Below, piece after piece: positions 1 to 64,000 of a stretch of 64,000 bases of DNA. The stretch comes from Candidatus Omnitrophota bacterium (GTDB lineage: Bacteria > Omnitrophota > Omnitrophia > Omnitrophales > Aquincolibacteriaceae), in assembly GCA_041674705.1 (NCBI GenBank), contig JBAYVF010000001.1, forward strand, positions 1,238 to 65,237. The letters run 5' to 3'. A program made the translations under genes and the position numbers. A model generated the notes under the pieces. It saw nothing but the letters and a program-made list of their open reading frames with translations. It had not been told where the DNA came from and did no database searches. The stretch's first letter is position 1. Every line of letters begins with the position of its first letter.

Positions 1-1002
1 GCCACTCTGGGAATGTTCAAGGCAAAGGACGAGGAGGAGTTTTTGGTCTGCGATCCCTGGAAATTATCTCCGGAGCTTCAGCCGGACGGCAGACCCTCGA
101 GTGAGAAGGCCAAGGAGATGATCGGAAAGGCCGTGCGTGAAGGCTCTCATTTTTTTGAATGGGTCCACAAGCGGGTGAATGGCGAGATTTTTTTTGCGGA
201 AGTGTTGCTGTCGAGAATCGACCTGGGCGGAAAAGTATTCCTGCAGGCAGTGGTCAGGGATATTACCGAGCGCAAGGCAACCGAGAGGGAGATCCGGCGC
301 GCAGAACTGCTCAAACATTCCTCGGAGATCAAATCAAAATTTACCTTGATGGTCTCTCACGAGCTTCGGAGTCCGCTCGCGGTCATCAAGGAGGCCCTGA
401 GCGTTGTTTTGGATGAGATGGCAGGAAATATAAGTGACGAGCAAAAAAAAATTTTAGGAATGGCGAAAACAAACGCCGATCGATTGGGCCGTTTGATCAA
501 TAACGTTTTGGATTTTCAGAAGATCGAGTCCGGAAAAATGGAGTATGACATGGCGGATCATGATATCCGCGAGGTAATTCAGGAGGCCTCGGAGAGTCTG
601 AGGGTTTTGGCGGTTCAAAAGGGTTTGAATTTCAGGGTGGAGTCCGGGGACCTTTTACCCAAGGTGAAATTTGACCGGGATAAGTTCATCCAGGTGGTGA
701 CCAACCTGGCCGGCAACGCCATAAAATTTACCGAAAAAGGAGGTGTGACGGTCAGCCTTCATCGGGAACATAACGAGATCCATGTGCAGATCCGGGATAC
801 CGGGCCGGGCATCAAGGCCGAAGATATTCCCCGGCTCTTTCAGCCCTTTGAGCAGCTTGATCAAGAAGGGGGCAGGGTCAAAGGCGGGACGGGTCTGGGC
901 CTGGCGATTTCCAGAGAAATCATTCTTGCGCACCACGGGAAAATTTGGGCCGAATCCCAGTTGGGCTCAGGGACCGTTCTTCACTTCACCTTGCCTCTCT
1001 GA
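1..1002 (+). CDS. Sensor histidine kinase (PAS + HisKA + HATPase_c); N-terminus lies outside the window
   Basis: The frame is open back to position 1. PAS core HFFEWVHKRVNGEIFFAEVLL...AVVRDITERK, H-box MVSHELRSPL, N-box TNLAGNAIKFT, G1 DTGPGI, G2 GGTGLGLAISREI. Confidence 0.85.
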   Translation, partial: ATLGMFKAKDEEEFLVCDPWKLSPELQPDGRPSSEKAKEMIGKAVREGSHFFEWVHKRVNGEIFFAEVLLSRIDLGGKVFLQAVVRDITERKATEREIRRAELLKHSSEIKSKFTLMVSHELRSPLAVIKEALSVVLDEMAGNISDEQKKILGMAKTNADRLGRLINNVLDFQKIESGKMEYDMADHDIREVIQEASESLRVLAVQKGLNFRVESGDLLPKVKFDRDKFIQVVTNLAGNAIKFTEKGGVTVSLHREHNEIHVQIRDTGPGIKAEDIPRLFQPFEQLDQEGGRVKGGTGLGLAISREIILAHHGKIWAESQLGSGTVLHFTLPL

Positions 1003-1070
1003 AGCAGAGGCCGGGAAGTCTTGAGAGTGGTTGAAATGAGCTGTCAGCGGATCCTGTCTTAAGCAAAAAC

Positions 1071-2363
1071 TCAGGTGAGTTTGAGCCTTTTAACGGTCAC
1101 ATAAGTTACCGCGAAGATCCCCGCCTCGATCACAATGGTCGCGATCGCTGCTCCCACATAAGAAAAAGAAACGATCAAAAGAAAGATCAGGGGCAGGCCG
1201 ATCATGGCCATCATCACGTGAATCCTCGAATAAAGCTGTGTCTTTCCGCAGACCAAGAGGAACTGGACGCGGAACGCGTTCGCGCTGATGAAAAGCACGG
1301 CAACGAGGAGAAGCCGGAAAGAGAGAACGGTTTTCGGATAATCCCCGCCAAAGATCGTCCGGATGATCGGATGCGCGAAAACAAAAATAAGCGGCAGGAA
1401 GATAAGCGAGATATTGATCGTGATCAGCTGGATCCGTTGCATGAAATCGTAAGCCCGCGCCTTGCTTTTGTGGAAGATCTTGCTCAGGCGAGGGAAAAGC
1501 GCCTGGGAAAAAGAGGCGAGCGGGAAAGTCTGGCAGAGGCCCGCGAGTTTTTCGGCGATGGAGTAAAATCCCGTGGTCGCGTTATTGGTGAGAAGACCGA
1601 CCGCAAAGATGCGGGTGGTGGTGTAGGCGTTGATCGCGACGATCGAGATGAAGATGTCCCAGCCTGCCGTGAGCTGTCCGCGCAAACTCGTGTAGCCGGG
1701 GAACCGGAACAAGACCCCCAGTTTTTTAAAGGCGATGTATTGCCCCCAAAGTCCGGTGATCAGACTCACACACGAAGTGATGAGCGGGACCATGAGATAA
1801 TCGCGCGGGCCGCGGACAAAAAATAAAATAAAGATCACAGTAAGGATCCCGCCCGCGATATTGAGATCCGCGATATATTTCATTTTTTCCGTACCCTGAA
1901 AGAACCAGACCGGGAAAAGCGTGTTCCCGAGCACCGCGCCAAAGCTTAGCGCGTAAACCATCCAGTCGCTCCTGAATTTCGGAATAAAATAAACCGCGCA
2001 GCTGAGGAGCGCAAGGCTGACGAGCGCCAAGGCGATTTTCATCATCATGACTGACGAAAAAACCTTGCTGACCTCCGCGTGATCGTGCTGGCAAAGGGAA
2101 ATTTCTTTGGTGGCGGAGATACTGAACCCGTAATCGGTCAGGATCATGAAATACTGGACGAAGGCTTGCGCGAAAGCGATCAGGCCGAATTTCTCCGGGC
2201 CGATCACCCGGAAAAGATAGGGAAGGATCAGGACCGGAAGGACATAGGTGATCGCCTGCAGGACTGAAAGCGAGGCGAAATTGTGGAGTACGGTCTTCCG
2301 CTCGTGAGGTTTGGCCAGGCCATAAGTTTTTTTGATCTGACGGATCAGGGAATGCATGACCAA
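1071..2363 (-). CDS. Polysaccharide/oligosaccharide flippase (MOP/Wzx-like polytopic membrane protein)
   Basis: 430-aa ORF made almost entirely of hydrophobic helices with the general look of Wzx/polysaccharide-biosynthesis flippases. Called on family resemblance only; no catalytic motif seen. Confidence 0.65.
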   Translation of the reverse strand: MVMHSLIRQIKKTYGLAKPHERKTVLHNFASLSVLQAITYVLPVLILPYLFRVIGPEKFGLIAFAQAFVQYFMILTDYGFSISATKEISLCQHDHAEVSKVFSSVMMMKIALALVSLALLSCAVYFIPKFRSDWMVYALSFGAVLGNTLFPVWFFQGTEKMKYIADLNIAGGILTVIFILFFVRGPRDYLMVPLITSCVSLITGLWGQYIAFKKLGVLFRFPGYTSLRGQLTAGWDIFISIVAINAYTTTRIFAVGLLTNNATTGFYSIAEKLAGLCQTFPLASFSQALFPRLSKIFHKSKARAYDFMQRIQLITINISLIFLPLIFVFAHPIIRTIFGGDYPKTVLSFRLLLVAVLFISANAFRVQFLLVCGKTQLYSRIHVMMAMIGLPLIFLLIVSFSYVGAAIATIVIEAGIFAVTYVTVKRLKLT

Positions 2364-2485
2364 TTCTCCATTTAAAGATTAAGGGTTAATTGGGCTAGTC
2401 CTGGCGACCTTACATGAAAACAAAATTGGGGCCAGGGCATGACTTTATTATCGGCCCGCCGCCCCCGAAACCCAACCCAAAACGC

Positions 2486-2551
2486 GAGACCACAGACTAC
2501 AGACCATAGACCGCCGCAAGGTCCTGCTGTTAGTCCGCAGTCTGAAGTCTT
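2486..2551. repeat. Imperfect palindrome built from CAGAC/GTCTG-type words
   Basis: Left arm gagaccacagactacagaccatagacc, right arm ggtcctgctgttagtccgcagtctgaagtct, in the spacer upstream of the flippase gene. Confidence 0.6.
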
Positions 2552-2744
2552 GTTATGATAGAATTCTTCCCGAGAAAGGAGACCTCGCCCATGAAAACAC
2601 TTTCTGTTTCCACCTACGCCGCGCTCCGCAAAAGAGTCGGCCTGAACTTTTTTTTTATTTATATCGAAGGTAGTTCAGGCCGTCCTGACTACCCGTCAAA
2701 TTTTAATAATAGTCAGGACGAAGAAACCCCAAGAGGAGCTTGAT

Positions 2745-3905
2745 ATGAAGATCCTTCATGTTTCCACTTATGCGGCGCTTCGGGACAAGGTCCGTGAAAC
2801 CCTTCTCCTCGGCCAGAGGCAGATCGAAGAAGCCAAAGTCCTCACCTACTGGAGAACCGGGCAGATTATGGATCAGCACATCCGGGACCACACTCCGGAA
2901 GGCAAAGAACGCGCCGCTTACAATACCCATGTGGTGGAAAAACTTGCCGGAGACCTCAAGATCAGCGACACGGTGCTCTATCGCTGCGTCCGTTTTGCGC
3001 AGCAGTTCAAGAAAGTGGCCGCGCGGCCACTTTCCTGGGCCCATTACCGCGCGCTGATCACGGTGCCGGATGAAAAAAAGCGTTTGATGCTGGCAGACCG
3101 GGCTTCTAAAGGGGGATGGTCTTCGCGTGACCTCGAGATCGAGGTTCGCAACCTTCTTTGGGATGAACGAGCCGAAGCCTCGGACGGCAAAGCCCCATCA
3201 CTCCTTCCCGTGCCTGTCCTGGGTCCTTTTTACACCTACAAAGTCATTACGCCGGAGAGCATCCATTCCCGCGCCACCGAGCCGCTTCTCGATGTCGGAT
3301 TTTCCGGGACGAAGAAGCTCGGGCAGTTCCAGTCCGCGCGAGCTGTCAAAGGCTCGGCGGATGGTACTTGGGACATAGGGCACAAGTGCACTTCAAAGAA
3401 ATTTCCCGCTGGAACTATTGTCAGCTCTATTAAAGATGCGAAGGGGTATTATTCGCTCCACGCCCCACGCGCCACGAACCACGTGGCCCGTGGCCCGGGA
3501 GACGTGTCCCTGCTTTATACTTACCAAGCCTACGTCACGCGCATCGTGGACGGCGACACGCTCAAACTCGAGATCGACACCGGCTTTGATGACCAGAAAC
3601 ATGAAACGATCCGGCTCCGGGGCATCGATTGCCCGGAACTTAATAAGGACTCCGCCACAAAGAAGGCGGATCCGTCCCTGAGTGGAAGAACGATTCAGGG
3701 CGGAGAAGGCCAGGCCGCCAAGCGCTTTGTCGAGCGCGAACTTGGCGCTTGCGAGTCCATTATCCTGAAATCCACCCAGTCCCAGCGAAAGGAAAAGTGG
3801 GGCCGGTATCTCGGCGACATCTTCTATGTGAATAAAGCCGGCCAACAGATCTATCTCAACAACCTCCTCCTTGAAAAGGGGTATGCAGTAAGGGTGAGGG
3901 AATAG
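2745..3905 (+). CDS. DUF1016/YhcG N-terminal domain fused to a staphylococcal-nuclease (SNase/thermonuclease) domain
   Basis: The N-terminal half has the YhcG_N pattern (LTYWRTGQIMDQHI...ERAAYNTHVVEKLAGDL...LSWAHYRALITVPD...GGWSSRDLEIEV). The C-terminal part has the SNase pattern (VTRIVDGDTLKLEI...ETIRLRGIDCPEL...KWGRYLGDIFY...LLLEKGYA). Confidence 0.7.
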   Translation: MKILHVSTYAALRDKVRETLLLGQRQIEEAKVLTYWRTGQIMDQHIRDHTPEGKERAAYNTHVVEKLAGDLKISDTVLYRCVRFAQQFKKVAARPLSWAHYRALITVPDEKKRLMLADRASKGGWSSRDLEIEVRNLLWDERAEASDGKAPSLLPVPVLGPFYTYKVITPESIHSRATEPLLDVGFSGTKKLGQFQSARAVKGSADGTWDIGHKCTSKKFPAGTIVSSIKDAKGYYSLHAPRATNHVARGPGDVSLLYTYQAYVTRIVDGDTLKLEIDTGFDDQKHETIRLRGIDCPELNKDSATKKADPSLSGRTIQGGEGQAAKRFVERELGACESIILKSTQSQRKEKWGRYLGDIFYVNKAGQQIYLNNLLLEKGYAVRVRE

Positions 3906-4212
3906 AATAAAGTGATGTGCCTGTCCTGTCGAAGCGAAGGTGACGATCCCCGGAATTCAAGCAGCCGATTTCCCCTTTAAATTTTAAAGAGCATCACACT
4001 ATTAGTCTGATGCTCTGTTAAAACGGCATCAAATTCGCTGCAAACAGCACAGGAGGGGAGGGTGCAAATTAGCACAGAAGAGATTCTACGCAAAAGCAAT
4101 ACAACTGTAGGTGTCTGCCGATGAAAGTGCCTTTTCAGCTCTTAGAGGTGTATTATCTAATCAGTCGCAACTTTACCTAATGACTACGCCATGCCATCAA
4201 TTAGGATACTTA

Positions 4213-4240
4213 TTGACATGTTGTGCAAATGTTATACAAT
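4213..4240 (+). promoter_or_regulatory. Sigma70-type promoter of the AT-rich island (TTGACA-16 nt-TACAAT)
   Basis: ttgaca at 4213-4218 and tacaat at 4235-4240, about 85 nt upstream of the ATG at 4326. Confidence 0.55.
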
Positions 4241-4250
4241 GCTCTTTGGT

Positions 4251-4300
4251 TAGACGTAGGTAGACACTGGTAGACCTAGGTAGATATAGATAGATGAAAT
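4251..4300 (+). promoter_or_regulatory. Five 10-bp-phased TAGAY direct repeats (putative operator or iteron-like array)
   Basis: tagacgtagg / tagacactgg / tagacctagg / tagatataga / tagatgaaat, starting 11 nt after the -10 box and ending 25 nt before the start codon of the HTH-containing gene. Confidence 0.6.
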
Positions 4301-4325
4301 TGAAAACTAATCAGAAAGAGTAATT

Positions 4326-5360
4326 ATGGATTCTGAAAGCAAAGTGCTTAATGTGAATGAAGCGTCAGAGTTTCTCAAAATTTCGAGGGCGATGCTTTAT
4401 AGGCTAATTAAAGACGGCCAGATAAAAACTATAAAAATCGGCGACTTAACCAAGATTGCAATCGAAGAACTCGAAAGATTTATTAATGCTCAGTCACAGC
4501 AACCTGCCATAAAGGTTAAAGGTGTTTGGTCTAGGAGTAATTTAGAAGACGCCCTCCTAGCTGTTCAAAGAGCAACGGATGAAAAGGTGGGGTTGGTAAT
4601 TATTGATTTATCTGAGGCTGTTTTTGTTACGCCCACTGGCTTGGCTATGTTGTGTAGCATTATAGATCGGACTACTTGGCGTGGAGGAAACGTTCGAATT
4701 AAAGATCCTCAGAATGAGGAATTCAAAGTTTTTTTAAAAAGCATCGGTTTTTGGGATTATTTGCACATTGCTACTTCGCCAGACATTCCCAAGAATATAG
4801 AACCAAATGTGCAGTTGAAGCGGCTTCAAAATCTTGATATCGCTTTAACAGGAAAACTAGTGGAATTCATAGAAAGCTCCATCAGCGTTTCCCCCGGAGT
4901 TTCGTATGTTTTAAGCATGGCACATAATGAATTGATTGAAAATGCTATGGTTCACAGCCAGTCACGACGAGGATGCCTTGTTTGTGCACAGAGCACACCC
5001 AAAAGCAAGCTTCTACGATTGACAGTTCTTGATGAAGGGCAGGGTATCCGTTCCTCTCTGATGGAATCTTATCCGAAAATCGAAAATGATATCGCTGCCA
5101 TCAAACTTGCCGTCCAAGAGGGTGTAGGTGCTCGCAAAACAGAAGATAGAGGATTGGGGCTTCATGAGATTTTAAAATTCGTAAAAGTGAATGATGGCGA
5201 ATTGACCATAATTTCTGGGCATGGGAAAGTTATTTTTAAAAGGGAAGAAGTTCTAGAGGAAAAATTAAAGACCAATTGGAGCGGAACCATTGTTGAAGTT
5301 CGATTAAATCAAGACAAAGAAAGTTTTTATAGGTTGTCTTCCGAAGAAAGGACTTTTTAA
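4326..5360 (+). CDS. HTH (excisionase/MerR-type) + STAS-like domain + GHKL ATPase (RsbW/SpoIIAB-like kinase) fusion protein
   Basis: HTH at aa 8-55 (LNVNEASEFLKISRAMLYRLIKDGQIKTIKIG). STAS-like segment VGLVIIDLSEAVFVTPTGLAMLCSII...FLKSIGFWDYL. GHKL N-box ELIENAMVH, G1 LDEGQGI, G2 DRGLGLHEI. Confidence 0.7.
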   Translation: MDSESKVLNVNEASEFLKISRAMLYRLIKDGQIKTIKIGDLTKIAIEELERFINAQSQQPAIKVKGVWSRSNLEDALLAVQRATDEKVGLVIIDLSEAVFVTPTGLAMLCSIIDRTTWRGGNVRIKDPQNEEFKVFLKSIGFWDYLHIATSPDIPKNIEPNVQLKRLQNLDIALTGKLVEFIESSISVSPGVSYVLSMAHNELIENAMVHSQSRRGCLVCAQSTPKSKLLRLTVLDEGQGIRSSLMESYPKIENDIAAIKLAVQEGVGARKTEDRGLGLHEILKFVKVNDGELTIISGHGKVIFKREEVLEEKLKTNWSGTIVEVRLNQDKESFYRLSSEERTF

Positions 5361-5362
5361 TC

Positions 5363-5677
5363 ATGATTAATATTAACATTAAAGATCACTATGGCAAAGA
5401 AATCGGCGGGCGAGAAGCAGGGCAAAGATTAAGACTATTTTTAGAAGATAATTGGTCTAGTACGGATAGATTCGAAGTAGATTTCGACCAAAACAAAATA
5501 GCATCCATCTCTTTTTTTGATGAGGTATTCGGGAAACTGGTTTTTAAATATGCTCCATCGGAATTGAAAACTAAATTAGTTTTAAAAAATATTGACCCAC
5601 TTGATAAGGAGCTTCTTAATTCGGTGATTAACGATAGAAGCAAGGGGAAAAACAAAACTGACGAGAATTTAAAATGA
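5363..5677 (+). CDS. Small STAS-like protein (DUF4325-type)
   Basis: 104 aa; starts 3 nt after the upstream stop codon. The pattern FEVDFDQNKIASISFFDEVFGKLV matches my recollection of the DUF4325 STAS-like family. Confidence 0.55.
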   Translation: MININIKDHYGKEIGGREAGQRLRLFLEDNWSSTDRFEVDFDQNKIASISFFDEVFGKLVFKYAPSELKTKLVLKNIDPLDKELLNSVINDRSKGKNKTDENLK

Positions 5678-5734
5678 GACAGAAGTAGAACCCTCTTGAA
5701 GGGTGATATCGTCTGGAATTTTGTATTGTTGAGG

Positions 5735-5768
5735 CGGTTTCCTTTTTGAGAGAGGGAACCGTTTTTTT
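5735..5768 (+). terminator. Possible intrinsic terminator or attenuator between island genes 2 and 3
   Basis: Bulged stem cggtttcc / ggaaccg followed by a T7 run (5762-5768). Confidence 0.35.
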
Positions 5769-5784
5769 GTTGGGGATTGAGTTT

Positions 5785-6396
5785 ATGAAAAAACAGCGAA
5801 ATCGAACGCTAGAACACAAGTTTGTTACCGACCTGAATAGAAAAAAGGGTGAATACTCAAGAGTAGAAAAACGACTCGTTAAGGAAATTCAAGAAGTTTA
5901 CCGACTAATATTTTATGGGGTCGATAAGATTAAGGCATCAAAATATCTAATGAATTGGGAGTCTTCCGCCCTTCTATCAAATGACAGGAATAATCTAATT
6001 CGGCTTGGTGTGATTAGCGAGGCAACTAAAATTGAATCATGGATAAACTGGATAGTCATTAATAATTTTATTGATGGAAGCTTATATACGTACAGACATA
6101 AAAAATACAAATTGTTTGAAAAAAAAGTGCTGGGTAAACTTAACTTAGCTTCAAAAATTGAGCTAGTACTGAAGATAACAGCAATACCGCCACACATTAA
6201 GACGACTCTGAACGAGCTGAGGAAAATACGAAATTGTATGGCGCACGAGCAATTTCCTGGGTTGGAAACAAGTGATGAGCGAGTTTTGTATCAGAGAAGA
6301 AATATATTGGACCTGAATACATTTAAAAATTTTCTGAGGGATTGCGATGTGCTGAATGATTTTTTAATGGAGAAAGCTACTGGCTTGCGCCCATAG
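5785..6396 (+). CDS. HEPN-like protein (Rx4H motif, Abi-type)
   Basis: Helical protein with LNELRKIRNCMAHEQ (R162-H167 in ORF-track numbering, nt 6229-6246), the RNxxAH form of the HEPN motif. I prefer the ATG at 5785 (GGGGA 9 nt upstream) over the track start at 5746, which overlaps the hairpin. Confidence 0.55.
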   Translation: MKKQRNRTLEHKFVTDLNRKKGEYSRVEKRLVKEIQEVYRLIFYGVDKIKASKYLMNWESSALLSNDRNNLIRLGVISEATKIESWINWIVINNFIDGSLYTYRHKKYKLFEKKVLGKLNLASKIELVLKITAIPPHIKTTLNELRKIRNCMAHEQFPGLETSDERVLYQRRNILDLNTFKNFLRDCDVLNDFLMEKATGLRP

Positions 6397-6485
6397 CTGA
6401 CTTAGAATCGTTAACAATGGTTTGCTTTCGCATTTCTTTTTAAGAGGAACCGCTTTTTTATTTTAAGATTAATAGGGGAAATTAT

Positions 6486-7427
6486 ATGTCGGCACAGTGT
6501 CCTTTCTGCAAAAAAGAACCGGATAAGATAACGCCTTTTACGAACAGGGATTGCTCAACGATTTTTTGTAAACGATGCGGAGAGTTTGCAATAACAGGCT
6601 CATTGTTATCTTCTTATGCTGACTTGGAAGAGAAAAGTCATTTGTTTTCTGGTGTTCTTCGTTGGAGAAAAGAGGGAGGTCTTAAAAGCGGAGAAATTTT
6701 AACTTCGCATACAATCAAAGAGATTTTGCAGAGCACAGAAATTCCTCAAAAAATCCCTGAAAAAATCGATAGGCTTATTTATTATATCGGTCTTAACAGC
6801 CCTACCTTCGGCGCTTCTGTCTCAATAAAGCCAGACGACGATTACTCCTTAACTTTTTCTCCTTCCGAAGACGAGCTTCACGAAATCCTTTTATTTCTGG
6901 AGAGAGATAGGCTCATCGAGCCAGCTATGGATTTTATGGGTAATGTTGCAGCCATCGAGACGCAATTATCTTACGAGGAAATGGTTCAATGCAAATTTAC
7001 AATGCAAGGGTGGAAGAGGTTTTACGAGTTGGAAAGAAAAGGCGTAGATTCAAAGCAATGTTTTGTAGCGATGAATTTTGATAATGAATTTGATTCTGCA
7101 TATCAAAAAATTAGTGAAGCTATAGAAGATTGCGGATTTAAAGCTTACAGAACGAAAGGATTTTCAATAGACGATGTCAACGACCTTATTATCGCGGGTA
7201 TTAAAGAAAGCGCTTTTGTCGTAGCCGACTTTACGGGGCAGAAGCCGGGTGTTTATTTTGAGGCTGGGTTTGCTCGTGGATTAGGGAAAAAGGTTATTTG
7301 GACATGTAGGGAGGAAGAGAAAGACAAGTTGCATTTTGATACGCGACAATTTAATCACATCTTGTGGAAAGACGTTGAAGAGTTAAAGAGCAAACTACAA
7401 ACAAGTATTCGAGCCAATATAATTTGA
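6486..7427 (+). CDS. Zinc-ribbon protein with a C-terminal nucleoside 2-deoxyribosyltransferase/TIR-like Rossmannoid domain
   Basis: N-terminal CPFC...CKRC. C-terminal CFVAMNFDNEF...AFVVADFTGQKPGVYFEAGFARGLGKKVIWTC...LHFDTRQFNHILW, matching the FVxMxF / ADxT / NVxxExGxAxGxGK / FD pattern of NDT-like (TIR-like) domains. Confidence 0.6.
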   Translation: MSAQCPFCKKEPDKITPFTNRDCSTIFCKRCGEFAITGSLLSSYADLEEKSHLFSGVLRWRKEGGLKSGEILTSHTIKEILQSTEIPQKIPEKIDRLIYYIGLNSPTFGASVSIKPDDDYSLTFSPSEDELHEILLFLERDRLIEPAMDFMGNVAAIETQLSYEEMVQCKFTMQGWKRFYELERKGVDSKQCFVAMNFDNEFDSAYQKISEAIEDCGFKAYRTKGFSIDDVNDLIIAGIKESAFVVADFTGQKPGVYFEAGFARGLGKKVIWTCREEEKDKLHFDTRQFNHILWKDVEELKSKLQTSIRANII

Positions 7428-7663
7428 AGGATATGATATCCAACCATAACCGGACGCCGTCCACGGGGAGAGGTTAGAACCGTAACGACAGCGTCAAATT
7501 GTCATATCCCTCCAGACAGCGTCCCGTAAACTGTCTCGCTATGGTACAATTCCCGTATGATTCACCCCGTTAGAGATAGGAAGCGCTTTAAAAGCGCTTC
7601 CGTGACCGGGCGTCTAATTGTTATGAAAATTTTTACTCAGTTTGATTCCAGAGGATTGATAAC

Positions 7664-8908
7664 GTGAATGTTACTGCAATCTCTAACGGGGTAAAATTTC
7701 CTCAAAATTTCTTATGGGGCGCTGCGACGGCGGCGTATCAGGTGGAGGGCGGCAACGACCGTTCCGACTGGTGGCGATGGGAAAAGAAGGCCGGGAAAGA
7801 AAATTCCGGCGCTGCATGCCGCCATTATGATCTCTATGAGCTTGACTTCGAACTCGCCAAAGGGCTCGGCCATAACGCCCACCGTCTTTCGGTTGAGTGG
7901 AGCCGCATCGAGCCCGAAGAAGGGAAGTTCTCCGAATATGCCCTCAAACATTATGCGGGGGTCATTCTGGCCTTACGGGCGCGGGATATTGAGCCGGTGG
8001 TGACACTGCACCACTTTACAAACCCGGCCTGGTTCGCGGATCTTGGGGGCTGGCGGAATAAGCGATCTGTAGATTATTTTCTTCGTTTTTCAGAGCGTGT
8101 CGTTCGAACGCTTTCCCCGTATGTTCACACCTGGATCACGATCAATGAGCCGACGATTTATTTTTCCCACGCTTATTTTCTCGGAGCATGGCCGCCTGAG
8201 GAAAAATCGATCCGGAAGGCGATGGCCGTTAAAAACCACCTGGCCGCGGCGCACATCAAGACCTATCGCATGATCCATAAAGTTTACAAAGAATTAAACC
8301 TTCAAAAACCTTTGGTGAGTTTTTCCCAACACATGCAGGCCTTTGTGCCGTGCGTGCCAAGCGCGAAAAACAAATTCGCCGCGTTTTTGCGTCATCAGTG
8401 GTTCAATCTGGGACTGATCGATCAGTTCGTGCGGCAAAAGGCCCTGGATTTTATCGGGCTCAACTATTATTCGCGGCAGTTAGTAGAGCTCAAGCGGTGG
8501 GGCCTCAGGAATCTTTTCGCGGACGTCTGTGAAAACGGGCATCATCCGGTGAAAAAAAATTCTTTGGGCTGGGATATTTATCCGGAAGGGTTGCATGACT
8601 TGCTGCTCAAACTGAAAAAATACAACCTGCCCGTTATGATCACCGAAAACGGCATTTGCACTTCGGATGACAACTTGCGATGGGAATTCATCGCCCGTCA
8701 TTTGGAGGCTATTCATCGGGCCATGGAGAAAGGTGTGCCGGTCTCGGGGTATCTTTACTGGTCGCTTCTGGATAACTTTGAATGGGACAAGGGTTTTTGC
8801 CCGCGCTTTGGTCTGATCGAAATGGATTACAAAACACAGCAGCGGACGGTCCGGGAAAGCGCCGTCAAATTCAGCGAAGTTTGCAAAACGGGGATTTTAG
8901 GACAATGA
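7664..8908 (+). CDS. Beta-glucosidase, glycoside hydrolase family 1
   Basis: FLWGAATAAYQVEGG, TLHHFTNPAWF, ITINEP (acid/base Glu), ITENG (nucleophile Glu). Confidence 0.9.
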   Translation: MNVTAISNGVKFPQNFLWGAATAAYQVEGGNDRSDWWRWEKKAGKENSGAACRHYDLYELDFELAKGLGHNAHRLSVEWSRIEPEEGKFSEYALKHYAGVILALRARDIEPVVTLHHFTNPAWFADLGGWRNKRSVDYFLRFSERVVRTLSPYVHTWITINEPTIYFSHAYFLGAWPPEEKSIRKAMAVKNHLAAAHIKTYRMIHKVYKELNLQKPLVSFSQHMQAFVPCVPSAKNKFAAFLRHQWFNLGLIDQFVRQKALDFIGLNYYSRQLVELKRWGLRNLFADVCENGHHPVKKNSLGWDIYPEGLHDLLLKLKKYNLPVMITENGICTSDDNLRWEFIARHLEAIHRAMEKGVPVSGYLYWSLLDNFEWDKGFCPRFGLIEMDYKTQQRTVRESAVKFSEVCKTGILGQ

Positions 8909-9102
8909 ACACCACGAATATCTTCGCATCGATCATCTTTGGAAGTATTGGCTTGGGTGCGTTCATTTACGGAAAAAAACAGTCGAATCTCAAGGCCCTG
9001 GTGATAGGGGTGGTCCTCATGATCTATCCCTATTTTATGCAAAATCCCATTGCGCTTTTTGCGACCGGCACGGGACTTACCGTCCTGCTCTTTATCTTTT
9101 AA
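8905..9102 (+). CDS. Small two-helix membrane protein
   Basis: The ATG overlaps the GH1 stop codon (ATGA). The 65-aa product is hydrophobic (MNTTNIFASIIFGSIGLGAFIYG...). Confidence 0.45.
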   Translation: MNTTNIFASIIFGSIGLGAFIYGKKQSNLKALVIGVVLMIYPYFMQNPIALFATGTGLTVLLFIF

Positions 9103-9111
9103 TTAGAGAGA

Positions 9112-9840
9112 ATGATAATGCCTCAGATTAAAAAAAACGCCTGGGCCTTCTTCGGAATTTTTACCTTCCTGGGGCTCTTGCTTGGGGTCGCGGCCTATTT
9201 TGAAGGGGGCCGGCCTTTTCTTCATTTTTTGTGGAGCCGGTCGTTCCTGACGCTTCTCAAGATTCTCTTGATCGCGGCGTTCGGCTTGTGGATCCTGAAA
9301 TGGATCACGAAGAGAGTCCTGCCGCAGGGATGGCTCAAATGGATTTACGGGATCCTTTTTCTTCCGATCCTGCTCTTGCCCATTTTCCGGTGTTATTTCA
9401 AAGTGCCGTACATTTTTTGCCGCGCCTGTCCTCACAAGTGCCCGTGGGGCTTCTTGCGAAGTTTCGCGTTCCCGGCCTTCCTTCTTCTGAACCTTTCGAA
9501 TAAATTTTGGTGTACCGCCCTTTGCCCTTTTGGGACATTCCAGGAATGCCAGGCGCAGATTTCCCCCAAGCGATTTAAGCTTCCGTCCTGGAGCGCGCTT
9601 TTCGCCTATGTTGTTCTGCTCCTGGTGACCGGCCTGTATCTTTTCACCTTATTTGATGTGCCCGCGGTGGAGTTTTTCGAAATGGAGCGCTACGCCTGGG
9701 TGGAAGTATCCATCGGGGTAGCGGCCTTGATCCTTCTCGCGGCTTTTTTCATCCCGAAATTCTGGTGCCGGTATTTTTGTCCCGTGGGAACGATCGACGA
9801 GGTGATTTCGAGTTTTCGCCGCTCTAAATCACCCCTATAA
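9112..9840 (+). CDS. Membrane-bound 4Fe-4S binding protein (NapH/MauN-like)
   Basis: Several TM helices plus cysteine clusters CRACPHKCPWG, CTALCPFGTFQEC and FWCRYFCPVGT. Confidence 0.65.
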   Translation: MIMPQIKKNAWAFFGIFTFLGLLLGVAAYFEGGRPFLHFLWSRSFLTLLKILLIAAFGLWILKWITKRVLPQGWLKWIYGILFLPILLLPIFRCYFKVPYIFCRACPHKCPWGFLRSFAFPAFLLLNLSNKFWCTALCPFGTFQECQAQISPKRFKLPSWSALFAYVVLLLVTGLYLFTLFDVPAVEFFEMERYAWVEVSIGVAALILLAAFFIPKFWCRYFCPVGTIDEVISSFRRSKSPL

Positions 9841-9895
9841 AGAGGCTGTTTAATAGCTCGTATTTTGAGCCGATCTGTTCTATAATACGCACATC

Positions 9896-11152
9896 ATGCC
9901 TCATACAACGCCCTCTTTAGCACAGCCAACGCCGGCAAGTTTCTATGGATTGGGGATCGCCCCGCATATCCTGGAAACCCTTACAAGAATGAAGTTCCAG
10001 ACCCCCACGCCTATTCAGCAGAAGGCCATTCCGCTGGCCGTAGCAGGGCAGGATGTGATCGGGGTGGCGCAGACGGGGACCGGGAAGACCCTGGCATTCG
10101 GGATCCCGATGGTCCAGCGCCTGACCCAGACCAAAGGCCGTGGGCTGATCCTTATCCCGACCCGGGAACTCGCCTATCAGGTCCATCAAAGCCTTCATAA
10201 ACTTGACCCCAAGATCAAATTCGCGATCCTGATCGGCGGCGCTTCCATGCACAACCAGATCCAGGAGCTTCGCCAGCATCCTCGCATTATCATCGCCACG
10301 CCGGGCCGGTTGATCGATCATATGGAACAACGCTATGTTTTTCTGAGCGAAATCAGCATCCTCGTGCTGGATGAAGCCGACCGGATGCTTGATATGGGGT
10401 TCGCGCCCCAGATCCAGAAGATCCTTCGTTCGGTTCCCAAGGAACGGCAGACGATGCTTTTTTCGGCGACGATGCCCGATACCATTATGAAGATCGCGGC
10501 ATCCCAGATGAAATTGCCGGTTCATATCGAGATCGCGAAATCCGGGACCGTGGCGGAGAAGATCACCCAGGAAGTTTTTGTCGTGAAGAAAGAAGCGAAA
10601 AGGGATCTTCTGAAGAAGGTTCTCGCGCAATATCACGGAACGATCCTTATTTTCTCAAGGACCAAGATCGGAGCCTATAAGATCACCCGCGCGATCCGTG
10701 AAATGGGGCACAATGCCGCCGAGATCCACGCCGACCGTTCGCTTTCGCAAAGGCGGGAGGCGCTCGAGGGGTTTAAATCAGGGAAATATCGCATTCTCGT
10801 GGCGACTGATATTGCAGCGCGCGGCATAGATGTGAAACACATCGAACTCGTGCTGAACTATGATCTTCCGGATGATTCCGAGAATTTCATCCACCGGATC
10901 GGCCGTACGGGTCGCATCGGGGACAAAGGGCACGCGATCTCATTCGCGACGCCGGAGCAGGGCACCGACGTTAAAGATATCGAAAAGGTCATGCGTATGG
11001 CGCTTCCCGTTTCCGAACATCCCGAAATGAAACTCGAAAATTTTATCGAACACAAGCCCGTCAAGGTCGCGTCTTTCGGCGGCCGGCGCTTTGGCCGGGG
11101 GGGCCGCTCCCGCGGCTACATCGCCCCTGCCTTCAGAAAGTCTTCTCGCTGA
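9896..11152 (+). CDS. DEAD-box ATP-dependent RNA helicase
   Basis: Q-motif TPIQ, Walker A AQTGTGKT, PTRELA, DEAD (VLDEADRML), SAT, HRIGRTGR, RG-rich tail. Confidence 0.92.
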   Translation: MPHTTPSLAQPTPASFYGLGIAPHILETLTRMKFQTPTPIQQKAIPLAVAGQDVIGVAQTGTGKTLAFGIPMVQRLTQTKGRGLILIPTRELAYQVHQSLHKLDPKIKFAILIGGASMHNQIQELRQHPRIIIATPGRLIDHMEQRYVFLSEISILVLDEADRMLDMGFAPQIQKILRSVPKERQTMLFSATMPDTIMKIAASQMKLPVHIEIAKSGTVAEKITQEVFVVKKEAKRDLLKKVLAQYHGTILIFSRTKIGAYKITRAIREMGHNAAEIHADRSLSQRREALEGFKSGKYRILVATDIAARGIDVKHIELVLNYDLPDDSENFIHRIGRTGRIGDKGHAISFATPEQGTDVKDIEKVMRMALPVSEHPEMKLENFIEHKPVKVASFGGRRFGRGGRSRGYIAPAFRKSSR

Positions 11153-11177
11153 CCCTTCCATTCTCAGGGGATCCCTC

Positions 11178-11609
11178 GTGCGACTATGGAGCTTGCATCC
11201 CGGATATCTGGACTCGCAGGGCCTTGTAGCGCTCTGGCGTGAAGCGCTCCTGGCGCAGAAGGTCCTGACGGGGAAGACCCGCGGCTATAAAAACCATCCT
11301 CAGCTTGAACGCTTTAAAGAGTATGTTCATCCCTCCCAAGCTATCGCAGCCTATTTATTCTCAATTTGGGAAGAAGCGTGTCGCCGGGGATACCGTTTTG
11401 ACAGAGCGAAGATCGGAAGCCAAAGAACGGGACGGAGGATCGCGGTGGCAAAGGGACAACTTCGTTATGAATTCGAATGGCTTTGCTCGAAATTAAAAAA
11501 ACGCTCTCCCAAACAATACCGCAAGATCGCCTCTGTTAAAAAGATCCGGCCGCATCCTCTTTTCAGGCCGGTTTCCGGGCCGGTGGCGGATTGGGAACGG
11601 GTCCAATAG
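11178..11609 (+). CDS. Pyrimidine dimer DNA glycosylase / endonuclease V family protein
   Basis: RLWSLHPGYLDSQGLVALWREALLAQKVL...GYKNHPQLERF matches the bacterial Pyr_excise family. I prefer the in-frame GTG at 11178; the track start at 11091 overlaps the helicase gene. Confidence 0.65.
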   Translation: MRLWSLHPGYLDSQGLVALWREALLAQKVLTGKTRGYKNHPQLERFKEYVHPSQAIAAYLFSIWEEACRRGYRFDRAKIGSQRTGRRIAVAKGQLRYEFEWLCSKLKKRSPKQYRKIASVKKIRPHPLFRPVSGPVADWERVQ

Positions 11610-11705
11610 GTCCTGATGATCCGCTTTTTTTATTAAATGAGAATCAGGGCCTATGGAGCATAGGTCCTGATGACCCGTTTAGTTCTTCCATTATAAGAAT
11701 CAGGG
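11608..11705. repeat. Two tandem copies of a hairpin unit of about 45 bp (AGGTCCTGAT...ATCAGGG)
   Basis: Unit 1 at 11608-11652, unit 2 at 11662-11705. Both begin ataggtcctgatga and end gaatcaggg. Confidence 0.6.
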
Positions 11706-12086
11706 TTGATTCCGCCACAGGGAAAGAGTAGTCTTTTCGTAAATCCAGGGGGAACCGTCGTGGAATCCATAGTTAAGGAAGAGATCGAAACAAGCATTTC
11801 GGTGGACGTGTTTTCGGTGTCGGCGGCCATGGTGGGTGTTTGCCTTACGGTCATTCAGCTGATCCAGATGAATACGGCGCAGAAAGCCAATACCGTTGTC
11901 GATGAGATCCTGGCTTTTGACTCGATCGTTTTTATGATCGCCTGCGTGGCTTCCTTCCTCGCGCTTAAGAGTAAAAGACATTCCCGGTTCAAAAAAATAC
12001 TGGAAAATATCGGAGACGGCAGTTTTCTCCTCGCGATCTCCACGATGGTGGTGGCGATCACGCTGGTGGTGTATACGTTCATTTGA
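11706..12086 (+). CDS. Hypothetical membrane protein
   Basis: The ORF has several hydrophobic segments and no recognisable motif. The start is uncertain. Confidence 0.3.
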   Translation: MIPPQGKSSLFVNPGGTVVESIVKEEIETSISVDVFSVSAAMVGVCLTVIQLIQMNTAQKANTVVDEILAFDSIVFMIACVASFLALKSKRHSRFKKILENIGDGSFLLAISTMVVAITLVVYTFI

Positions 12087-12121
12087 TATTTTAAGGTTCT
12101 TCAGAGGAAAGGAGCTCCGCG

Positions 12122-12490
12122 ATGAAAAAAAATATTCTCGTAATCGATGATGACCCTTTCGCCCAAAAAATGATCGTGGCGGCCCTGGAAGGGGAAGGGC
12201 ACGCGGCGGTAGCTTCCCTGAATTTCAAGGATGCCCTTCAGAAAGCTCATCAGACACCTCCGGAGCTTGTGCTGATCGATGTGGTGATGCCGGACATCTC
12301 GGGGTTTGAGGCCTGCCGCCAGATCAAGGCGATGTTCCAGCCCCACCCGCCGCCGGTGATCGTGATGACCGGGAAACTTGACGCCGTCGATCCCGTTCTG
12401 GCCCGCAAAATGGGGGCCGATGATTTCGTGGTCAAGACCTCCGACATGGCTGTCTTGATTCAGGCCGTGAGGAAAATTCTTTTATCGTGA
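12122..12490 (+). CDS. Response regulator receiver protein (CheY-like, single domain)
   Basis: ILVIDDD...LVLIDVVMPDISG...VIVMTGK: acidic pocket, phospho-acceptor Asp and conserved Lys pattern. Confidence 0.88.
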   Translation: MKKNILVIDDDPFAQKMIVAALEGEGHAAVASLNFKDALQKAHQTPPELVLIDVVMPDISGFEACRQIKAMFQPHPPPVIVMTGKLDAVDPVLARKMGADDFVVKTSDMAVLIQAVRKILLS

Positions 12491-12497
12491 GAACGTT

Positions 12498-13970
12498 TTG
12501 TTGAACGCCAAAAATTTTTTCCAATCAAAGGTTTTCTTTTTAATTCCGCTGTTTTTCTTCATCGTGACCCTCTTCTCGGGGTTCCTGCTCGTTCGTTTTC
12601 TTGGAAATGTTGGAGAACGGTACCTTCGCGAACAGAGTGAAGACATTCTTGAAGCCATGACCTCGGGGATTCAAAATGAGTTTAAGTCAGCTCAATCTGC
12701 AGCGGGGGCCATGGCGGGGTCTCCCTGGGTCCTTCCCGTGTTTCTCAATCCAAATTCCGAGAATACCCCCAATGCCAATTCAGTTCTTGATCGCTACAAT
12801 ACCAACCTGAATTTTTCCGTTTGTTATCTTTTAGACCTCCAGGGCAATGCGATCGCTTCTTCCAACAGAAATTCCCCGGATAGTTTTGTCGGGAAAAATT
12901 ATGCATTCCGGCCCTACGTCGTGGAAGCTTTGCATGGAAGGCCTTCTTTTTTCATGGCGGCAGGAGTCACAAGCCAGGAACGCGGTTTTTATGCAGCCCA
13001 TCCTGTGAAGGATGACGAGGGAAAGATCGTGGGGGTAGCTGCGATCAAAAAGAATGTCGCGGAAGTCAAAGATGTTTTAGCGGGTTATCCCAACTCTTTT
13101 TTCATCAATCCTGACGGTATTGTTTTTATATCCGGTTCTAGAGAGATGGTTTTAAGAACCCTGTGGCCTCTCGGGAGTGAACAGGTTCGTGCGATCAAAG
13201 ATTCCAAGCAATTCGGCTTGGTGTCTTTTGACCCCATCCTCCCCAAGCCGGTCCACGATGGGATGAGAGGACAGTTCAGAGGGCATGCTTATCAGGCTTT
13301 TCGAAGGCCCCTGGGCCCCCCAGGGTGGTCGCTCGTGCTCTTGGCCCCCAGAAACGAGGTCTCTCATTTCCAGTTTTTGGGATGGATTATCACGGCGTTC
13401 ATGAGTGCGATCATTTTAATTCTGACCCTTTTGAGCTTTTTGCGTACCAAGGATCAGGAGCTTCTTAGGGAGAGTGAGGAGAAATACCGGAGCCTTTTTC
13501 TGAATTCCCGCGATGCCATGATGATTCTCGATCCTTCCTCCGGGAGGTTTGTTTCCGGGAACCCGGCGACGATCGCAATGTTTGGGATCCGGAAAGAAGA
13601 CGAATTCCAGTCTTTGGGGCCTTGGGACCTGTCTCCGGAACGGCAACCGGACGGGAGCCTTTCTGCTGTCAGAGCCAAAGAAATGATCGGGATGGCGATG
13701 CAAAAAGGGTTCCATTTTTTCGAGTGGACGCACAAGCGAGCTCAGGGCGAAAACTTTCCGGCTACGGTGCTTCTGACCCGTATGATTATGGGCGGGGAGA
13801 TAGTCCTTCAGGCCACCGTTAGGGATATTGCTCAAGAAAAACAGGCGAAGGAAGATTTGAAAAAGAAGATCGAGGAACTCGAACGTTTCAACAAGATTGC
13901 GGTCGGTCGGGAACTCAAGATGATCGAGCTCAAAGAAAAGATCAGAGTCTTGGAAGAGGGGAAGACATAG
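12498..13970 (+). CDS. Membrane sensor protein: Cache-like extracytoplasmic domain + TM + PAS + C-terminal conserved helix; no kinase domain
   Basis: N-terminal TM, a periplasmic segment of about 270 aa, a second TM, a PAS domain (SEEKYRSLFLNSRDAMMILD...FFEWTHKRAQGENFPATVLL...ATVRDIAQEK), and the ending KKKIEELERFNKIAVGRELKMIELKEKIRVLEEGKT. Confidence 0.75.
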   Translation: MLNAKNFFQSKVFFLIPLFFFIVTLFSGFLLVRFLGNVGERYLREQSEDILEAMTSGIQNEFKSAQSAAGAMAGSPWVLPVFLNPNSENTPNANSVLDRYNTNLNFSVCYLLDLQGNAIASSNRNSPDSFVGKNYAFRPYVVEALHGRPSFFMAAGVTSQERGFYAAHPVKDDEGKIVGVAAIKKNVAEVKDVLAGYPNSFFINPDGIVFISGSREMVLRTLWPLGSEQVRAIKDSKQFGLVSFDPILPKPVHDGMRGQFRGHAYQAFRRPLGPPGWSLVLLAPRNEVSHFQFLGWIITAFMSAIILILTLLSFLRTKDQELLRESEEKYRSLFLNSRDAMMILDPSSGRFVSGNPATIAMFGIRKEDEFQSLGPWDLSPERQPDGSLSAVRAKEMIGMAMQKGFHFFEWTHKRAQGENFPATVLLTRMIMGGEIVLQATVRDIAQEKQAKEDLKKKIEELERFNKIAVGRELKMIELKEKIRVLEEGKT

Positions 13971-14014
13971 CGAGGCCGGGCCCAAGGGTTTCATGATTTT
14001 CAGGAGATAGTGAC

Positions 14015-14620
14015 ATGACGAAGAACGACAAAACCAAAGAAGAGCTTCTTGCGGAGATCGCGTTCCTGCAAAAACAGGTTGCAGACTTTACGCAAGCAGG
14101 TGTCGAGCACAAGCGGGGGGAAGAGGCGCTGCGTAGTAGCGAGGAACAGCTCCGGGCGCTGGTGGATAATATCAATTTGGGCATTACGTATATCGACAAG
14201 GATTACAATGTTGTTTTCACCAATAAAGCCCAGGGGGAGCTGTTCCGGAGATCGCCTGCTGAATTTGCGGGGAAGCACTGTTTTTTCGAATTTGAAAAAC
14301 GTGACAGGATCTGCCCTCATTGTCCCGGGAAAATAGCAATGGCGACCGGGCGCAAAGCGGAGGCCCAGGCTACGGGCCGACGTCAAGATGGAAGCAATTT
14401 CCAGGCACGCATCGAGGCTTTCCCCTTTTTTCTGCGGGACGGGAAGATCGCAGGGTTCATCGAAGTCGTCGAAGACATCTCCGAGCGCAAGAAGGCTGAG
14501 AACGCATTGGAGCAGAAGATGGAAGAGCTTGAGAGTTTTAAAAAGATCGCGGTCGGCCGGGAGCTCAAAATGATCGAGCTTAAAGAAAAGATCAGAGTTC
14601 TGGAAGAAGGGAAAAAATAG
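14015..14620 (+). CDS. Cytoplasmic PAS-domain protein with the same C-terminal helix
   Basis: PAS domain (SEEQLRALVDNINLGITYIDKDYNVVFTN...CPHCPG...IEVVEDISERK). Ends EELESFKKIAVGRELKMIELKEKIRVLEEGKK. Confidence 0.75.
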   Translation: MTKNDKTKEELLAEIAFLQKQVADFTQAGVEHKRGEEALRSSEEQLRALVDNINLGITYIDKDYNVVFTNKAQGELFRRSPAEFAGKHCFFEFEKRDRICPHCPGKIAMATGRKAEAQATGRRQDGSNFQARIEAFPFFLRDGKIAGFIEVVEDISERKKAENALEQKMEELESFKKIAVGRELKMIELKEKIRVLEEGKK

Positions 14621-14622
14621 CG

Positions 14623-17508
14623 ATGCAGACCATTTTCTTTTTTTACGGACTGGCATTCCTTATCATGGGGATCGTGATTTTTATGATGCCCAAGGAAAGG
14701 GACCTTCTGGATCTTTCGGAGGACCTTTGGCTTGTGGGGCTTTTCGGGCTTTTTCATGGGGCCAATGAATGGGTGGATCTCTTTATTCTGAGGGGATCTC
14801 CTTTTAACGTGGAGATGCTGACAGTCTTCGGGGCGTTGCTCCTTCCCTTGTCTTTTGCTCCTCTGCTTCAGTTTGGCGTACGGACCCTTTTCCGGGGCAC
14901 GCGCTCTTTTCCCGCCTTAAAGCATCTTTGGATGATCGCTCTTGCAGGGTGGGCTGTGGTGTGTTTTCTAACCTCCGGTTTTTTGCTTCCAGGAATTTTC
15001 GCGCGTTATTTCATCGGTTTTCCGGGTGCGGTCCTCACCGGGATAGGATTGTTTCGAGCGTTTTGGAAATCCGAGCGAAAAGGATTTCCGGCGACGGTTT
15101 GGGTCGGGGCGCTGGGCGTCGCAGGAGTTTTTGTCCTGTATGGAATCTTGACCGGCCTCGTGGTGCCGAAAGCCGGATTCTTCCCGGCTTTCTGGATCAA
15201 TTATCCCAACTTTATTCAGCTTACGGGCATTCCCGTGCAATTTTTCAGGATGATCTGCGCCGTTCTTTTAGCGGCCAGTTTTTTTGCTCTGGCCGGGATC
15301 TATGCGTTCAGCCCCTTGAACAAAAAAATCATAAGACGGGGGGGGATCCAACGAAAGATCACGTTATTCCTTTGGAGCTTCAGTTCCGTCGTCGCGTTAC
15401 TGACTGTTGGGCTTGTTTGTGTTTGGAGCTATCGGGCGATTTTAGGGAACATAGGGCAAGAACAATTAAAAGTGGCGCGTATGTTGTCGGTTTCTATCAA
15501 CGAATTGATCGATCAAGAAGTTGAAGAGCTTCAAGGCCATCTGACCAGTCGCGCATGGAAGCAAGCCGTGGAAGAAGCGAATCTCCGCTATAGCGCGATG
15601 TCCCCGGCCGCCATTTTAAAGAACATGGAGGAAATGGATAAGAAATGGATCTCGGGTGAAGAGGGCGGAGTCATCAAAAGTTATTTAGAAAAACTTATGA
15701 GTCTCAGGCTCAAAGATCTGGTAGCTGCGGATAAGGATATGGCCGAAATATTCCTGACCGATCGCTACGGAGGCTTGGTTGCGGCGTCAGAAAAGACAAG
15801 TGATTTTTATCAAGCGGATGAAAGTTGGTGGCAGAAGGCTTATGCCGGCGGGAAAGGGGCTGTTTTTTTGGGGGACATTGTCTTAGACGAATCCAGCGGT
15901 ACCCTGAGCATTCTTTTAGCGCTTCCTATCCGGAATGAAAACGGCGAAGTGATCGGTATATGCAAAGACTCCGTTAATGTTGAAAATCTTTTCTCGTCCC
16001 TCAAGGCCTACAGAAACGGTAAGACCGGGCATGCCTCTTTGGTCGATGCCCAAGGAAATATCGTCTACCATGAGGGCGTCCGGCCCCTCAGTGTGAAATT
16101 ATTCAGCAAAGAGGAAATGGAAAAGGTCATTCGGGAAAAGACTTTGTTGATCCGAAGCGAAGAAGGCGTCCATTCCCGTGAGATGCTTTTTACTTCCGCG
16201 GAAAGAGTGGAGGCGCCTCTTCTCCTGGAAAATGGCATTTTCTGGTATTTGTGCGTGGCTCAGGACAGGGATGAGATTTTCCAGCCCTTGAAACAGTTGG
16301 TCATCGAGGGAAGCATGCTTCTGTTGCTTCTCTTGGGACTTGTTGTTTTTTTCGGGCTTATTGTTGGAGACAGGTTTGCGAGGCCGATCCGGGAACTTCA
16401 AAAAGCGACCGAGAAGATCATGGCGGGACGCATGGATTACAAGATCGAACTTTGGACGGGAGATGAGATCCAGGAATTTGCGGAATCTTTCAACGCCATG
16501 ATCGCGGACCTCCTGGAGAAACAAAAAAGCCTGCTAAAAAGCAGGCGCGAGATCGAGGAGCTGTCCCGTGGATTAGAAGCCAAAGTGGGAGAGAGGACAA
16601 AAGATCTTTCAGAAAGTCAACGCGCGACGATGAATATTCTGGAAGATCTGACCGAAACCAACAAAAAACTGGAACAGTACACGAAGGAATTGACCCAGGC
16701 GAAAGACGAATTGGAGATGCAGGCCTGGGGGCTCCAGAGGGCGAATGATGGGATCAAGGCTCTTTATCAGGAGTTGGAAACTAAGAACGTCGATCTCGCG
16801 AAACTGAACCACCTTAAGGATGACTTCGTTTCCATCGTGGCACATGAACTCCGGAACCCGCTCGGGATCGTCCGGGAAGCTGCGGCCCTTATCCTGGACG
16901 GGCTTGTCGGCCCCGTCTCTGAGAGCCAGAAAAAATACCTCGAAATTATCAAGCGGACCGGGGAGCGGCTGATCCATATCACGACCGACCTTCTGGATCT
17001 TGCAAAGATCGAGTCCGGGAAGATCGTGCTGAATTATGAAAAGATCGATCTTTTATCCCTGGCGCGGCAGGCCTGTGAGGGGATCACCCTTCGCGCTCAA
17101 AAGAAAGGGATCGCCATCCGGGAAGATTTCCCGGGAGAAAAACTCGAGATCTCGGGCGATTTTGACAAACTCTTGCAGGTCATGGTCAACCTTTTGAGTA
17201 ATGCCTTCAAGTTCACGGAAAAAGGAAGTATCACCGTGGAGGTCAAGGATCTTGGAGACGAGGTCCGGTGCGCGGTGAAGGATACCGGCGAGGGGATTTC
17301 CGGGGAGAATCTCGCAAGACTCTTCAGTAAGTTTGAGCAATTCGGCAAGCCCAGCGTTACTTCAGAAAAAGGTTCGGGGTTGGGGCTCGTGATCTCCAAG
17401 AGCATTATCGAAGCTCATGGTGGCCGGATGGGAGCCGAAAGTGAGCTTGGAAAAGGCTCCTCATTTTTCTTTACTCTTCCCAAAATCTCTCCCCCGAAAG
17501 TAGCGTAG
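14623..17508 (+). CDS. Hybrid-architecture sensor histidine kinase (multi-TM N-domain, Cache-like, HAMP, coiled coil, HisKA, HATPase_c)
   Basis: About 7 N-terminal TM helices, HAMP (RPIRELQKATEKIMAGRMDYKIE), H-box VAHELRNPL, N-box LLSNAFKFT, G1 DTGEGI, G2 GSGLGLVISKSI. Confidence 0.88.
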   Translation: MQTIFFFYGLAFLIMGIVIFMMPKERDLLDLSEDLWLVGLFGLFHGANEWVDLFILRGSPFNVEMLTVFGALLLPLSFAPLLQFGVRTLFRGTRSFPALKHLWMIALAGWAVVCFLTSGFLLPGIFARYFIGFPGAVLTGIGLFRAFWKSERKGFPATVWVGALGVAGVFVLYGILTGLVVPKAGFFPAFWINYPNFIQLTGIPVQFFRMICAVLLAASFFALAGIYAFSPLNKKIIRRGGIQRKITLFLWSFSSVVALLTVGLVCVWSYRAILGNIGQEQLKVARMLSVSINELIDQEVEELQGHLTSRAWKQAVEEANLRYSAMSPAAILKNMEEMDKKWISGEEGGVIKSYLEKLMSLRLKDLVAADKDMAEIFLTDRYGGLVAASEKTSDFYQADESWWQKAYAGGKGAVFLGDIVLDESSGTLSILLALPIRNENGEVIGICKDSVNVENLFSSLKAYRNGKTGHASLVDAQGNIVYHEGVRPLSVKLFSKEEMEKVIREKTLLIRSEEGVHSREMLFTSAERVEAPLLLENGIFWYLCVAQDRDEIFQPLKQLVIEGSMLLLLLLGLVVFFGLIVGDRFARPIRELQKATEKIMAGRMDYKIELWTGDEIQEFAESFNAMIADLLEKQKSLLKSRREIEELSRGLEAKVGERTKDLSESQRATMNILEDLTETNKKLEQYTKELTQAKDELEMQAWGLQRANDGIKALYQELETKNVDLAKLNHLKDDFVSIVAHELRNPLGIVREAAALILDGLVGPVSESQKKYLEIIKRTGERLIHITTDLLDLAKIESGKIVLNYEKIDLLSLARQACEGITLRAQKKGIAIREDFPGEKLEISGDFDKLLQVMVNLLSNAFKFTEKGSITVEVKDLGDEVRCAVKDTGEGISGENLARLFSKFEQFGKPSVTSEKGSGLGLVISKSIIEAHGGRMGAESELGKGSSFFFTLPKISPPKVA

Positions 17509-17523
17509 GATAAGAGCGGTCAT

Positions 17524-17572
17524 AAAAAAAGCCCCCGCGCTTTCTTGCGAAAGCAAAAGCGGGGGCTTTTTT
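17524..17572. terminator. Bidirectional rho-independent terminator
   Basis: aaaaaaa-gcccccgc...gcgggggc-tttttt: a GC-rich stem flanked by an A-run and a T-run, between convergent genes. Confidence 0.75.
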
Positions 17573-17584
17573 ATACTTTCCGCT

Positions 17585-17652
17585 GTCATTCCCGCATGTA
17601 TTAAGCGGGAATCCATGTTTTTGGATCCCCGATTTAAGCATTCGGGGATGAC
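17585..17652. repeat. Nested-hairpin repeat element, copy a (GTCATTCCCGC...GCGGGAATCC...GGATCCCCGA...TCGGGGATGAC)
   Basis: Same architecture and core words as the copies at 21806-21866 and 52705-52770. Confidence 0.8.
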
Positions 17653-17658
17653 ATTTTT

Positions 17659-19290
17659 TTATTCGATGCTTCCCGAATAATTCGAGGATTTTTTCTTATC
17701 CTCATCCTTCTTTTCCTTGGGTTTTTCCGCGATCACGCATTCGGTCGTGAGGATGAGCCCGGCGATCGAGCAGGCATTCTCCACCGCGATGCGAACGACT
17801 TTGGCGGGGTCAATGACCTTGTCTTCGACGAGGTCGCTGTACTCGCAAGTCTGAGCGTTGAATCCGAATGCGCCCTTGCCCTCAAGGATCTTTTTCACAA
17901 CGACCGATCCATCCACGCCGGCGTTGTGGGCGATCTTGCGGGCCGGTTCCTGAAGCGCGCGACGAACGATCTGGACGCCGGTAGCTTCATCGCCTGAGGA
18001 CTTCAGATCATCCAGCGAGGCAATAGAACGCAAAAGAGCGACGCCGCCGCCCGGGACGATGCCTTCTTCGATGGCCGCACGGGTCGCGTGCAAAGCGTCC
18101 TCGATACGGGCCTTCATCTCTTTCATCTCGACTTCGGTGGCCGCGCCAACCTTCACAACAGCGACGCCGCCGGAAAGTTTCGCGAGACGTTCCTTAAGCT
18201 TTTCTTTGTCATACTCCGAGTCGGAGCGTTCGATCTCCGCCTTGATCTGATCGCAGCGTCCCTTGATGTCCTTCTGGGTGCCGGCGCTTCCGACGATCGT
18301 GGTGTTGTCCTTGTCGATCACCACGCGCTGGGCCGTGCCGAGCATCTCAAGGTCCACGTTCTCGAGTTTCACACCGAGATCTTCGGAGATGAACTTGCCT
18401 TTGGTGATGATCGCGATATCTTCCATCAGGGCCTTGCGGCGATCCCCGAATCCGGGGGCCTTCACGGCCGCGATCTGAAGCACGCCGCGGATCTTGTTCA
18501 CCACCAAGGTGGCGAGCGCTTCACCTTCGATATCTTCCGAGATAATGAGAAGGGGCTTACCGAGGCGCGCCACTTTCTCCAGGACAGGGACGAGATCCTT
18601 TACGGAACTGACTTTTTTCTCGTAAAGCAGGATGTAAGGTTCCTTCAAGACCACTTCCATCCGCTCGGCATCGGTCACAAAATAAGGTGACAAATAGCCG
18701 CGGTCGAATTGCATGCCTTCGACGACGTCGAGCTCGGTCTTGAGGCCTTTGGCTTCTTCAACCGTGATCACGCCTTCTTTGCCGACTTTTTCCAGGGCAT
18801 CCGCCAGAAGCTGGCCGATACTCTGGTCGTTATTGGCGCTGATGGCGCCGACGGCGGTGATGTCTTCTTTGCCCTTGACGGCCTTGGACATTTTCTTGAT
18901 GGTTTCCACGATCTTGGCCGAGGCTTTGTCGATCCCGCGTTTCAGGGCCATGGGATTGGCGCCGGCGGTGACGTTCTTGAGGCCTTCGGACACGATGGAT
19001 TGGGCCAGGACCGTTGCGGTCGTGGTGCCGTCCCCGGCGTTATCCGAGGTTTTTTCCGCGACTTCACGGACCATTTGGGCGCCCATATTTTCATACGGGT
19101 CCTTCAAGTCAATTTCTTTGGCGACCGTGACGCCGTCCTTGGTGACGAGCGGCGCGCCGAACTTTTTATCGATCACCACATTGCGGCCGCGGGGACCGAG
19201 CGTGACGCTGACAGCCCTTGCGAGGATGTCGACGCCGCGTTTGATCTTCTGGCGCGCTTCTTCTGAATACGAGATAAGTTTTGCCATCAC
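17659..19290 (-). CDS. groEL: Chaperonin GroEL (paralog 1, no GGM tail)
   Basis: Cpn60 signatures [14 protein letters not shown] and [19 protein letters not shown]. The C-terminus is [21 protein letters not shown]. Lies immediately downstream of groES. Confidence 0.95.
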
Positions 19291-19308
19291 TAACTCCTTT
19301 GGTTAATT

Positions 19309-19420
19309 TCCAATAACCAAGATACAAGCACCAATCAAATTCCAATCACCAAGAACCAATTATTTTGAAATTTTGTCATTGGGATTTGTTTGGTTATTGT
19401 TTCTTGTGATTTGGTTATTT
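19309..19420. repeat. Long imperfect palindrome, CCAA/TTGG word family, copy 1
   Basis: Left arm tccaataaccaagatacaagcaccaatcaaattccaatcaccaagaaccaat, right arm attgggatttgtttggttattgtttcttgtgatttggttatt. Lies in the groES-groEL1 spacer. Confidence 0.8.
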
Positions 19421-19711
19421 TTCTGATTCGTAAACTGCTAAAATTTCGCTCTCTTTGACGATCTTGTGCTTTGCGCCATCGATCAAGATGTCGTCGCCGG
19501 AATATTTCCCGAAGAGCACGCGATCGCCTTTTTTGACTTCAATAGGCTGGACTTTGCCGGATTCGAGCACTTTCCCCGTGCCGACCGCGATCACCTTGCC
19601 TTCGGTCTTCTCTTCTTTCGCGGTATCCGGGAGGATGATGCCGCCCTTGGTCTTTGCTTCCGCTTCAAGCACTTCCACAAGCACTCTGTCTGCTAACGGT
19701 CTGACTTTCAT
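19415..19711 (-). CDS. groES: Co-chaperonin GroES
   Basis: MKVRPLADRVLV...GGIILPDTAKEK...GKVIAVG with SD AAAGGAG. The track ORF is extended 25 codons upstream without support. Confidence 0.93.
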   Translation of the reverse strand: MKVRPLADRVLVEVLEAEAKTKGGIILPDTAKEEKTEGKVIAVGTGKVLESGKVQPIEVKKGDRVLFGKYSGDDILIDGAKHKIVKESEILAVYESEK

Positions 19712-19735
19712 TTTGGATTCTCCTTTAATGAGCAC

Positions 19736-19767
19736 GTGACTTACGGAACGAAGTGTGCGTAAGTCAC
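19736..19767 (-). promoter_or_regulatory. Perfect 10-bp inverted repeat GTGACTTACG-N12-CGTAAGTCAC upstream of groES
   Basis: The arms extend imperfectly to about 14 bp. The repeat ends about 8 nt upstream of the groES SD on the minus strand. Not a CIRCE sequence. Confidence 0.5.
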
Positions 19768-19778
19768 TGTGCGAATTG

Positions 19779-20045
19779 AACCCCACACCCAGCCTTAGCT
19801 TAAGGACCGCTTGATCCGCTGCTTTAAGGCCGTCAGTGCTTGGGCATAATGTTTAAATCTTCTCTCACGATCCCTCGCATCGGCTTCAGACATGTAAGCT
19901 TCATAATACTTAAGCTCCCATGATCCTTTGGCCTGGTGCTCGGTCATTCTCCTTTTCAGGTTATTGCTATACCCGTAGTACAGGTCTTGAGTTTTTTTGT
20001 TTTTTAAAACGTATACGTAATACATGTCAAGCTGGGTGTGGGGTT
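19779..20045 (-). mobile_element. GIY-YIG ORF cassette bounded by a perfect 15-bp inverted repeat (possible small mobile or selfish insert)
   Basis: aaccccacacccagc (19779-19793) and gctgggtgtggggtt (20031-20045) bracket the 231-bp ORF within 2-5 nt of its stop and start codons. Confidence 0.35.
19795..20025 (-). CDS. GIY-YIG nuclease family protein (small, stand-alone)
   Basis: MYYVYVLKNKKTQDLYYGYSNNLKRRMTEH...E: GIY/YIG-type beta strands plus conserved Arg and Glu spacing. No obvious SD upstream. Confidence 0.7.
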   Translation of the reverse strand: MYYVYVLKNKKTQDLYYGYSNNLKRRMTEHQAKGSWELKYYEAYMSEADARDRERRFKHYAQALTALKQRIKRSLS

Positions 20046-20103
20046 AATTCGGACTTATCACTTAGCTCTCCGCCGGTAGCGGATTCGCTAAGTGATGTCC
20101 TCA

Positions 20104-21951
<1,848 letters not shown>

Positions 21952-22024
21952 TTATTCTATTCGGCGGGCCAATAAAATCAAGGGAATTTTTGGAAAATCA
22001 GTACGCCGTACGCCTTACTCCGTA

Positions 22025-22777
22025 CTAGGCTTTACTTCGAAAGAGGGCGAGGAGAGACTTGATGGAATGCTTCGGATCGATGGTATCGATGAGTCTGGTG
22101 TAGGGACGGATCACTTCGGCAAAGCCGCCTGTGGCCAGGACCCGAAGGTTCTTTCCGTACCGCTTGCGGAACCTTTGGATCAGCTCATCGGTCATGGCGC
22201 CATACCCCTCCAGGATCCCGGATTCCATACATTCGCGGGCATTCCTCCCGAGGAAGGTTTTTGCCGTCTTTGGCATGGGGAGTTCCTTTGGAAGTAGGGC
22301 GGCCCTCTGGCCGAGCGCTCTATAGGCGGTTTCAGGTCCCGGGATGATCATTCCACCCAGGAAAACCCCCTTGGAGTCAATGTAGTCGAATGTAATGGCC
22401 GTTCCGTAGTCGATTACAAGCATTGGGAGGCGATACATCCGGCCAGCACCGTAAATATTCACCTTCCTGTCAACGCCTAAGTTATTGTAGTTACTATACT
22501 TATGCCGTATTTTTATCGGAGTATTGCCCCCAACAACCCATGATTTCACACCCTTGATGCTTTGTAATTTACACTTCAAAAAGTCGGTCATTTTAGGGAA
22601 AACAGAGCTTATAATGACGTCTAAACAGAAATTCTTACCACTTTTAGCTATTTTAGAGGCATATTTTGGGATATTACTATAATACATGGATCCAAAGTCA
22701 ACCAAACGGCCTCCTTCGTAGAAACCGACCGTGGCGGCTGTGTTTCCTATATCAATAGCCAGTATACGTTTCATCAT
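22025..22777 (-). CDS. coaX: Type III pantothenate kinase
   Basis: LAIDIGNT, GVDR, VIDYGTAITFD, GGMIIPG. Adjacent to birA, as in many bacteria. Confidence 0.88.
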   Translation of the reverse strand: MMKRILAIDIGNTAATVGFYEGGRLVDFGSMYYSNIPKYASKIAKSGKNFCLDVIISSVFPKMTDFLKCKLQSIKGVKSWVVGGNTPIKIRHKYSNYNNLGVDRKVNIYGAGRMYRLPMLVIDYGTAITFDYIDSKGVFLGGMIIPGPETAYRALGQRAALLPKELPMPKTAKTFLGRNARECMESGILEGYGAMTDELIQRFRKRYGKNLRVLATGGFAEVIRPYTRLIDTIDPKHSIKSLLALFRSKA

Positions 22778-22874
22778 GCTCTCTTTCTTCCATTTGACCG
22801 ATCCAACCTCGGAGGTCGGATCGGTTATGATTTACCACTTAAGCTCCCAAAAACAAACAATTCTGGGATGATGG

Positions 22875-23429
22875 TCACTTTATAGGTGTGTTTTTATATA
22901 AATCGTCGCATTTCTGACCCAATTCAAGAAGAATATGGCCAAGAACTTCATCGATGGGATACTCTTTATGCGTAAGAGCCCGCATCGAGATTCCCTCAGG
23001 GGGAAGCTCGCCGGTTTCCGCGTTCACATTGAGCCCGATCCCGATAACGACCGCCTCAAGCTTCGAGGGGGTGGATACCGCCTCGACCAAGGTGCCGCAG
23101 ATCTTCCGGGAACCCACCATGACGTCATTGGGCCGCTTGAATTCGGAGTCGATAGCATACTTCTCTTTCAAGACTTTGGCAACCGCCCGGCAGGCGATCT
23201 GGGTGAGCATGGGGGCTTGGGCTTGTGTAAGGGGCGGCCGCAGAAGGATCGAGCAAAGAAGATTTTTCCCCGCGGGAGAAAGCCATTGCCGGCCGGGTTT
23301 GCCGCGGCCCGAGGTTTGGTGGTCCGAGACGATGACGAGTCCTTCCGGGGCGCCTTGTTTGGCTTCTTCTAGGGCGACGGTATTGGTCGACGAAACTTCG
23401 GGGATGTGGCGGATTTGGAAATGAATCAT
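22875..23429 (-). CDS. birA: Biotin--[acetyl-CoA-carboxylase] ligase (class I, no HTH)
   Basis: SSTNTVA...HQTSGRGKPGRQW (GRGRxGRxW-type loop). The start is taken at MIHFQI because the upstream 16 codons of the track ORF translate the CCAA repeat. Confidence 0.8.
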   Translation of the reverse strand: MIHFQIRHIPEVSSTNTVALEEAKQGAPEGLVIVSDHQTSGRGKPGRQWLSPAGKNLLCSILLRPPLTQAQAPMLTQIACRAVAKVLKEKYAIDSEFKRPNDVMVGSRKICGTLVEAVSTPSKLEAVVIGIGLNVNAETGELPPEGISMRALTHKEYPIDEVLGHILLELGQKCDDLYKNTPIK

Positions 23430-23440
23430 GGCTTCAAATT

Positions 23441-23553
23441 TCCAATAATCAAGAAACAAGCACCAAATAAATTCCAATTTTCAAAATTCAATAAGAACTC
23501 GCTTAATTCTTGGGTTTTGGTTATTGATCTTTGCTTGGTTATTGTATCTTGGA
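23441..23553. repeat. CCAA/TTGG palindrome family, copy 2
   Basis: tccaataatcaagaaacaagcaccaaataaattccaatt ... tgggttttggttattgatctttgcttggttattgtatcttgga. Confidence 0.8.
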
Positions 23554-23566
23554 GCTTAGGATTTTT

Positions 23567-24697
23567 TTAAATAACAATGCGCGGCAAATGCGGATTTAAG
23601 CGCGTCACGATCTCATAAGGAATGGTTCCGGCCCATGCCGCGATCTCTTCGGCCGTGATGCGCTCATTCTGATCTTCACCGAGGAGCGTGACCGTATCGC
23701 CTTCCTTGGCTTCGGTGGTTCCCAGGTTCACGGCGATATAATCCATCGAGACCTTGCCGGCGAGGGGATAGCGTTTGCCATGAAAAAGAACGGAAGCTTT
23801 TTTCCATGCCGCATAGGGGTAGCCATGGCTATAACCCAAGGGGAGTATAGCGATCGTGGTATCCTTTTTCGCTACAAATTCGCGGCCATATCCTACGGAT
23901 TCTCCGGCACGGACTTTTTTGACAAGGGTAATGCGGCTTTTGAGAGACAGTACCGGCTCTAAATGAGCCGTGTCTTTTAATCCCGGATCCGGGTAGATGC
24001 CATAAAGTGAAAGGCCCGGGCGGATCATGTTGAAGAAAGGGGTTTTTAAGGTCAATGTCGCGGCGCTATTGGTGGCGTGACGGAACCGGAACACGATATT
24101 TTTTTCCTCAAGCACCTGAAGCAGTATTCCGAATTTCCGGACCTGCGTATCCCGAAAGGAATCATCCTTTTCAGCGGTCGGGAAATGCATATAAATGCCG
24201 TCGAGCATAAGGCCCTTAAGTCGCGTCATTTCCTCTATAGAAGAGGCCGCTTCACGGACCGGGATTCCCATGCGCCCCATCCCCGTGTCGATCTTCACAT
24301 GGACCGAAGTTTTGCGGCCCAGATCCTCCGAAAGGTCCGAGATCTCACGGGCTTTTTCAAAGCTTGAAACGCTTAAAGTGATGCCCCCCAGGAGTGCTGC
24401 CGAGAGCTCATGGGAAAACAAATGTCCGAAGAGGAAGACGGGGGTTTGGGGATGGTGCTCTTTAAGGTCGAGAGCTTCCCGGAGCGTGGCCACGCCAAAA
24501 TAGGTGACCTTCCCGGCGAGGGCGCCTGCGATCTCCCGGAGACCGTGGCCGTAGGCGTTTGCTTTGATGACCGCCAGAACATCCGTTTGTCCGGAATGTT
24601 GCTGAAGCGTATTGAGGTTTTTAAGAAGGGCATCCGCGCGAAGTTCGATCCAGGCGCTATGCTGAATCCGGGATGTGTGTTGTTTAAGTTCGGGCAT
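23567..24697 (-). CDS. alr: Alanine racemase
   Basis: PLP-lysine motif AVIKANAYGHG; C-terminal beta-domain pattern ...GDTVTLLG...YEIVTRL. Confidence 0.9.
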   Translation of the reverse strand: MPELKQHTSRIQHSAWIELRADALLKNLNTLQQHSGQTDVLAVIKANAYGHGLREIAGALAGKVTYFGVATLREALDLKEHHPQTPVFLFGHLFSHELSAALLGGITLSVSSFEKAREISDLSEDLGRKTSVHVKIDTGMGRMGIPVREAASSIEEMTRLKGLMLDGIYMHFPTAEKDDSFRDTQVRKFGILLQVLEEKNIVFRFRHATNSAATLTLKTPFFNMIRPGLSLYGIYPDPGLKDTAHLEPVLSLKSRITLVKKVRAGESVGYGREFVAKKDTTIAILPLGYSHGYPYAAWKKASVLFHGKRYPLAGKVSMDYIAVNLGTTEAKEGDTVTLLGEDQNERITAEEIAAWAGTIPYEIVTRLNPHLPRIVI

Positions 24698-25400
24698 TTT
24701 TTCTCTTTTCCGCCAATTTTTCTTCCGGTTCGGAACGACGCAAGTAAACCGGCAAAAATTCTTTGGGACGCTTCAGTTGTTTAAGAAGCGGGTTCTTTGT
24801 CTCAAAGAGTTCGATCAAGGTTGCCGCCCGGGGGGCCCAGCATTTCTCCGGCGTCACGACAAAACCTTTATCCGCAAGCTTGGCGATTCCATCGCCGACG
24901 ATCCGGCTTCCCTGAGAAAGCTCCGAGGCCATTTCGTCGAGCGGTACCACGCGGGACGGGCCACAGGCCACCCATCCTTTTCTATGATAACGGTACGAAC
25001 GAGTGTAAAGTTTACCACGTCTTGCGTCCACGCACACGGCGAGATTTGAGGGCGTTTTTTCTTTAATTCCGGCCGCGATCACGTCGAGGGAAAAGGCGCC
25101 ATAGCAGGGTTTGGGACAGGTCGCGAGGAAGCCCTTGAGCGTGGCGAAACCGATACGTAGTCCCGTGAAAGACCCGGGCCCGCGGCTGATGAGATAGACG
25201 TTAATGTCCCCGATCTTTAGTTTTTCTTTTTTAAGAAGGCGGTCAATCACGGGAAGGAGATTCTCCGCGTGTTTCATATAACCTTGGACGGTCGCATGGC
25301 GGAGCTTCGCCCCGCTTTTCTTGATCGCAACGCTCAAAGTAGGACTTGAGGTTTCAATGGCGAGTAAATTCATAAGACGCATTCTATTCAGAATGAGCAA
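24684..25400 (-). CDS. tsaB: tRNA t6A biosynthesis protein TsaB (YeaZ)
   Basis: LAIETSS, SRGPGSFTGLRIG. An alternative start lies at 25373 (MNLLAIETS). Confidence 0.8.
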   Translation of the reverse strand: MLILNRMRLMNLLAIETSSPTLSVAIKKSGAKLRHATVQGYMKHAENLLPVIDRLLKKEKLKIGDINVYLISRGPGSFTGLRIGFATLKGFLATCPKPCYGAFSLDVIAAGIKEKTPSNLAVCVDARRGKLYTRSYRYHRKGWVACGPSRVVPLDEMASELSQGSRIVGDGIAKLADKGFVVTPEKCWAPRAATLIELFETKNPLLKQLKRPKEFLPVYLRRSEPEEKLAEKRKNART

Positions 25401-25498
25401 AAAAGAAATGCTTATGAATAGGATGGCGGAGGGCGGATGGAGGGTGAAATCAAAGCTGGTTTCTCTTCACCCGTCATCCGGATAGCCTCATCTTGTTT

Positions 25499-25525
25499 CA
25501 CGAACGTGATTTCGTGGGGTATAAT
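25499..25525 (+). promoter_or_regulatory. Putative promoter -10 (TATAAT) with an overlapping 6-bp inverted repeat CACGAA-N6-TTCGTG
   Basis: tataat at 25520-25525; the inverted repeat at 25499-25516 sits just upstream. About 50 nt before the YHS-protein start. Confidence 0.35.
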
Positions 25526-25572
25526 GCGGCGTGGGTATGAAAAAGGAAGCTGACCATGAGGAGGATTCAAAA

Positions 25573-25959
25573 ATGAGAAAAATGATCGCGTTAATGTTGT
25601 TGGCTGTGCTTATGATGCCGCTGGCGGCGTCTCAGGTTTTGGCTGCGGACGAGACGGCGCAGGCCGGAATCCCAACGATTCCGGCACGCTCGCGTGGCCT
25701 TGACGGCCAGTCTTCGCAGACGGGGATCGTGGATGTCGGCAATAAGATCTGTCCGGTGATGGGGGGGCCGGTCAATGGAAAGGACTTCGTGGTTTATGAA
25801 GGCAAGCGGTACGGGCTTTGCTGTCCCGGATGCGACAAGACCTTCCTGAGCGATCCAGCCAAATACATCGCCAAAGTGAAAGCCGAAGAATCAGCGGTTG
25901 TGTCGGATGCTTCCAAGTCCGCCGAAATGGAAAAGGACATGGAGCAAGGAGATCTTTAG
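25573..25959 (+). CDS. Exported YHS/TRASH-type metal-binding domain protein
   Basis: SD GAGGAGG 8 nt upstream, signal peptide MRKMIALMLLAVLMMPLAASQVLA, YHS-like CPVMGGPVNGKDFVVYEGKRYGLCCPGC. Confidence 0.65.
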   Translation: MRKMIALMLLAVLMMPLAASQVLAADETAQAGIPTIPARSRGLDGQSSQTGIVDVGNKICPVMGGPVNGKDFVVYEGKRYGLCCPGCDKTFLSDPAKYIAKVKAEESAVVSDASKSAEMEKDMEQGDL

Positions 25960-26018
25960 CGCCGCATCATATTCGAAATTAGGGTATGCGGTGCAATACT
26001 GTTAACCCCTAAAATCAA

Positions 26019-27068
26019 ATGGAGAACAGTATAATGGACGAAAGGACGTGCTGTTCGACGGGAGATAAGAAAAAGCCGTGGTACCGGACCGGGCTTTTTC
26101 TTATCAGCGTCTTGACGCTCATGTTGTTGGGCACGTCCTTTCTTTTTCCCGCAATGGAAGGATTCCGCCGGATCTTCTGGGAATATGTCCGGATCATGTT
26201 CTGGCCGATCCTCGCCGGATTTTTTGTGGGCGGGTTGATCGATCATTACGTCCCCAAGGAATATATTTCGAAGCACCTGGCGGTCGCGCAAAAAAGAACG
26301 ATCTTCTACTCCGTGGGTTTTGGATTCCTCATGAGCGCCTGTTGCCACGGGATCCTGGCGATCTCCATGGAGATCCACAGAAAGGGCGCCTCAGGCCCCG
26401 CGGTCGTGAGCTTTCTTCTGGCGAGTCCCTGGGCGAACCTTCCCATCACGATCCTTTTGTTCGGGTTTTTCGGGGCCAAGGCATTTTTGATCGTCTTTGG
26501 CGCGCTTCTGATCGCCCTCACCACGGGATTTTCCCTGCAGGGCCTGGACAGGATCGGATGGATCGAGAAGAATCCGCACTCCGTGGTGGTCCATCCCGGT
26601 TTTTCGATCCGCGAGCACGTTGCGACAAGGCTTCGCAATCATGTTTGGAGCCATGAAAGTTTCCGGCATGCGGCGCGCGGGATCTGGAAGGGGATGACCG
26701 CGCTTGCGGCCATGGTCCTGCCGTGGGTCCTTATCGGAGTTCTTCTTGCCGGACTTGTTTCAGCCCTGGTGCCGGGTCATATTTTTCACCAATATTTCGG
26801 GCCGACGCTTTTGGGGCTTTTGGTGACGATGGGTGTGGCCACGCTCCTGGAAGTTTGCTCGGAAGGGACTTCGCCGCTCGCTTTCACGATCTATCAGCAG
26901 ACCGGCGCCTTCGGGAATGCCTTTGCATTTCTGATGGGGGGTGTGGTGACGGACGTGACCGAGATCGGCTTGGTGTGGAAAAATCTCGGGCCGAAGACCG
27001 CGCTTTGGATGCTCGCCATTAGCCTGCCGCAGGTGATTTTATTGGGATGGATACTCAACAAACTTTAG
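26019..27068 (+). CDS. Permease (PF03773/ArsP-like predicted permease family)
   Basis: Polytopic membrane protein with Cys-containing helices (SACCHGILA, LLEVCSEGTSPLA); paralogous in style to 39208-40221. Confidence 0.6.
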   Translation: MENSIMDERTCCSTGDKKKPWYRTGLFLISVLTLMLLGTSFLFPAMEGFRRIFWEYVRIMFWPILAGFFVGGLIDHYVPKEYISKHLAVAQKRTIFYSVGFGFLMSACCHGILAISMEIHRKGASGPAVVSFLLASPWANLPITILLFGFFGAKAFLIVFGALLIALTTGFSLQGLDRIGWIEKNPHSVVVHPGFSIREHVATRLRNHVWSHESFRHAARGIWKGMTALAAMVLPWVLIGVLLAGLVSALVPGHIFHQYFGPTLLGLLVTMGVATLLEVCSEGTSPLAFTIYQQTGAFGNAFAFLMGGVVTDVTEIGLVWKNLGPKTALWMLAISLPQVILLGWILNKL

Positions 27069-27160
27069 TACGGCGAAAGGGGTACGGCGTACGGAGTTAA
27101 AAACTCTTCGCAGAAAGACGCCCTTTCAAACTCGCCGTACACCGTACGCGGTACGCCGCA
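27068..27160. repeat. GTACGG-word palindrome, copy spanning the permease stop and the GT2 3-prime end
   Basis: gtacggcgaaaggggtacggcgtacggag ... ctcgccgtacaccgtacgcggtacgccgcac. Confidence 0.7.
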
Positions 27161-28049
27161 CCTCATCCGCTTCTTTCTCTTTTCCTCGCTTGAGCGCGCC
27201 CTCAATATAGATCTTTGCTTTTTCTTCCAACATTCGCCGCGCGGCGAAAGTCTGTTCCGGCGTGAGAATATTTTGCGAAAGGATTTTCGCCAGGGACCGG
27301 ATGCGGAATTGGTCCATGGCCGGGAATTCACGGGAGCGCTGGTCCGCGTGGCCGCCGTATTTCATAATGTAAGCTTTTTCGATCAGGCCGATCGGATGTT
27401 TCGCGGCGATCCGGAGCCACAGATCATAATCCTCGCAAGCCGGAAGGGATTCATCAAAAAGACCGACTTCGTCGAAGAGTTTCCGGTGCATCATAACGGC
27501 CGACGGGCTCACGACGCAAAGCGGCAGGCACTTCTCAAAAATAAAACCGCCAAACTTTCGGTGCTTCTTCATCGGGTTGACGCGCGTGCCGTTTCGGATC
27601 CAGATCTCCTCGGTCTGGCATATCAAATAATCCGGGTTTGCCCGAAAGAATTCCAGCTGGGCCTTGAGCTTGCCGGGTTTCCATTCATCATCCGAATCCA
27701 GGAATGCGATCCATTCGCCCTTCGCGTATTTAATCCCCGTATTGCGTGCTGCTGCCGGGCCAAGATTAGATTGACGCAAGTATTGAATTGGTAAGGCGTA
27801 CGGCGTACGGCGTACGGAGCCCGCGTTGATAGATTTTTCGCCGTACTCCGTACCCCGTACTCCGTACTCGGATGCTGTTGCGTCTGTCGATCCATCATCC
27901 ACAATGATCAGTTCAAAATCCGCGCTTTTTCCGCCAGAGGACGGATCCGTCCAGCGTTTTGTGTCGGATTGCGCAAGGACGGAATCGATCGCGCGGGGCA
28001 GGACCGCTGCACGGTTGTAAGTGGGGATGATCACGCTGATAGAATTCAT
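27126..28049 (-). CDS. Family 2 glycosyltransferase carrying an in-frame repeat insertion
   Basis: ISVIIPTYNR, IVDDGSTD, AAARNTGI, AFLDSDDEW. There are about 25 extra residues (SEYGVRGTEYGEKSINAGSVRRTPYALP) between DGSTD and ARN, encoded by the 27791-27870 palindrome. Confidence 0.85.
   Translation of the reverse strand: MNSISVIIPTYNRAAVLPRAIDSVLAQSDTKRWTDPSSGGKSADFELIIVDDGSTDATASEYGVRGTEYGEKSINAGSVRRTPYALPIQYLRQSNLGPAAARNTGIKYAKGEWIAFLDSDDEWKPGKLKAQLEFFRANPDYLICQTEEIWIRNGTRVNPMKKHRKFGGFIFEKCLPLCVVSPSAVMMHRKLFDEVGLFDESLPACEDYDLWLRIAAKHPIGLIEKAYIMKYGGHADQRSREFPAMDQFRIRSLAKILSQNILTPEQTFAARRMLEEKAKIYIEGALKRGKEKEADEVRRTAYGVRRV
27791..27870. repeat. GTACGG-word palindrome inside the GT2 coding sequence
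   Basis: ggcgtacggcgtacggcgtacggag ... ctccgtaccccgtactccgtactcgg. The ORF stays open across it. Confidence 0.8.
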
Positions 28050-28133
28050 ACCGAATTATAACATGAGACGCCTTTACGGCTATCCGCTTCGGCGGGACAT
28101 TGACAGCCCGGGCGCGAGGTTTATACTACCGCC

Positions 28134-29168
28134 ATGGGGAATCTGCCGGGCAAGGAGCCCATCTTCAAGAGTAAGAGCGTCACCGAAGTCCTCTCCGCTT
28201 TTTTTGTCTTTTTTTGCGCCCTTCTGATCTTTTATCTGGATGCCTTCGTTGGCGGAAAGATCTCCTTTTACATTTTTTATTTTCCTTCCATTGCAGCCAT
28301 GGCATGGTATTTCGGGAGGATCGCCGGTTGGTCCACAGTGGTTTTATGCTCCGTTTTGTGGTTTGTGAAACAATGGGACCTGAAATTCGAAGAGGCCAGC
28401 GTCCTCGTGTTCTGGAATGGCATGATCTGCCTGACCAGTTTTTGTGTTATTTGCTGGATGACCCTTGCGATCCGGCACGGACAGATCAAACTCAGGGAAA
28501 GGTCCCAGGAGCTTGAAGAGTTTGCTTTCAAGGCAGCCCATGAGCTCACATCTCCCACCGCGAACATTTTGGGGTATACCGAATTGCTGGACGAGCAATT
28601 TCCCCAGGATGCGGATCCGAAGGTGAAGAGTTTCGTAAAAAGCATTTTTCAAAACGTGCAACGCATGATGGTCCTGATCAAGGAGCTTTTAGATTATGCC
28701 AGGGTCGGGAAGCGGGATGCCGGCGCGTCTCCGCTGGATCTCGGGGAATCCCTGAAGGAGACGCTCGAAATTCTTTCTTTTGCTATTTCAGAAAAGAAGG
28801 CGGAAATCCTGGTGGATCCTTTACCGACGCTCATGATCAATCCCGGGCTTGCGGGGTTGCTTTTCCAGAACCTGATCGGCAATGCGATGAAATATTGCGA
28901 AAGGGAACCGCGTATCCGCGTTTCCGCCGTTCGTAAAGGAAAAGAATGGCTTTTTTCGGTTAAAGACAACGGGATCGGGATCCCCGCCGAAGATCGCGAA
29001 CGTGTTTTTCTTATGTTTGAAAAATTGCCGACCCGGCGTCAATATCCCGGTTCGGGGATCGGCCTCGCCACCTGCCAAAAGATCGTCGCGAATTACGGGG
29101 GAGACATTTGGGTTGAGTCAAAACCCGGGGAAGGCTCGGCTTTCTTTTTTACGCTTCCCGCCGAGTAA
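28134..29168 (+). CDS. Membrane sensor histidine kinase
   Basis: 4 TM helices, H-box AAHELTSPT, N-box LIGNAMKYC, G1 DNGIGI, G2 GSGIGLATCQKI. Confidence 0.88.
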   Translation: MGNLPGKEPIFKSKSVTEVLSAFFVFFCALLIFYLDAFVGGKISFYIFYFPSIAAMAWYFGRIAGWSTVVLCSVLWFVKQWDLKFEEASVLVFWNGMICLTSFCVICWMTLAIRHGQIKLRERSQELEEFAFKAAHELTSPTANILGYTELLDEQFPQDADPKVKSFVKSIFQNVQRMMVLIKELLDYARVGKRDAGASPLDLGESLKETLEILSFAISEKKAEILVDPLPTLMINPGLAGLLFQNLIGNAMKYCEREPRIRVSAVRKGKEWLFSVKDNGIGIPAEDRERVFLMFEKLPTRRQYPGSGIGLATCQKIVANYGGDIWVESKPGEGSAFFFTLPAE

Positions 29169-29262
29169 AGCAGAGCGCGCTTTTCGCGCGGGTTCGGAGT
29201 GGTTTATTTTCCATTCTTCAGTATAATTCCCTTCTCGGTCGACTGACGGAAAGTTCTGGAAG

Positions 29263-30753
29263 ATGAAAAAAAAGAACGGCAAAAAACTCAAGATCTTGTT
29301 TGCGGCTTCGGAAGCGGTGCCCTTTATCAAGACGGGCGGCCTCGGCGATGTGTGCGGGGCGTTGCCCAAGATCCTGAAGAAACTTGGGCATGATGTCCGG
29401 CTTGTCCTGCCGCGCTATTGGTCTATCAGCAAAGAAAAGCATGGCTTAAAGCCCATCCTGGGGCCGATGGGCGTCCCGACCGGTAACGGGATCATGTGGT
29501 GCCAAGTTCTCGAGGGAAAATCAGACGGATTTCCGGTCTATTTTATCGAGCATGAAAGTTATTTTGGCCGCGCCGGGCTTTATGATGACGGCAATTGGGA
29601 ATTCGCGGACAATCCCGAACGTTTCGGTTTTTTTTCGCGCGCCTGCCTCCAACTTTGTCAGGACCTGAAGTTTCAGCCCGACATCATCCATTGCCACGAC
29701 TGGCAGACCGCGCTCGTTGCGCCTTACTTAAAGATCTGGGAGCAGCACAATCCATTTTTTGCCGGGACCGCGAGCGTTTTCTCGATCCACAACATTGCGT
29801 ACCAAGGGACTTTCAGGGCTGATGCCTACGGATTTCTCGGGCTCGGCCGCGACAATTTCATCGACGCCAAGTTCGAGAATTTCGGCGGCATCAATTTCAT
29901 GAAGGGTTCGGTTTTCTATGCCGACGCCATCACGACCGTCAGCCCCACGTATGCCAAAGAGATCCTCGGCGAACCCGGAGCGAACGGACTTTCGACCTAT
30001 GTCCAGCGCCGGAAAGAGGATCTTTACGGGATCCTGAATGGTGTGGATTATGATCACTGGAATCCGGAAACGGATGAACTCATTCCGGCGAATTATTCCC
30101 GCCACGACATGTCGGGGAAAAAGATCTGCAAAAAAGCGCTTCAAAAAGAATTTCTTCTGAACCCCAAGGGGAATCTTCCCATCATAGGGATCGTCTCGCG
30201 GTTCGCGGATCAGAAAGGTTTCCAGCATTTAATGCTTGTGATGCACCGTATCCTGCGCGATATGGCGGTCCAATTCGCCATTATCGGGAGCGGGGACAAG
30301 GCGCAAGAAGATTTTTTCGGAGGGCTGCCTGCGCTTTATCCCGGCAAGGTGGGAGCCTGGATCGGCTACAACGAAGGTAAGGCGCACCGCATCGAAGCCG
30401 GCGCCGATTTTTTTCTCATGCCGTCGCTTTATGAGCCGTGCGGTCTTAATCAGATCTACAGTTTGAAATACGGGACGCTTCCGATCGCGCGGGCGACCGG
30501 TGGGCTGAAGGACACGATCATTCCGTACGATGAAAAAAGCGGTTTCGGGACCGGTTTTCTTTACTACCAGGGAACTCCGGCCGCGGTCTACGACACGGTC
30601 GGCTGGGCAGTGAGCACGTATTATGACCGCCCCGAGCATATGGAACTGATGCAAAAACGCGCCATGATCCAGCATTTCTCCTGGATGGACGCTGCCCAAA
30701 AATACGAAGACGTCTACGAAAAAGCCCTTCTCCGCCGCGAAAATTGGCAGTAA
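29263..30753 (+). CDS. glgA: Glycogen synthase (paralog 1)
   Basis: FAASEAVPFIKTGGLGDV, HCHDWQTAL, SRFADQKG, EPCGLNQ. Confidence 0.92.
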   Translation: MKKKNGKKLKILFAASEAVPFIKTGGLGDVCGALPKILKKLGHDVRLVLPRYWSISKEKHGLKPILGPMGVPTGNGIMWCQVLEGKSDGFPVYFIEHESYFGRAGLYDDGNWEFADNPERFGFFSRACLQLCQDLKFQPDIIHCHDWQTALVAPYLKIWEQHNPFFAGTASVFSIHNIAYQGTFRADAYGFLGLGRDNFIDAKFENFGGINFMKGSVFYADAITTVSPTYAKEILGEPGANGLSTYVQRRKEDLYGILNGVDYDHWNPETDELIPANYSRHDMSGKKICKKALQKEFLLNPKGNLPIIGIVSRFADQKGFQHLMLVMHRILRDMAVQFAIIGSGDKAQEDFFGGLPALYPGKVGAWIGYNEGKAHRIEAGADFFLMPSLYEPCGLNQIYSLKYGTLPIARATGGLKDTIIPYDEKSGFGTGFLYYQGTPAAVYDTVGWAVSTYYDRPEHMELMQKRAMIQHFSWMDAAQKYEDVYEKALLRRENWQ

Positions 30754-30756
30754 ATT

Positions 30757-30840
30757 TCCACGCACCACGTACCACGATCCAAGGGCCACGTTTTTTGAGG
30801 CGGATTTTCCGTGGCCCGTGGGGCGTGCATCGTGGATCGG
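30757..30840. repeat. CCACG/CGTGG-word palindrome
   Basis: ccacgcaccacgtaccacgatccaagggccacg - loop - cgtggcccgtggggcgtgcatcgtggatcgg, immediately after the glgA stop. Confidence 0.75.
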
Positions 30841-30879
30841 CCGAAGGCGGGCGTTGCGCGTTGCGTGAAAGTGAGTAGA

Positions 30880-31722
30880 ATGCCCCCTATGGATCCCAAG
30901 ACACCTCATTTCAACGAGTCGCCTACCGTGACTAGGACCAAGATTGAGCAAGCGTTTGCTCTGGAACGCGACGCGCATCGTTTCCGGAGTGAAGGCAAGA
31001 TCGACCAGGCATTCCAGACCTTTGATCAGGCCGCCAAACTTTTTCAGGAGGCCCATGAGCCACTTAAGGCCGCGGTTTGTTTTTCATCGGCTGCGACGTG
31101 CTGGAATATCCACACCGGCTGGCAGCCGCTCCGCAATGCCGCCACGCGTAACGAATCCGCCGCCCTTCAGGCCCTTGTGGCTCAGGACTACGCTTATGCG
31201 GAAACGCTTTTCAGCGAAGCCGCGCTCCTCTATGAAAAAGAGGGGGATTTCACAAAATATTCCTATTGTTACCGGCGCGCCAAGGACGTCCGGCTCGCTC
31301 GTTTGTGGAAAACCTTTATGCGGACAGCGGGGCAAAGTTCCCATGCGATCGGTCTTCGAGCGGTTTCATGGAAGGAGCGGGTATTCGCTATGGCAAGCTG
31401 GGTTTTCGGTTCGCTGAACCGGGTGGTTTGGGGATACGGAGAAATGCCTTTCCGGACCTTCGGGATCGCGTGCGGCGTTATTGTTATCAGCGCTTTCTGT
31501 TATTATATTTCCGGCATGGTCCTGACCGGAGGATTCGTGCAGAAGATCGATCTTTTCGAATCTCTCTATCTGAGCATTGTCACTTACACGACCGTGGGCT
31601 ATGGGGATTATCTCCCGATGGGTTGGATCCGCGCCGTTGCGGCGCTCGAAGCTCTCCTAGGCGTTCTGCTCACACCTCTTTTCCTGATCTCGCTGACCCG
31701 TCGCTATCTCCGGACCCGATAA
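30880..31722 (+). CDS. Potassium channel protein (2-TM pore domain) with an N-terminal helical-repeat cytoplasmic domain
   Basis: Selectivity filter TTVGYGD between two TM helices. The start is taken at MPPMDPK because the earlier track codons overlap the palindrome. Confidence 0.75.
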   Translation: MPPMDPKTPHFNESPTVTRTKIEQAFALERDAHRFRSEGKIDQAFQTFDQAAKLFQEAHEPLKAAVCFSSAATCWNIHTGWQPLRNAATRNESAALQALVAQDYAYAETLFSEAALLYEKEGDFTKYSYCYRRAKDVRLARLWKTFMRTAGQSSHAIGLRAVSWKERVFAMASWVFGSLNRVVWGYGEMPFRTFGIACGVIVISAFCYYISGMVLTGGFVQKIDLFESLYLSIVTYTTVGYGDYLPMGWIRAVAALEALLGVLLTPLFLISLTRRYLRTR

Positions 31723-31749
31723 AACACATAATCCTGCAAGGAGAAATTC

Positions 31750-32322
31750 ATGAGCCGTATCCAACCGTTAGACCCGGAAAAAGCGCAAGGGAAGACCCAG
31801 GAACTTCTGGCTATGATCAAGGCGAAGTCGGGCCGCGTTCCCAATATCCTCAAGACCATGGCCCATTCACCGGTGGCGCTTCAGGCCTATCTTGGGCTGA
31901 CCGGAGCTTTTGCCGATGCGAAATTGCCTCTCAAGATTCGCGAGCAGATCTCGCTTGCGGTGGGGGAAGACAATCAATGCGGTTACTGCGTTGCCGCGCA
32001 TTCGGCGATCGGGAAGCACGCGGGGCTTACGCCCGAAGAGATCGAAGCGGGGCGCCGGGCCAAGTCCCCGGATCCCAAAACGGATGCGATCCTCAAATTT
32101 GCTAAAAAACTTTCGGCGAACCGGGGAAATATCACAGACGGTGAGTTGGCAGAAGCCCGGAAGGCGGGTTGTTCGGATGAAGAGATCTTCGAGATCATTA
32201 CCGCCGTTTCGCTCAATCTCTTCACCAATTATGTGAACCATGTGGCGGATACCGCGATCGATTTTCCCCAGGTGCCGCCGCTCGTCCCGCCTGTGAGGCG
32301 GGAAAATCCGAATATCGAATAA
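31750..32322 (+). CDS. Carboxymuconolactone decarboxylase / AhpD-like alkylhydroperoxidase family protein
   Basis: Conserved CxxC in NQCGYCVAAHS; family-typical length and helices. Confidence 0.75.
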   Translation: MSRIQPLDPEKAQGKTQELLAMIKAKSGRVPNILKTMAHSPVALQAYLGLTGAFADAKLPLKIREQISLAVGEDNQCGYCVAAHSAIGKHAGLTPEEIEAGRRAKSPDPKTDAILKFAKKLSANRGNITDGELAEARKAGCSDEEIFEIITAVSLNLFTNYVNHVADTAIDFPQVPPLVPPVRRENPNIE

Positions 32323-32440
32323 CGAAGCACGAAATAAATTCAAAGTTCAAATGCCCCAACGCTTCGAAACGGGTTGCTTCGTATTTCGAATTTTGAGAAT
32401 TGGAATTTGTTTCGGAATTCGGGTTTCGAGCTTCGGATTT
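32305..32440. repeat. CGAA/TTCG-word palindrome
   Basis: aatccgaatatcgaataacgaagcacgaaataaattcaaa ... gcttcgtatttcgaattttgagaattggaatttgtttcggaattcgggtttcgagcttcggattt. Confidence 0.7.
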
Positions 32441-32484
32441 ATAAGGCGTAAAAATCGAGGAACCTAGAGATCAGGGCGGATGCT

Positions 32485-33063
32485 ATGGAACAGCTTAAAA
32501 ATCTTGATTCGCTCACACTGCGCGAAAAGAAAAAATACGCCGGAATTCCGACGATCTGGAAATTAAAGCCGGTTTGCTGTCTTTCGGATATCTCGGAAGA
32601 GGAATTCTATTACGCGGCCGCGGAGGGCGGAGCGGTTTCAGATCTGGCCGCTTTTCGAAAATCCCACACGTTCACACTTTATCTTCTCAACAAAAAAGGT
32701 GAGCAGATCCTTTCTTTCAAGAAACACGCCGGGATTTTTGCAAACAAGATGGAGGTCTTTGACGCAGCGGAAGATCTCCTCGGTTCGGTTCAGAGACACG
32801 GGTCTTCGAAAACACACTTTCAAATCCTGGATGCCGGCGGGCAGGTTCTTTATGAGATCGAAGGTCCGTCCGTGGATCCCGAGACTTTTCATATCCGGAA
32901 AGCCGATGCCACGGTGGGGAAGATCAGTAAACGGCCGACCCGGATCGCGGAAGAAGGAGTGTCCAGTAACGACCACTTCGGGATCGTGTTCCCGTTCGCT
33001 GCCGACGCGTCAGAAAAAAGCATTCTCCTGGGCGCCCTTTTCCTGATCGACCTGTCCTTTTAG
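32485..33063 (+). CDS. Phospholipid scramblase-family (tubby-like fold) protein
   Basis: Repeated beta-hairpin pattern (FTLYLLNKKGEQILSFKK..., FQILDAGGQVLYEIEGP..., FHIRKADATVGKISK) and a C-terminal helix DASEKSILLGALFLIDLSF resembling the scramblase terminus. Confidence 0.55.
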   Translation: MEQLKNLDSLTLREKKKYAGIPTIWKLKPVCCLSDISEEEFYYAAAEGGAVSDLAAFRKSHTFTLYLLNKKGEQILSFKKHAGIFANKMEVFDAAEDLLGSVQRHGSSKTHFQILDAGGQVLYEIEGPSVDPETFHIRKADATVGKISKRPTRIAEEGVSSNDHFGIVFPFAADASEKSILLGALFLIDLSF

Positions 33064-33215
33064 GACAGTATGTCATAGGCCGTATGTCGAAAGACAGTAT
33101 GTGGAAAATAGTAGGTAGTAGGTAGAAAAACCCTAAGGATTTCATTCGGAAATTTGAAGCGACATAACGCATACGGCTTTCTGCTTTTCCACCTACTACA
33201 TACTACCTATCACCT
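33061..33215. repeat. Composite structured repeat built from GTATGTC and GTAGGTA words
   Basis: gacagtatgtcataggccgtatgtcg...gtggaaaatagtaggtagtaggtag ... cgacataacgcatacgg...ttttccacctactacatactacctatcacctacc. Confidence 0.6.
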
Positions 33216-33265
33216 ACCATTTTGCGATGCTTGCAACTCGCAAAGAGATTCATTAGTATCTTGCC

Positions 33266-34474
33266 ATGAGCGATCCTGAAAAACCGTATCAAGCGGCGCA
33301 TGAGCTTGGCCGCGTCTACGACTCGATCACGGACAGCAAAGTCCTCACCGAATTTTTTCTGACCACCCTCACTCGATTTATCCCCGCGCGGCAAAGCTAT
33401 CTTTTTCTCGCGACCCGGAACAAAACTCTTTTGCTTGAGGCCGCGGTTCCGCTCGCTCAGGAAGCGCCGGCGGATCTTGGGGGCGACGCTCAAAAAATAT
33501 TTGGAGATGGAAAACCCGGCGTATTGAAAGGCCGGATGTTTCTTCCCTTGATCGCCCGGAACAGCGTCATGGGTATCGCGTGCCTTGAAAGAGCGGCCGA
33601 CGCGCCTGTTTTTACTCCCCAGGAGGTTGAGATCGGGTTCGATCTGGCCTCGGAATTTTCCGGCGCGCTCAAGAACATCCTTCTTTTTGAAGAAAATATC
33701 AAAATGGAACGCCTGGCTGCGGTCGGGCAAGCGATGGGGATGGTGGTTCATGAGATCAAGAACATCATGCAGCTTGCGCGTTTCTCCGACGAAATGACCC
33801 GCATGGGGATCAAGGAAAAGAACGAAAAATTTCTCACGACCGGGCTCTCCAAAATGGCCAAGACGTTAAAGGAGATGGACGGGTTCATCTGGGAGATGTT
33901 GAGCCTGACGAAAGACTATCAACTGGAGCCCGAAAAAGTGGACTTGGCCGCGATCCTGGCAGAACTCCAAAGCGATCTCGCGGAGCGGGCGGAAGGCTAT
34001 CACATCAAGCTTGATTTTAAAGCGGTCCCAATACCAATCAATCGAAACGAAGTTGAGATTGGGGCCGTCCCGGCTACCGTTACGGAAAAGAATGTAAAAG
34101 CCGGGATGGATCCGGGGTTTCCGGTCGTGGAAGGGGACGGGCGCTCTCTTTATCGCGCGCTTCTGAATCTTGTCAAAAACGCCTTCGAAGCTTTCCAAAA
34201 CAAAAAAGACGCCTGCATCAAGATCCGCGCCCGGATCAAGGACGATGAGCATTATGAACTGATCGTGGAGGACAACGCTTGCGGGATGACCGAGGAAGTG
34301 AAAGCAAAGCTTTTCGAGGCGTTTTTTTCCACCAAGGGAAAGCGCGGGACCGGACTGGGGCTCATGGTCGTGGCCCGCACCGCGAAAATGCATCAGGGCA
34401 CGGTTAAAGTCGAGAGCCAGCTCGGGGTCGGGACGAAATTTATTCTTACTTTGCCGCGAACTTTTGCGAAATAA
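33266..34474 (+). CDS. GAF-domain sensor histidine kinase carrying an in-frame repeat insertion
   Basis: GAF-like N-terminal half, H-box-like VVHEIKNIM, N-box LLNLVKNAFEAF, G1 DNACGM, G2 GTGLGLMVV. The extra segment PIPINRNEVEIGAVPATVTEKNVKAGM sits just before the N-box. Confidence 0.85.
   Translation: MSDPEKPYQAAHELGRVYDSITDSKVLTEFFLTTLTRFIPARQSYLFLATRNKTLLLEAAVPLAQEAPADLGGDAQKIFGDGKPGVLKGRMFLPLIARNSVMGIACLERAADAPVFTPQEVEIGFDLASEFSGALKNILLFEENIKMERLAAVGQAMGMVVHEIKNIMQLARFSDEMTRMGIKEKNEKFLTTGLSKMAKTLKEMDGFIWEMLSLTKDYQLEPEKVDLAAILAELQSDLAERAEGYHIKLDFKAVPIPINRNEVEIGAVPATVTEKNVKAGMDPGFPVVEGDGRSLYRALLNLVKNAFEAFQNKKDACIKIRARIKDDEHYELIVEDNACGMTEEVKAKLFEAFFSTKGKRGTGLGLMVVARTAKMHQGTVKVESQLGVGTKFILTLPRTFAK
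34027..34109. repeat. 83-bp element, copy 1 (inside the histidine kinase CDS)
   Basis: cccaataccaatcaatcgaaacgaagttgagattggggccgtcccggctaccg...cgggatgg. About 85 percent identical by eye to 47220-47302. Confidence 0.85.
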
Positions 34475-34481
34475 AAGTAAG

Positions 34482-34610
34482 TTCCAAGATCCAAGAAACA
34501 AACACCAAATAAGATCCAATCATCAAGAAACAATAACCAAGCGGGGTTCGTTCGAATACTGAAATTGGGTTATTGGAATTTGCTTGGTTTTTGTATCTTG
34601 GTTTTTGGAA
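34482..34610. repeat. CCAA/TTGG palindrome family, copy 3
   Basis: ttccaagatccaagaaacaaacaccaaataagatccaatcatcaagaaacaataaccaag ... attgggttattggaatttgcttggtttttgtatcttggtttttggaa. Confidence 0.8.
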
Positions 34611-34619
34611 TATCGATTG

Positions 34620-35915
34620 TTAGGGGATTACAACGGTTAACGCAGTAATATCATCGTGCTGGTCGGCGCCGGTCGTAAACTTCCGGACATTCTCGAAGAT
34701 CCTCTCCGAATAGGCTGCGGCTGACGCAGCTTCCTCTTTCACGCATTCCGCGAGACGTTCGATCGTGTATTCCTTCCCGCGTTTGTCACGTGCTTCCACC
34801 ACGCCATCCGTATAAAGAAAGAGGGCGTCGCCTGCCTCCAGGTGGACCGTGTTCAGAAAAAAAGACGTGTCGGGCGCGAGCCCCAGCGGCGGGCTTTGCG
34901 CGCCTTTGAGGATCTCGGGAGTATTTCCCGAGGTTTTTCTTAAAAGTAACGGAAGATGCCCCGCCGAGGAATACTGGACCGTATTGGTGTTTTTGTCGAT
35001 CACGAGGCAGACCCCCGTGAGGAACATTCCAAACGGGCTGTTCACTGCCAGGCGTTGGTTGAGGGTGGTCAAAAGCTCAGCCGGGTCTTTGGCCTGAGGG
35101 GCGAGGAACCGGTACTCCGACATGGCGCGGACCATGTAAAGCGCGGCGGGGACTCCCTTGCCGGACACATCGCCCAGGATGATACCCACCCGGCTCTCGT
35201 CAAGCGCGATCACATCGTAGAGGTCGCCACCGACGTCAAATGCCGGGAGCGTAAGGGCGCAAAGATCCACCCCGTACCGGCGGCTTGTGAGGTCGGGAAG
35301 AAAATTTTGCTGTATCTCGTGGGCGATCTTGAGGGCCTGCTTGGCTTTTTCCTGCTTGACGATCTCGCCGTGAAGTTGCGCGTTCTCGATCGCGATGGCC
35401 GCCTGGTCGGCAAAGGTCTCAAAAAGTTCCAGGTCTTCCTGGCTGAAGCCATCGCGGCGCAGGGGATTGATCGCTTGAAGGACGCCGATGATCTTGCCCC
35501 GGGCTTTCATGGGGACGCAGAGGATCGCGCGCGTGACAAACCCCGTGGAATTGTCGAAGCGTTTGGCAAAACGCGGGTCGTTGTGAGGATCGTTTACGAT
35601 CTCGGGTTTTCCGGAAGCAGCCACGGAACCGGCAATACCTTCTCCCATTTTCACGCGGAATTTTTCCTCGAGCTCCGTGCCTTTGCCGCCGAGCGCCACG
35701 CGGAACACCAATTCATTCGAGGTCTCATCGATCAAAAGAAGCGAGGCGACTTCGGAGCGCATGACCTCGGAAGAAGTTTTCATGATCAGCGCGAGGAGTT
35801 CGTTCAATTTGAGCGTGGAATTGAGCACGCTTGTCAGCGCGAGGACCTTGCGGAGATTTTCAATGGTGCGATTCCCGGAGATTTTCTCGCTATGGATTTC
35901 GGGCGTTTTTCCCAT
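34620..35915 (-). CDS. GAF domain + PP2C-type (SpoIIE/RsbU-like) serine phosphatase
   Basis: GAF (ASLLLIDETSNELVFRVALG...AILCVPM) followed by the PPM pattern GGDLYDV...GDVSGKGVPAAL...LFLYTDGVVEA...DDITALTV. Confidence 0.88.
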   Translation of the reverse strand: MGKTPEIHSEKISGNRTIENLRKVLALTSVLNSTLKLNELLALIMKTSSEVMRSEVASLLLIDETSNELVFRVALGGKGTELEEKFRVKMGEGIAGSVAASGKPEIVNDPHNDPRFAKRFDNSTGFVTRAILCVPMKARGKIIGVLQAINPLRRDGFSQEDLELFETFADQAAIAIENAQLHGEIVKQEKAKQALKIAHEIQQNFLPDLTSRRYGVDLCALTLPAFDVGGDLYDVIALDESRVGIILGDVSGKGVPAALYMVRAMSEYRFLAPQAKDPAELLTTLNQRLAVNSPFGMFLTGVCLVIDKNTNTVQYSSAGHLPLLLRKTSGNTPEILKGAQSPPLGLAPDTSFFLNTVHLEAGDALFLYTDGVVEARDKRGKEYTIERLAECVKEEAASAAAYSERIFENVRKFTTGADQHDDITALTVVIP

Positions 35916-35923
35916 GGGAAAGC

Positions 35924-36631
35924 CTACAAAACCCTTTGAAAAAGCAGAGTGATCAAAATGGCATAGTTCAGGCTGAGGAGAAAGGCCGTCAGATCTCTCA
36001 AGGGTTTAAAAGGCAGGCGAAGCGTTCCCACGCAGGGAAGAAGCAGCAGCATCCAGGGGGAAGTGTTTGCGAGCAGGATCCAGGCGACAAGCGATCTTTC
36101 AAGGATCGCGTGGGCCACTTCCGGAGAACTGATGAGATAAAGCGGGGGGCGCTCTTTCAAATAGCTTTTGGCGAAGGCGTTCAGGATGTAGCTGCCCGCG
36201 AACGTGAGTGTGATGAAAAAAATCGCGCCCAGGGTCCAGGCATTCGTCTGGTAGATCATGTCCAGGACCGGGGAATCCGGAAATCCGCGGATCTCGCGGC
36301 TGATCGGTAAAAGAAAGATGGCGCTGATCACAAGAACATGGCACAGCTGGTCGGTCATAAAATAGGCAAAAGTGTTTTCCGGGGTTTTCTTTGTAGCCGA
36401 ATATTTGATCAGATCTTGCGCGAGATGGACCAGGACGAGCCCGGTCACGAAGAGCCAGATCTGAGGTTCGTTCAGGTAGGGATAGAGAAGGATGAGCGAG
36501 ATGAGGCCGTGGGTCAGGACATGGAAAAGTTGCCCCAGGAAGCTTCGAACTTTGAGCTGATAAAGCTCCTCGAACTGGAGAATGAAGTCCGCGATCAAGT
36601 GTGCCAGGATAAGTTTTAAGAAAAGGAACAT
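35924..36631 (-). CDS. DUF3307 family membrane protein
   Basis: N-terminus LILAHLIADFILQ and multiple TM helices. Confidence 0.6.
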   Translation of the reverse strand: MFLFLKLILAHLIADFILQFEELYQLKVRSFLGQLFHVLTHGLISLILLYPYLNEPQIWLFVTGLVLVHLAQDLIKYSATKKTPENTFAYFMTDQLCHVLVISAIFLLPISREIRGFPDSPVLDMIYQTNAWTLGAIFFITLTFAGSYILNAFAKSYLKERPPLYLISSPEVAHAILERSLVAWILLANTSPWMLLLLPCVGTLRLPFKPLRDLTAFLLSLNYAILITLLFQRVL

Positions 36632-36673
36632 AACGCCCCCTGTTTTTTTCCGGGATCATTATGGCATTTTTCC

Positions 36674-36713
36674 GGTCCTTGTCCAAAAAGATTCTCAAGG
36701 GTTGACAAGGACC
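36674..36713. promoter_or_regulatory. Perfect 10-bp inverted repeat GGTCCTTGTC-N20-GACAAGGACC
   Basis: Lies in the spacer between the ACR3 3-prime end and the DUF3307 gene start. The right arm contains TTGACA. Confidence 0.3.
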
Positions 36714-36777
36714 GCCCTATCCCGCCTTTGTGGCGGCGGGATGAAAGGTATCGGGACGGGGCTTGAGAAGCCTTTAT

Positions 36778-37824
36778 TTAAGAGACGAAATATTTTTTCC
36801 GGATCCAAAGCGCGAGAGAGACAAGCGAGATCAGGACCGGGACTTCCACGAGCGGGCCGATCACGGCCGCGAACGCGACTCCGGAATGAATGCCGAATAC
36901 CGCCACGGAGACCGCGATCGCGAGTTCAAAGTTATTGCTCGCGGCGGTAAAAGAGAGTGTGGCGGATTGACTGTAGGGAGCGCCGATCTTTTTACTCATG
37001 AAAAAAGAGATCAGGAACATCACAACAAAATAAATGAGGAGCGGAACCGCGATCCGCACGACATCGATCGGGATCCTCACGATCGTTTCGCCTTTCAGGG
37101 AGAACATGACGACGATCGTGAAAAGCAAAGCGATAAGCGTGATGGGGCTGATCGCCGGAATGAACCGGGTCTCGTACCAATTTTTATCTTTGATCTTCAG
37201 AAGAATAAAACGCGTCAGGAAACCCGCGATGAAAGGAATGCCCAAATAAACAAAAACGCTTTTCGCGATCTGGAGGATCGTAATATTCACAACGGCGCCT
37301 TGCATGCCAAGCCAGCGCGGCAGGACCGTGATAAAAACCCAGGCGTAAAGTGAGAAAAATAAAACCTGGAAGATCGAGTTGAATGCCACAAGCCCTGCGC
37401 AATATTCCGTGTCACCCTCCGCGAGATCGTTCCAGACGATCACCATCGCGATGCAGCGCGCGAGGCCGATCATGATAAGGCCGATCATGTATTCCGGATA
37501 GCCGCGCAGGAACGTGATCGCCAGCACGAACATCAAGATGGGGCCGATCACCCAGTTCTGGATGAGGGACAGGAGCAGGACCTTCGTGTTCTTGAACACA
37601 TCGCCGAGCTCTTCGTACTTCACCTTCGCAAGCGGGGGATACATCATGAGGATAAGGCCGATCGCGATCGGGATATTGGTCGTGCCGACCTGGAACTTGT
37701 TCCAGAATCCAACGATCGGAGGATAGAAGTATCCTGCCGCGACGCCGAGGCCCATGCCCAGAAAGATCCAAAGCGTTAAAAACCGGTCCAGAAACGATAG
37801 TTGCTTTTTAGAACATTCACTCAT
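36778..37824 (-). CDS. acr3: Arsenite efflux transporter, ACR3 family
   Basis: [16 protein letters not shown], conserved Cys motif GLARCIAMV, 10-TM layout. The start ATG overlaps the upstream stop (ATGA at 37821-37824). Confidence 0.88.
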
Positions 37825-38516
37825 GAAGTTCCTCCTTGGAGCCAGTAGGCCCAAATATAATAAACGCCGGCACTAATGAAGATCAAGCCGGTGATTTTTC
37901 GGGTGTGAAGTTCGATTTTAGTCAGGGTGTGAAACCCATGGCTTAAAGATGTTACGCCGAGAGCGATGGTGAGGGCAAATCCAAGTACCGGAAGTCCCGT
38001 GCCGATCCCGTAAATTAAGGGGAAAATTGTTCCCGAGGGGTGATTCAGGGCCAAAGGAATGAGACTTCCAAAAAAGAGCGCCGCAGATATCGGACAGAAC
38101 GCCAGGGCAAAGATGAATCCGAGCAAAAAAGCTCCCGGCGCTCCGGAGTCGGCGAGTTTGCTGTGGTGTTTATGCGAAAGAGAGAGGCTCGGCAGGCGGA
38201 CGGTGATGATTTCAAGCAGGAGCAGTCCCGTTACAAGCAAGACCGGGCCGAGCGACTTTCCCATGTATCTCTGGAGAAAGAAGGCGGTCTGGGGGACGCT
38301 TGCGAGAGAATGAGTAATGATCCATCCCACGAGGGCGTAGGAGGTCATTCTCCCGAGCGTGTAGGCCAGTCCCGAAATAAATACAGCTGTTGGATGCACG
38401 ATCTTTTTTGACAGGAAAGAAACGGCGGCGATGTTCGCGGTCAAGGGGCAGGGGCTAAGCGAGGTCAAAATGCCGAGCCACAGCGCGGAGAGCCATCCGG
38501 TCCAGAAGGGATCCAT
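37821..38516 (-). CDS. CcdA/DsbD-like transmembrane protein (possibly ArsG-type permease)
   Basis: 6-TM protein with N-terminal LSPCPL motif, typical of the DsbD_2 family. Sits in an arsenic operon context. Confidence 0.6.
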
Positions 38517-38950
38517 CAGGGCTCCTTTAAGAAGGCGGCCACTTCATCCCGCACATAATTCTCGTAGCGATCTTTGTTCCCGACATACTCCCAGATCTTA
38601 TCAAGGTTCTTGGCACGGACCTCTCTGCCGTTTTTTGTAAGGGAAAGCACAAGGGATTTTGTGTAAAGCTGGTAATCGTTCATGTAGTGTTCGTTGCCCT
38701 TTCCTTCCACATTCACGATTTTGAAGGCCAGTTTCCCGGAAGCCAGCGCGTCCTTGAAATTACTTTCAATGGATTCTTTGGCGTATTGCTCCAGCTTGTG
38801 ACACGTGGGGCAGCGGAAGGTTCCGTGAAAATAATAAGCCGTGACCATGCTGCCCGCGGGTGCTTCCTCGGCGGAGACCGGAGAAGTCCCGGAAAACAAG
38901 TAGCTTGCCAGCCCCATCGCGGCCAGAAGCAGAAGAGAGTTTTTTTTCAT
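38516..38950 (-). CDS. Exported thioredoxin-fold protein with CxxC (possibly ArsF-like)
   Basis: Signal peptide, then YYFHGTFRCPTCHKLE. The start and stop overlap the neighbouring genes. Confidence 0.5.
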   Translation of the reverse strand: MKKNSLLLLAAMGLASYLFSGTSPVSAEEAPAGSMVTAYYFHGTFRCPTCHKLEQYAKESIESNFKDALASGKLAFKIVNVEGKGNEHYMNDYQLYTKSLVLSLTKNGREVRAKNLDKIWEYVGNKDRYENYVRDEVAAFLKEP

Positions 38951-38958
38951 GAGTTCCT

Positions 38959-39192
38959 TTATCTTGCGAGGATCTTTTTGATCTCGTCCTTGTTCAGTAA
39001 TTTTCCCGCTGAGACCACGACGCCATCGACCACCAGGGCCGGAGTGATCATGACGCCATACCCGATGATCTTATCGATCTCTGTGATCTTCACGATCTCG
39101 GCGGCAATGGCCAGATCTCCCACAGCGCTTTCCGCATTCGCGGCCAGTTGCTTGCATTTCGGGCAACCCGTTCCAAGAATTTCAATTTTCAT
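38959..39192 (-). CDS. Small thioredoxin-family protein (redox-active disulfide protein 2 type)
   Basis: MKIEILGTGCPKCKQL..., 77 aa. Confidence 0.8.
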   Translation of the reverse strand: MKIEILGTGCPKCKQLAANAESAVGDLAIAAEIVKITEIDKIIGYGVMITPALVVDGVVVSAGKLLNKDEIKKILAR

Positions 39193-39207
39193 TTTTCCCC
39201 TTTCAAA

Positions 39208-40221
39208 TTACAGTATCCAATTAAAAAGAAATCCGATAAGCATGATGCCGGAGCCTACCACGCCCAAAAATACGGCGATCAGTCGCGGCTTTAAAACTTT
39301 GCGCAAAATAATGGTTTCCGGGAGCGAGAGCCCGATGACTGACATCATGAAAGCCAGGACTGTCCCGAGTGCAGCCCCCTTTTCCAGGAGTGCCTGCACC
39401 ACCGGAATGATTCCCGCTGCGTTGGAATAAAGGGGGATACCGATCAAAACAGAGACCGGTACCGACCACCATGCTTTTTTGCCCATGACCGATGCCAGGA
39501 AATTTTCCGGAACGAATCCGTGAATAAAAGCTCCCACCGCGATTCCCATGAGGACAAAGATCCAGACCTTGCCGACGATATCCCTGACGGATAGCCATCC
39601 GGCAGATATCCGGTCCGGCCATGTCAGCTTCTCTTCCTCGACAGAACCTGTCATCGATTTGTAAACCCATTCTTCTACATATTTTTCCATATGCAATCGG
39701 CCGATGAGCCAGCCCGCCGCAAAAGCGATCGCCAGGCCGGTTCCAAGATAGAGAAATGCGATTTTCCATCCGAAAAGGCCGAAGAGGAGTACCAGCGCGA
39801 TCTCGTTGATCATGGGAGCTGATATGAGGAAGGAAAGTGTTACGCCCAGAGGAACGCCTGCGGTGACAAACCCGATAAAAAGGGGTACGGCCGAGCAGGT
39901 GCAAAAGGGCGTGACCACCCCAAGCAGGGATGCCAGGATGTTGCCCACAAATTCTTTTTTTCCGGCCAGAATCCGACGTGTGTGCTGGGGCGTGAAAAAT
40001 GTTCGGAGGATGCCCACGCCGAAGACGATGAGGACGAGGAGCATCAGGACCTTGGCGGAGTCGTACACAAAGAACTCTGCGGCGGAGGCCAAGCGTGTTC
40101 CGGCGCTTAACCGGAAAATATCATAAGTGATCCATTGGGATAGCGCCGGTAAAAATCCATAAAGCGCGAACCACAGGATCAAAGATAAAAAAACGATCCC
40201 AAGACTTTTTTTGAGGATCAT
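39208..40221 (-). CDS. Permease (PF03773 family, commonly paired with the small thioredoxin)
   Basis: VVTPFCTCSAVPLFIGF motif and about 8 TM helices. Confidence 0.7.
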   Translation of the reverse strand: MILKKSLGIVFLSLILWFALYGFLPALSQWITYDIFRLSAGTRLASAAEFFVYDSAKVLMLLVLIVFGVGILRTFFTPQHTRRILAGKKEFVGNILASLLGVVTPFCTCSAVPLFIGFVTAGVPLGVTLSFLISAPMINEIALVLLFGLFGWKIAFLYLGTGLAIAFAAGWLIGRLHMEKYVEEWVYKSMTGSVEEEKLTWPDRISAGWLSVRDIVGKVWIFVLMGIAVGAFIHGFVPENFLASVMGKKAWWSVPVSVLIGIPLYSNAAGIIPVVQALLEKGAALGTVLAFMMSVIGLSLPETIILRKVLKPRLIAVFLGVVGSGIMLIGFLFNWIL

Positions 40222-40541
40222 GGTCTCTCCTTCGTTTTGCAGCAGCCGCCTTCAACTTTGATCGCCTTGAGATTGACAAGGGCATCGGAGATCTTGGAAC
40301 GCGCAGAAGTGAGGATCCGCGAAACCGTGGACCGGTGGACCTTCATCTTGATCGCGATGGCGTGCTGGTCGAGTTTTTGAAGATCGAAAAGCCGGAGCGC
40401 CTCGAATTCATCCAGCGTGAGAATAACGCCCTGAAGTTTTCCCGCGGGACGGCAACGGGGACGGAAGCAGCGCTCTCCGGGATCGCATTTGATCCACCTT
40501 GTTTTTTTAGGCCTCACGAAGGGGCTCCCGATGTTTTGCAC
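40218..40541 (-). CDS. DUF134 (UPF0251) DNA-binding protein, likely operon regulator
   Basis: LTLDEFEALRLFDLQKLDQHAIAIKMKVHRSTVSRIL (sigma70 region-4-like HTH). First gene of the minus-strand operon. Confidence 0.7.
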   Translation of the reverse strand: MQNIGSPFVRPKKTRWIKCDPGERCFRPRCRPAGKLQGVILTLDEFEALRLFDLQKLDQHAIAIKMKVHRSTVSRILTSARSKISDALVNLKAIKVEGGCCKTKERP

Positions 40542-40680
40542 ATGTGTGCATAATACCCGGCGGGGTCTCTCCCGTCAAGTGCCCGCGGCGCCACGCCTTG
40601 CGCAATGTTCTGGTTGGGGAAGAGCGGGGAGCTGTGATAAAATGCGCCCAGCATCGCACTCTTTAATAAGGAGGCCGAGC

Positions 40681-41064
40681 ATGGGACAAAAAAGATCGAT
40701 CCTGGTGGTGGATGATGATGTGGATGCCAGTCAAATGGCGAAGATGATCCTCGAGAAAACCGGACTTTATGCGGTGAGCGTTTGTAACCGGGGGAGCGAG
40801 GCTTTCAAGATCATTCAAAGCACGCGACCCGAACTGGTGCTTCTCGATATCATGATGCCGGACGCGGATGGGACGGATATTGCGGACCGGATCAAAAAAG
40901 ACAAATCGCTTTCGCTCACGCGGGTCGTTTTCATGACGTCGCTTGTTTCCCAAAAAGAGGTTTCCAAGAATTCCGTGATCGGGGGACATGCCTTCATCTC
41001 CAAGCCGATCACCGGTGAAATCCTTCTCCAGAGGGTCAAGGGATTTTTCGAAGTTGGGCATTGA
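40681..41064 (+). CDS. Response regulator receiver protein (single domain)
   Basis: SD AAGGAGG, ILVVDDD...LVLLDIMMPDADG...FMTS...KP. Confidence 0.85.
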   Translation: MGQKRSILVVDDDVDASQMAKMILEKTGLYAVSVCNRGSEAFKIIQSTRPELVLLDIMMPDADGTDIADRIKKDKSLSLTRVVFMTSLVSQKEVSKNSVIGGHAFISKPITGEILLQRVKGFFEVGH

Positions 41065-42058
41065 TCTTAAAAGCACGGAAGCCCGGTTCGCGCTCGAATT
41101 GATCCCGTTCAGTGCTGAGCTGGCGCGTCGCGTTCGGGCCGGGACCTCGATCCGCTCCGTGATCAAACCGGACCATTCTCCCGTCACACTTGCCGATATG
41201 AGCATTCAGGCCCTTGCCGGCGCTCTCCTGGAAAAATATCTTCCCGATGCGGTGCTTGTTGCTGAAGAAGACGCGGATCATCTGAAGGCTCCGGGAGGCG
41301 TCGAAGATCTCGAGAAGGTCACCGCTTATGTTCATTCCTTTTTTCCTCAGGCCACCTCCGGCGATATTTGCCGGTGGATCCAGAAAGGGCAGGATAACCC
41401 TTCAGGGACTTTTTGGACACTGGATCCGATCGATGGGACCAAAGGTTTTTTGCGTGGCGGTCAATATGTGACCGCGCTGGCGTTCATCCAGAACGGAAAA
41501 GTAGAATTGGCTGCGATCGGATGTCCGGAGCTGGAACTTCAGGATCACAAAGCGCTTGGCAAAGGCGTCGGGATCTTTGCGGCCCGCGGGCGGGGATGTT
41601 GGGCGGCCTCGCTTGACGGTCTAGAGAAACCTCAGCAGTGGGTCCGTCTGGAAGTTTCCCAATGTCAGGAAATAAACAAGGCCCGCGTTCTGGACTCTTT
41701 CGATCCGGAACATAAAAACGCGGAAAAGGACCGGTGCATTCGTGAAAGGCTGGGGATACGTTCGGAACCGATCACTTTGGATAGTATGGCAAAACAGGTT
41801 GTGCTGGCTTCCGGCGGCGCGGAGATCTTTTTAAGGACGCTGCCGCGGAAGGATCCCGGCCACCGGGAAAAAATATGGGATGTTGCGGCGGGCGCTCTGG
41901 CGATCGAGGAAGCGGGCGGCCGCGTGACCGATCTTGAAGGCGGGGAACTTGATTTTGGCTCGGGGCTTACGCTCGCGCGAAATCCGGGGCTTGTCGCCAC
42001 GAATGGAATCTTTCACAAAGCTGTCCTCACGGCAATCCAGGAGGCGACAAAATCATGA
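41054..42058 (+). CDS. 3'(2'),5'-bisphosphate nucleotidase / inositol monophosphatase family
   Basis: KPDHSPVTLAD, WTLDPIDGTKGF, WDVAAG. The start is uncertain (TTG at 41054, or the track ATG at 40988 that overlaps the receiver gene). Confidence 0.75.
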   Translation: MGIDLKSTEARFALELIPFSAELARRVRAGTSIRSVIKPDHSPVTLADMSIQALAGALLEKYLPDAVLVAEEDADHLKAPGGVEDLEKVTAYVHSFFPQATSGDICRWIQKGQDNPSGTFWTLDPIDGTKGFLRGGQYVTALAFIQNGKVELAAIGCPELELQDHKALGKGVGIFAARGRGCWAASLDGLEKPQQWVRLEVSQCQEINKARVLDSFDPEHKNAEKDRCIRERLGIRSEPITLDSMAKQVVLASGGAEIFLRTLPRKDPGHREKIWDVAAGALAIEEAGGRVTDLEGGELDFGSGLTLARNPGLVATNGIFHKAVLTAIQEATKS

Positions 42059-42537
42059 GATCTCAACCGAAACGGAAATGGATGGAATGCGCGTTGCGGT
42101 CCGCGCACGAGGGGCTCAAAAAATCCGAGGGCGGACCTTTTGGCGCGGCGATCGTGCGTGGGGGGCAACTTATTGCGGTCGGACATAATACTGTCTTAAA
42201 AGAACGCGATGCCACCTGCCATGCCGAGATCAACGCGATCCGCATCGCGTCCCGCAAACTGAAACATTTCGTTCTTTCCGATTGTGTGATCTATTCCACG
42301 ACCGAACCTTGCCCGATGTGTTTTTCCGCGATCCACTGGGCGCGTTTCCGGCAGGTGGTCTTCGGGACGTCTTTCGAGGACGTGGCGAGGCGGGGCTTCA
42401 ACGAACTCTATATTTCCAGCCGGAAGATGAAGCGTGACGGCAAAAGCCCTGTCCGGATCAAATCCGGTTTTATGAAAAAAGAATGCCGGGCGTTGCTTGC
42501 GGAGTGGGATCAAAAAAAAGATAAAAAAGTCTACTGA
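42055..42537 (+). CDS. CDA-fold nucleoside/guanine deaminase (GuaD/TadA-like)
   Basis: GGPFGAAIV, CHAEINAI, PCPMCFSAIHWAR. ATGA overlap with the upstream gene. Confidence 0.8.
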   Translation: MRSQPKRKWMECALRSAHEGLKKSEGGPFGAAIVRGGQLIAVGHNTVLKERDATCHAEINAIRIASRKLKHFVLSDCVIYSTTEPCPMCFSAIHWARFRQVVFGTSFEDVARRGFNELYISSRKMKRDGKSPVRIKSGFMKKECRALLAEWDQKKDKKVY

Positions 42538-42640
42538 AACCCTCGTTCGTTTTTGAGCGTTTTTTGCTGTTTCTGGTAATTCCGTGAAGTGTCGTGTATA
42601 ATTCCCACGACTTTTTCAAAAAAACCGTCCCGAGGAAAAG

Positions 42641-43387
42641 ATGGCATTCGATTTTAATTTTTTCAAAAAACAGCGAGCAGAATTCAAAAACGGCGTCTAT
42701 TCCGTCTACCAACCGATCGTGGATATCGCGACCGGGGATGTGATCGGGTACGAGGCCCTGTCCCGGGGCGAGAAGGAAATGCCCGCGGAGATGTTCCGCC
42801 GGTCCTATGAAAAAGGGACCGTGATCCCGTTCGATTTCCACTGTCTGGAATCCGCCATCAAAGTCCTCCCCGAACTGCAAGAAGGCCAATATCTTTTTCT
42901 TAACATTGAGCCTCTCACCTTGGAACAAGCCTTTTCGATAGGGAAAGAAGGGGAGGAATTTTTAAAGGGTCTGAAGGAATACTCCGGCAAGGTCGTTTTT
43001 GAATTGACCGAAGGTGTGAAAAAATCGGATTTTGCTTTTATTCAACGCGGTGTGGAATTTATCAGGGCTTTTGGCTACCGTTTCGCGCTGGATGACATTG
43101 ATGATATCAGCGTTAAAACCTCCCAACTGGCGTCGCTCAGACCAGATTTTCTGAAGATCGATCTTCAGCTGGTGCAGGGGATCGCGAGTAATTATCTCAA
43201 TCAGCAGATCGTCCGTGAGATGGTGCATCTGGGGCGCATGAACGGCTCTGAGATGGTCGCGGAAGGCGTGGAGCAAAAGTCGGATCTGGAATTCATTCGC
43301 AATATGGGGATCCGTTATGGCCAGGGATTCTTTTTCGCCAAGCCCGCCAAGGAACTGATTCTTTCTCTCCAATTACCGAAAGAATGA
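42641..43387 (+). CDS. Stand-alone EAL domain protein (c-di-GMP phosphodiesterase-like)
   Basis: YQPIVDIATGDVIGYEALSRG, ELTE, KIDLQLV, AEGVE, GQGFFFAKP. The DDFG motif is atypical (DDIDD). Confidence 0.8.
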   Translation: MAFDFNFFKKQRAEFKNGVYSVYQPIVDIATGDVIGYEALSRGEKEMPAEMFRRSYEKGTVIPFDFHCLESAIKVLPELQEGQYLFLNIEPLTLEQAFSIGKEGEEFLKGLKEYSGKVVFELTEGVKKSDFAFIQRGVEFIRAFGYRFALDDIDDISVKTSQLASLRPDFLKIDLQLVQGIASNYLNQQIVREMVHLGRMNGSEMVAEGVEQKSDLEFIRNMGIRYGQGFFFAKPAKELILSLQLPKE

Positions 43388-43397
43388 CCGGAAAATT

Positions 43398-43841
43398 CTA
43401 AGCGGTCGGCCCCATCGCCTTCGCGAAATTCTCGGCATTGCGGTCGATCCATACCTTCGCGGCCTCTTCTTCCGAAAAGGGATGTCCTCTGAGGAGCGAC
43501 ATTTTTTCGCGGTATTGACGGATCTGGATGATCTCTTCTGCGAGTTTGGCGCGGAAGGAGCTCACGGAATCTTCGAAGCAGACGCCGGTTTTGAACAGGC
43601 CGGTCTCCGTGTCTTTTTGGGAGTGCGTGACGTGCGCGTTCATCTTGAAAAGCTGTTTCTCGACCGGGATGGATAACTGCAGATGCGTTCCTTCGGGAAT
43701 GGGTTCAGGCCAAAAGAAAGCCAGCCCCCCCTGCGAAAGATCCTCTGCGCGCGCGTTCTCCGAGGTGTTACTCTCGACCCGCGTCAGCTGGATCGGAACC
43801 TTGATCGGATGCCTGAAGAATTTCCGTTTTTCATTTTCCAT
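43398..43841 (-). CDS. PilZ domain protein
   Basis: RKFFRHPIK (RxxxR) and DLSQGGLAF (DxSxxG). Confidence 0.8.
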   Translation of the reverse strand: MENEKRKFFRHPIKVPIQLTRVESNTSENARAEDLSQGGLAFFWPEPIPEGTHLQLSIPVEKQLFKMNAHVTHSQKDTETGLFKTGVCFEDSVSSFRAKLAEEIIQIRQYREKMSLLRGHPFSEEEAAKVWIDRNAENFAKAMGPTA

Positions 43842-43869
43842 GCGGAGAGTATAACCTATAAATTCATTT

Positions 43870-43899
43870 TTGCTAGGGCAGGGCGATTTTTTGTATAAT
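43870..43899 (+). promoter_or_regulatory. Putative promoter for the helicase-nuclease gene (TTGCTA-18 nt-TATAAT with TG extension)
   Basis: ttgcta at 43870-43875 and tgtataat at 43892-43899. Confidence 0.4.
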
Positions 43900-43974
43900 G
43901 CGCTCGGGAAATGGATTTTATATTTTAATCATAAAATTCTATTAGCAATCAAAATATAGCAATAGCGATCAATT

Positions 43975-46900
43975 ATGACCCTCACGGAGTCTCAAAAAAA
44001 AGCGGTCCAAGCAAGCGGGAAGAATATGCTGGTGTCGGCGGGAGCCGGGACCGGGAAAACACGGGTCCTTGTCGAGAGGATCCTTCATCTGCTTCGAACA
44101 CAAAAAGCCACCCTCACCGAGCTCCTTGTTCTGACCTTTACAGAAAAAGCCGCCAATGAGATCAAGGCCCGCCTTTCCAGCCGTTTTCGTGAATGGGAGC
44201 TGGAACGGCCCCGGCGCGATCTTGAAAAAGCCGCGATCTCAACCTTCCATAGTTTTGCATCCCGCCTTTTGAAGGAACATCCGATCGAAGCGGGCGTGGA
44301 TCCCGATTTTCGCGTGATCGAAACGGAGCAATCCGGACTTTTAAAGGACGAAGCGATGAATGAGACGATCGCAAAACTTTACGAAGAGAAAAGCGAAGCC
44401 TTCGAATTCCTTCCGGTTTACGGAGAGCAGGTAGCCCGCGAGGGCATCTTCAAAGTTTTTACCGCGGCGCGGCACGAAGGGAAAAGCCTTCGCGAGTTCT
44501 TCCTGGAAAATGAAAAAAAAGAGCAGGAAGTTTCATCGAAAAGAGAAAAGGAATTGGCTTCCGAAGCGCAGGCGTTGATCATAAAACTTGAAGAAATCGA
44601 TGGGAAGGCCTGGGAGCGATTCCGGAAGAACGCCCCATGGGACTGGGAAACATTCCGGGATTTTAAGGAGTGGAGCGCGCTTTATAAGGGAAAGCGGAAA
44701 GCCGGCTGGAAGGAATGGAGGGCGCTTCTGGAAGATCTTGCGGCGCTTCGTTTGGGGCCGCTTGTCGCGCCCTGGAAGAAAAAATTCGAGCAGATAGCGC
44801 TTGCATTCGAGGCCGTCTATACCGCCAAGAAAAAAGAAAATGGATTTTTGGATTTTGACGACCTGCAGATGAAGGCCGTGGGACTTTTCCGGGGGGAGAA
44901 GCCGGCGCTTCAGAAGCTCCGGGAGCGGTATCAACGCGAGTTTAAGTTTATCCTGGTCGACGAATTCCAGGATACGAACTTTCTCCAAATGGAGTTCGTC
45001 GAACTTCTTTCTTCCGGGAGCAATCTTTTTATGGTGGGGGATTATAAGCAGTCGATCTACGGATTCCGCGGCGCGGAGCCCGGGATTTTCCTTGCCAAAG
45101 AAAAACTCTACGGAGACGGGACCGAAGGGGAGCGGATCTCCCTCGCCGAAAGCTTCCGGAGCGAGCCTCCCGTGCTGGATTTTGTGAACGGTTTTTTTAA
45201 GACGCTTTGGAACGAGGATCATTTCCCCTTTGAAGCGCTCCTTGCTCACCCTGCGGCGAAAGAAGGGAATGCTTTTGAAGATTCCGCAGTGGAAGTGCTT
45301 GTGACGGAGCTCAAAGAAAAAGAAGATATGCGATGCGCCCGTTTGCGAGAGGCCCGGATGATCGCCGCGCGGATTTGCGAGCTCCATGAAAAAGAGAAGA
45401 TCCCTTACGGCGATATCGCGGTGCTTTTCCAGGCCATGACCCTGAGCGGTATTTATGAAGACGCATTCAAATCCGCCGGAGTGCCTTATTTTATTGTCGC
45501 GGGTCGCGGGTTTTATGAGCAGCCTGAGATCCAGGACATGATGAGTTTTCTTTCTCATCTCGAGCGGCCGCTTGCGGATATTCCCCTGGCCGCAACGCTT
45601 CGTTCGCCGCTTTTTCATATTACGGACGACACGCTCTTCTGGCTGTCGCGTCACGCGAAGGCAAAAAATGAAAATGCGCCTCTTTTCCATGCCGTGAAAT
45701 CCTTCAAACTTATCCAGGAGATTTCTCAAGAGCAAAAGACGCGGCTTGAGGCTTTTTTGAAACTTACGCGCGCCTTGGGAGAACTCAAGGAGCGGGTCCC
45801 GCTTTCGGAACTGATCGATACCATGCTTGAGGGGACGGGTTATGAGCTTTCGGTCCTGATGGACCCCAAGGGTGTTCGTCGTTACGCAAATCTCAAGAAA
45901 CTCATCGCGATGGTGAGGGAATACGAGACCTACGAACGCATGTCGCTTGTGTCTTTTCTAAATATTCTAAAACGGCTCAAGGCCCAGGAAGTTCGCGAAT
46001 CCGAGGCGCAGATCGTGCTGGAGACGAGTGTCGAGGCGGTACGCATGATGAGCGTCCACGCCGCGAAGGGTTTGGAATTCCCGGTCGTGTTCGTGGCGGA
46101 TATGGGACATGGGGGAGCGCGTTCGGATTCCAAGGCCGTGATCGCTCACGCCGCAGATGGCTACGCTCTGCAGGTGCCCGATGAAACAGAACACGAGATG
46201 CAAAGGCCTTATTTTTTTCAATGGGTGGACGAGGAGATCGCCAAGCGCGACAACGAGGAATGGAAGAGGCTTTTTTATGTGGCGGTGACGCGCGCGAAGT
46301 CGCGGCTTTTTTTGAGCGGGGTCCATAAAAAGAAAAAAGAAGAAAAGGAACATTTCCGCGACATGGCCTCCTGGATGGACTGGGCCATGGCGATCTGCGA
46401 CGACGGGGTGTCCAAGCTCCGCGAGCGTGCTGGGGGCAGTGAGTTCCCGGCCTGCGAAGGGTTATCCGTCAAAATGACTTGCGATGCGGAAGGGCCAACA
46501 GTGTCCGGCAAAGGACCGAAGGAAAATTTTCGCGAAAGAATGGAGGCTGGCATAAAAAGCATAAAGTGGAATGACGGTTTTCCGGAAAATCCCGAGGTGC
46601 AAGCCCCGAATCCCGCGCCCCCGCGCAGCATCGATCTTCCGGTCTCGGCGTATGTTCTTTTCCAGAAAAGTCCCGAGGAATTCTGGCGCACGTATCAGAT
46701 CGGATGGTCACTTGGAGAGAGAGAGTGGGCCGGGGAAGAAACAATCTTTCATGAGGATGATTTTTCTGCCGCGGATTTTGGAACCGCGATGCACGGGTTT
46801 TTTGAGCATCTGGATTTCGGGAAGCCGGAGCGCTTTTTGGAACCGGAGGCGCTCGAACGTATCTTCGGGCGTTTCGGCAAGGAGGCCGTCAGTGATGCCC

Positions 46901-47436
46901 GGAAGATCATCCGGGAATTCATGGGGCAGCCCGTCTTTCAGCAGTTAAAGAAGGCCAAACAGATCAAACGCGAGATCGATTTTGTCCTGAACGAGCGTCG
47001 CGGACTCATTCACGGCAAGATCGATATCTTGTTCGAGGACGAAAAAGGCCAGTGGCATATCCTGGATTACAAGACTGCGGCGGGGGATGAGGCGGCGGCG
47101 CGTAAGAGCGCCTACGATCTGCAACTCGAGATCTATGCGCTCGCGGCTGACAGGATCCTGAAACTCCCGGTCCGTTCTGCTATTATTTACTACCTCAAGA
47201 ATCAGAAAGCCGTGGCGATCCCAATACCAATCAATCGAAGCGCAGCTGAGATTGGGGCCGTCCCGACTGCCATCATTCAAAAGAAAATAAAAGTCGGGAT
47301 GGTTTCTTTTTCTGCGGAAAAGCCCGCAGCTTTTTTCGATAGCCTCGAGAAAAAAATCTGCGCGCTGCAGCAGAAGATCCTCGATTACTCGAATGAACGC
47401 ATGGCCGGGGAATGCGACTTAAAGGAAGGATTATGA
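43975..47436 (+). CDS. UvrD/PcrA-type helicase fused to a RecB-family PD-(D/E)XK nuclease (AddA-like), with an in-frame repeat insertion
   Basis: Walker A GAGTGKT, DEFQDTN, SVHAAKGLEF, VAVTRAK, nuclease motif GKIDILFEDEKGQWHILDYKT. The segment IPIPINRSAAEIGAVPTAIIQKKIKVGM is encoded by the 83-bp element. Confidence 0.88.
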   Translation: MTLTESQKKAVQASGKNMLVSAGAGTGKTRVLVERILHLLRTQKATLTELLVLTFTEKAANEIKARLSSRFREWELERPRRDLEKAAISTFHSFASRLLKEHPIEAGVDPDFRVIETEQSGLLKDEAMNETIAKLYEEKSEAFEFLPVYGEQVAREGIFKVFTAARHEGKSLREFFLENEKKEQEVSSKREKELASEAQALIIKLEEIDGKAWERFRKNAPWDWETFRDFKEWSALYKGKRKAGWKEWRALLEDLAALRLGPLVAPWKKKFEQIALAFEAVYTAKKKENGFLDFDDLQMKAVGLFRGEKPALQKLRERYQREFKFILVDEFQDTNFLQMEFVELLSSGSNLFMVGDYKQSIYGFRGAEPGIFLAKEKLYGDGTEGERISLAESFRSEPPVLDFVNGFFKTLWNEDHFPFEALLAHPAAKEGNAFEDSAVEVLVTELKEKEDMRCARLREARMIAARICELHEKEKIPYGDIAVLFQAMTLSGIYEDAFKSAGVPYFIVAGRGFYEQPEIQDMMSFLSHLERPLADIPLAATLRSPLFHITDDTLFWLSRHAKAKNENAPLFHAVKSFKLIQEISQEQKTRLEAFLKLTRALGELKERVPLSELIDTMLEGTGYELSVLMDPKGVRRYANLKKLIAMVREYETYERMSLVSFLNILKRLKAQEVRESEAQIVLETSVEAVRMMSVHAAKGLEFPVVFVADMGHGGARSDSKAVIAHAADGYALQVPDETEHEMQRPYFFQWVDEEIAKRDNEEWKRLFYVAVTRAKSRLFLSGVHKKKKEEKEHFRDMASWMDWAMAICDDGVSKLRERAGGSEFPACEGLSVKMTCDAEGPTVSGKGPKENFRERMEAGIKSIKWNDGFPENPEVQAPNPAPPRSIDLPVSAYVLFQKSPEEFWRTYQIGWSLGEREWAGEETIFHEDDFSAADFGTAMHGFFEHLDFGKPERFLEPEALERIFGRFGKEAVSDARKIIREFMGQPVFQQLKKAKQIKREIDFVLNERRGLIHGKIDILFEDEKGQWHILDYKTAAGDEAAARKSAYDLQLEIYALAADRILKLPVRSAIIYYLKNQKAVAIPIPINRSAAEIGAVPTAIIQKKIKVGMVSFSAEKPAAFFDSLEKKICALQQKILDYSNERMAGECDLKEGL
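47220..47302. repeat. 83-bp element, copy 2 (inside the helicase-nuclease CDS)
   Basis: cccaataccaatcaatcgaagcgcagctgagattggggccgtcccgactgcc...cgggatgg. Confidence 0.85.
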
Positions 47437-48083
47437 AGAAGCTTATTCTTTACGATCTCGACGGAACGATCGTCGATACGCGCCAGGATATTATCAAGAG
47501 CGTCCGGTACGCGCTGGAAACGCTCAAAGGGCCGGAGCTGACCGATGATGAGATCAAGGATTGCGTCGGGACCGGATTGCATGCGCTGATCAAGCAGGTC
47601 TTCCGCACGGAGGATGAAAAACTCGCGGATCGGGGCTCGAAGCTTTACCGGGAGCATTACAAAAAGCACATGCTCGACCACACGCATCTTTACACCGGCG
47701 CGCGCGAATTTCTCGAATATTTCAAGGACCGCAAGCAGGCGGTCATCACCAATAAGCCGAATCCCTTTTCCTCTCAGATCCTGGAGGCGCTCGGTGTGGC
47801 GCATTATTTCATCGCGATACTCGCCGGAGATAACGGCCTGCCGTTCAAGCCCGACCCGGCAGCGATCCATCACTTAATGGAAGCGACAGGCGCCACGGAG
47901 GAAGAAACGCTTTTTGTCGGAGACAGCCCGATCGATATTCAAGCGGCGAGGAATGCGGGGGTGGAAGTCGTGACGCTCTCGCACGGGTTCGCAAGCGAAG
48001 CGACGCTGCGCGAAGCGAAGCCCGATCACATCGTTCACAACTTCGATGAACTTTTGCGGTTAGCTCAAGAAAAAGGATGGTAA
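47433..48083 (+). CDS. HAD-superfamily phosphatase (phosphoglycolate phosphatase-like)
   Basis: LYDLDGTIVDT, ITNKP, GDSPIDIQAARNAG. ATGA overlap with the upstream stop. Confidence 0.8.
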   Translation: MKKLILYDLDGTIVDTRQDIIKSVRYALETLKGPELTDDEIKDCVGTGLHALIKQVFRTEDEKLADRGSKLYREHYKKHMLDHTHLYTGAREFLEYFKDRKQAVITNKPNPFSSQILEALGVAHYFIAILAGDNGLPFKPDPAAIHHLMEATGATEEETLFVGDSPIDIQAARNAGVEVVTLSHGFASEATLREAKPDHIVHNFDELLRLAQEKGW

Positions 48084-48089
48084 AATTTT

Positions 48090-48962
48090 ATGAAAGAAGA
48101 TAGTGTACCCGCCATGAACCCCACCATTTCTCAGCCCATTCCCGGAGCGATCGCTCTCGGGGACCTTGTCCTCGTGTATTTCGATGACGAACGCACGTAC
48201 ATGATCGACGTCACACCGGGAAAACGCGTTTCCATCCATTGTGGGAAGCCGCTTTCGGTGGACGAGTGGATCGGCCAGCCGTTCGGCAAGAAGATCATTT
48301 GCGAGCACGGGTTTTGTTATCTCCTGAAACCCACGATGGAAGACCTTATGATGAAGGCCTCCCGCGAAAGCGGCATCATTTATCCAAAAGATGCGGCCCT
48401 TCTCATCATGAAAGCCGGCATTCACAGCGGTTCCAAAGTCATGGAGATCGGCACCGGTTCTGGATCGCTCACGATGGCGCTCGCGCAAGCCGTCGCGCCG
48501 AACGGACATGTCTTCTCGTATGACCGGCGTGAAGATCTTCCGAAGAATGCCTACAAGAATATCCAACGCGCCGGGCTTAGCAACTTCGTTACGTTCTGTC
48601 AGCGGCAAGCGATGGATGCTTTTTCCGAAAAAGATTTCGATGCCGTAACGCTCGACATCCCGCAACCGTGGGAAGAGGTCGCGGTTGTGAAGCAAGCCTT
48701 GAAGCCCGGGGGTCGCTTGGTGAGCTTGAATCCCACTTTCAATCAAATCGAGAAAATGGCCGAAGCGCTTCGCGAGCAAGGCTTTATTCTCGTGGAAGCC
48801 CGGGAACTTTTGGAGCGTGAGATCCTTGCGCGCGCCGGAAAAACGCGGCCCGTGCAGCGCATGATCGGGCACACGGAATTCATGCTCTTTGCGGTGCGTC
48901 CCGCGGATGAAACGTCTCACGATTTGCCGTTGATTTCAGAAGGGCCTTCTGATACACTTTGA
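48090..48962 (+). CDS. trmI: tRNA (adenine-N1)-methyltransferase TrmI/Gcd14 family
   Basis: GIIYPKDAALLIMKAGIHSGSKVMEIGTGSGSLTMALA...VFSYDRRED...DAVTLDIPQPWE. Confidence 0.85.
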   Translation: MKEDSVPAMNPTISQPIPGAIALGDLVLVYFDDERTYMIDVTPGKRVSIHCGKPLSVDEWIGQPFGKKIICEHGFCYLLKPTMEDLMMKASRESGIIYPKDAALLIMKAGIHSGSKVMEIGTGSGSLTMALAQAVAPNGHVFSYDRREDLPKNAYKNIQRAGLSNFVTFCQRQAMDAFSEKDFDAVTLDIPQPWEEVAVVKQALKPGGRLVSLNPTFNQIEKMAEALREQGFILVEARELLEREILARAGKTRPVQRMIGHTEFMLFAVRPADETSHDLPLISEGPSDTL

Positions 48963-49017
48963 CCCTGCGAACGGAATTATTTTTCTAACCAACGCATAGA
49001 CCTACAGGAGAAAAACG

Positions 49018-49485
49018 ATGGGAAAAGCTACACGTTTGACAATGTTGATGTTGATGATCGGCTTGATCGCTTTGAGTGGTTGCGCTTCAAGAAAAACCGG
49101 GAAGAAAGTGGATACGATGCAAGCGCAGATCAATGCTATGACCGATGAGCTCGTGCGTTTGGATCAGTCGCTCCAGGATACCCGCGCAGCGCTTCAGACC
49201 CAAGAGGGTGGCGGCGTTTCGGGATCTGGTTCCGTTTCTTCAGGTGAAGGCGCCATGGTCGGTGGGATGTATCGCACGCCGTCCGGTTTTGAGATTCCTT
49301 CCGTGAACATCCAGAAGGCCCTCAAGAAAGCCGGTTATTACAACGGCGCGATTGACGGCAAGGTCGGTCCGGGAACCCGTGATGCGATCGCTGCTTTTCA
49401 AAAGGATAACGGACTTACCGCCGACGGCGTTTGCGGTCGCGGGACTTGGGCCAAGCTCAAGAGTTATCTCGAAGCCATTAAGTAA
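49018..49485 (+). CDS. Lipoprotein with a C-terminal peptidoglycan-binding (PG_binding_1) domain
   Basis: Lipobox LSGCA; ALKKAGYYNGAIDGKVGPGTRDAIAAFQKDNGLTADG. Confidence 0.8.
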   Translation: MGKATRLTMLMLMIGLIALSGCASRKTGKKVDTMQAQINAMTDELVRLDQSLQDTRAALQTQEGGGVSGSGSVSSGEGAMVGGMYRTPSGFEIPSVNIQKALKKAGYYNGAIDGKVGPGTRDAIAAFQKDNGLTADGVCGRGTWAKLKSYLEAIK

Positions 49486-49580
49486 GCTGTAAGGATTTAA
49501 AGCTCTTCAAAAAGGAACAGTGCCGCGTTGCGGTACTGTTCCTTTTGTTTTTGATGCTTCCTTGTTACAATACACGCCTT

Positions 49581-50783
49581 ATGCCATCCCGCATGCTTCG
49601 ATCCATGATTCTTGCTGTTTTCTTTTTCGCTTCGGCTGCTCCGGCTTTTTCCGCCGAGCCGCTCAGAGACCTTTCCATCTCATTGCCGAAGGACCTCGAT
49701 GCGCTCAGCAAGATCCGTATCCTTGTCCAGCGAGACAAGCCCCAGGTCCAGGTCAGCGCTCCGGCCTCTTTCGAAGTTCTTGATGATCAGGGACATTTGA
49801 TAAAAAGCGGAGCAAAACTCGAGGGCGCGACCGTAAAGCCTGTCGGGCAAGGGATCCAATGGTGGGAGCAGATCGTGCCCACGCGCTTTCTTGTTGTGAA
49901 AAGCATGGGGAATGGCATCCGGGTCGGCGCGAGCGGGATCTATCGTGACGAAATTCTGATCTACAAGAATTCCAAAGGGAGCCTGGACGTCATTAGCCGG
50001 CTCAAGCTGGATGATTATTTGAAAGGCGTGATCCCGTTTGAGGGAAATCCAAAATGGACACTGGAGTCGCTCAAGGCCCAGGCGATTGTTTCGCGGACGT
50101 TCGCGCTTACCAAAATGCTTGCCCGTCGCAATGAAGAATATGATGTGTCGGCCGGTTTTATGAGCCAGGTTTACGCCGGCAAACAGATCGAAAATGAGCG
50201 GACCAACGAAGCCGTGGACGCGACGCGGGGAGAAGTCCTTCTTTACAAGGGAAAGATCTTTCCGGCCTATTTTCATTCAACCTGCGGAGGCGCGACGACG
50301 GCGGCTGATCTGGTGTGGCGCGTGAAACCGCTCCCGCCGCTCGGCGGTGTGGAATGCAAATTTTGTCAGCGCTCGCCGCATTACAAATGGGAAGCGATGG
50401 TGACGCCGGCGCTCATCAAGGAAAAGCTCGCGAAACAAGAGATGCCCGTTCAGGACGTGCTTGGCATCCGGACGGACAAGATCGACAAAACAGGCCGCGC
50501 GCACAAGCTCGTGATCCAAAGCACCTGGGCGGAGAAGACCGTGGATGCGGACGCGTTCCGGGTATGGGTCGATCCGATGCGGCTCAAAAGCAACCTGATC
50601 ACGAAGATCAGAATCAATGATGCAGGAGCTTTTGTGTTCAAAGGGAAAGGATGGGGCCACGGGGTGGGAATGTGCCAGTACGGCATGAAATATCTCGGCG
50701 AAATTGGCTATGGCTATCAGGAAATTTTAGGGTATTATTACCCCGGTGCACAGGTCACAAAGCTCAAAGAATTCGAAAAATAG
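49581..50783 (+). CDS. SpoIID/LytB domain protein
   Basis: Signal peptide, LDDYLKGVIPFE, AQAIVSRTFAL, YFHSTCGGATT, GHGVGMCQYGM. Confidence 0.85.
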   Translation: MPSRMLRSMILAVFFFASAAPAFSAEPLRDLSISLPKDLDALSKIRILVQRDKPQVQVSAPASFEVLDDQGHLIKSGAKLEGATVKPVGQGIQWWEQIVPTRFLVVKSMGNGIRVGASGIYRDEILIYKNSKGSLDVISRLKLDDYLKGVIPFEGNPKWTLESLKAQAIVSRTFALTKMLARRNEEYDVSAGFMSQVYAGKQIENERTNEAVDATRGEVLLYKGKIFPAYFHSTCGGATTAADLVWRVKPLPPLGGVECKFCQRSPHYKWEAMVTPALIKEKLAKQEMPVQDVLGIRTDKIDKTGRAHKLVIQSTWAEKTVDADAFRVWVDPMRLKSNLITKIRINDAGAFVFKGKGWGHGVGMCQYGMKYLGEIGYGYQEILGYYYPGAQVTKLKEFEK

Positions 50784-50859
50784 TTTCATCTTCAATCTAG
50801 CGCCCGTCCTAAAGGACTGTTGCAAACAAGCTTTTATTAGAAAAAAATTAATGTGGTTT

Positions 50860-50927
50860 GCGCCCGTAGCTCCCGCCACAAGACTTTGGCGGGCAGGCAA
50901 TTGGAACTATCCAATTTCGCTACGGGC
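50860..50927 (+). other. tRNA-derived structured element (shares the 5-prime 13 nt and a D-loop word with the downstream tRNA-Arg)
   Basis: gcgcccgtagctc + hairpin cccgcc...ggcggg + aattgga...tccaatt + gctacgggc closing stem. No anticodon or T arm. Confidence 0.5.
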
Positions 50928-51001
50928 TTGAAAAGAATGCGCCGTCGCCGTAGAGAGTTTTCCTTGAACTCTCACGGCGCGGTGCTTAATTAAGAAATTA
51001 A

Positions 51002-51075
51002 GCGCCCGTAGCTCAATTGGATAGAGTGTCGCCCTCCGAAGGCGAAGGTTGGCAGTTCGACCCTGCCCGGGCGCA
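51002..51075 (+). tRNA. tRNA-Arg (anticodon CCG)
   Basis: Hand-folded cloverleaf: acceptor GCGCCCG/CGGGCGC, D arm GCTC-AATTGGATA-GAGT, anticodon arm TCGCC-CTCCGAA-GGCGA, T arm GGCAG-TTCGACC-CTGCC, discriminator A. Confidence 0.9.
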
Positions 51076-51174
51076 CTTAACCTCAAGGGTTAAGTACCTT
51101 GTCGTCGGAACTTCTTGAATGTTCCGTACGACAAGGCATCTTCGAATTGCTTAGAGGCAGGAGTCCTTTCTATC

Positions 51175-51858
51175 ATGAAAACTTCAAAAATATTCAATTG
51201 GGTTTCGATCGGGATCTTGGGCGTCGCGTTGATATTGGCCGGTGTCGGGGTGAGCCAGTGGATCCAAAAAGAGCGTGTGTTGCGCAAGATCATCGAGCGT
51301 TTGACCGCGGAAACGCGCATGGCCGATGTCCTTGTCACGAAAAGCGAGTTCGATGAAGCTACCAAGAAGATCAAGACCACGATCAAATTCCTCGAATATG
51401 ACGCGCAGGGAAAACCGCTTGAACCGAAGTATTTTACTTTTGCGGGCAACATCATCCAGTTCCAGTCCCTCGTGATCCGGTTCAATGACAAACTGGTCGA
51501 GGCCGGGGACCGTTTGCGGGGCAAAAGCGCCGCGTTTTTTATGAAGGCGTTTGTGCTGGACGGGGCCAAGACCCAGGAATTTGATATCACGAAGGCGCAT
51601 GAAGTCCCGGGGGGCTACCAGGTCTCCGAAAAGGCGAACGAGTTTGAAATGAAACTTTGGCAGGAGTTCTGGAATTATGCTCTCGACCCCAAGAAACGCG
51701 AACATGCCGGAGTGAAGAACGCGCAGATCGAAGCTCCGGGCTCCATGTTCCTTCCCGGCACTATTTATACGTTGAAGATCGAGCATGATGGCGGTCTTCG
51801 CATTGATGCCAGTCCCGTTCCCGAGATCCTCAAAGGGGAAAAGGTCGATAAGGTTTAA
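51175..51858 (+). CDS. Hypothetical membrane-anchored protein
   Basis: N-terminal TM helix (IFNWVSIGILGVALILAGVGV) followed by a soluble domain of about 200 aa with no motif I recognise. Confidence 0.5.
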   Translation: MKTSKIFNWVSIGILGVALILAGVGVSQWIQKERVLRKIIERLTAETRMADVLVTKSEFDEATKKIKTTIKFLEYDAQGKPLEPKYFTFAGNIIQFQSLVIRFNDKLVEAGDRLRGKSAAFFMKAFVLDGAKTQEFDITKAHEVPGGYQVSEKANEFEMKLWQEFWNYALDPKKREHAGVKNAQIEAPGSMFLPGTIYTLKIEHDGGLRIDASPVPEILKGEKVDKV

Positions 51859-51891
51859 GGCCAGGGGATAGGAAAAACCAACCGCTTGATT

Positions 51892-53004
51892 ATGAAACTC
51901 TCCGATCTCGATTACCCGCTTCCCAAGGGAAAAATAGCGCTTTTTCCAACTCCCAAAAGAACGGACGCGAAGCTTTTGTGCGTGGATAAAAAAAACGGCG
52001 CTTGCACCCACCGTATCTTCAGCGATCTTCCGGAACTTTTGAAGCCGACGGATCTGTTGGTGCTCAATGACACCAAAGTCCTGCCGGCGCGGCTTTTCGG
52101 CCAAAAAGCGACCGGGGGTAAGATCGAAGCTCTTTTGCTCAAAGAGATTGATAAAGATACATGGGAAGCATTGCTCAAACCCGGCGGCCGCGTGGCGGAT
52201 GGAAGTATTCTCACCTTCTCTCAAAACGGGATAACGCTTGAAGCGAAGATCCTGAGCAATCCCGTTCCTAATACCGGAAAACGCTGGCTTCAGTTTCAGG
52301 GTTCCGGCATGAAAGAAAAGCTGCACAAACTTGGGCACATCCCACTTCCTCCCTATATTGACCGACCGGACCAACCCGCGGACCATGAAACCTACCAGAC
52401 AGTTTTCGCGAAAGAAGAAGGCGCTGTGGCGGCGCCGACGGCAGGGCTTCATTTTGACAAGCCGCTTCTTGAAAAACTTTCCCGGATGGGTGTCGAGATC
52501 GCACACGTGACGCTTCACGTGAGCTACGGGACATTTCAACCGATCACGGTGGAGCCTATTGAAGAGCACAAAATGTTCGAGGAAGAATACGAGATCACGG
52601 AAGAAACTGCGAAAAAGATCAACGCGGCGAAACGCGCCGGGCGGCGCGTCATTGTGTGCGGTACGACCTGCGTCCGGGCCTTGGAATCGGCCGTCGCTAC
52701 AACTGTCATCCCCGCGAAAGCGGGGATCCAGAATGAAAATGGATTCCCGATAAAAGCATTCGGGAATGACAAATTATTAGGGGTGCTTCAACCCGGCAAA
52801 GGGAAGACTTCCATTTTCATTTATCCGCCGTATGATTTCAAGATCGTGGACGGGTTGATCACGAACTTCCATATGCCGAAGAGCACCCTTCTTGCCATGG
52901 TCTCGGCATTTTTAGGTTATGAAAAGCTCATGGCCGCGTATAATACCGCTCTGAAAGAAGATTATCGGTTCGCGTCGTATGGCGATGCCATGCTGATTTC
53001 GTAA
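51892..53004 (+). CDS. queA: S-adenosylmethionine:tRNA ribosyltransferase-isomerase, with an in-frame repeat insertion
   Basis: LSDLDYPLP, VLPARL, LPPYI, TAGLHF, CGTTCVRALES, NFHMPKSTLL. The segment [22 protein letters not shown] is encoded by the nested-hairpin element. Confidence 0.9.
   Translation: MKLSDLDYPLPKGKIALFPTPKRTDAKLLCVDKKNGACTHRIFSDLPELLKPTDLLVLNDTKVLPARLFGQKATGGKIEALLLKEIDKDTWEALLKPGGRVADGSILTFSQNGITLEAKILSNPVPNTGKRWLQFQGSGMKEKLHKLGHIPLPPYIDRPDQPADHETYQTVFAKEEGAVAAPTAGLHFDKPLLEKLSRMGVEIAHVTLHVSYGTFQPITVEPIEEHKMFEEEYEITEETAKKINAAKRAGRRVIVCGTTCVRALESAVATTVIPAKAGIQNENGFPIKAFGNDKLLGVLQPGKGKTSIFIYPPYDFKIVDGLITNFHMPKSTLLAMVSAFLGYEKLMAAYNTALKEDYRFASYGDAMLIS
52705..52770. repeat. Nested-hairpin repeat element, copy c (inside queA)
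   Basis: gtcatccccgcgaaagcggggatccagaatgaaaatggattcccgataaaagcattcgggaatgac. Confidence 0.85.
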
Positions 53005-53083
53005 GCGTGGCGAGCAATCCTGATCACTTTGAAGATTAATCGAGATCAGGGCGGTGACGCTATGCTTATTGCGTAAAGGCATT

Positions 53084-54205
53084 ATGAAAAAATTCGGATT
53101 TAAGTTCATTGCGAAGGACAAAAAGTGCGAGGCGCGGGTCGGGCGGGTGACGACGGCGCACGGGACTTTTGAGACGCCGGTCTTTATGCCGGTGGGGACT
53201 CAAGGGACGGTGAAAGCCGTGATGCCGCGCGATCTAAAAGAGGCGGGGTCGGAGATCATTCTTTCGAATGCTTACCATCTCTATATAAGGCCGGGTCTTG
53301 AGGTTATCCAAAAACTCAAAGGACTTCATAAATTCATGGCCTGGGACCGGCCGATCCTTACGGATAGCGGCGGGTATCAAGTGTTTTCTCTCAGTAAGCT
53401 CAGGAGCATCACCGAAGAAGGCGTGAAATTTAATTCCTATTTCGACGGGCGGGAGATCTTCCTGACGCCGGAGAAGGTGATGGAGATCCAGCAGGTGCTC
53501 GGGAGCGACATCGCCATGATCTTCGATGAATGCCCGGCCGCGAGCAAGGATAAACCCTCGATCGAAAAAGCCGTTAATATCACTCTGCGATGGTCGGCAA
53601 GAGCCAAAAAATGTCACAAGCTCAAATCGCAGGCGCTCTTTGGCATCATTCAAGGCGGGACGTTCAAGGACCTGAGAAGGGAATCGCTTGAACGGACGGT
53701 GGAGATCGGCTTTGATGGCTACGCGCTCGGGGGACTGAGCGTGGGTGAACCCAAACCCGAGATGCTTGAGGCGCTTACGGATATTTTGCCGAGAATGCCT
53801 GCCGACAAACCGCGCTATCTGATGGGCGTCGGAACTCCGGTCGATTTTTTTGAAGCCGTGGAGCGTGGGGCGGATATGTTTGATTGCGTGAACCCGACGC
53901 GCTATGGACGGAACGGCACAGCGTTCACGAGCGACGGACTTGTGGTCCTCCGGAACACGCGATATAAGGAAGACACCCAGCCGATCCAACGGGATTGTGA
54001 TTGTTATGCGTGCAAGAATTTCTCGCGGGCGTATCTCAGGCATCTGGTGAATAGTCACGAGATCCTGGGGGCTGAATTGATTACCTTGCATAATATCCAT
54101 TTTTTTGTAAACTTAGTGAAGTCGATGCGGGAAAAGATCCGAAAAGGGACCTTTCTTGCGTTCAAAAAGCAATTTTTAAACCGTTTTGATCCACACACAA
54201 GATAA
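53084..54205 (+). CDS. tgt: Queuine tRNA-ribosyltransferase
   Basis: GTFETPVFMPVGT, LTDSGGYQV, YALGGLSVGE, zinc site CDCYAC...H. Confidence 0.93.
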   Translation: MKKFGFKFIAKDKKCEARVGRVTTAHGTFETPVFMPVGTQGTVKAVMPRDLKEAGSEIILSNAYHLYIRPGLEVIQKLKGLHKFMAWDRPILTDSGGYQVFSLSKLRSITEEGVKFNSYFDGREIFLTPEKVMEIQQVLGSDIAMIFDECPAASKDKPSIEKAVNITLRWSARAKKCHKLKSQALFGIIQGGTFKDLRRESLERTVEIGFDGYALGGLSVGEPKPEMLEALTDILPRMPADKPRYLMGVGTPVDFFEAVERGADMFDCVNPTRYGRNGTAFTSDGLVVLRNTRYKEDTQPIQRDCDCYACKNFSRAYLRHLVNSHEILGAELITLHNIHFFVNLVKSMREKIRKGTFLAFKKQFLNRFDPHTR

Positions 54206-54216
54206 AGAGAGGTTTT

Positions 54217-54531
54217 ATGTTCGAATCTATTGCCTACGCCGCCGAAGCCGTTGAAGGAGCAGCACCCCAGGTCAATCCGTTAGTGCAGTTCATGCCCATC
54301 ATTCTCATGTTCGTGATCTTTTATTTCCTGCTCATCCGTCCCCAGCAGAAAAAAGCGAAGGCTCTTCAGGCCATGATCGCCGAGCTCAAAAAAGGGGACA
54401 AGGTGGTCACGACCGGTGGGATTCTCGGAACGATCTCAAGTATTCAGGATGATTATGCGGTTCTTACGGTGGGCGGTTCGGACACCAAGATCGAGGTTCT
54501 TAAAAGCGCGATCGCCGGGTTGCGCCAATAA
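54217..54531 (+). CDS. yajC: Preprotein translocase subunit YajC
   Basis: Single TM helix, then RPQQKKAK...LKKGDKVVTTGGILGTI. Classic position between tgt and secD. Confidence 0.88.
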   Translation: MFESIAYAAEAVEGAAPQVNPLVQFMPIILMFVIFYFLLIRPQQKKAKALQAMIAELKKGDKVVTTGGILGTISSIQDDYAVLTVGGSDTKIEVLKSAIAGLRQ

Positions 54532-54536
54532 AAAAG

Positions 54537-54600
54537 TTATAAGCGGTAAGCGAAAAGCGTTAAGAAAAACAACTTACCGTCTACCGCTTATCGCTTAACA
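54537..54600. repeat. TAAGCGGTAAGCG-word palindrome, copy 1
   Basis: ttataagcggtaagcgaaaagcgttaag-aaaaacaa-cttaccgtctaccgcttatcgcttaaca. Confidence 0.8.
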
Positions 54601-54617
54601 CTAATCAAGGAGTTCAC

Positions 54618-56792
54618 ATGGATAAATATTATAAATGGAAAGTACTTCTAATCATCGGCCTCGTCGCTTTTTCTCTCTGGAAGGTCTACCCTCCGAGTCA
54701 GACGATCAACCTGGGGCTCGATCTCCAGGGCGGTGTCCAACTACTCCTTCAGGTGGATATGGACAAGGTCCCCGAAGAAGCGCGCAAGGATGTGACTGCG
54801 CGCGTGGCGGAGATCATCCGTAACCGCATTGATGAATTCGGCGTCAAGGAACCGGAGATCACCACCCAGGGCAGGGATCAGGTCGTGGTGAAGTTGCCGG
54901 GCGTAACGGACCGTGAACGCGCCAAGGAGATCGCCGGCAAGGCGGCCCATCTGGAATTCAAGATCGTGTCGGAAGATATGGATCTGATCCAGAAGGCAGA
55001 AGCCGGAACGATCCCTCCTGGATTTGAATACAAGAAGGTCAAGGGAAGTCCGAATGAGGAAATGGTGTTGCTGGCGCTTCTGCCGGTGTTGACCGGGGAG
55101 CATCTGACGACCGCTTCTGTCGGATTTGACCAGTATGGTTCAGCGATCGTCCAGCTGACGCTTGACCGTGAAGGCGGCAAGATCTTCGACAAGGTGACGT
55201 TCCAGAATATCGGCAAGCGTCTTGCCATCGTGATGGACGGTCAGGTTTATTCCGCGCCGGTGATCCGTGACAGGATCCCGAACGGCAAGGCCCAGATCTC
55301 CGGGAATTTCAAGGCCTCGGAAGCCGCGGATCTCGCGCTTGTGCTTCGCGCCGGCGCGCTCCCTGCGCCTGTAACGATCGTGGAAGAACGGACCATCGGG
55401 CCGAGTCTCGGTAAAGATTCGATCGATAGCGGTATTCGCGCCAGCTTTTTCGGCGTTCTTTTTGTCATCGTGTTCATGCCGGTCTATTATCTTTTGTGCG
55501 GCTGGATCGCGAACCTCGGGTTGCTCGTCTATGTGATCCTTGTCGCCGGAGCTATGGCGGCTTTCGGATCGACCCTGACTCTTCCCGGTATCGCGGGGTT
55601 TATTCTGTCCATCGGCATGGCGGTGGATGCCAACGTGCTGATCTTCGAAAGAATGCGCGAAGAAACGGCAACAGGGAAAACCGCGCGCGCCGTGGTGTCG
55701 GCCGGCTTTCACCGCGCTCTTTCAGCTATTCTCGATTCGAACGTGACGACCTTGATCACCGCGGTCCTGCTTTTTATTTTCGGGACCGGGCCGATCCAGG
55801 GCTTTGCCGTGACACTCTCGATCGGTCTTCTCGCGAGTCTTTTTTCGTCGATCTTCGTGACCCGTGTGATCTTTGACTACATCGTCAAGAAGAACCCGAA
55901 CAAGGTTTTCAAGATGTTCGAGCTTTTCAAGAGTCCGAACATCCCGTTCCTGAAGAAACGTTTCTGGGCTTACGGGTTTTCCGTGATCTGTTTGGGGCTC
56001 GGGATCTTTGCGCTTGTGGCGCGCGGGACCGAGAATTATGGCGTGGAGTTTACGGGGGGCACGCTGGTTCAGGTAGAGTTCAAGGCCGATCCGGATCAAG
56101 CGAAGTTCAGGTCCGAACTCGAAAAACAGGGGCTCAAATCCCTGACGCTGCAACATATGGGGGATGCCAAGAGCCATCAGTTTATTGTCAAGATGGCGGA
56201 AGGAAATCCTTCCAAGGTAAGTGCTGCCGCGGAAGCGACGGCGGGCAAAGATTCCTACGAGATCCGGAAGGTCGACCAGGTCGGCCCTTCGGTGAGCGGC
56301 AGTCTTCGTGACAAGGCGCTTTGGGCGATTATCTGGTCATGGCTTGGGATCCTGATCTATGTTGGATGGCGGTTTGAATGGAAGTTCGCCACGGCGGCAG
56401 TGGTCGCGCTTGTGCATGATACGCTTTTTGCTTTTGGGGTCTATGCTCTCTCCGGCCGGGAGATCAACCTCGCAACGGTGGCGGCGATCATGACGATCAT
56501 CGGTTTTTCCGTGAACGATACCATCGTGATCTTTGACCGGGTCCGGGATAACGTCAAGCTCATGCGCAAAACGCCCTTTATGGATATCGTGAACTTGAGC
56601 GTCAACCAATGTTTAAGCCGGACAGCTCTGACGACCCTGACCGTGTTGTTCGGGTCCTTGTCGCTGCTTTTCTTTGGGGGCCCCGCGATCGCGGATTTTG
56701 CGTTCATCCTGACCATCGGGTTTATCGTCGGTACGTATTCTACCGTTTTTGTGGCTTCGTCTTTGGTGGTGGACTGGAAAGCGCACAAGTAA
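54618..56792 (+). CDS. secDF: Fused protein translocase subunit SecDF
   Basis: SecD periplasmic domain plus a 6-TM region (GPSLGKDSI...), followed by a SecF half (GVEFTGGT...) in a single 724-aa ORF. Confidence 0.9.
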   Translation: MDKYYKWKVLLIIGLVAFSLWKVYPPSQTINLGLDLQGGVQLLLQVDMDKVPEEARKDVTARVAEIIRNRIDEFGVKEPEITTQGRDQVVVKLPGVTDRERAKEIAGKAAHLEFKIVSEDMDLIQKAEAGTIPPGFEYKKVKGSPNEEMVLLALLPVLTGEHLTTASVGFDQYGSAIVQLTLDREGGKIFDKVTFQNIGKRLAIVMDGQVYSAPVIRDRIPNGKAQISGNFKASEAADLALVLRAGALPAPVTIVEERTIGPSLGKDSIDSGIRASFFGVLFVIVFMPVYYLLCGWIANLGLLVYVILVAGAMAAFGSTLTLPGIAGFILSIGMAVDANVLIFERMREETATGKTARAVVSAGFHRALSAILDSNVTTLITAVLLFIFGTGPIQGFAVTLSIGLLASLFSSIFVTRVIFDYIVKKNPNKVFKMFELFKSPNIPFLKKRFWAYGFSVICLGLGIFALVARGTENYGVEFTGGTLVQVEFKADPDQAKFRSELEKQGLKSLTLQHMGDAKSHQFIVKMAEGNPSKVSAAAEATAGKDSYEIRKVDQVGPSVSGSLRDKALWAIIWSWLGILIYVGWRFEWKFATAAVVALVHDTLFAFGVYALSGREINLATVAAIMTIIGFSVNDTIVIFDRVRDNVKLMRKTPFMDIVNLSVNQCLSRTALTTLTVLFGSLSLLFFGGPAIADFAFILTIGFIVGTYSTVFVASSLVVDWKAHK

Positions 56793-56856
56793 GCGTTAGG
56801 CGGTAAGCGTAAAGCGTTAAGAAGAACAACTTACCGCCTGACGCTTACCGCTTATC
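56789..56856. repeat. TAAGCGGTAAGCG-word palindrome, copy 2
   Basis: gtaagcgttaggcggtaagcgtaaagcgttaag-aagaacaa-cttaccgcctgacgcttaccgcttatc. Confidence 0.8.
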
Positions 56857-56870
56857 ACCGGTCAGTCTCC

Positions 56871-58538
56871 ATGCCATATACATCAGGTTCCGCTCGATAT
56901 TCTCCCGCTTTTCTTAAACTCCTCGCCAAACGCGGCTTCACGGATGATCTCGCGATAGAAGCTTTCCTCTTTTCCGGTCTCTCCTCGCTTCACGATCCTT
57001 TCCTGATGAAGAATATGGAGGAAGTGAAAGCCCGCATCGAAAAAGCCGTTCAGGCTCATGAAAAGATCCTGATCCACGGCGATTATGATGTCGACGGGAT
57101 CACCGGCGTCGCGGTCCTGGCGCGGACGCTTGAAAAACTTGGCGGAGCATGCACGACCTTTCTACCGGAGCGCGAACGCGACGGCTACGGCGTGAGCGAA
57201 GCTGCGATCCATAAGGCAAAAGAAGAAGGCGTGAGCCTCATCGTGACGGTCGATTGCGGGATCACGGCCAAAAAAGAAATCGAGATCGCCCGCGCTCACG
57301 GTATGGATGTGATCGTGATCGACCACCACCGGTTGCCTGCCGACGGACTTCCCGACACGCATCTTATTCTGAACCCGCTTCAGGAGGATTGTCCGTACCC
57401 CTTTAAAGATCTCTCGGCGGCAGGGCTGGCATTCAAATTAAGCCAGGCCTTGACCGGAGACGCGGCCTTCGAGCATTTGGATCTTGTGGCGCTCTCCACG
57501 ATCAGCGATATTGCGCCTCTCACGGGAGAAAATCGCATCCTTGTAAAAAAGGGGCTGGACATGCTTTCCGAACGGAAAAATCTCGGGATCCGGGCGTTGG
57601 CGGAAGTTGCCAAGATGAAAGCCTCCCAGGTCAATACCGGCCACGTCGGTTTCATCCTTGGTCCGCGGCTGAATGCGGCGGGACGGATGAGTTCCGCGGA
57701 TACGGCGCTTCAACTCTTGCTGACAAAAATTCCTCGTGAAGCGGAAAGCCTTGCGAAGATCCTGGACGCGGAGAACAAGGCCCGTCAGAAAATGGAGCGG
57801 GAGACGACCCAGGAAGCGATGCGCAAGGTCGAACAGACGGTGAATTTCAATCGTGAACGCGTGATCGTGGTGGACGGCCCGGGTTGGCACCGCGGTGTGA
57901 TCGGGATCGCGGCTTCGCGTCTCGTGGAAAAGTACGAGCGTCCGGCGATCGTGATCTCGGTGGAAAAAGGCGTCGGCCGCGGTTCCGGCCGTTCTATTAA
58001 AAGTTTTCATCTCTTTAACGCCCTGCGTTCCTGCGAAGCGGTCCTCGAGGAATTCGGGGGACATGCGCAGGCGGCCGGCATTACGATCGCGGAAAAAAAT
58101 ATCCCGCTTTTACGCGAAAAGATCAATGCCTTCGCGCTCGAGCATCTTCCTTCTGAGGAATTGAAGCGGCATGTCTCTGTGGATATGGATTTAAGGCTTA
58201 AGGAACTGACGAGCCATTTTCTTGAGGAACTCGAACTTTTGGAGCCGCACGGGGTCGGGAATCCACGGCCTGTATTCCAGACAGACGATCTTCAGTTAAG
58301 ATCAAAGCCGAAACGTCTTTATGGCGAGACTTATGAAGCGGTCTTCACAGATGGCCTCATGAACTATCAAGCTCATCTCAATGAAAAACAGATGCTTCTC
58401 TGCGCGACCTCCGGCGCCGCGACACGTTTTGAGGCGGCCTATTCCGTGAAAACCAAACAGTGGAATGGTCTCGCAACGCTCGTTCTGAATATCAAGGACA
58501 TCCACCTCGCGCAAGACACAAACACCAAGAAACAATGA
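56871..58538 (+). CDS. recJ: Single-stranded-DNA-specific exonuclease RecJ
   Basis: DHH-family motifs HGDYDVDGITG, VTVDCG, VIDHH; DHHA1 motif GGHAQAAG. Confidence 0.9.
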   Translation: MPYTSGSARYSPAFLKLLAKRGFTDDLAIEAFLFSGLSSLHDPFLMKNMEEVKARIEKAVQAHEKILIHGDYDVDGITGVAVLARTLEKLGGACTTFLPERERDGYGVSEAAIHKAKEEGVSLIVTVDCGITAKKEIEIARAHGMDVIVIDHHRLPADGLPDTHLILNPLQEDCPYPFKDLSAAGLAFKLSQALTGDAAFEHLDLVALSTISDIAPLTGENRILVKKGLDMLSERKNLGIRALAEVAKMKASQVNTGHVGFILGPRLNAAGRMSSADTALQLLLTKIPREAESLAKILDAENKARQKMERETTQEAMRKVEQTVNFNRERVIVVDGPGWHRGVIGIAASRLVEKYERPAIVISVEKGVGRGSGRSIKSFHLFNALRSCEAVLEEFGGHAQAAGITIAEKNIPLLREKINAFALEHLPSEELKRHVSVDMDLRLKELTSHFLEELELLEPHGVGNPRPVFQTDDLQLRSKPKRLYGETYEAVFTDGLMNYQAHLNEKQMLLCATSGAATRFEAAYSVKTKQWNGLATLVLNIKDIHLAQDTNTKKQ

Positions 58539-58618
58539 CCAAGCAATAGCCAATAACCAAAAATTTTAATATTGGTGATTGGAATTTATTTGGTTATTGT
58601 ACCTTGGGTATTGGAATT
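58519..58618. repeat. CCAA/TTGG palindrome family, copy 4 (the left arm supplies the last recJ codons)
   Basis: caaacaccaagaaacaatgaccaagcaatagccaataaccaa ... attggtgattggaatttatttggttattgtaccttgggtattggaa. Confidence 0.8.
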
Positions 58619-58628
58619 TTGCCGCGCG

Positions 58629-58892
58629 TTAGGCAGCAGGCGTGGCGACGTAAGAACGACGGGAAGGAGCCTTTTTGACTTTTCCGGCCTTCAAACAGCT
58701 CACACAGACATTAATGCGGCGCACCGTTCCATTCAGAAAGACGGCTTTCACCTTCTGGATGTTCGGGTAGAAGCGCCGGCGCGTAATGCCGGAGATCTTT
58801 TTACCGATGCCGCCCGTCTTTTTTGCGAGACCACGACGAACGATCGAATTGCCGGTCAAAGGCTTCTTATTGCAGATGGCACATTTTCTCAT
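58629..58892 (-). CDS. rpmB: 50S ribosomal protein L28
   Basis: MRKCAICNKKPLTGNSIV...RRFYPNIQ. The track ORF is extended 33 codons upstream without support. Confidence 0.85.
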   Translation of the reverse strand: MRKCAICNKKPLTGNSIVRRGLAKKTGGIGKKISGITRRRFYPNIQKVKAVFLNGTVRRINVCVSCLKAGKVKKAPSRRSYVATPAA

Positions 58893-59012
58893 AGGCCGGC
58901 TATTATAGTGAGGAGATGTTTCTTGGCAAGCGGTTTTTTCTGATATATACTCCCCTCGCTGCAGTTTTTTTATGCGTATTTTCCATCTCACTCAACGAAA
59001 AAGGAGTTCATT

Positions 59013-59318
59013 ATGGCAAAGTTAGCGACGAAATGCTGCTCCGGTACCGTTACCTGCGATCAAGGGATCGATTTCAAATTCTACGCTCCTCAGGCCAAAA
59101 AGGTCGAGCTCGGCGGAGATTTCAATGGCTGGAAAGCGAACAAGACCCCCCTGAAGAAAGATGCGACCGGGAACTGGAAGACGTCCCTGAAGCTTAAGGC
59201 CGGGCGTTATCAGTATCGCTATCTCGTGGACGGGGTCTGGCAAAACGCGCAGGAGCCGGTCGAATGCGTTCCCAACGCTTTCGGCAGCTGGAATTGCGTT
59301 GTCGAAGTCGCGAAATAA
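59013..59318 (+). CDS. Small CBM48 / AMPK-beta glycogen-binding-domain protein
   Basis: FKFYAPQAKKVELGGDFNGWKANKTPLKKDATGNWKTSLKLKAGRYQYRYLVDGVW. Confidence 0.75.
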   Translation: MAKLATKCCSGTVTCDQGIDFKFYAPQAKKVELGGDFNGWKANKTPLKKDATGNWKTSLKLKAGRYQYRYLVDGVWQNAQEPVECVPNAFGSWNCVVEVAK

Positions 59319-59340
59319 GACGGCGCGCTCTTAGCTTCCT

Positions 59341-60813
59341 TTGAAGATCCTTTTTATCAGTTCCGAAATGGCCCCCTTCGCCAAGACAGGGGGTCTCGGG
59401 GACGTTGTTGGTTCTCTCGCCCATGCGGTCCGCGCCTTAGGCCATGAAGTATCGGTCTTCTTGCCGCGCTACCGCTCGATCGATATCCAACAGTGGGAAC
59501 TCGAAACCGCGGTCGATTATTTTGAATTGATCGTCGGGAACCAGCTCGAGGCCACGCGCGTTTTTTCAAAAAAACTCGATAATGGGGTCAAAGTCTATTT
59601 CATCGAGCATCCCGATTATTTCATGCGTGAGGAACTTTACGGGACGCTTGTGGGGGACTACCAGGACAACGACCGCCGGTTTATTTATTTCCAGCGCGCC
59701 GCGCTCAAGGCCGCCGAGAAATTAAAACTGGCGCCGGACATTGTCCATTGCCATGATTGGCAAACCGGTCTTGTTCCGGCGTATCTCAAGATCACGGAAA
59801 CGGGCTACCCGCCTTTTCATAAAGCGCGGAGCATTTTCACGGTCCATAACCTTGCGTACCAGGGAAATTTCCCGCCGGATTCTTTTCCGGCCACCGGTTT
59901 TGGCTGGGAGCTTTACAAGTCCGATTTTCTGGAATTCTACGGCAAGTTCAGTTTTATGAAAAGCGGCCTGGTGTTTGCCGATGCCGTGACCGCGGTCAGC
60001 GAGCGCTACAGCCGCGAGATCCAGACGAAGGAATTTGGGTGCGGGATGGAAGGGGTGATCGCCGCGCGCAAGGACAGCGTGACAGGGATCATCAACGGGA
60101 TCGACCCGAAGGATTGGGACCCGGCGACCGATCCGGACATTGACGCGACTTACGATCTTAAAAATCTTTCCGGGAAAAAAATCAATAAAGCCGCGCTCCA
60201 GAAGGAGAACGGTTTCAAGGTTGACCCGAATGTTCCTCTTCTGGGTTTTGTGGCGCGTCTCGTGGACCAGAAGGGATTGAATATCCTGGTTCCGGTGCTG
60301 GAGCAGCTTTCCCAGCAGCAGGATGTTCAAATGGTGTTGCTCGGGACCGGTGAAGAACAATACCATCAGATCCTCCGGGACCTGGCGAAGAAAAATAAAA
60401 AGTGGTTCGGGGTCCATATCCTGTTCGACCCGAAGATGGCTAAAAAGATCTACGCGGGTTCCGATATGTTGCTCATCCCTTCTTATTATGAGCCTTGCGG
60501 GCTGGGGCAGATCATCGGATTGCGTTACGGCACCGTTCCGATCGTTCGCGCCACGGGCGGTCTGGCGGACACGATCCAGGATTTTGAACCTGCGTCGCAG
60601 CAGGGGAATGGGTTTATTTTTGAGGATTACACGAGCGATGCGCTGCACGCGGCCCTGCTTCGCGCGGTGAAGACCTTCAAGCAGGAGAAGCTTTGGAAGG
60701 CCCTCGTGAAAAATGCCATGGAAAGCGATTTTTCATGGAACGCGTCGGCCAGGAAATACGAAAAGCTGTACGAAACCGTGAAGCGGCGTCCTTTTAAGAT
60801 CGAGAAAAATTAA
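59341..60813 (+). CDS. glgA: Glycogen synthase (paralog 2)
   Basis: FISSEMAPFAKTGGLGDV, HCHDWQTGL, ARLVDQKG, EPCGLGQ. TTG start. Confidence 0.9.
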   Translation: MKILFISSEMAPFAKTGGLGDVVGSLAHAVRALGHEVSVFLPRYRSIDIQQWELETAVDYFELIVGNQLEATRVFSKKLDNGVKVYFIEHPDYFMREELYGTLVGDYQDNDRRFIYFQRAALKAAEKLKLAPDIVHCHDWQTGLVPAYLKITETGYPPFHKARSIFTVHNLAYQGNFPPDSFPATGFGWELYKSDFLEFYGKFSFMKSGLVFADAVTAVSERYSREIQTKEFGCGMEGVIAARKDSVTGIINGIDPKDWDPATDPDIDATYDLKNLSGKKINKAALQKENGFKVDPNVPLLGFVARLVDQKGLNILVPVLEQLSQQQDVQMVLLGTGEEQYHQILRDLAKKNKKWFGVHILFDPKMAKKIYAGSDMLLIPSYYEPCGLGQIIGLRYGTVPIVRATGGLADTIQDFEPASQQGNGFIFEDYTSDALHAALLRAVKTFKQEKLWKALVKNAMESDFSWNASARKYEKLYETVKRRPFKIEKN

Positions 60814-60864
60814 AAATAGTCCGCGGTCCCTCCGGACCCCGGACTTTAACCCGAGAGAAATACT

Positions 60865-61935
60865 ATGCCGAAAATAATTGTTTTTCCGGGAGATGGGATC
60901 GGGCCTGAAGTGACCGCGCAGGCGATGCGGGTGCTTGCCAAAGCCGCGACAATTTCAAATCTCAAATTTGAGATCACGGAATTGCTGGCCGGCGGCGCGT
61001 CGATCGACAAACACGGTATTCCGCTGACGCCGGAAGCGCTTCTTGCGGCGCAAAAGTCGGATGCAGTGTTCCTGGGCGCTGTGGGCGGTCCTAAATGGGA
61101 TAGCCTGCCCTCCGATAAAAGGCCTGAAAAAGGATTGCTGGGGCTGCGTAAGGGGCTCAACGCCTTCGCGAATCTCCGCCCTGTAAAAATGTTCCCACAG
61201 CTTGAGATGCGTTCTCCGCTCAAGCAGGAGATCGTCAAGGGACTCGATTTCCTCATCCTCCGGGAACTCGTGAGCGGGGTTTATTTTGGAACACCGCGTG
61301 GGATCGAAAAACTTCCGAACGGAGAAGAACGTGGATTCAATACCATGGCCTACACAACCTCTGAGATCAAACGGATCGCGAAAATGGCTTTCGAGCTGTC
61401 GCGGAAGCGCCGGAAGAAAGTCACCTCGGTGGATAAGGCCAATGTGCTTGAGGTGAGCCAGCTTTGGCGCAAGGTCGTGATCGAAGTCGCCAAAGACTAT
61501 CCGGATGTAGAGCTCAATCACCGGTATGTGGATGATTGCGCGATGCAGCTCATTCGTGAGCCCAAGCAATTTGATGTGATCGTGACGAGTAATCTCTTCG
61601 GGGATATTCTAAGCGACGAGTCCGCCATGCTGACGGGCTCGATCGGGATGTTGCCCTCGGCCTCGGTCGGGGACAAAGTGGCCATGTACGAACCCGTGCA
61701 CGGTTCGGCTCCGGACATCGCGGGAAAAGATATGGGAAATCCCTTGGCCACCATTCTTTCGGTGGCGATGATGCTGGAATACAGCTTCCATCAGCCCAAA
61801 GCCGCAAGGGCGATCGAACATGCGGTGGAACAAGTGCTCGCGGACGGTTACCGTACGGCGGACATTTATTCTGAAGGCTCGACCAAGGTGGGCTGCTCAA
61901 AAATGGGCGACCTGGTCGTGGAGCGGATAGCGTAA
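60865..61935 (+). CDS. leuB: 3-isopropylmalate dehydrogenase
   Basis: [44 protein letters not shown]. Confidence 0.93.
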
Positions 61936-61944
61936 TTGGACGAA

Positions 61945-62085
61945 TGGCAAATAACCAAACACCAAGAGACAATTACCAAACAAATACCAATCTTCAAACT
62001 CCAATAAAAAATATGCGCGATCATTTGTAATTGATTTTTTGTTAATTGGTTATTGTTTGTTTCTTGTATCTTGGCCATTGGGATT
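61945..62085. repeat. CCAA/TTGG palindrome family, copy 5
   Basis: ggcaaataaccaaacaccaagagacaattaccaaacaaataccaatcttcaaactccaat ... aattggttattgtttgtttcttgtatcttggccattggga. Confidence 0.8.
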
Positions 62086-62101
62086 TTAAGAAAGGAAATA
62101 T

Positions 62102-63118
62102 TTGAATATGAAAAAACTTAAAGTTGCAATATTGGGAGTGACCGGCGCAGTGGGGCAGGAACTTTTAGCCATTCTTGAAGAGCGGAAGTTCCCGTTCGCC
62201 GAACTCAAGATGCTCGCGTCCGGGCGTTCCGCCGGAAAGAAGATGCAGTTTATGGGAAAGACGTACAACATAGAGGAAGCGACCCCGGACTCTTTCAAGG
62301 GGCTCGACCTTGTGCTGGCGAGCGCAGGGGGCTCGATCTCGAAAGCGCTTGCCCCGTATGCGGTAAAGGCCGGAGCGCTTGTGGTGGATAACACCAGCGC
62401 GTTCCGCATGGACCCGGAAGTGCCGCTTGTGGTGCCCGAGATCAATCCCGGGGATATCGCGAAGCACAAAGGGATCATCGCAAATCCGAACTGCTCCACC
62501 ATCATCGCGCTTGTCCCTCTTTGGCCGATCCACAAGGCCGTCAAGATCAAACGCTTTATTGCGGCGACCTACCAGGCCGCGAGCGGCGCCGGCGCGAAGG
62601 CGATGGAAGAACTGAAGATCCAGGCCGAGGATTTTCTGGCCGGGAGACCTGTTAAGAAAAATGTCCTGCCGCATCAGATCGCGTTCAACGTGTTTTCGCA
62701 TAATTCCAAGATCGGACCGGACGGCTATAACGAGGAAGAGACCAAAATGGTGAAGGAGACCCGGAAGATCTTCCACGATCCGGATATCCGGATCTCCGCG
62801 ACCTGCGTGCGCGTGCCGGTCCTCCGGGCGCATTCCGAAGCGCTCAATATCGAGACCGAAAAACCGATCACGGTGGAGGAAGCGCGGGCCCTTCTGGCGA
62901 AAGCCCCGGGCGTGAAGATCGTTGATGACCGCGAAAAGAATTATTTCCCGATGCCGCTTGAAACGACGGGGCAGGACGATATTTTTGTCGGCCGTCTGCG
63001 TATCGATCCGTCTGTGAAAAACGGTCTCGCGATGTTCGTCTCAGGCGACCAGATCCGCAAAGGCGCCGCGACGAATGCCGTCCAGATCGCCGAGCTTGCT
63101 TTTGCAAGCTGGCAGTAA
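62102..63118 (+). CDS. asd: Aspartate-semialdehyde dehydrogenase
   Basis: VAILGVTGAVGQ; active-site Cys in IIANPNCSTI. An alternative ATG start lies at 62108. Confidence 0.92.
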   Translation: MNMKKLKVAILGVTGAVGQELLAILEERKFPFAELKMLASGRSAGKKMQFMGKTYNIEEATPDSFKGLDLVLASAGGSISKALAPYAVKAGALVVDNTSAFRMDPEVPLVVPEINPGDIAKHKGIIANPNCSTIIALVPLWPIHKAVKIKRFIAATYQAASGAGAKAMEELKIQAEDFLAGRPVKKNVLPHQIAFNVFSHNSKIGPDGYNEEETKMVKETRKIFHDPDIRISATCVRVPVLRAHSEALNIETEKPITVEEARALLAKAPGVKIVDDREKNYFPMPLETTGQDDIFVGRLRIDPSVKNGLAMFVSGDQIRKGAATNAVQIAELAFASWQ

Positions 63119-63180
63119 GCGTTAAGCGGTAAGGGATAAGAAAAAAGCTTTTACTTACCGCCTATCGCTTTTTGCTTAAA
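63115..63180. repeat. TAAGCGGTAAGCG-word palindrome, copy 3
   Basis: gtaagcgttaagcggtaagggataag-aaaaaagctttta-cttaccgcctatcgctttttgcttaaagc. Confidence 0.75.
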
Positions 63181-63187
63181 GCTTAAA

Positions 63188-63931
63188 ATGAGAAACATCA
63201 AACTCGTCCTCGAATACGACGGCTCCGCGTTCTTCGGGTTTCAAAAACAGCCCGGCAAGCCTTCCGTCCAGGAAGTTCTTGAAAAAGCCCTCTCCGGATT
63301 TTTTGACCGCAAGATGAAGATCGCGGCCGCGAGCGGCCGCACGGACTCCGGCGTCCATGCCGAGGGGCAGGTCGTTAATTTCAAAACTGCAAGCGCTCAC
63401 GAACTCTGGCAGATCCAAAAAGGCCTCAACGCTCTTTTGCCGCAGGCTGTCGTGGTCAAAACCATCGAAGAAGTTCCGCCTGATTTTCACGCCCGTTACA
63501 GTGTTCATTCCAAGGTTTACGAGTACCGGATCTGGAATCATCCTTGCCGCTCTCCGCTTATCGCCGGCCGCGCGTCCCATGTTCCTTACCATTTAAATGT
63601 CGCGAAGATGCGGCAAGCGGCCAAGGCGTTCTTGGGGAAACATGATTTCCGGTCCTTCACTTCCGTATCGGCCCTCAAAAAAGGAACTTCCTGCGTTCGG
63701 ACGATCAAGCGGTTTCAGATCAAGCGACAAGGGCACCTCATTCTTATGTGTGTGGAGGCGGACGGATTCCTTTATCACATGATCCGGAATATGGCCGGTA
63801 CGCTCCTTGAAGTCGGGCGTGGAAAAAGAAAAGCCAGTGATATAACTGCTATTCTCAAGGCTAAAGACCGGCGCCTTGCCGGAATGACCGCTTCATCCGA
63901 AGGCCTTACCCTGATTAGGGTTACGTATTGA
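63188..63931 (+). CDS. truA: tRNA pseudouridine(38-40) synthase TruA
   Basis: YDGSAFFGFQ; catalytic Asp motif GRTDSGVHA; FLYHMIRNM. Confidence 0.92.
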   Translation: MRNIKLVLEYDGSAFFGFQKQPGKPSVQEVLEKALSGFFDRKMKIAAASGRTDSGVHAEGQVVNFKTASAHELWQIQKGLNALLPQAVVVKTIEEVPPDFHARYSVHSKVYEYRIWNHPCRSPLIAGRASHVPYHLNVAKMRQAAKAFLGKHDFRSFTSVSALKKGTSCVRTIKRFQIKRQGHLILMCVEADGFLYHMIRNMAGTLLEVGRGKRKASDITAILKAKDRRLAGMTASSEGLTLIRVTY

Positions 63932-64000
63932 TCCCGGGGGGCATTTTAAAAAGTCCAAGGCCTTGTATAACGCGGATTATGTGTTAGGCTTGGGGCAGAT

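Follow-up and report, generated by a model that had tools for sequence, protein, structure and literature searches.

A nested cassette between groEL1 and groES

The window, that is, the whole 64-kb stretch of DNA analysed here, carries a groE operon on its minus strand, ordered groEL1, cassette, groES and groEL2 in the direction of transcription. The composite cassette (19727..20105, minus strand, 379 bp) is present in a single copy in the window and runs from a terminus AATGAGG to a terminus CTCATT. It lies between the upstream host gene groEL1 (20104..21765, minus strand) and the downstream host gene groES (19415..19711, minus strand), replacing the entire spacer from the groEL1 stop codon to the Shine-Dalgarno sequence (SD). 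The left terminus AATGAGG (20099..20105, minus strand) shares its first two bases with the groEL1 stop TAA (20104-20106), and the right terminus CTCATT (19727..19732, minus strand) is followed by the groES ribosome-binding region AAAGGAGAATCCAAA (19712..19726, minus strand), a host target flank outside the cassette.

The elements are nested in the order AATGAGG, hairpin, arm, ORF, arm, hairpin, CTCATT, and the two cassette ends are inverted copies of each other. The left outer hairpin (20057..20096, minus strand; inverted repeat I9) consists of a 10-bp stem ATCACTTAGC/GCTAAGTGAT and a 20-nt loop with a nested stem, while the right outer hairpin (19732..19772, minus strand) has a lower stem GCAC/GTGC, a 10-bp stem GTGACTTACG/CGTAAGTCAC and a 12-nt loop. 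Between them, the left inner arm GAATTAACCCCACACCCAGC (20031..20050, minus strand; exact 15-nt core 20031-20045) ends 5 nt before the ATG of a 76-aa GIY-YIG nuclease ORF (19795..20025, minus strand), and the right inner arm GCTGGGTGTGGGGTTCAATTC (19773..19793, minus strand; exact core 19779-19793) starts 1 nt after its stop codon. With one bulge, the inner arms reach 20-21 nt. The GIY-YIG gene occupies the loop position of a palindrome, and the 15-21-nt arms are the halves of that palindrome.

An earlier note on this DNA had described an exact 15-nt inverted repeat around a 76-aa GIY-YIG ORF. Sequence re-checking confirmed this, with exactly two occurrences of AACCCCACACCCAGC in the window (19779-19793, plus strand; 20031-20045, minus strand) together with a Pfam match for the ORF; all remaining matches to AACCCCACACCCAGC in the window carry 3 mismatches each. 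Its spacing of 5 nt before the ATG was correct, but only 1 nt, where the note gave 2, separates the stop codon from the arm. The 267-bp cassette it proposed is a real core, but the full unit is the 379-bp nested cassette, whose outer hairpins and termini had been overlooked. As the note had stated, no purine-rich SD precedes the ATG, either in the window copy or in 10 related copies.

The same architecture, 371-380 bp long, was found in 8 copies from other genomes. In the alignment, the left terminus AATGA(A/G/C)G is kept in nearly all Omnitrophota-type copies and the right terminus CTCATT in 10 of 11 aligned copies; AATGAGG pairs with CTCATT in the predicted fold. The segment GGGGTT(C/T)AATTC of the right inner arm is kept in all Omnitrophota-type copies, and copies with ORFs at synonymous saturation share an identical inner-arm core, ACCCCACACCCAG. 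The same type of left outer hairpin was found in loci L001 and L171, and the right-hairpin loop is the reverse complement of the left-hairpin loop in other copies. Left ends were recovered on the opposite strand by a covariance model of the right end, with matches along its full length of 72 positions, which reveals terminal inverted repeats.

A single-domain GIY-YIG nuclease

The ORF is the sole GIY-YIG ORF in the window and matches the Pfam GIY-YIG model above the curated cut-off (E 2.2e-9) over residues 1-59 of the 76-aa protein. Across 15 homologues the Tyr, Arg, His and Glu positions do not vary, Y5, Y16 and E54 among them; relatives of 81-86 aa have 7-10 extra residues between the Y5/Y16/E54 catalytic positions. 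The AF2 model (pLDDT 93) shows one compact beta-beta-alpha-beta-alpha domain, whose nearest solved structures are the UPF0213 proteins 1zg2 and 1ywl, followed by I-TevI; the nearest PDB sequences are likewise UPF0213 proteins (E 1.5e-6). Both Pfam and the AF2 model indicate a catalytic domain alone, with no separate DNA-binding domain in the 76-aa protein. The dN/dS ratio of the ORF was 0.07-0.16, and the nuclease is under purifying selection.

Among NCBIfam models none is specific to the 76-aa protein; TIGR01453 (group I intron endonuclease) scored 17.7 bits, below its cut-off of 56. The PADLOC (defence) and PHROGs (phage) libraries gave no match, and an exact-sequence look-up of the protein returned no record. 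The gene call for this ORF on the source contig is a 50-aa truncation, and the GIY-YIG profile matches 959 protein clusters at E < 1e-10. The GIY-YIG nuclease being the only ORF of the cassette, transposases of the known classes (DDE, HUH, serine or tyrosine recombinase) are absent from it.

Conserved pairing of the arms and hairpins

Across 83 homologous loci, which span Omnitrophota and Patescibacteria, an inverted repeat scoring at least 10 surrounds the ORF in 69%, compared with 0.2% in shuffled controls; the bracketing is therefore not due to chance. In the inner arms, both partners have changed in 6 of 15 core pairs, pairing holds in 98% of cells, and none of 500 shuffles equalled these values. 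In the right outer hairpin, 11 of 14 pairs have changed on both sides, with 96% of cells paired, no G-U cells and again none of 500 shuffles as good; in the left outer hairpin, 6 of 9 stem pairs have changed on both sides across copies. Arm sequences also co-vary with the protein lineage. The cassette is predicted to fold into a four-way junction, with a z-score of -8.6 as RNA and nearly equal z-scores for the two strands as ssDNA (-7.8 and -7.1). Family-wide, mismatches comprised 34 G-T, 17 A-C and 79 others, a weak signal of asymmetry (G-T versus A-C, p 0.02).

Empty sites, other sites and gene-less copies

Both empty sites and further copies, for which the earlier note had suggested a search, were found among relatives. 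At least 25 metagenomic contigs carry the groEL1-groES-groEL2 operon, and none of them has a GIY match; the highest identities of these cassette-free contigs to the window are 96% for GroEL1, 94% for GroES and 96.5% for GroEL2. Several of them have instead a 40-60-nt AT-rich spacer with a native AGGAG before groES. Measured to the window, groEL2 dS was 0.55-0.59 for cassette-free L090 and L091, and 0.53 and 1.05 for cassette-bearing L004 and L001, respectively. The distribution is therefore patchy, with the cassette-free pair about as near to the window as L004 and nearer than L001. The cassette-free relatives have the same AGGAGATCCGAAAATG before groES; since it is present in empty sites, the SD before groES is host sequence, and a role of the cassette in supplying this SD was rejected.

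The GIY-YIG gene stands at the same groE position in three lineages. The closely related and syntenic L171 has the full cassette in groES|groEL2 instead. Elsewhere, cassettes were found in rpsD|rpoA (L006), icd|mdh (L011; the two genes overlap in L006), gcvT|gcvH (L012), infC|rpmI (L033) and pyrB|pyrC (L172). Loci L013 and L014 come from one MAG and occupy different sites with ORFs 95% identical, and several genomes hold more than one copy (two each in L001, L011 and L059; three ORF-less ones in L118). A small nuclease-plus-hairpin pair thus appears to be mobile, because close relatives either lack the cassette or carry it elsewhere.

ORF-less copies were identified in L001b, L011 (1067-1279), L059 (6250-6365, which retains remnants of the ORF ends), L102, L118 (three) and L109. 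In some, the same arms form closed inner hairpins, TTAACCCCGC-aaa-GCGGGGTTAA in L102 and TTATCCCGCC-gctttc-GGGCGGGATTAA in L118, and in Patescibacteria closed hairpins of the same arms occur near ORF copies. A closed inner hairpin sequence reads GAATTAACCCCGCaaaGCGGGGTTAAT. Remnants were also seen in L100, L102 and spacer 1 of L171, and L086 is a decayed copy; these remnants show that decay occurs too, and presence or absence alone cannot polarise gain versus loss.

A resident regulated gene, that is, an ancestral groE-operon member whose inverted repeat forms an mRNA stem controlling translation or processing, would account for the shared position in three lineages and for arms whose predicted pairing in RNA encloses the SD-less start codon, and occlusion of start sites by hairpins is documented for T4 homing endonucleases (PMC2988022). 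We nevertheless regard this explanation as extremely improbable, given the at least 25 close relatives that have the operon without the gene, the identical bracket around homologues in ribosomal, TCA, glycine-cleavage and pyrimidine operons, the ORF-less copies and target duplications, and an ORF dS seven-fold below that of the flanking genes. In relatives, gene and repeat are present together or absent together, where an ancestral resident would be conserved at the site without repeats. Nor is the repeat a generic palindrome unlinked to the ORF: the window contains the motif nowhere else, and where the ORF moves the motif moves with it.

Target duplications and recent exchange of the ORF module

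The empty groES|groEL2 site reads gagAAGGAGTAAccccATG, and the filled site in L001b reads gagAAGGAGTGA[cassette]AAGGAGTAAaaccATG, with a 9-bp duplication that includes the groES stop codon. In L014, an 11-bp sequence, AAAAAGGAGAT, is found on both flanks. The 9-11-bp duplicated target in L001b and L014 includes the ribosome-binding site. Partial target duplication was seen in L010 and L012, and none is visible in the window copy, L171 or L006.

The arm-ORF-arm module is 97-98% identical between the window and L004 lineages. Synonymous divergence between the two was 0.07 for the ORF, compared with 0.48 for groES and 0.53 for groEL2 (P about 1e-6). The inner arms mark the limits of the high-identity tract; the outer ends differ in their affinities. 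These results show that the arm-ORF-arm module was exchanged recently between lineages.

Some observations would suit a MITE-like hairpin cassette moved by an unrelated transposase elsewhere, with the GIY-YIG ORF as cargo that has no part in mobility: ORF-less copies are common, no GIY-YIG enzyme is known to be a transposase, and the target duplications hint at a conventional one. Such a passenger role seems very improbable to us: the bracket and the ORF are associated in 69% of the 83 loci, in several phyla, with arms that co-vary with the protein lineage; the ORF is the sole coding capacity travelling with the repeats; and the recently exchanged tract is exactly arm-ORF-arm.

Taken together, the empty sites, the copies in other operon gaps, the ORF-less derivatives, the target duplications and the recent exchange support the earlier proposal of a miniature selfish element in an operon. 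The accompanying idea of hitch-hiking in a highly expressed cluster needs widening: the targets are operon gaps generally, often at the ribosome-binding site, and highly expressed clusters are not the sole ones.

Comparison with known systems

The closest known system is the Ssn family, single-domain GIY-YIG nucleases that cut ssDNA beside gene-flanking hairpin repeats (PMC11893778). It includes SsnA of Neisseria meningitidis (CDD cd10448; NTS/SRM repeats; Chenal et al. 2025, PMC11893778), whose cleavage activity is abolished by Y6A, Y17A and E64A (PMC11893778). Ssn membership was defined there by a top CDD hit to cd10448 or BLASTP E < 1e-10 to SsnA CAX49033.1, for proteins <150 aa (PMC11893778). 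Its authors noted that the hairpin-gene-hairpin layout resembles an insertion sequence, offered Ssn mobility only as a hypothesis, and left the role of Ssn outside Neisseria open (PMC11893778). For Neisseria SsnA/NTS, a restraint on recombination of incoming single-stranded DNA has been proposed.

Both systems have a single-domain GIY-YIG protein of <100 aa and a gene flanked on both sides by 20-50-nt hairpin repeats that are also dispersed without the gene. SsnA Y6/Y17/E64 probably correspond to Y5/Y16-17/E54 here, with an internal loop of ~10 residues absent here, and the closed inner hairpins of L102 and L118 resemble the NTS core ATTCCCGCG-AAA-GCGGGAAT. The Ssn gene lies between two complete hairpins; here a palindrome is split by the ORF, and the 379-bp unit is defined by a further, outer layer of hairpins together with terminal repeats. 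The hosts here are Omnitrophota and Patescibacteria, whereas those of Ssn are mainly Pseudomonadati, and mobility, merely hypothesised for Ssn, has comparative evidence here. A regular expression of the published SRM motif, HGTCWYN(0-2)YYVSBRHN(0-5)WNVSBRGN(0-2)RNCYNB, recovered the NTS controls and matched within 500 bp at 0 of the 83 loci; the window has three canonical SRM matches, at least 1.8 kb from the GIY-YIG gene. A plasmid search for a bona fide Ssn relative returned only weak YazA/UPF0213 matches.

The parallel with NTS-ssnA-NTS, the strong purifying selection on the ORF and the canonical NTS-like repeats within the window would also suit a domesticated Ssn-type system, in which nuclease and hairpins have taken on a host role, such as restraining recombination of incoming ssDNA, and the distribution reflects old mobility. 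We consider this unlikely in view of the recent exchange of the ORF module (dS 0.07), the two relatives with the cassette in different spacers of one operon, the decayed copies (L086) and the close relatives wholly without the cassette. Exchange, site differences, decay and absences sit better with an active selfish element than with a fixed role in the host; the two readings are not mutually exclusive.

The free-standing seg enzymes of T-even phages (Edgell et al. 2010, PMC2988022) share the GIY-YIG core and short conversion tracts with the cassette, and the presence/absence polymorphism at one homologous site is a further likeness to seg and I-TevI. A seg-type homing endonuclease would cut dsDNA in the empty groE allele and spread only via homologous flanks, which is compatible with a GIY-YIG catalytic domain in a promoter-less cassette between conserved genes, with its polymorphic presence, and with a short conversion tract confined to the cassette. 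Such an origin is quite improbable in our judgement. The seg enzymes are two-domain, dsDNA-cutting and spread only between homologous genomes, and the 76-aa protein lacks the DNA-binding domain that seg and I-TevI enzymes have; the cassette has its own ends at non-homologous loci, with target duplications; and terminal repeats, target duplications and dispersed ORF-less hairpin copies are foreign to seg homing.

REP/BIME-RAYT and IS200/IS605 systems resemble the cassette in having a small nuclease gene flanked by palindromic repeats presumed to be its substrate, many gene-less intergenic copies, structured hairpin ends and a very small unit. They differ in using HUH tyrosine (Y1) enzymes with a covalent intermediate, as opposed to a hydrolytic GIY-YIG enzyme here, and IS200/IS605 makes no target duplication, compared with 9-11 bp in two copies here. 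Bacterial MITEs (Correia/NEMIS, RPE, ERIC) are alike in their terminal inverted repeats, small size, strong predicted fold and insertion into operon spacers, with read-through transcription that is putative here; their target duplications have counterparts in some of the copies here. Classical MITEs, however, are non-coding and depend on a DDE transposase elsewhere, whereas the full-length form here encodes a nuclease and no DDE enzyme is implicated.

Proposed mechanism and significance

We consider it probable that the locus is a mobile Ssn-like cassette of 379 bp, whose sole gene is a minimal single-domain GIY-YIG nuclease with a cleavage mechanism that we infer. In gene orientation, the cassette contains no promoter-like or terminator-like site; the former type of site was found upstream of groEL1 and the latter downstream of groEL2. 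The cassette may thus lack a promoter and terminator of its own and be transcribed by read-through from the surrounding groE genes. Its arms would then pair in the mRNA and bury the SD-less start codon, keeping the nuclease scarce. The predicted fold allows for such an mRNA stem, which would be an accessory feature and not the explanation of the locus. In T4 homing endonucleases, a hairpin over the start site limits translation (PMC2988022).

By analogy with Ssn, the protein may be specific for ssDNA, recognising its cognate hairpins there and cutting beside them. Host replication and repair would then copy the ORF into closed-hairpin copies, amounting to homing into the loop, which splits the site. 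Whole cassettes would in addition be placed at new ribosome-binding-site spacers by a further step. GIY-YIG enzymes hydrolyse DNA and are not known to perform strand transfer; insertion with a 9-11-bp duplication would therefore need an unexplained step or a helper.

A bolder reading, which we advance tentatively and hold to be somewhat doubtful, is that such cassettes form a class of autonomous mobile element not described before, and one of the smallest on record (~380 bp, 76-aa protein). The minimal GIY-YIG gene would home into the loop of the palindromic ssDNA that its product targets, the bracket would be the split recognition site that protects the carrier from self-cutting, and the same enzyme would seed REP-like hairpins at ribosome-binding-site spacers in Omnitrophota and Patescibacteria. 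If so, Ssn-type nucleases would be selfish elements or descendants of them, which would answer what they are for.

The locus and its relatives supply comparative evidence missing from the Ssn description, namely empty and filled sites, duplications, ORF-less forms, movement between two spacers of one operon and an exchanged arm-ORF-arm module. The mobility of small GIY-YIG nuclease and hairpin pairs can now be tested with a 379-bp construct and a 76-residue protein. A mobile cassette would also account for an annotation puzzle, the many tiny GIY-YIG genes wedged in conserved Omnitrophota and Patescibacteria operons, and warns that operon spacers in both groups are hot spots for structured mobile DNA. 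Because the cognate hairpins differ from the published motif, the family may offer new site-specific nucleases.

Other features of the locus

Several other candidates were rejected. Translational coupling to a leader peptide was considered for a 25-codon ORF that runs, in the window, from TAATG, overlapping the groEL1 stop, to 1 nt short of the GIY-YIG ATG; other copies do not preserve it, as it has an early stop in L004 and L006 and is out of frame in L001 and L171. A tRNA-like element was hinted at by the T-arm-like GGGGTTCAATTC; the bases flanking the cassette form no T-stem, and the single viral-contig match is a genuine phage tRNA, unrelated to the cassette. The CIRCE heat-shock operator has the consensus TTAGCACTC-N9-GAGTGCTAA. 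The cassette does not fit it, and its stems vary by compensatory changes and travel into non-heat-shock operons. At permissive E-values, Rfam returned just two sub-threshold plant miRNA models, both in the neighbouring spacer.

An assignment of the replication strand from GC skew was set aside, the skew being positive on the plus strand over the whole window and dipping at minus-strand genes. In the Omnitrophota clade, the cassette is always co-oriented with its flanking genes; in the wider family, co-orientation with the neighbours is ~70% on each side, a level expected anyway for adjacent bacterial genes.

A nested-palindrome cassette in the groE operon

Four genes follow one another on the minus strand of the window, in the order groEL1 (20104-21765), a 76-aa GIY-YIG ORF (19795-20025), groES (19415-19711) and groEL2 (17659-19287). 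The exact inverted repeat that the earlier note had described around the ORF was borne out: AACCCCACACCCAGC occurred exactly twice in the 64 kb, once per strand, at 19779-19793 and 20031-20045. One arm lies 5 nt ahead of the ATG, as described, and the other lies 1 nt, not 2 nt, past the stop codon. The ORF matched Pfam GIY-YIG (E = 2.2e-9, above the curated cut-off), and no second GIY-YIG ORF was present in the 64-kb window. Together, the Pfam match, the twice-only repeat and the sole GIY-YIG ORF confirmed the original observation. The 15-nt bracket stood, but the full extent of the cassette had been overlooked: the inner arms lengthen to 20-21 nt when one bulge is allowed, beyond them come two outer hairpins, at 20057-20096 and at 19732-19772, and the unit is delimited by short inverted repeats at its termini (AATGAGG, 20099-20105; CTCATT, 19727-19732). 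As a single strand, this 379-bp unit was predicted to fold into a four-way junction, whose stems are the paired termini (closing stem), the left hairpin, the long arm stem enclosing the ORF, and the right hairpin. Its RNA fold reached -145 kcal/mol compared with -99 ± 5 kcal/mol for shuffles (z = -8.6), and as ssDNA the sense and antisense strands gave z = -7.8 and -7.1, respectively.

The cassette occupies different spacers and is absent from close relatives

Protein homologues came from metagenome bins of Omnitrophota and Patescibacteria, and a profile had 959 matching clusters (E < 1e-10), almost all of 74-110 aa, in a library of 1.8 billion proteins. Proteins 97% and 89% identical to that of the window were likewise encoded in the groEL1|groES gap, with the same arms. 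A 71% identical protein was located in the rpsD|rpoA gap of another genome, again with the same arms (ACCCCACACCCAG / GGGTGTGGGGTTCAATTC), outer hairpins of the same kind and the same termini. Further copies of 371-380 bp with this architecture were found in the icd|mdh, gcvT|gcvH and pyrB|pyrC gaps, downstream of rho, and upstream of a polyprenyl synthase gene. Since icd and mdh share a four-base overlap in the genome with the rpsD|rpoA copy, the icd|mdh gap is empty there and filled in another genome. Throughout the Omnitrophota clade, all copies were co-oriented with both neighbouring genes. Eleven right ends were used to build a covariance model, which gave 42 matches in 324 kb of related loci; it also detected left ends on the opposite strand over all 72 model positions, indicating that the cassette ends are true terminal inverted repeats.

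The earlier note had called for a search of relatives for other copies and for empty sites. Repeat and ORF were found together at several operon gaps, and groE operons without the insert were found in close relatives. A GroES search collected 36 metagenomic contigs of the same clade, at least 25 with groEL1 upstream of groES, and none contained a GIY-YIG match. The nearest element-free contigs (identity to the window: GroEL1 95-96%, GroES 91-94%, GroEL2 about 96%) had an AT-rich groEL1-groES spacer of 40-60 nt with a native AGGAG at its end. Synonymous divergence of groEL2 from the window was 0.55-0.59 for the element-free related loci L090 and L091, 0.53 for the element-bearing L004 and 1.05 for the element-bearing L001. 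The element is patchy: L090 and L091 stand at the same distance from the window as L004, and nearer than L001.

MAG GCA_022703605.1 shares the alr-birA-coaX-groEL1-groES-groEL2 synteny of the window and carried a full cassette in groES|groEL2, with only a stem remnant in groEL1|groES. In five relatives without an insert, the groES|groEL2 junction read gagAAGGAGTAAccccATG; in L001 it read gagAAGGAGTGA, followed by an ORF-less cassette and then AAGGAGTAAaaccATG, so that, with the five empty sites as control, a groES stop-codon relic was seen duplicated behind the insert. An 11-bp AAAAAGGAGAT lay on either side of the cassette in L014. No clear target duplication was found at the window's own copy, which fills the whole interval from stop codon to SD. 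Derivatives were also detected: ORF-less forms (L001 6609-6816; L011 1067-1279), a Nitrospira copy with the ORF reduced to its first and last codons, and half-cassettes, made of an outer hairpin and then the inner arms, which close over a loop of 3-9 nt. One half-cassette (GAATTAACCCCGCaaaGCGGGGTTAAT, L102) occupied the exact site filled in the window, and L118 held three.

Between the window and L004, dS was 0.07 for the ORF compared with 0.48 for the adjacent groES and 0.53 for groEL2 (about 4 synonymous differences seen in the ORF, about 19 expected; P about 1e-6), and the 97-98% identical tract ended at the inner arms. These values show recent lateral exchange of the tract between the two lineages. 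The left end of the window copy was 89% identical to L001 and 66% to L004, and the right ends of L004 and L001 were 86% identical, each being 59% identical to that of the window; the outer ends record differing histories. One MAG held two copies in different contexts with 95% identical ORFs. These results demonstrate a discrete nested-palindrome cassette that genomes acquire and lose, that shifts from one spacer to another and that passes between lineages; its nuclease gene is conserved, and derivatives without the gene exist. The empty sites, other sites, duplications, ORF-less copies and lateral exchange support the selfish-element reading first proposed.

Two further arrangements were observed in other bins. 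L086 (Patescibacteria) held a second, decayed bracketed GIY-YIG gene (301-620), which has an in-frame stop and lies 3.4 kb from the intact copy, with more solo arms nearby. At L018 2968-4587 (Saccharibacteria), a group-1 glycosyltransferase gene is interrupted by a bracketed GIY-YIG gene, and the two resulting ORFs match positions 12-102 and 107-171 of the Pfam profile.

Pairing of the arms and hairpins is conserved

In ten full copies, the inner stem was 98% paired with 6 of 15 core pairs altered on both sides, and the left hairpin had 6 of 9 pairs so altered. None of 500 shuffles reached these values; when the partners were shifted by one to three columns, pairing fell to 28-45%. The right hairpin showed two-sided changes in 11 of 14 pairs; 96% of its cells were paired, with no G-U pair among 152 cells. 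Even between copies with synonymous saturation of the ORF, the arm core was identical, and the arms are therefore maintained by selection. Among 83 loci of several phyla, 69% had the ORF bracketed by an inverted repeat (score ≥ 10, within 60 nt), compared with 0.2% for shuffled flanks, and in 50 loci the downstream arm began no more than 5 nt from the stop codon. Arm sequences varied by lineage (ACCCCACACC, ACCCCGCAC, ACCCAGCAC, ACCGAGCAC) with a C-rich core kept. At about 20 loci the same arms occurred nearby without the gene, as closed hairpins (e.g. CCCCGCCCTTTCctagGAAAGGGCGGGG) or as 40-130-nt pairs. Read most simply, this means that the gene occupies the loop position in one member of a palindromic-repeat family. 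L011 combined an ORF-bearing cassette (3932-4302, CCCCACGCCCAGC arms) with an ORF-less one (1067-1279), whose arms are of the ACCCAGCACTAATT subtype (left arm ACTCAGCACTAATT), placing two arm subfamilies in one genome.

The encoded nuclease core and its expression

Tyr3/5, Tyr16, Gly18, Arg26, His30, Glu42 and Glu54 were invariant among 15 homologues (51-97% identical to the window protein), and dN/dS was 0.07-0.16 in unsaturated pairs. The AF2 model (pLDDT 93) showed a bare GIY-YIG core (beta-beta-alpha-beta-alpha), nearest to the UPF0213 structures 1zg2 and 1ywl and then to the I-TevI catalytic domain; the 76 aa leave no space for a DNA-binding domain.

No promoter-like or terminator-like site was found inside the cassette in the gene's orientation. 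Such sites lie ahead of groEL1 (promoter-like, 21981-21954) and after groEL2 (terminator-like, 17554-17531), and the cassette is therefore most likely transcribed by read-through as part of the groE transcript. The ATG lacks an SD in the window, as noted earlier, and in all the other Omnitrophota copies, and in the predicted fold it sits at the mouth of the long arm stem. Low or conditional translation of the nuclease, as documented for T4 homing endonucleases (PMC2988022), is a reasonable inference. A 25-codon ORF (20028-20103, minus strand) starts at an ATG overlapping the groEL1 stop (TAATG), crosses the left hairpin and arm, and ends 1 nt ahead of the GIY-YIG ATG, which would permit translational coupling; this candidate was rejected, the ORF not being conserved in L004, L006, L001 or L171. 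On the likely source contig (ENA), the public gene call for 19795-20025 (protein P0008) is a 50-aa truncation from Met27, and gene callers in general probably miss the true SD-less start.

Relation to Ssn nucleases and a possible mechanism

Among published systems, the nearest is the Ssn family of single-domain GIY-YIG proteins (SsnA, 94 aa; CDD cd10448), whose members bind to a hairpin repeat (NTS/SRM) and cleave next to it, in ssDNA only; the repeats flank Ssn genes on both sides, and copies without the gene number in the hundreds (Chenal et al. 2025, PMC11893778). These authors likened NTS-ssnA-NTS to an insertion sequence and compared it with REP/RAYT and IS200/IS605 (PMC11893778). The cassette likewise has a minimal protein with apparently corresponding catalytic positions (Y5/Y16/E54; SsnA Y6/Y17/E64, the cassette protein being shorter by a loop of some 10 residues), flanking hairpins, dispersed gene-less copies and a closed inner hairpin resembling the NTS core. 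It differs in that a split palindrome encloses the gene, the outer hairpins and termini make a discrete unit, and comparison gives direct evidence of mobility; the published SRM motif occurred within 500 bp of none of the 83 loci. By analogy, the cassette may work like an Ssn-hairpin pair, a likeness and not a claim of family membership. The nuclease-plus-hairpin kind of element was described recently, and the cassette adds unusually clear mobility evidence and very small size. A seg-type homing endonuclease was rejected, because a DNA-binding domain is missing and non-homologous sites are occupied, and the cassette belongs to none of the known transposase classes.

Four points of mechanism are proposed, in decreasing order of support. 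The nuclease would be the agent of mobility, as suggested by the family-wide association of bracket and gene and by an exchanged tract corresponding to arm-ORF-arm. Its substrate, as for Ssn, may be a hairpin in single-stranded DNA. The target may be the closed inner hairpin, where entry of the ORF into the loop would spread the gene, split the site and account for arms abutting the ORF. Finally, whole cassettes might reach new ribosome-binding-site spacers through a step creating 9-11-bp duplications, for which a hydrolytic GIY-YIG enzyme alone does not account.

Other repeats around the groE genes

Three canonical NTS/SRM-like repeats, nearly identical to Neisseria NTS (TGTCATTCCCGCGAAAGCGGGAATCCAG), lie on the plus strand of the window (17583-17655, 21803-21870 and 52702-52770; 0.47 per window predicted by shuffles), and after each comes another hairpin, in inverted orientation (TGGATCCCCGA...TCGGGGATGACA). 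Two bracket the groE transcription unit: one lies in the leader of groEL1, the other past the groEL2 stop but short of the terminator. The window held no canonical ssnA gene. L001 lacked these repeats, and L098 had one, in the groES|groEL2 spacer. The groES|groEL2 spacer of the window (19291-19414) contains an AT-rich palindromic element some 120 nt long (accaaatcacaagaaacaataaccaaa ... ttggttattggaaattaacc); it lies in the same spacer in L096 and in groEL1|groES instead in L171. It looks like another mobile palindrome, unrelated to the cassette, that makes use of the same pair of groE gaps. In the more distant relatives L103, L104 and L121, groEL1|groES held a third type of palindromic insert (CCGTCATTGCGAGG...GAAGCAATC...GATTGCTTCG...CTCGCAATGAC). 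The spacer that directly follows the groEL1 stop is a hot spot of structured repeats. The groEL paralogues (window 17659-21765) are about 66% identical and lie on either side of one groES, with no groES of its own upstream of groEL1, and the groEL1-groES-groEL2 arrangement was conserved over the whole sampled clade (L001, L090-L125).
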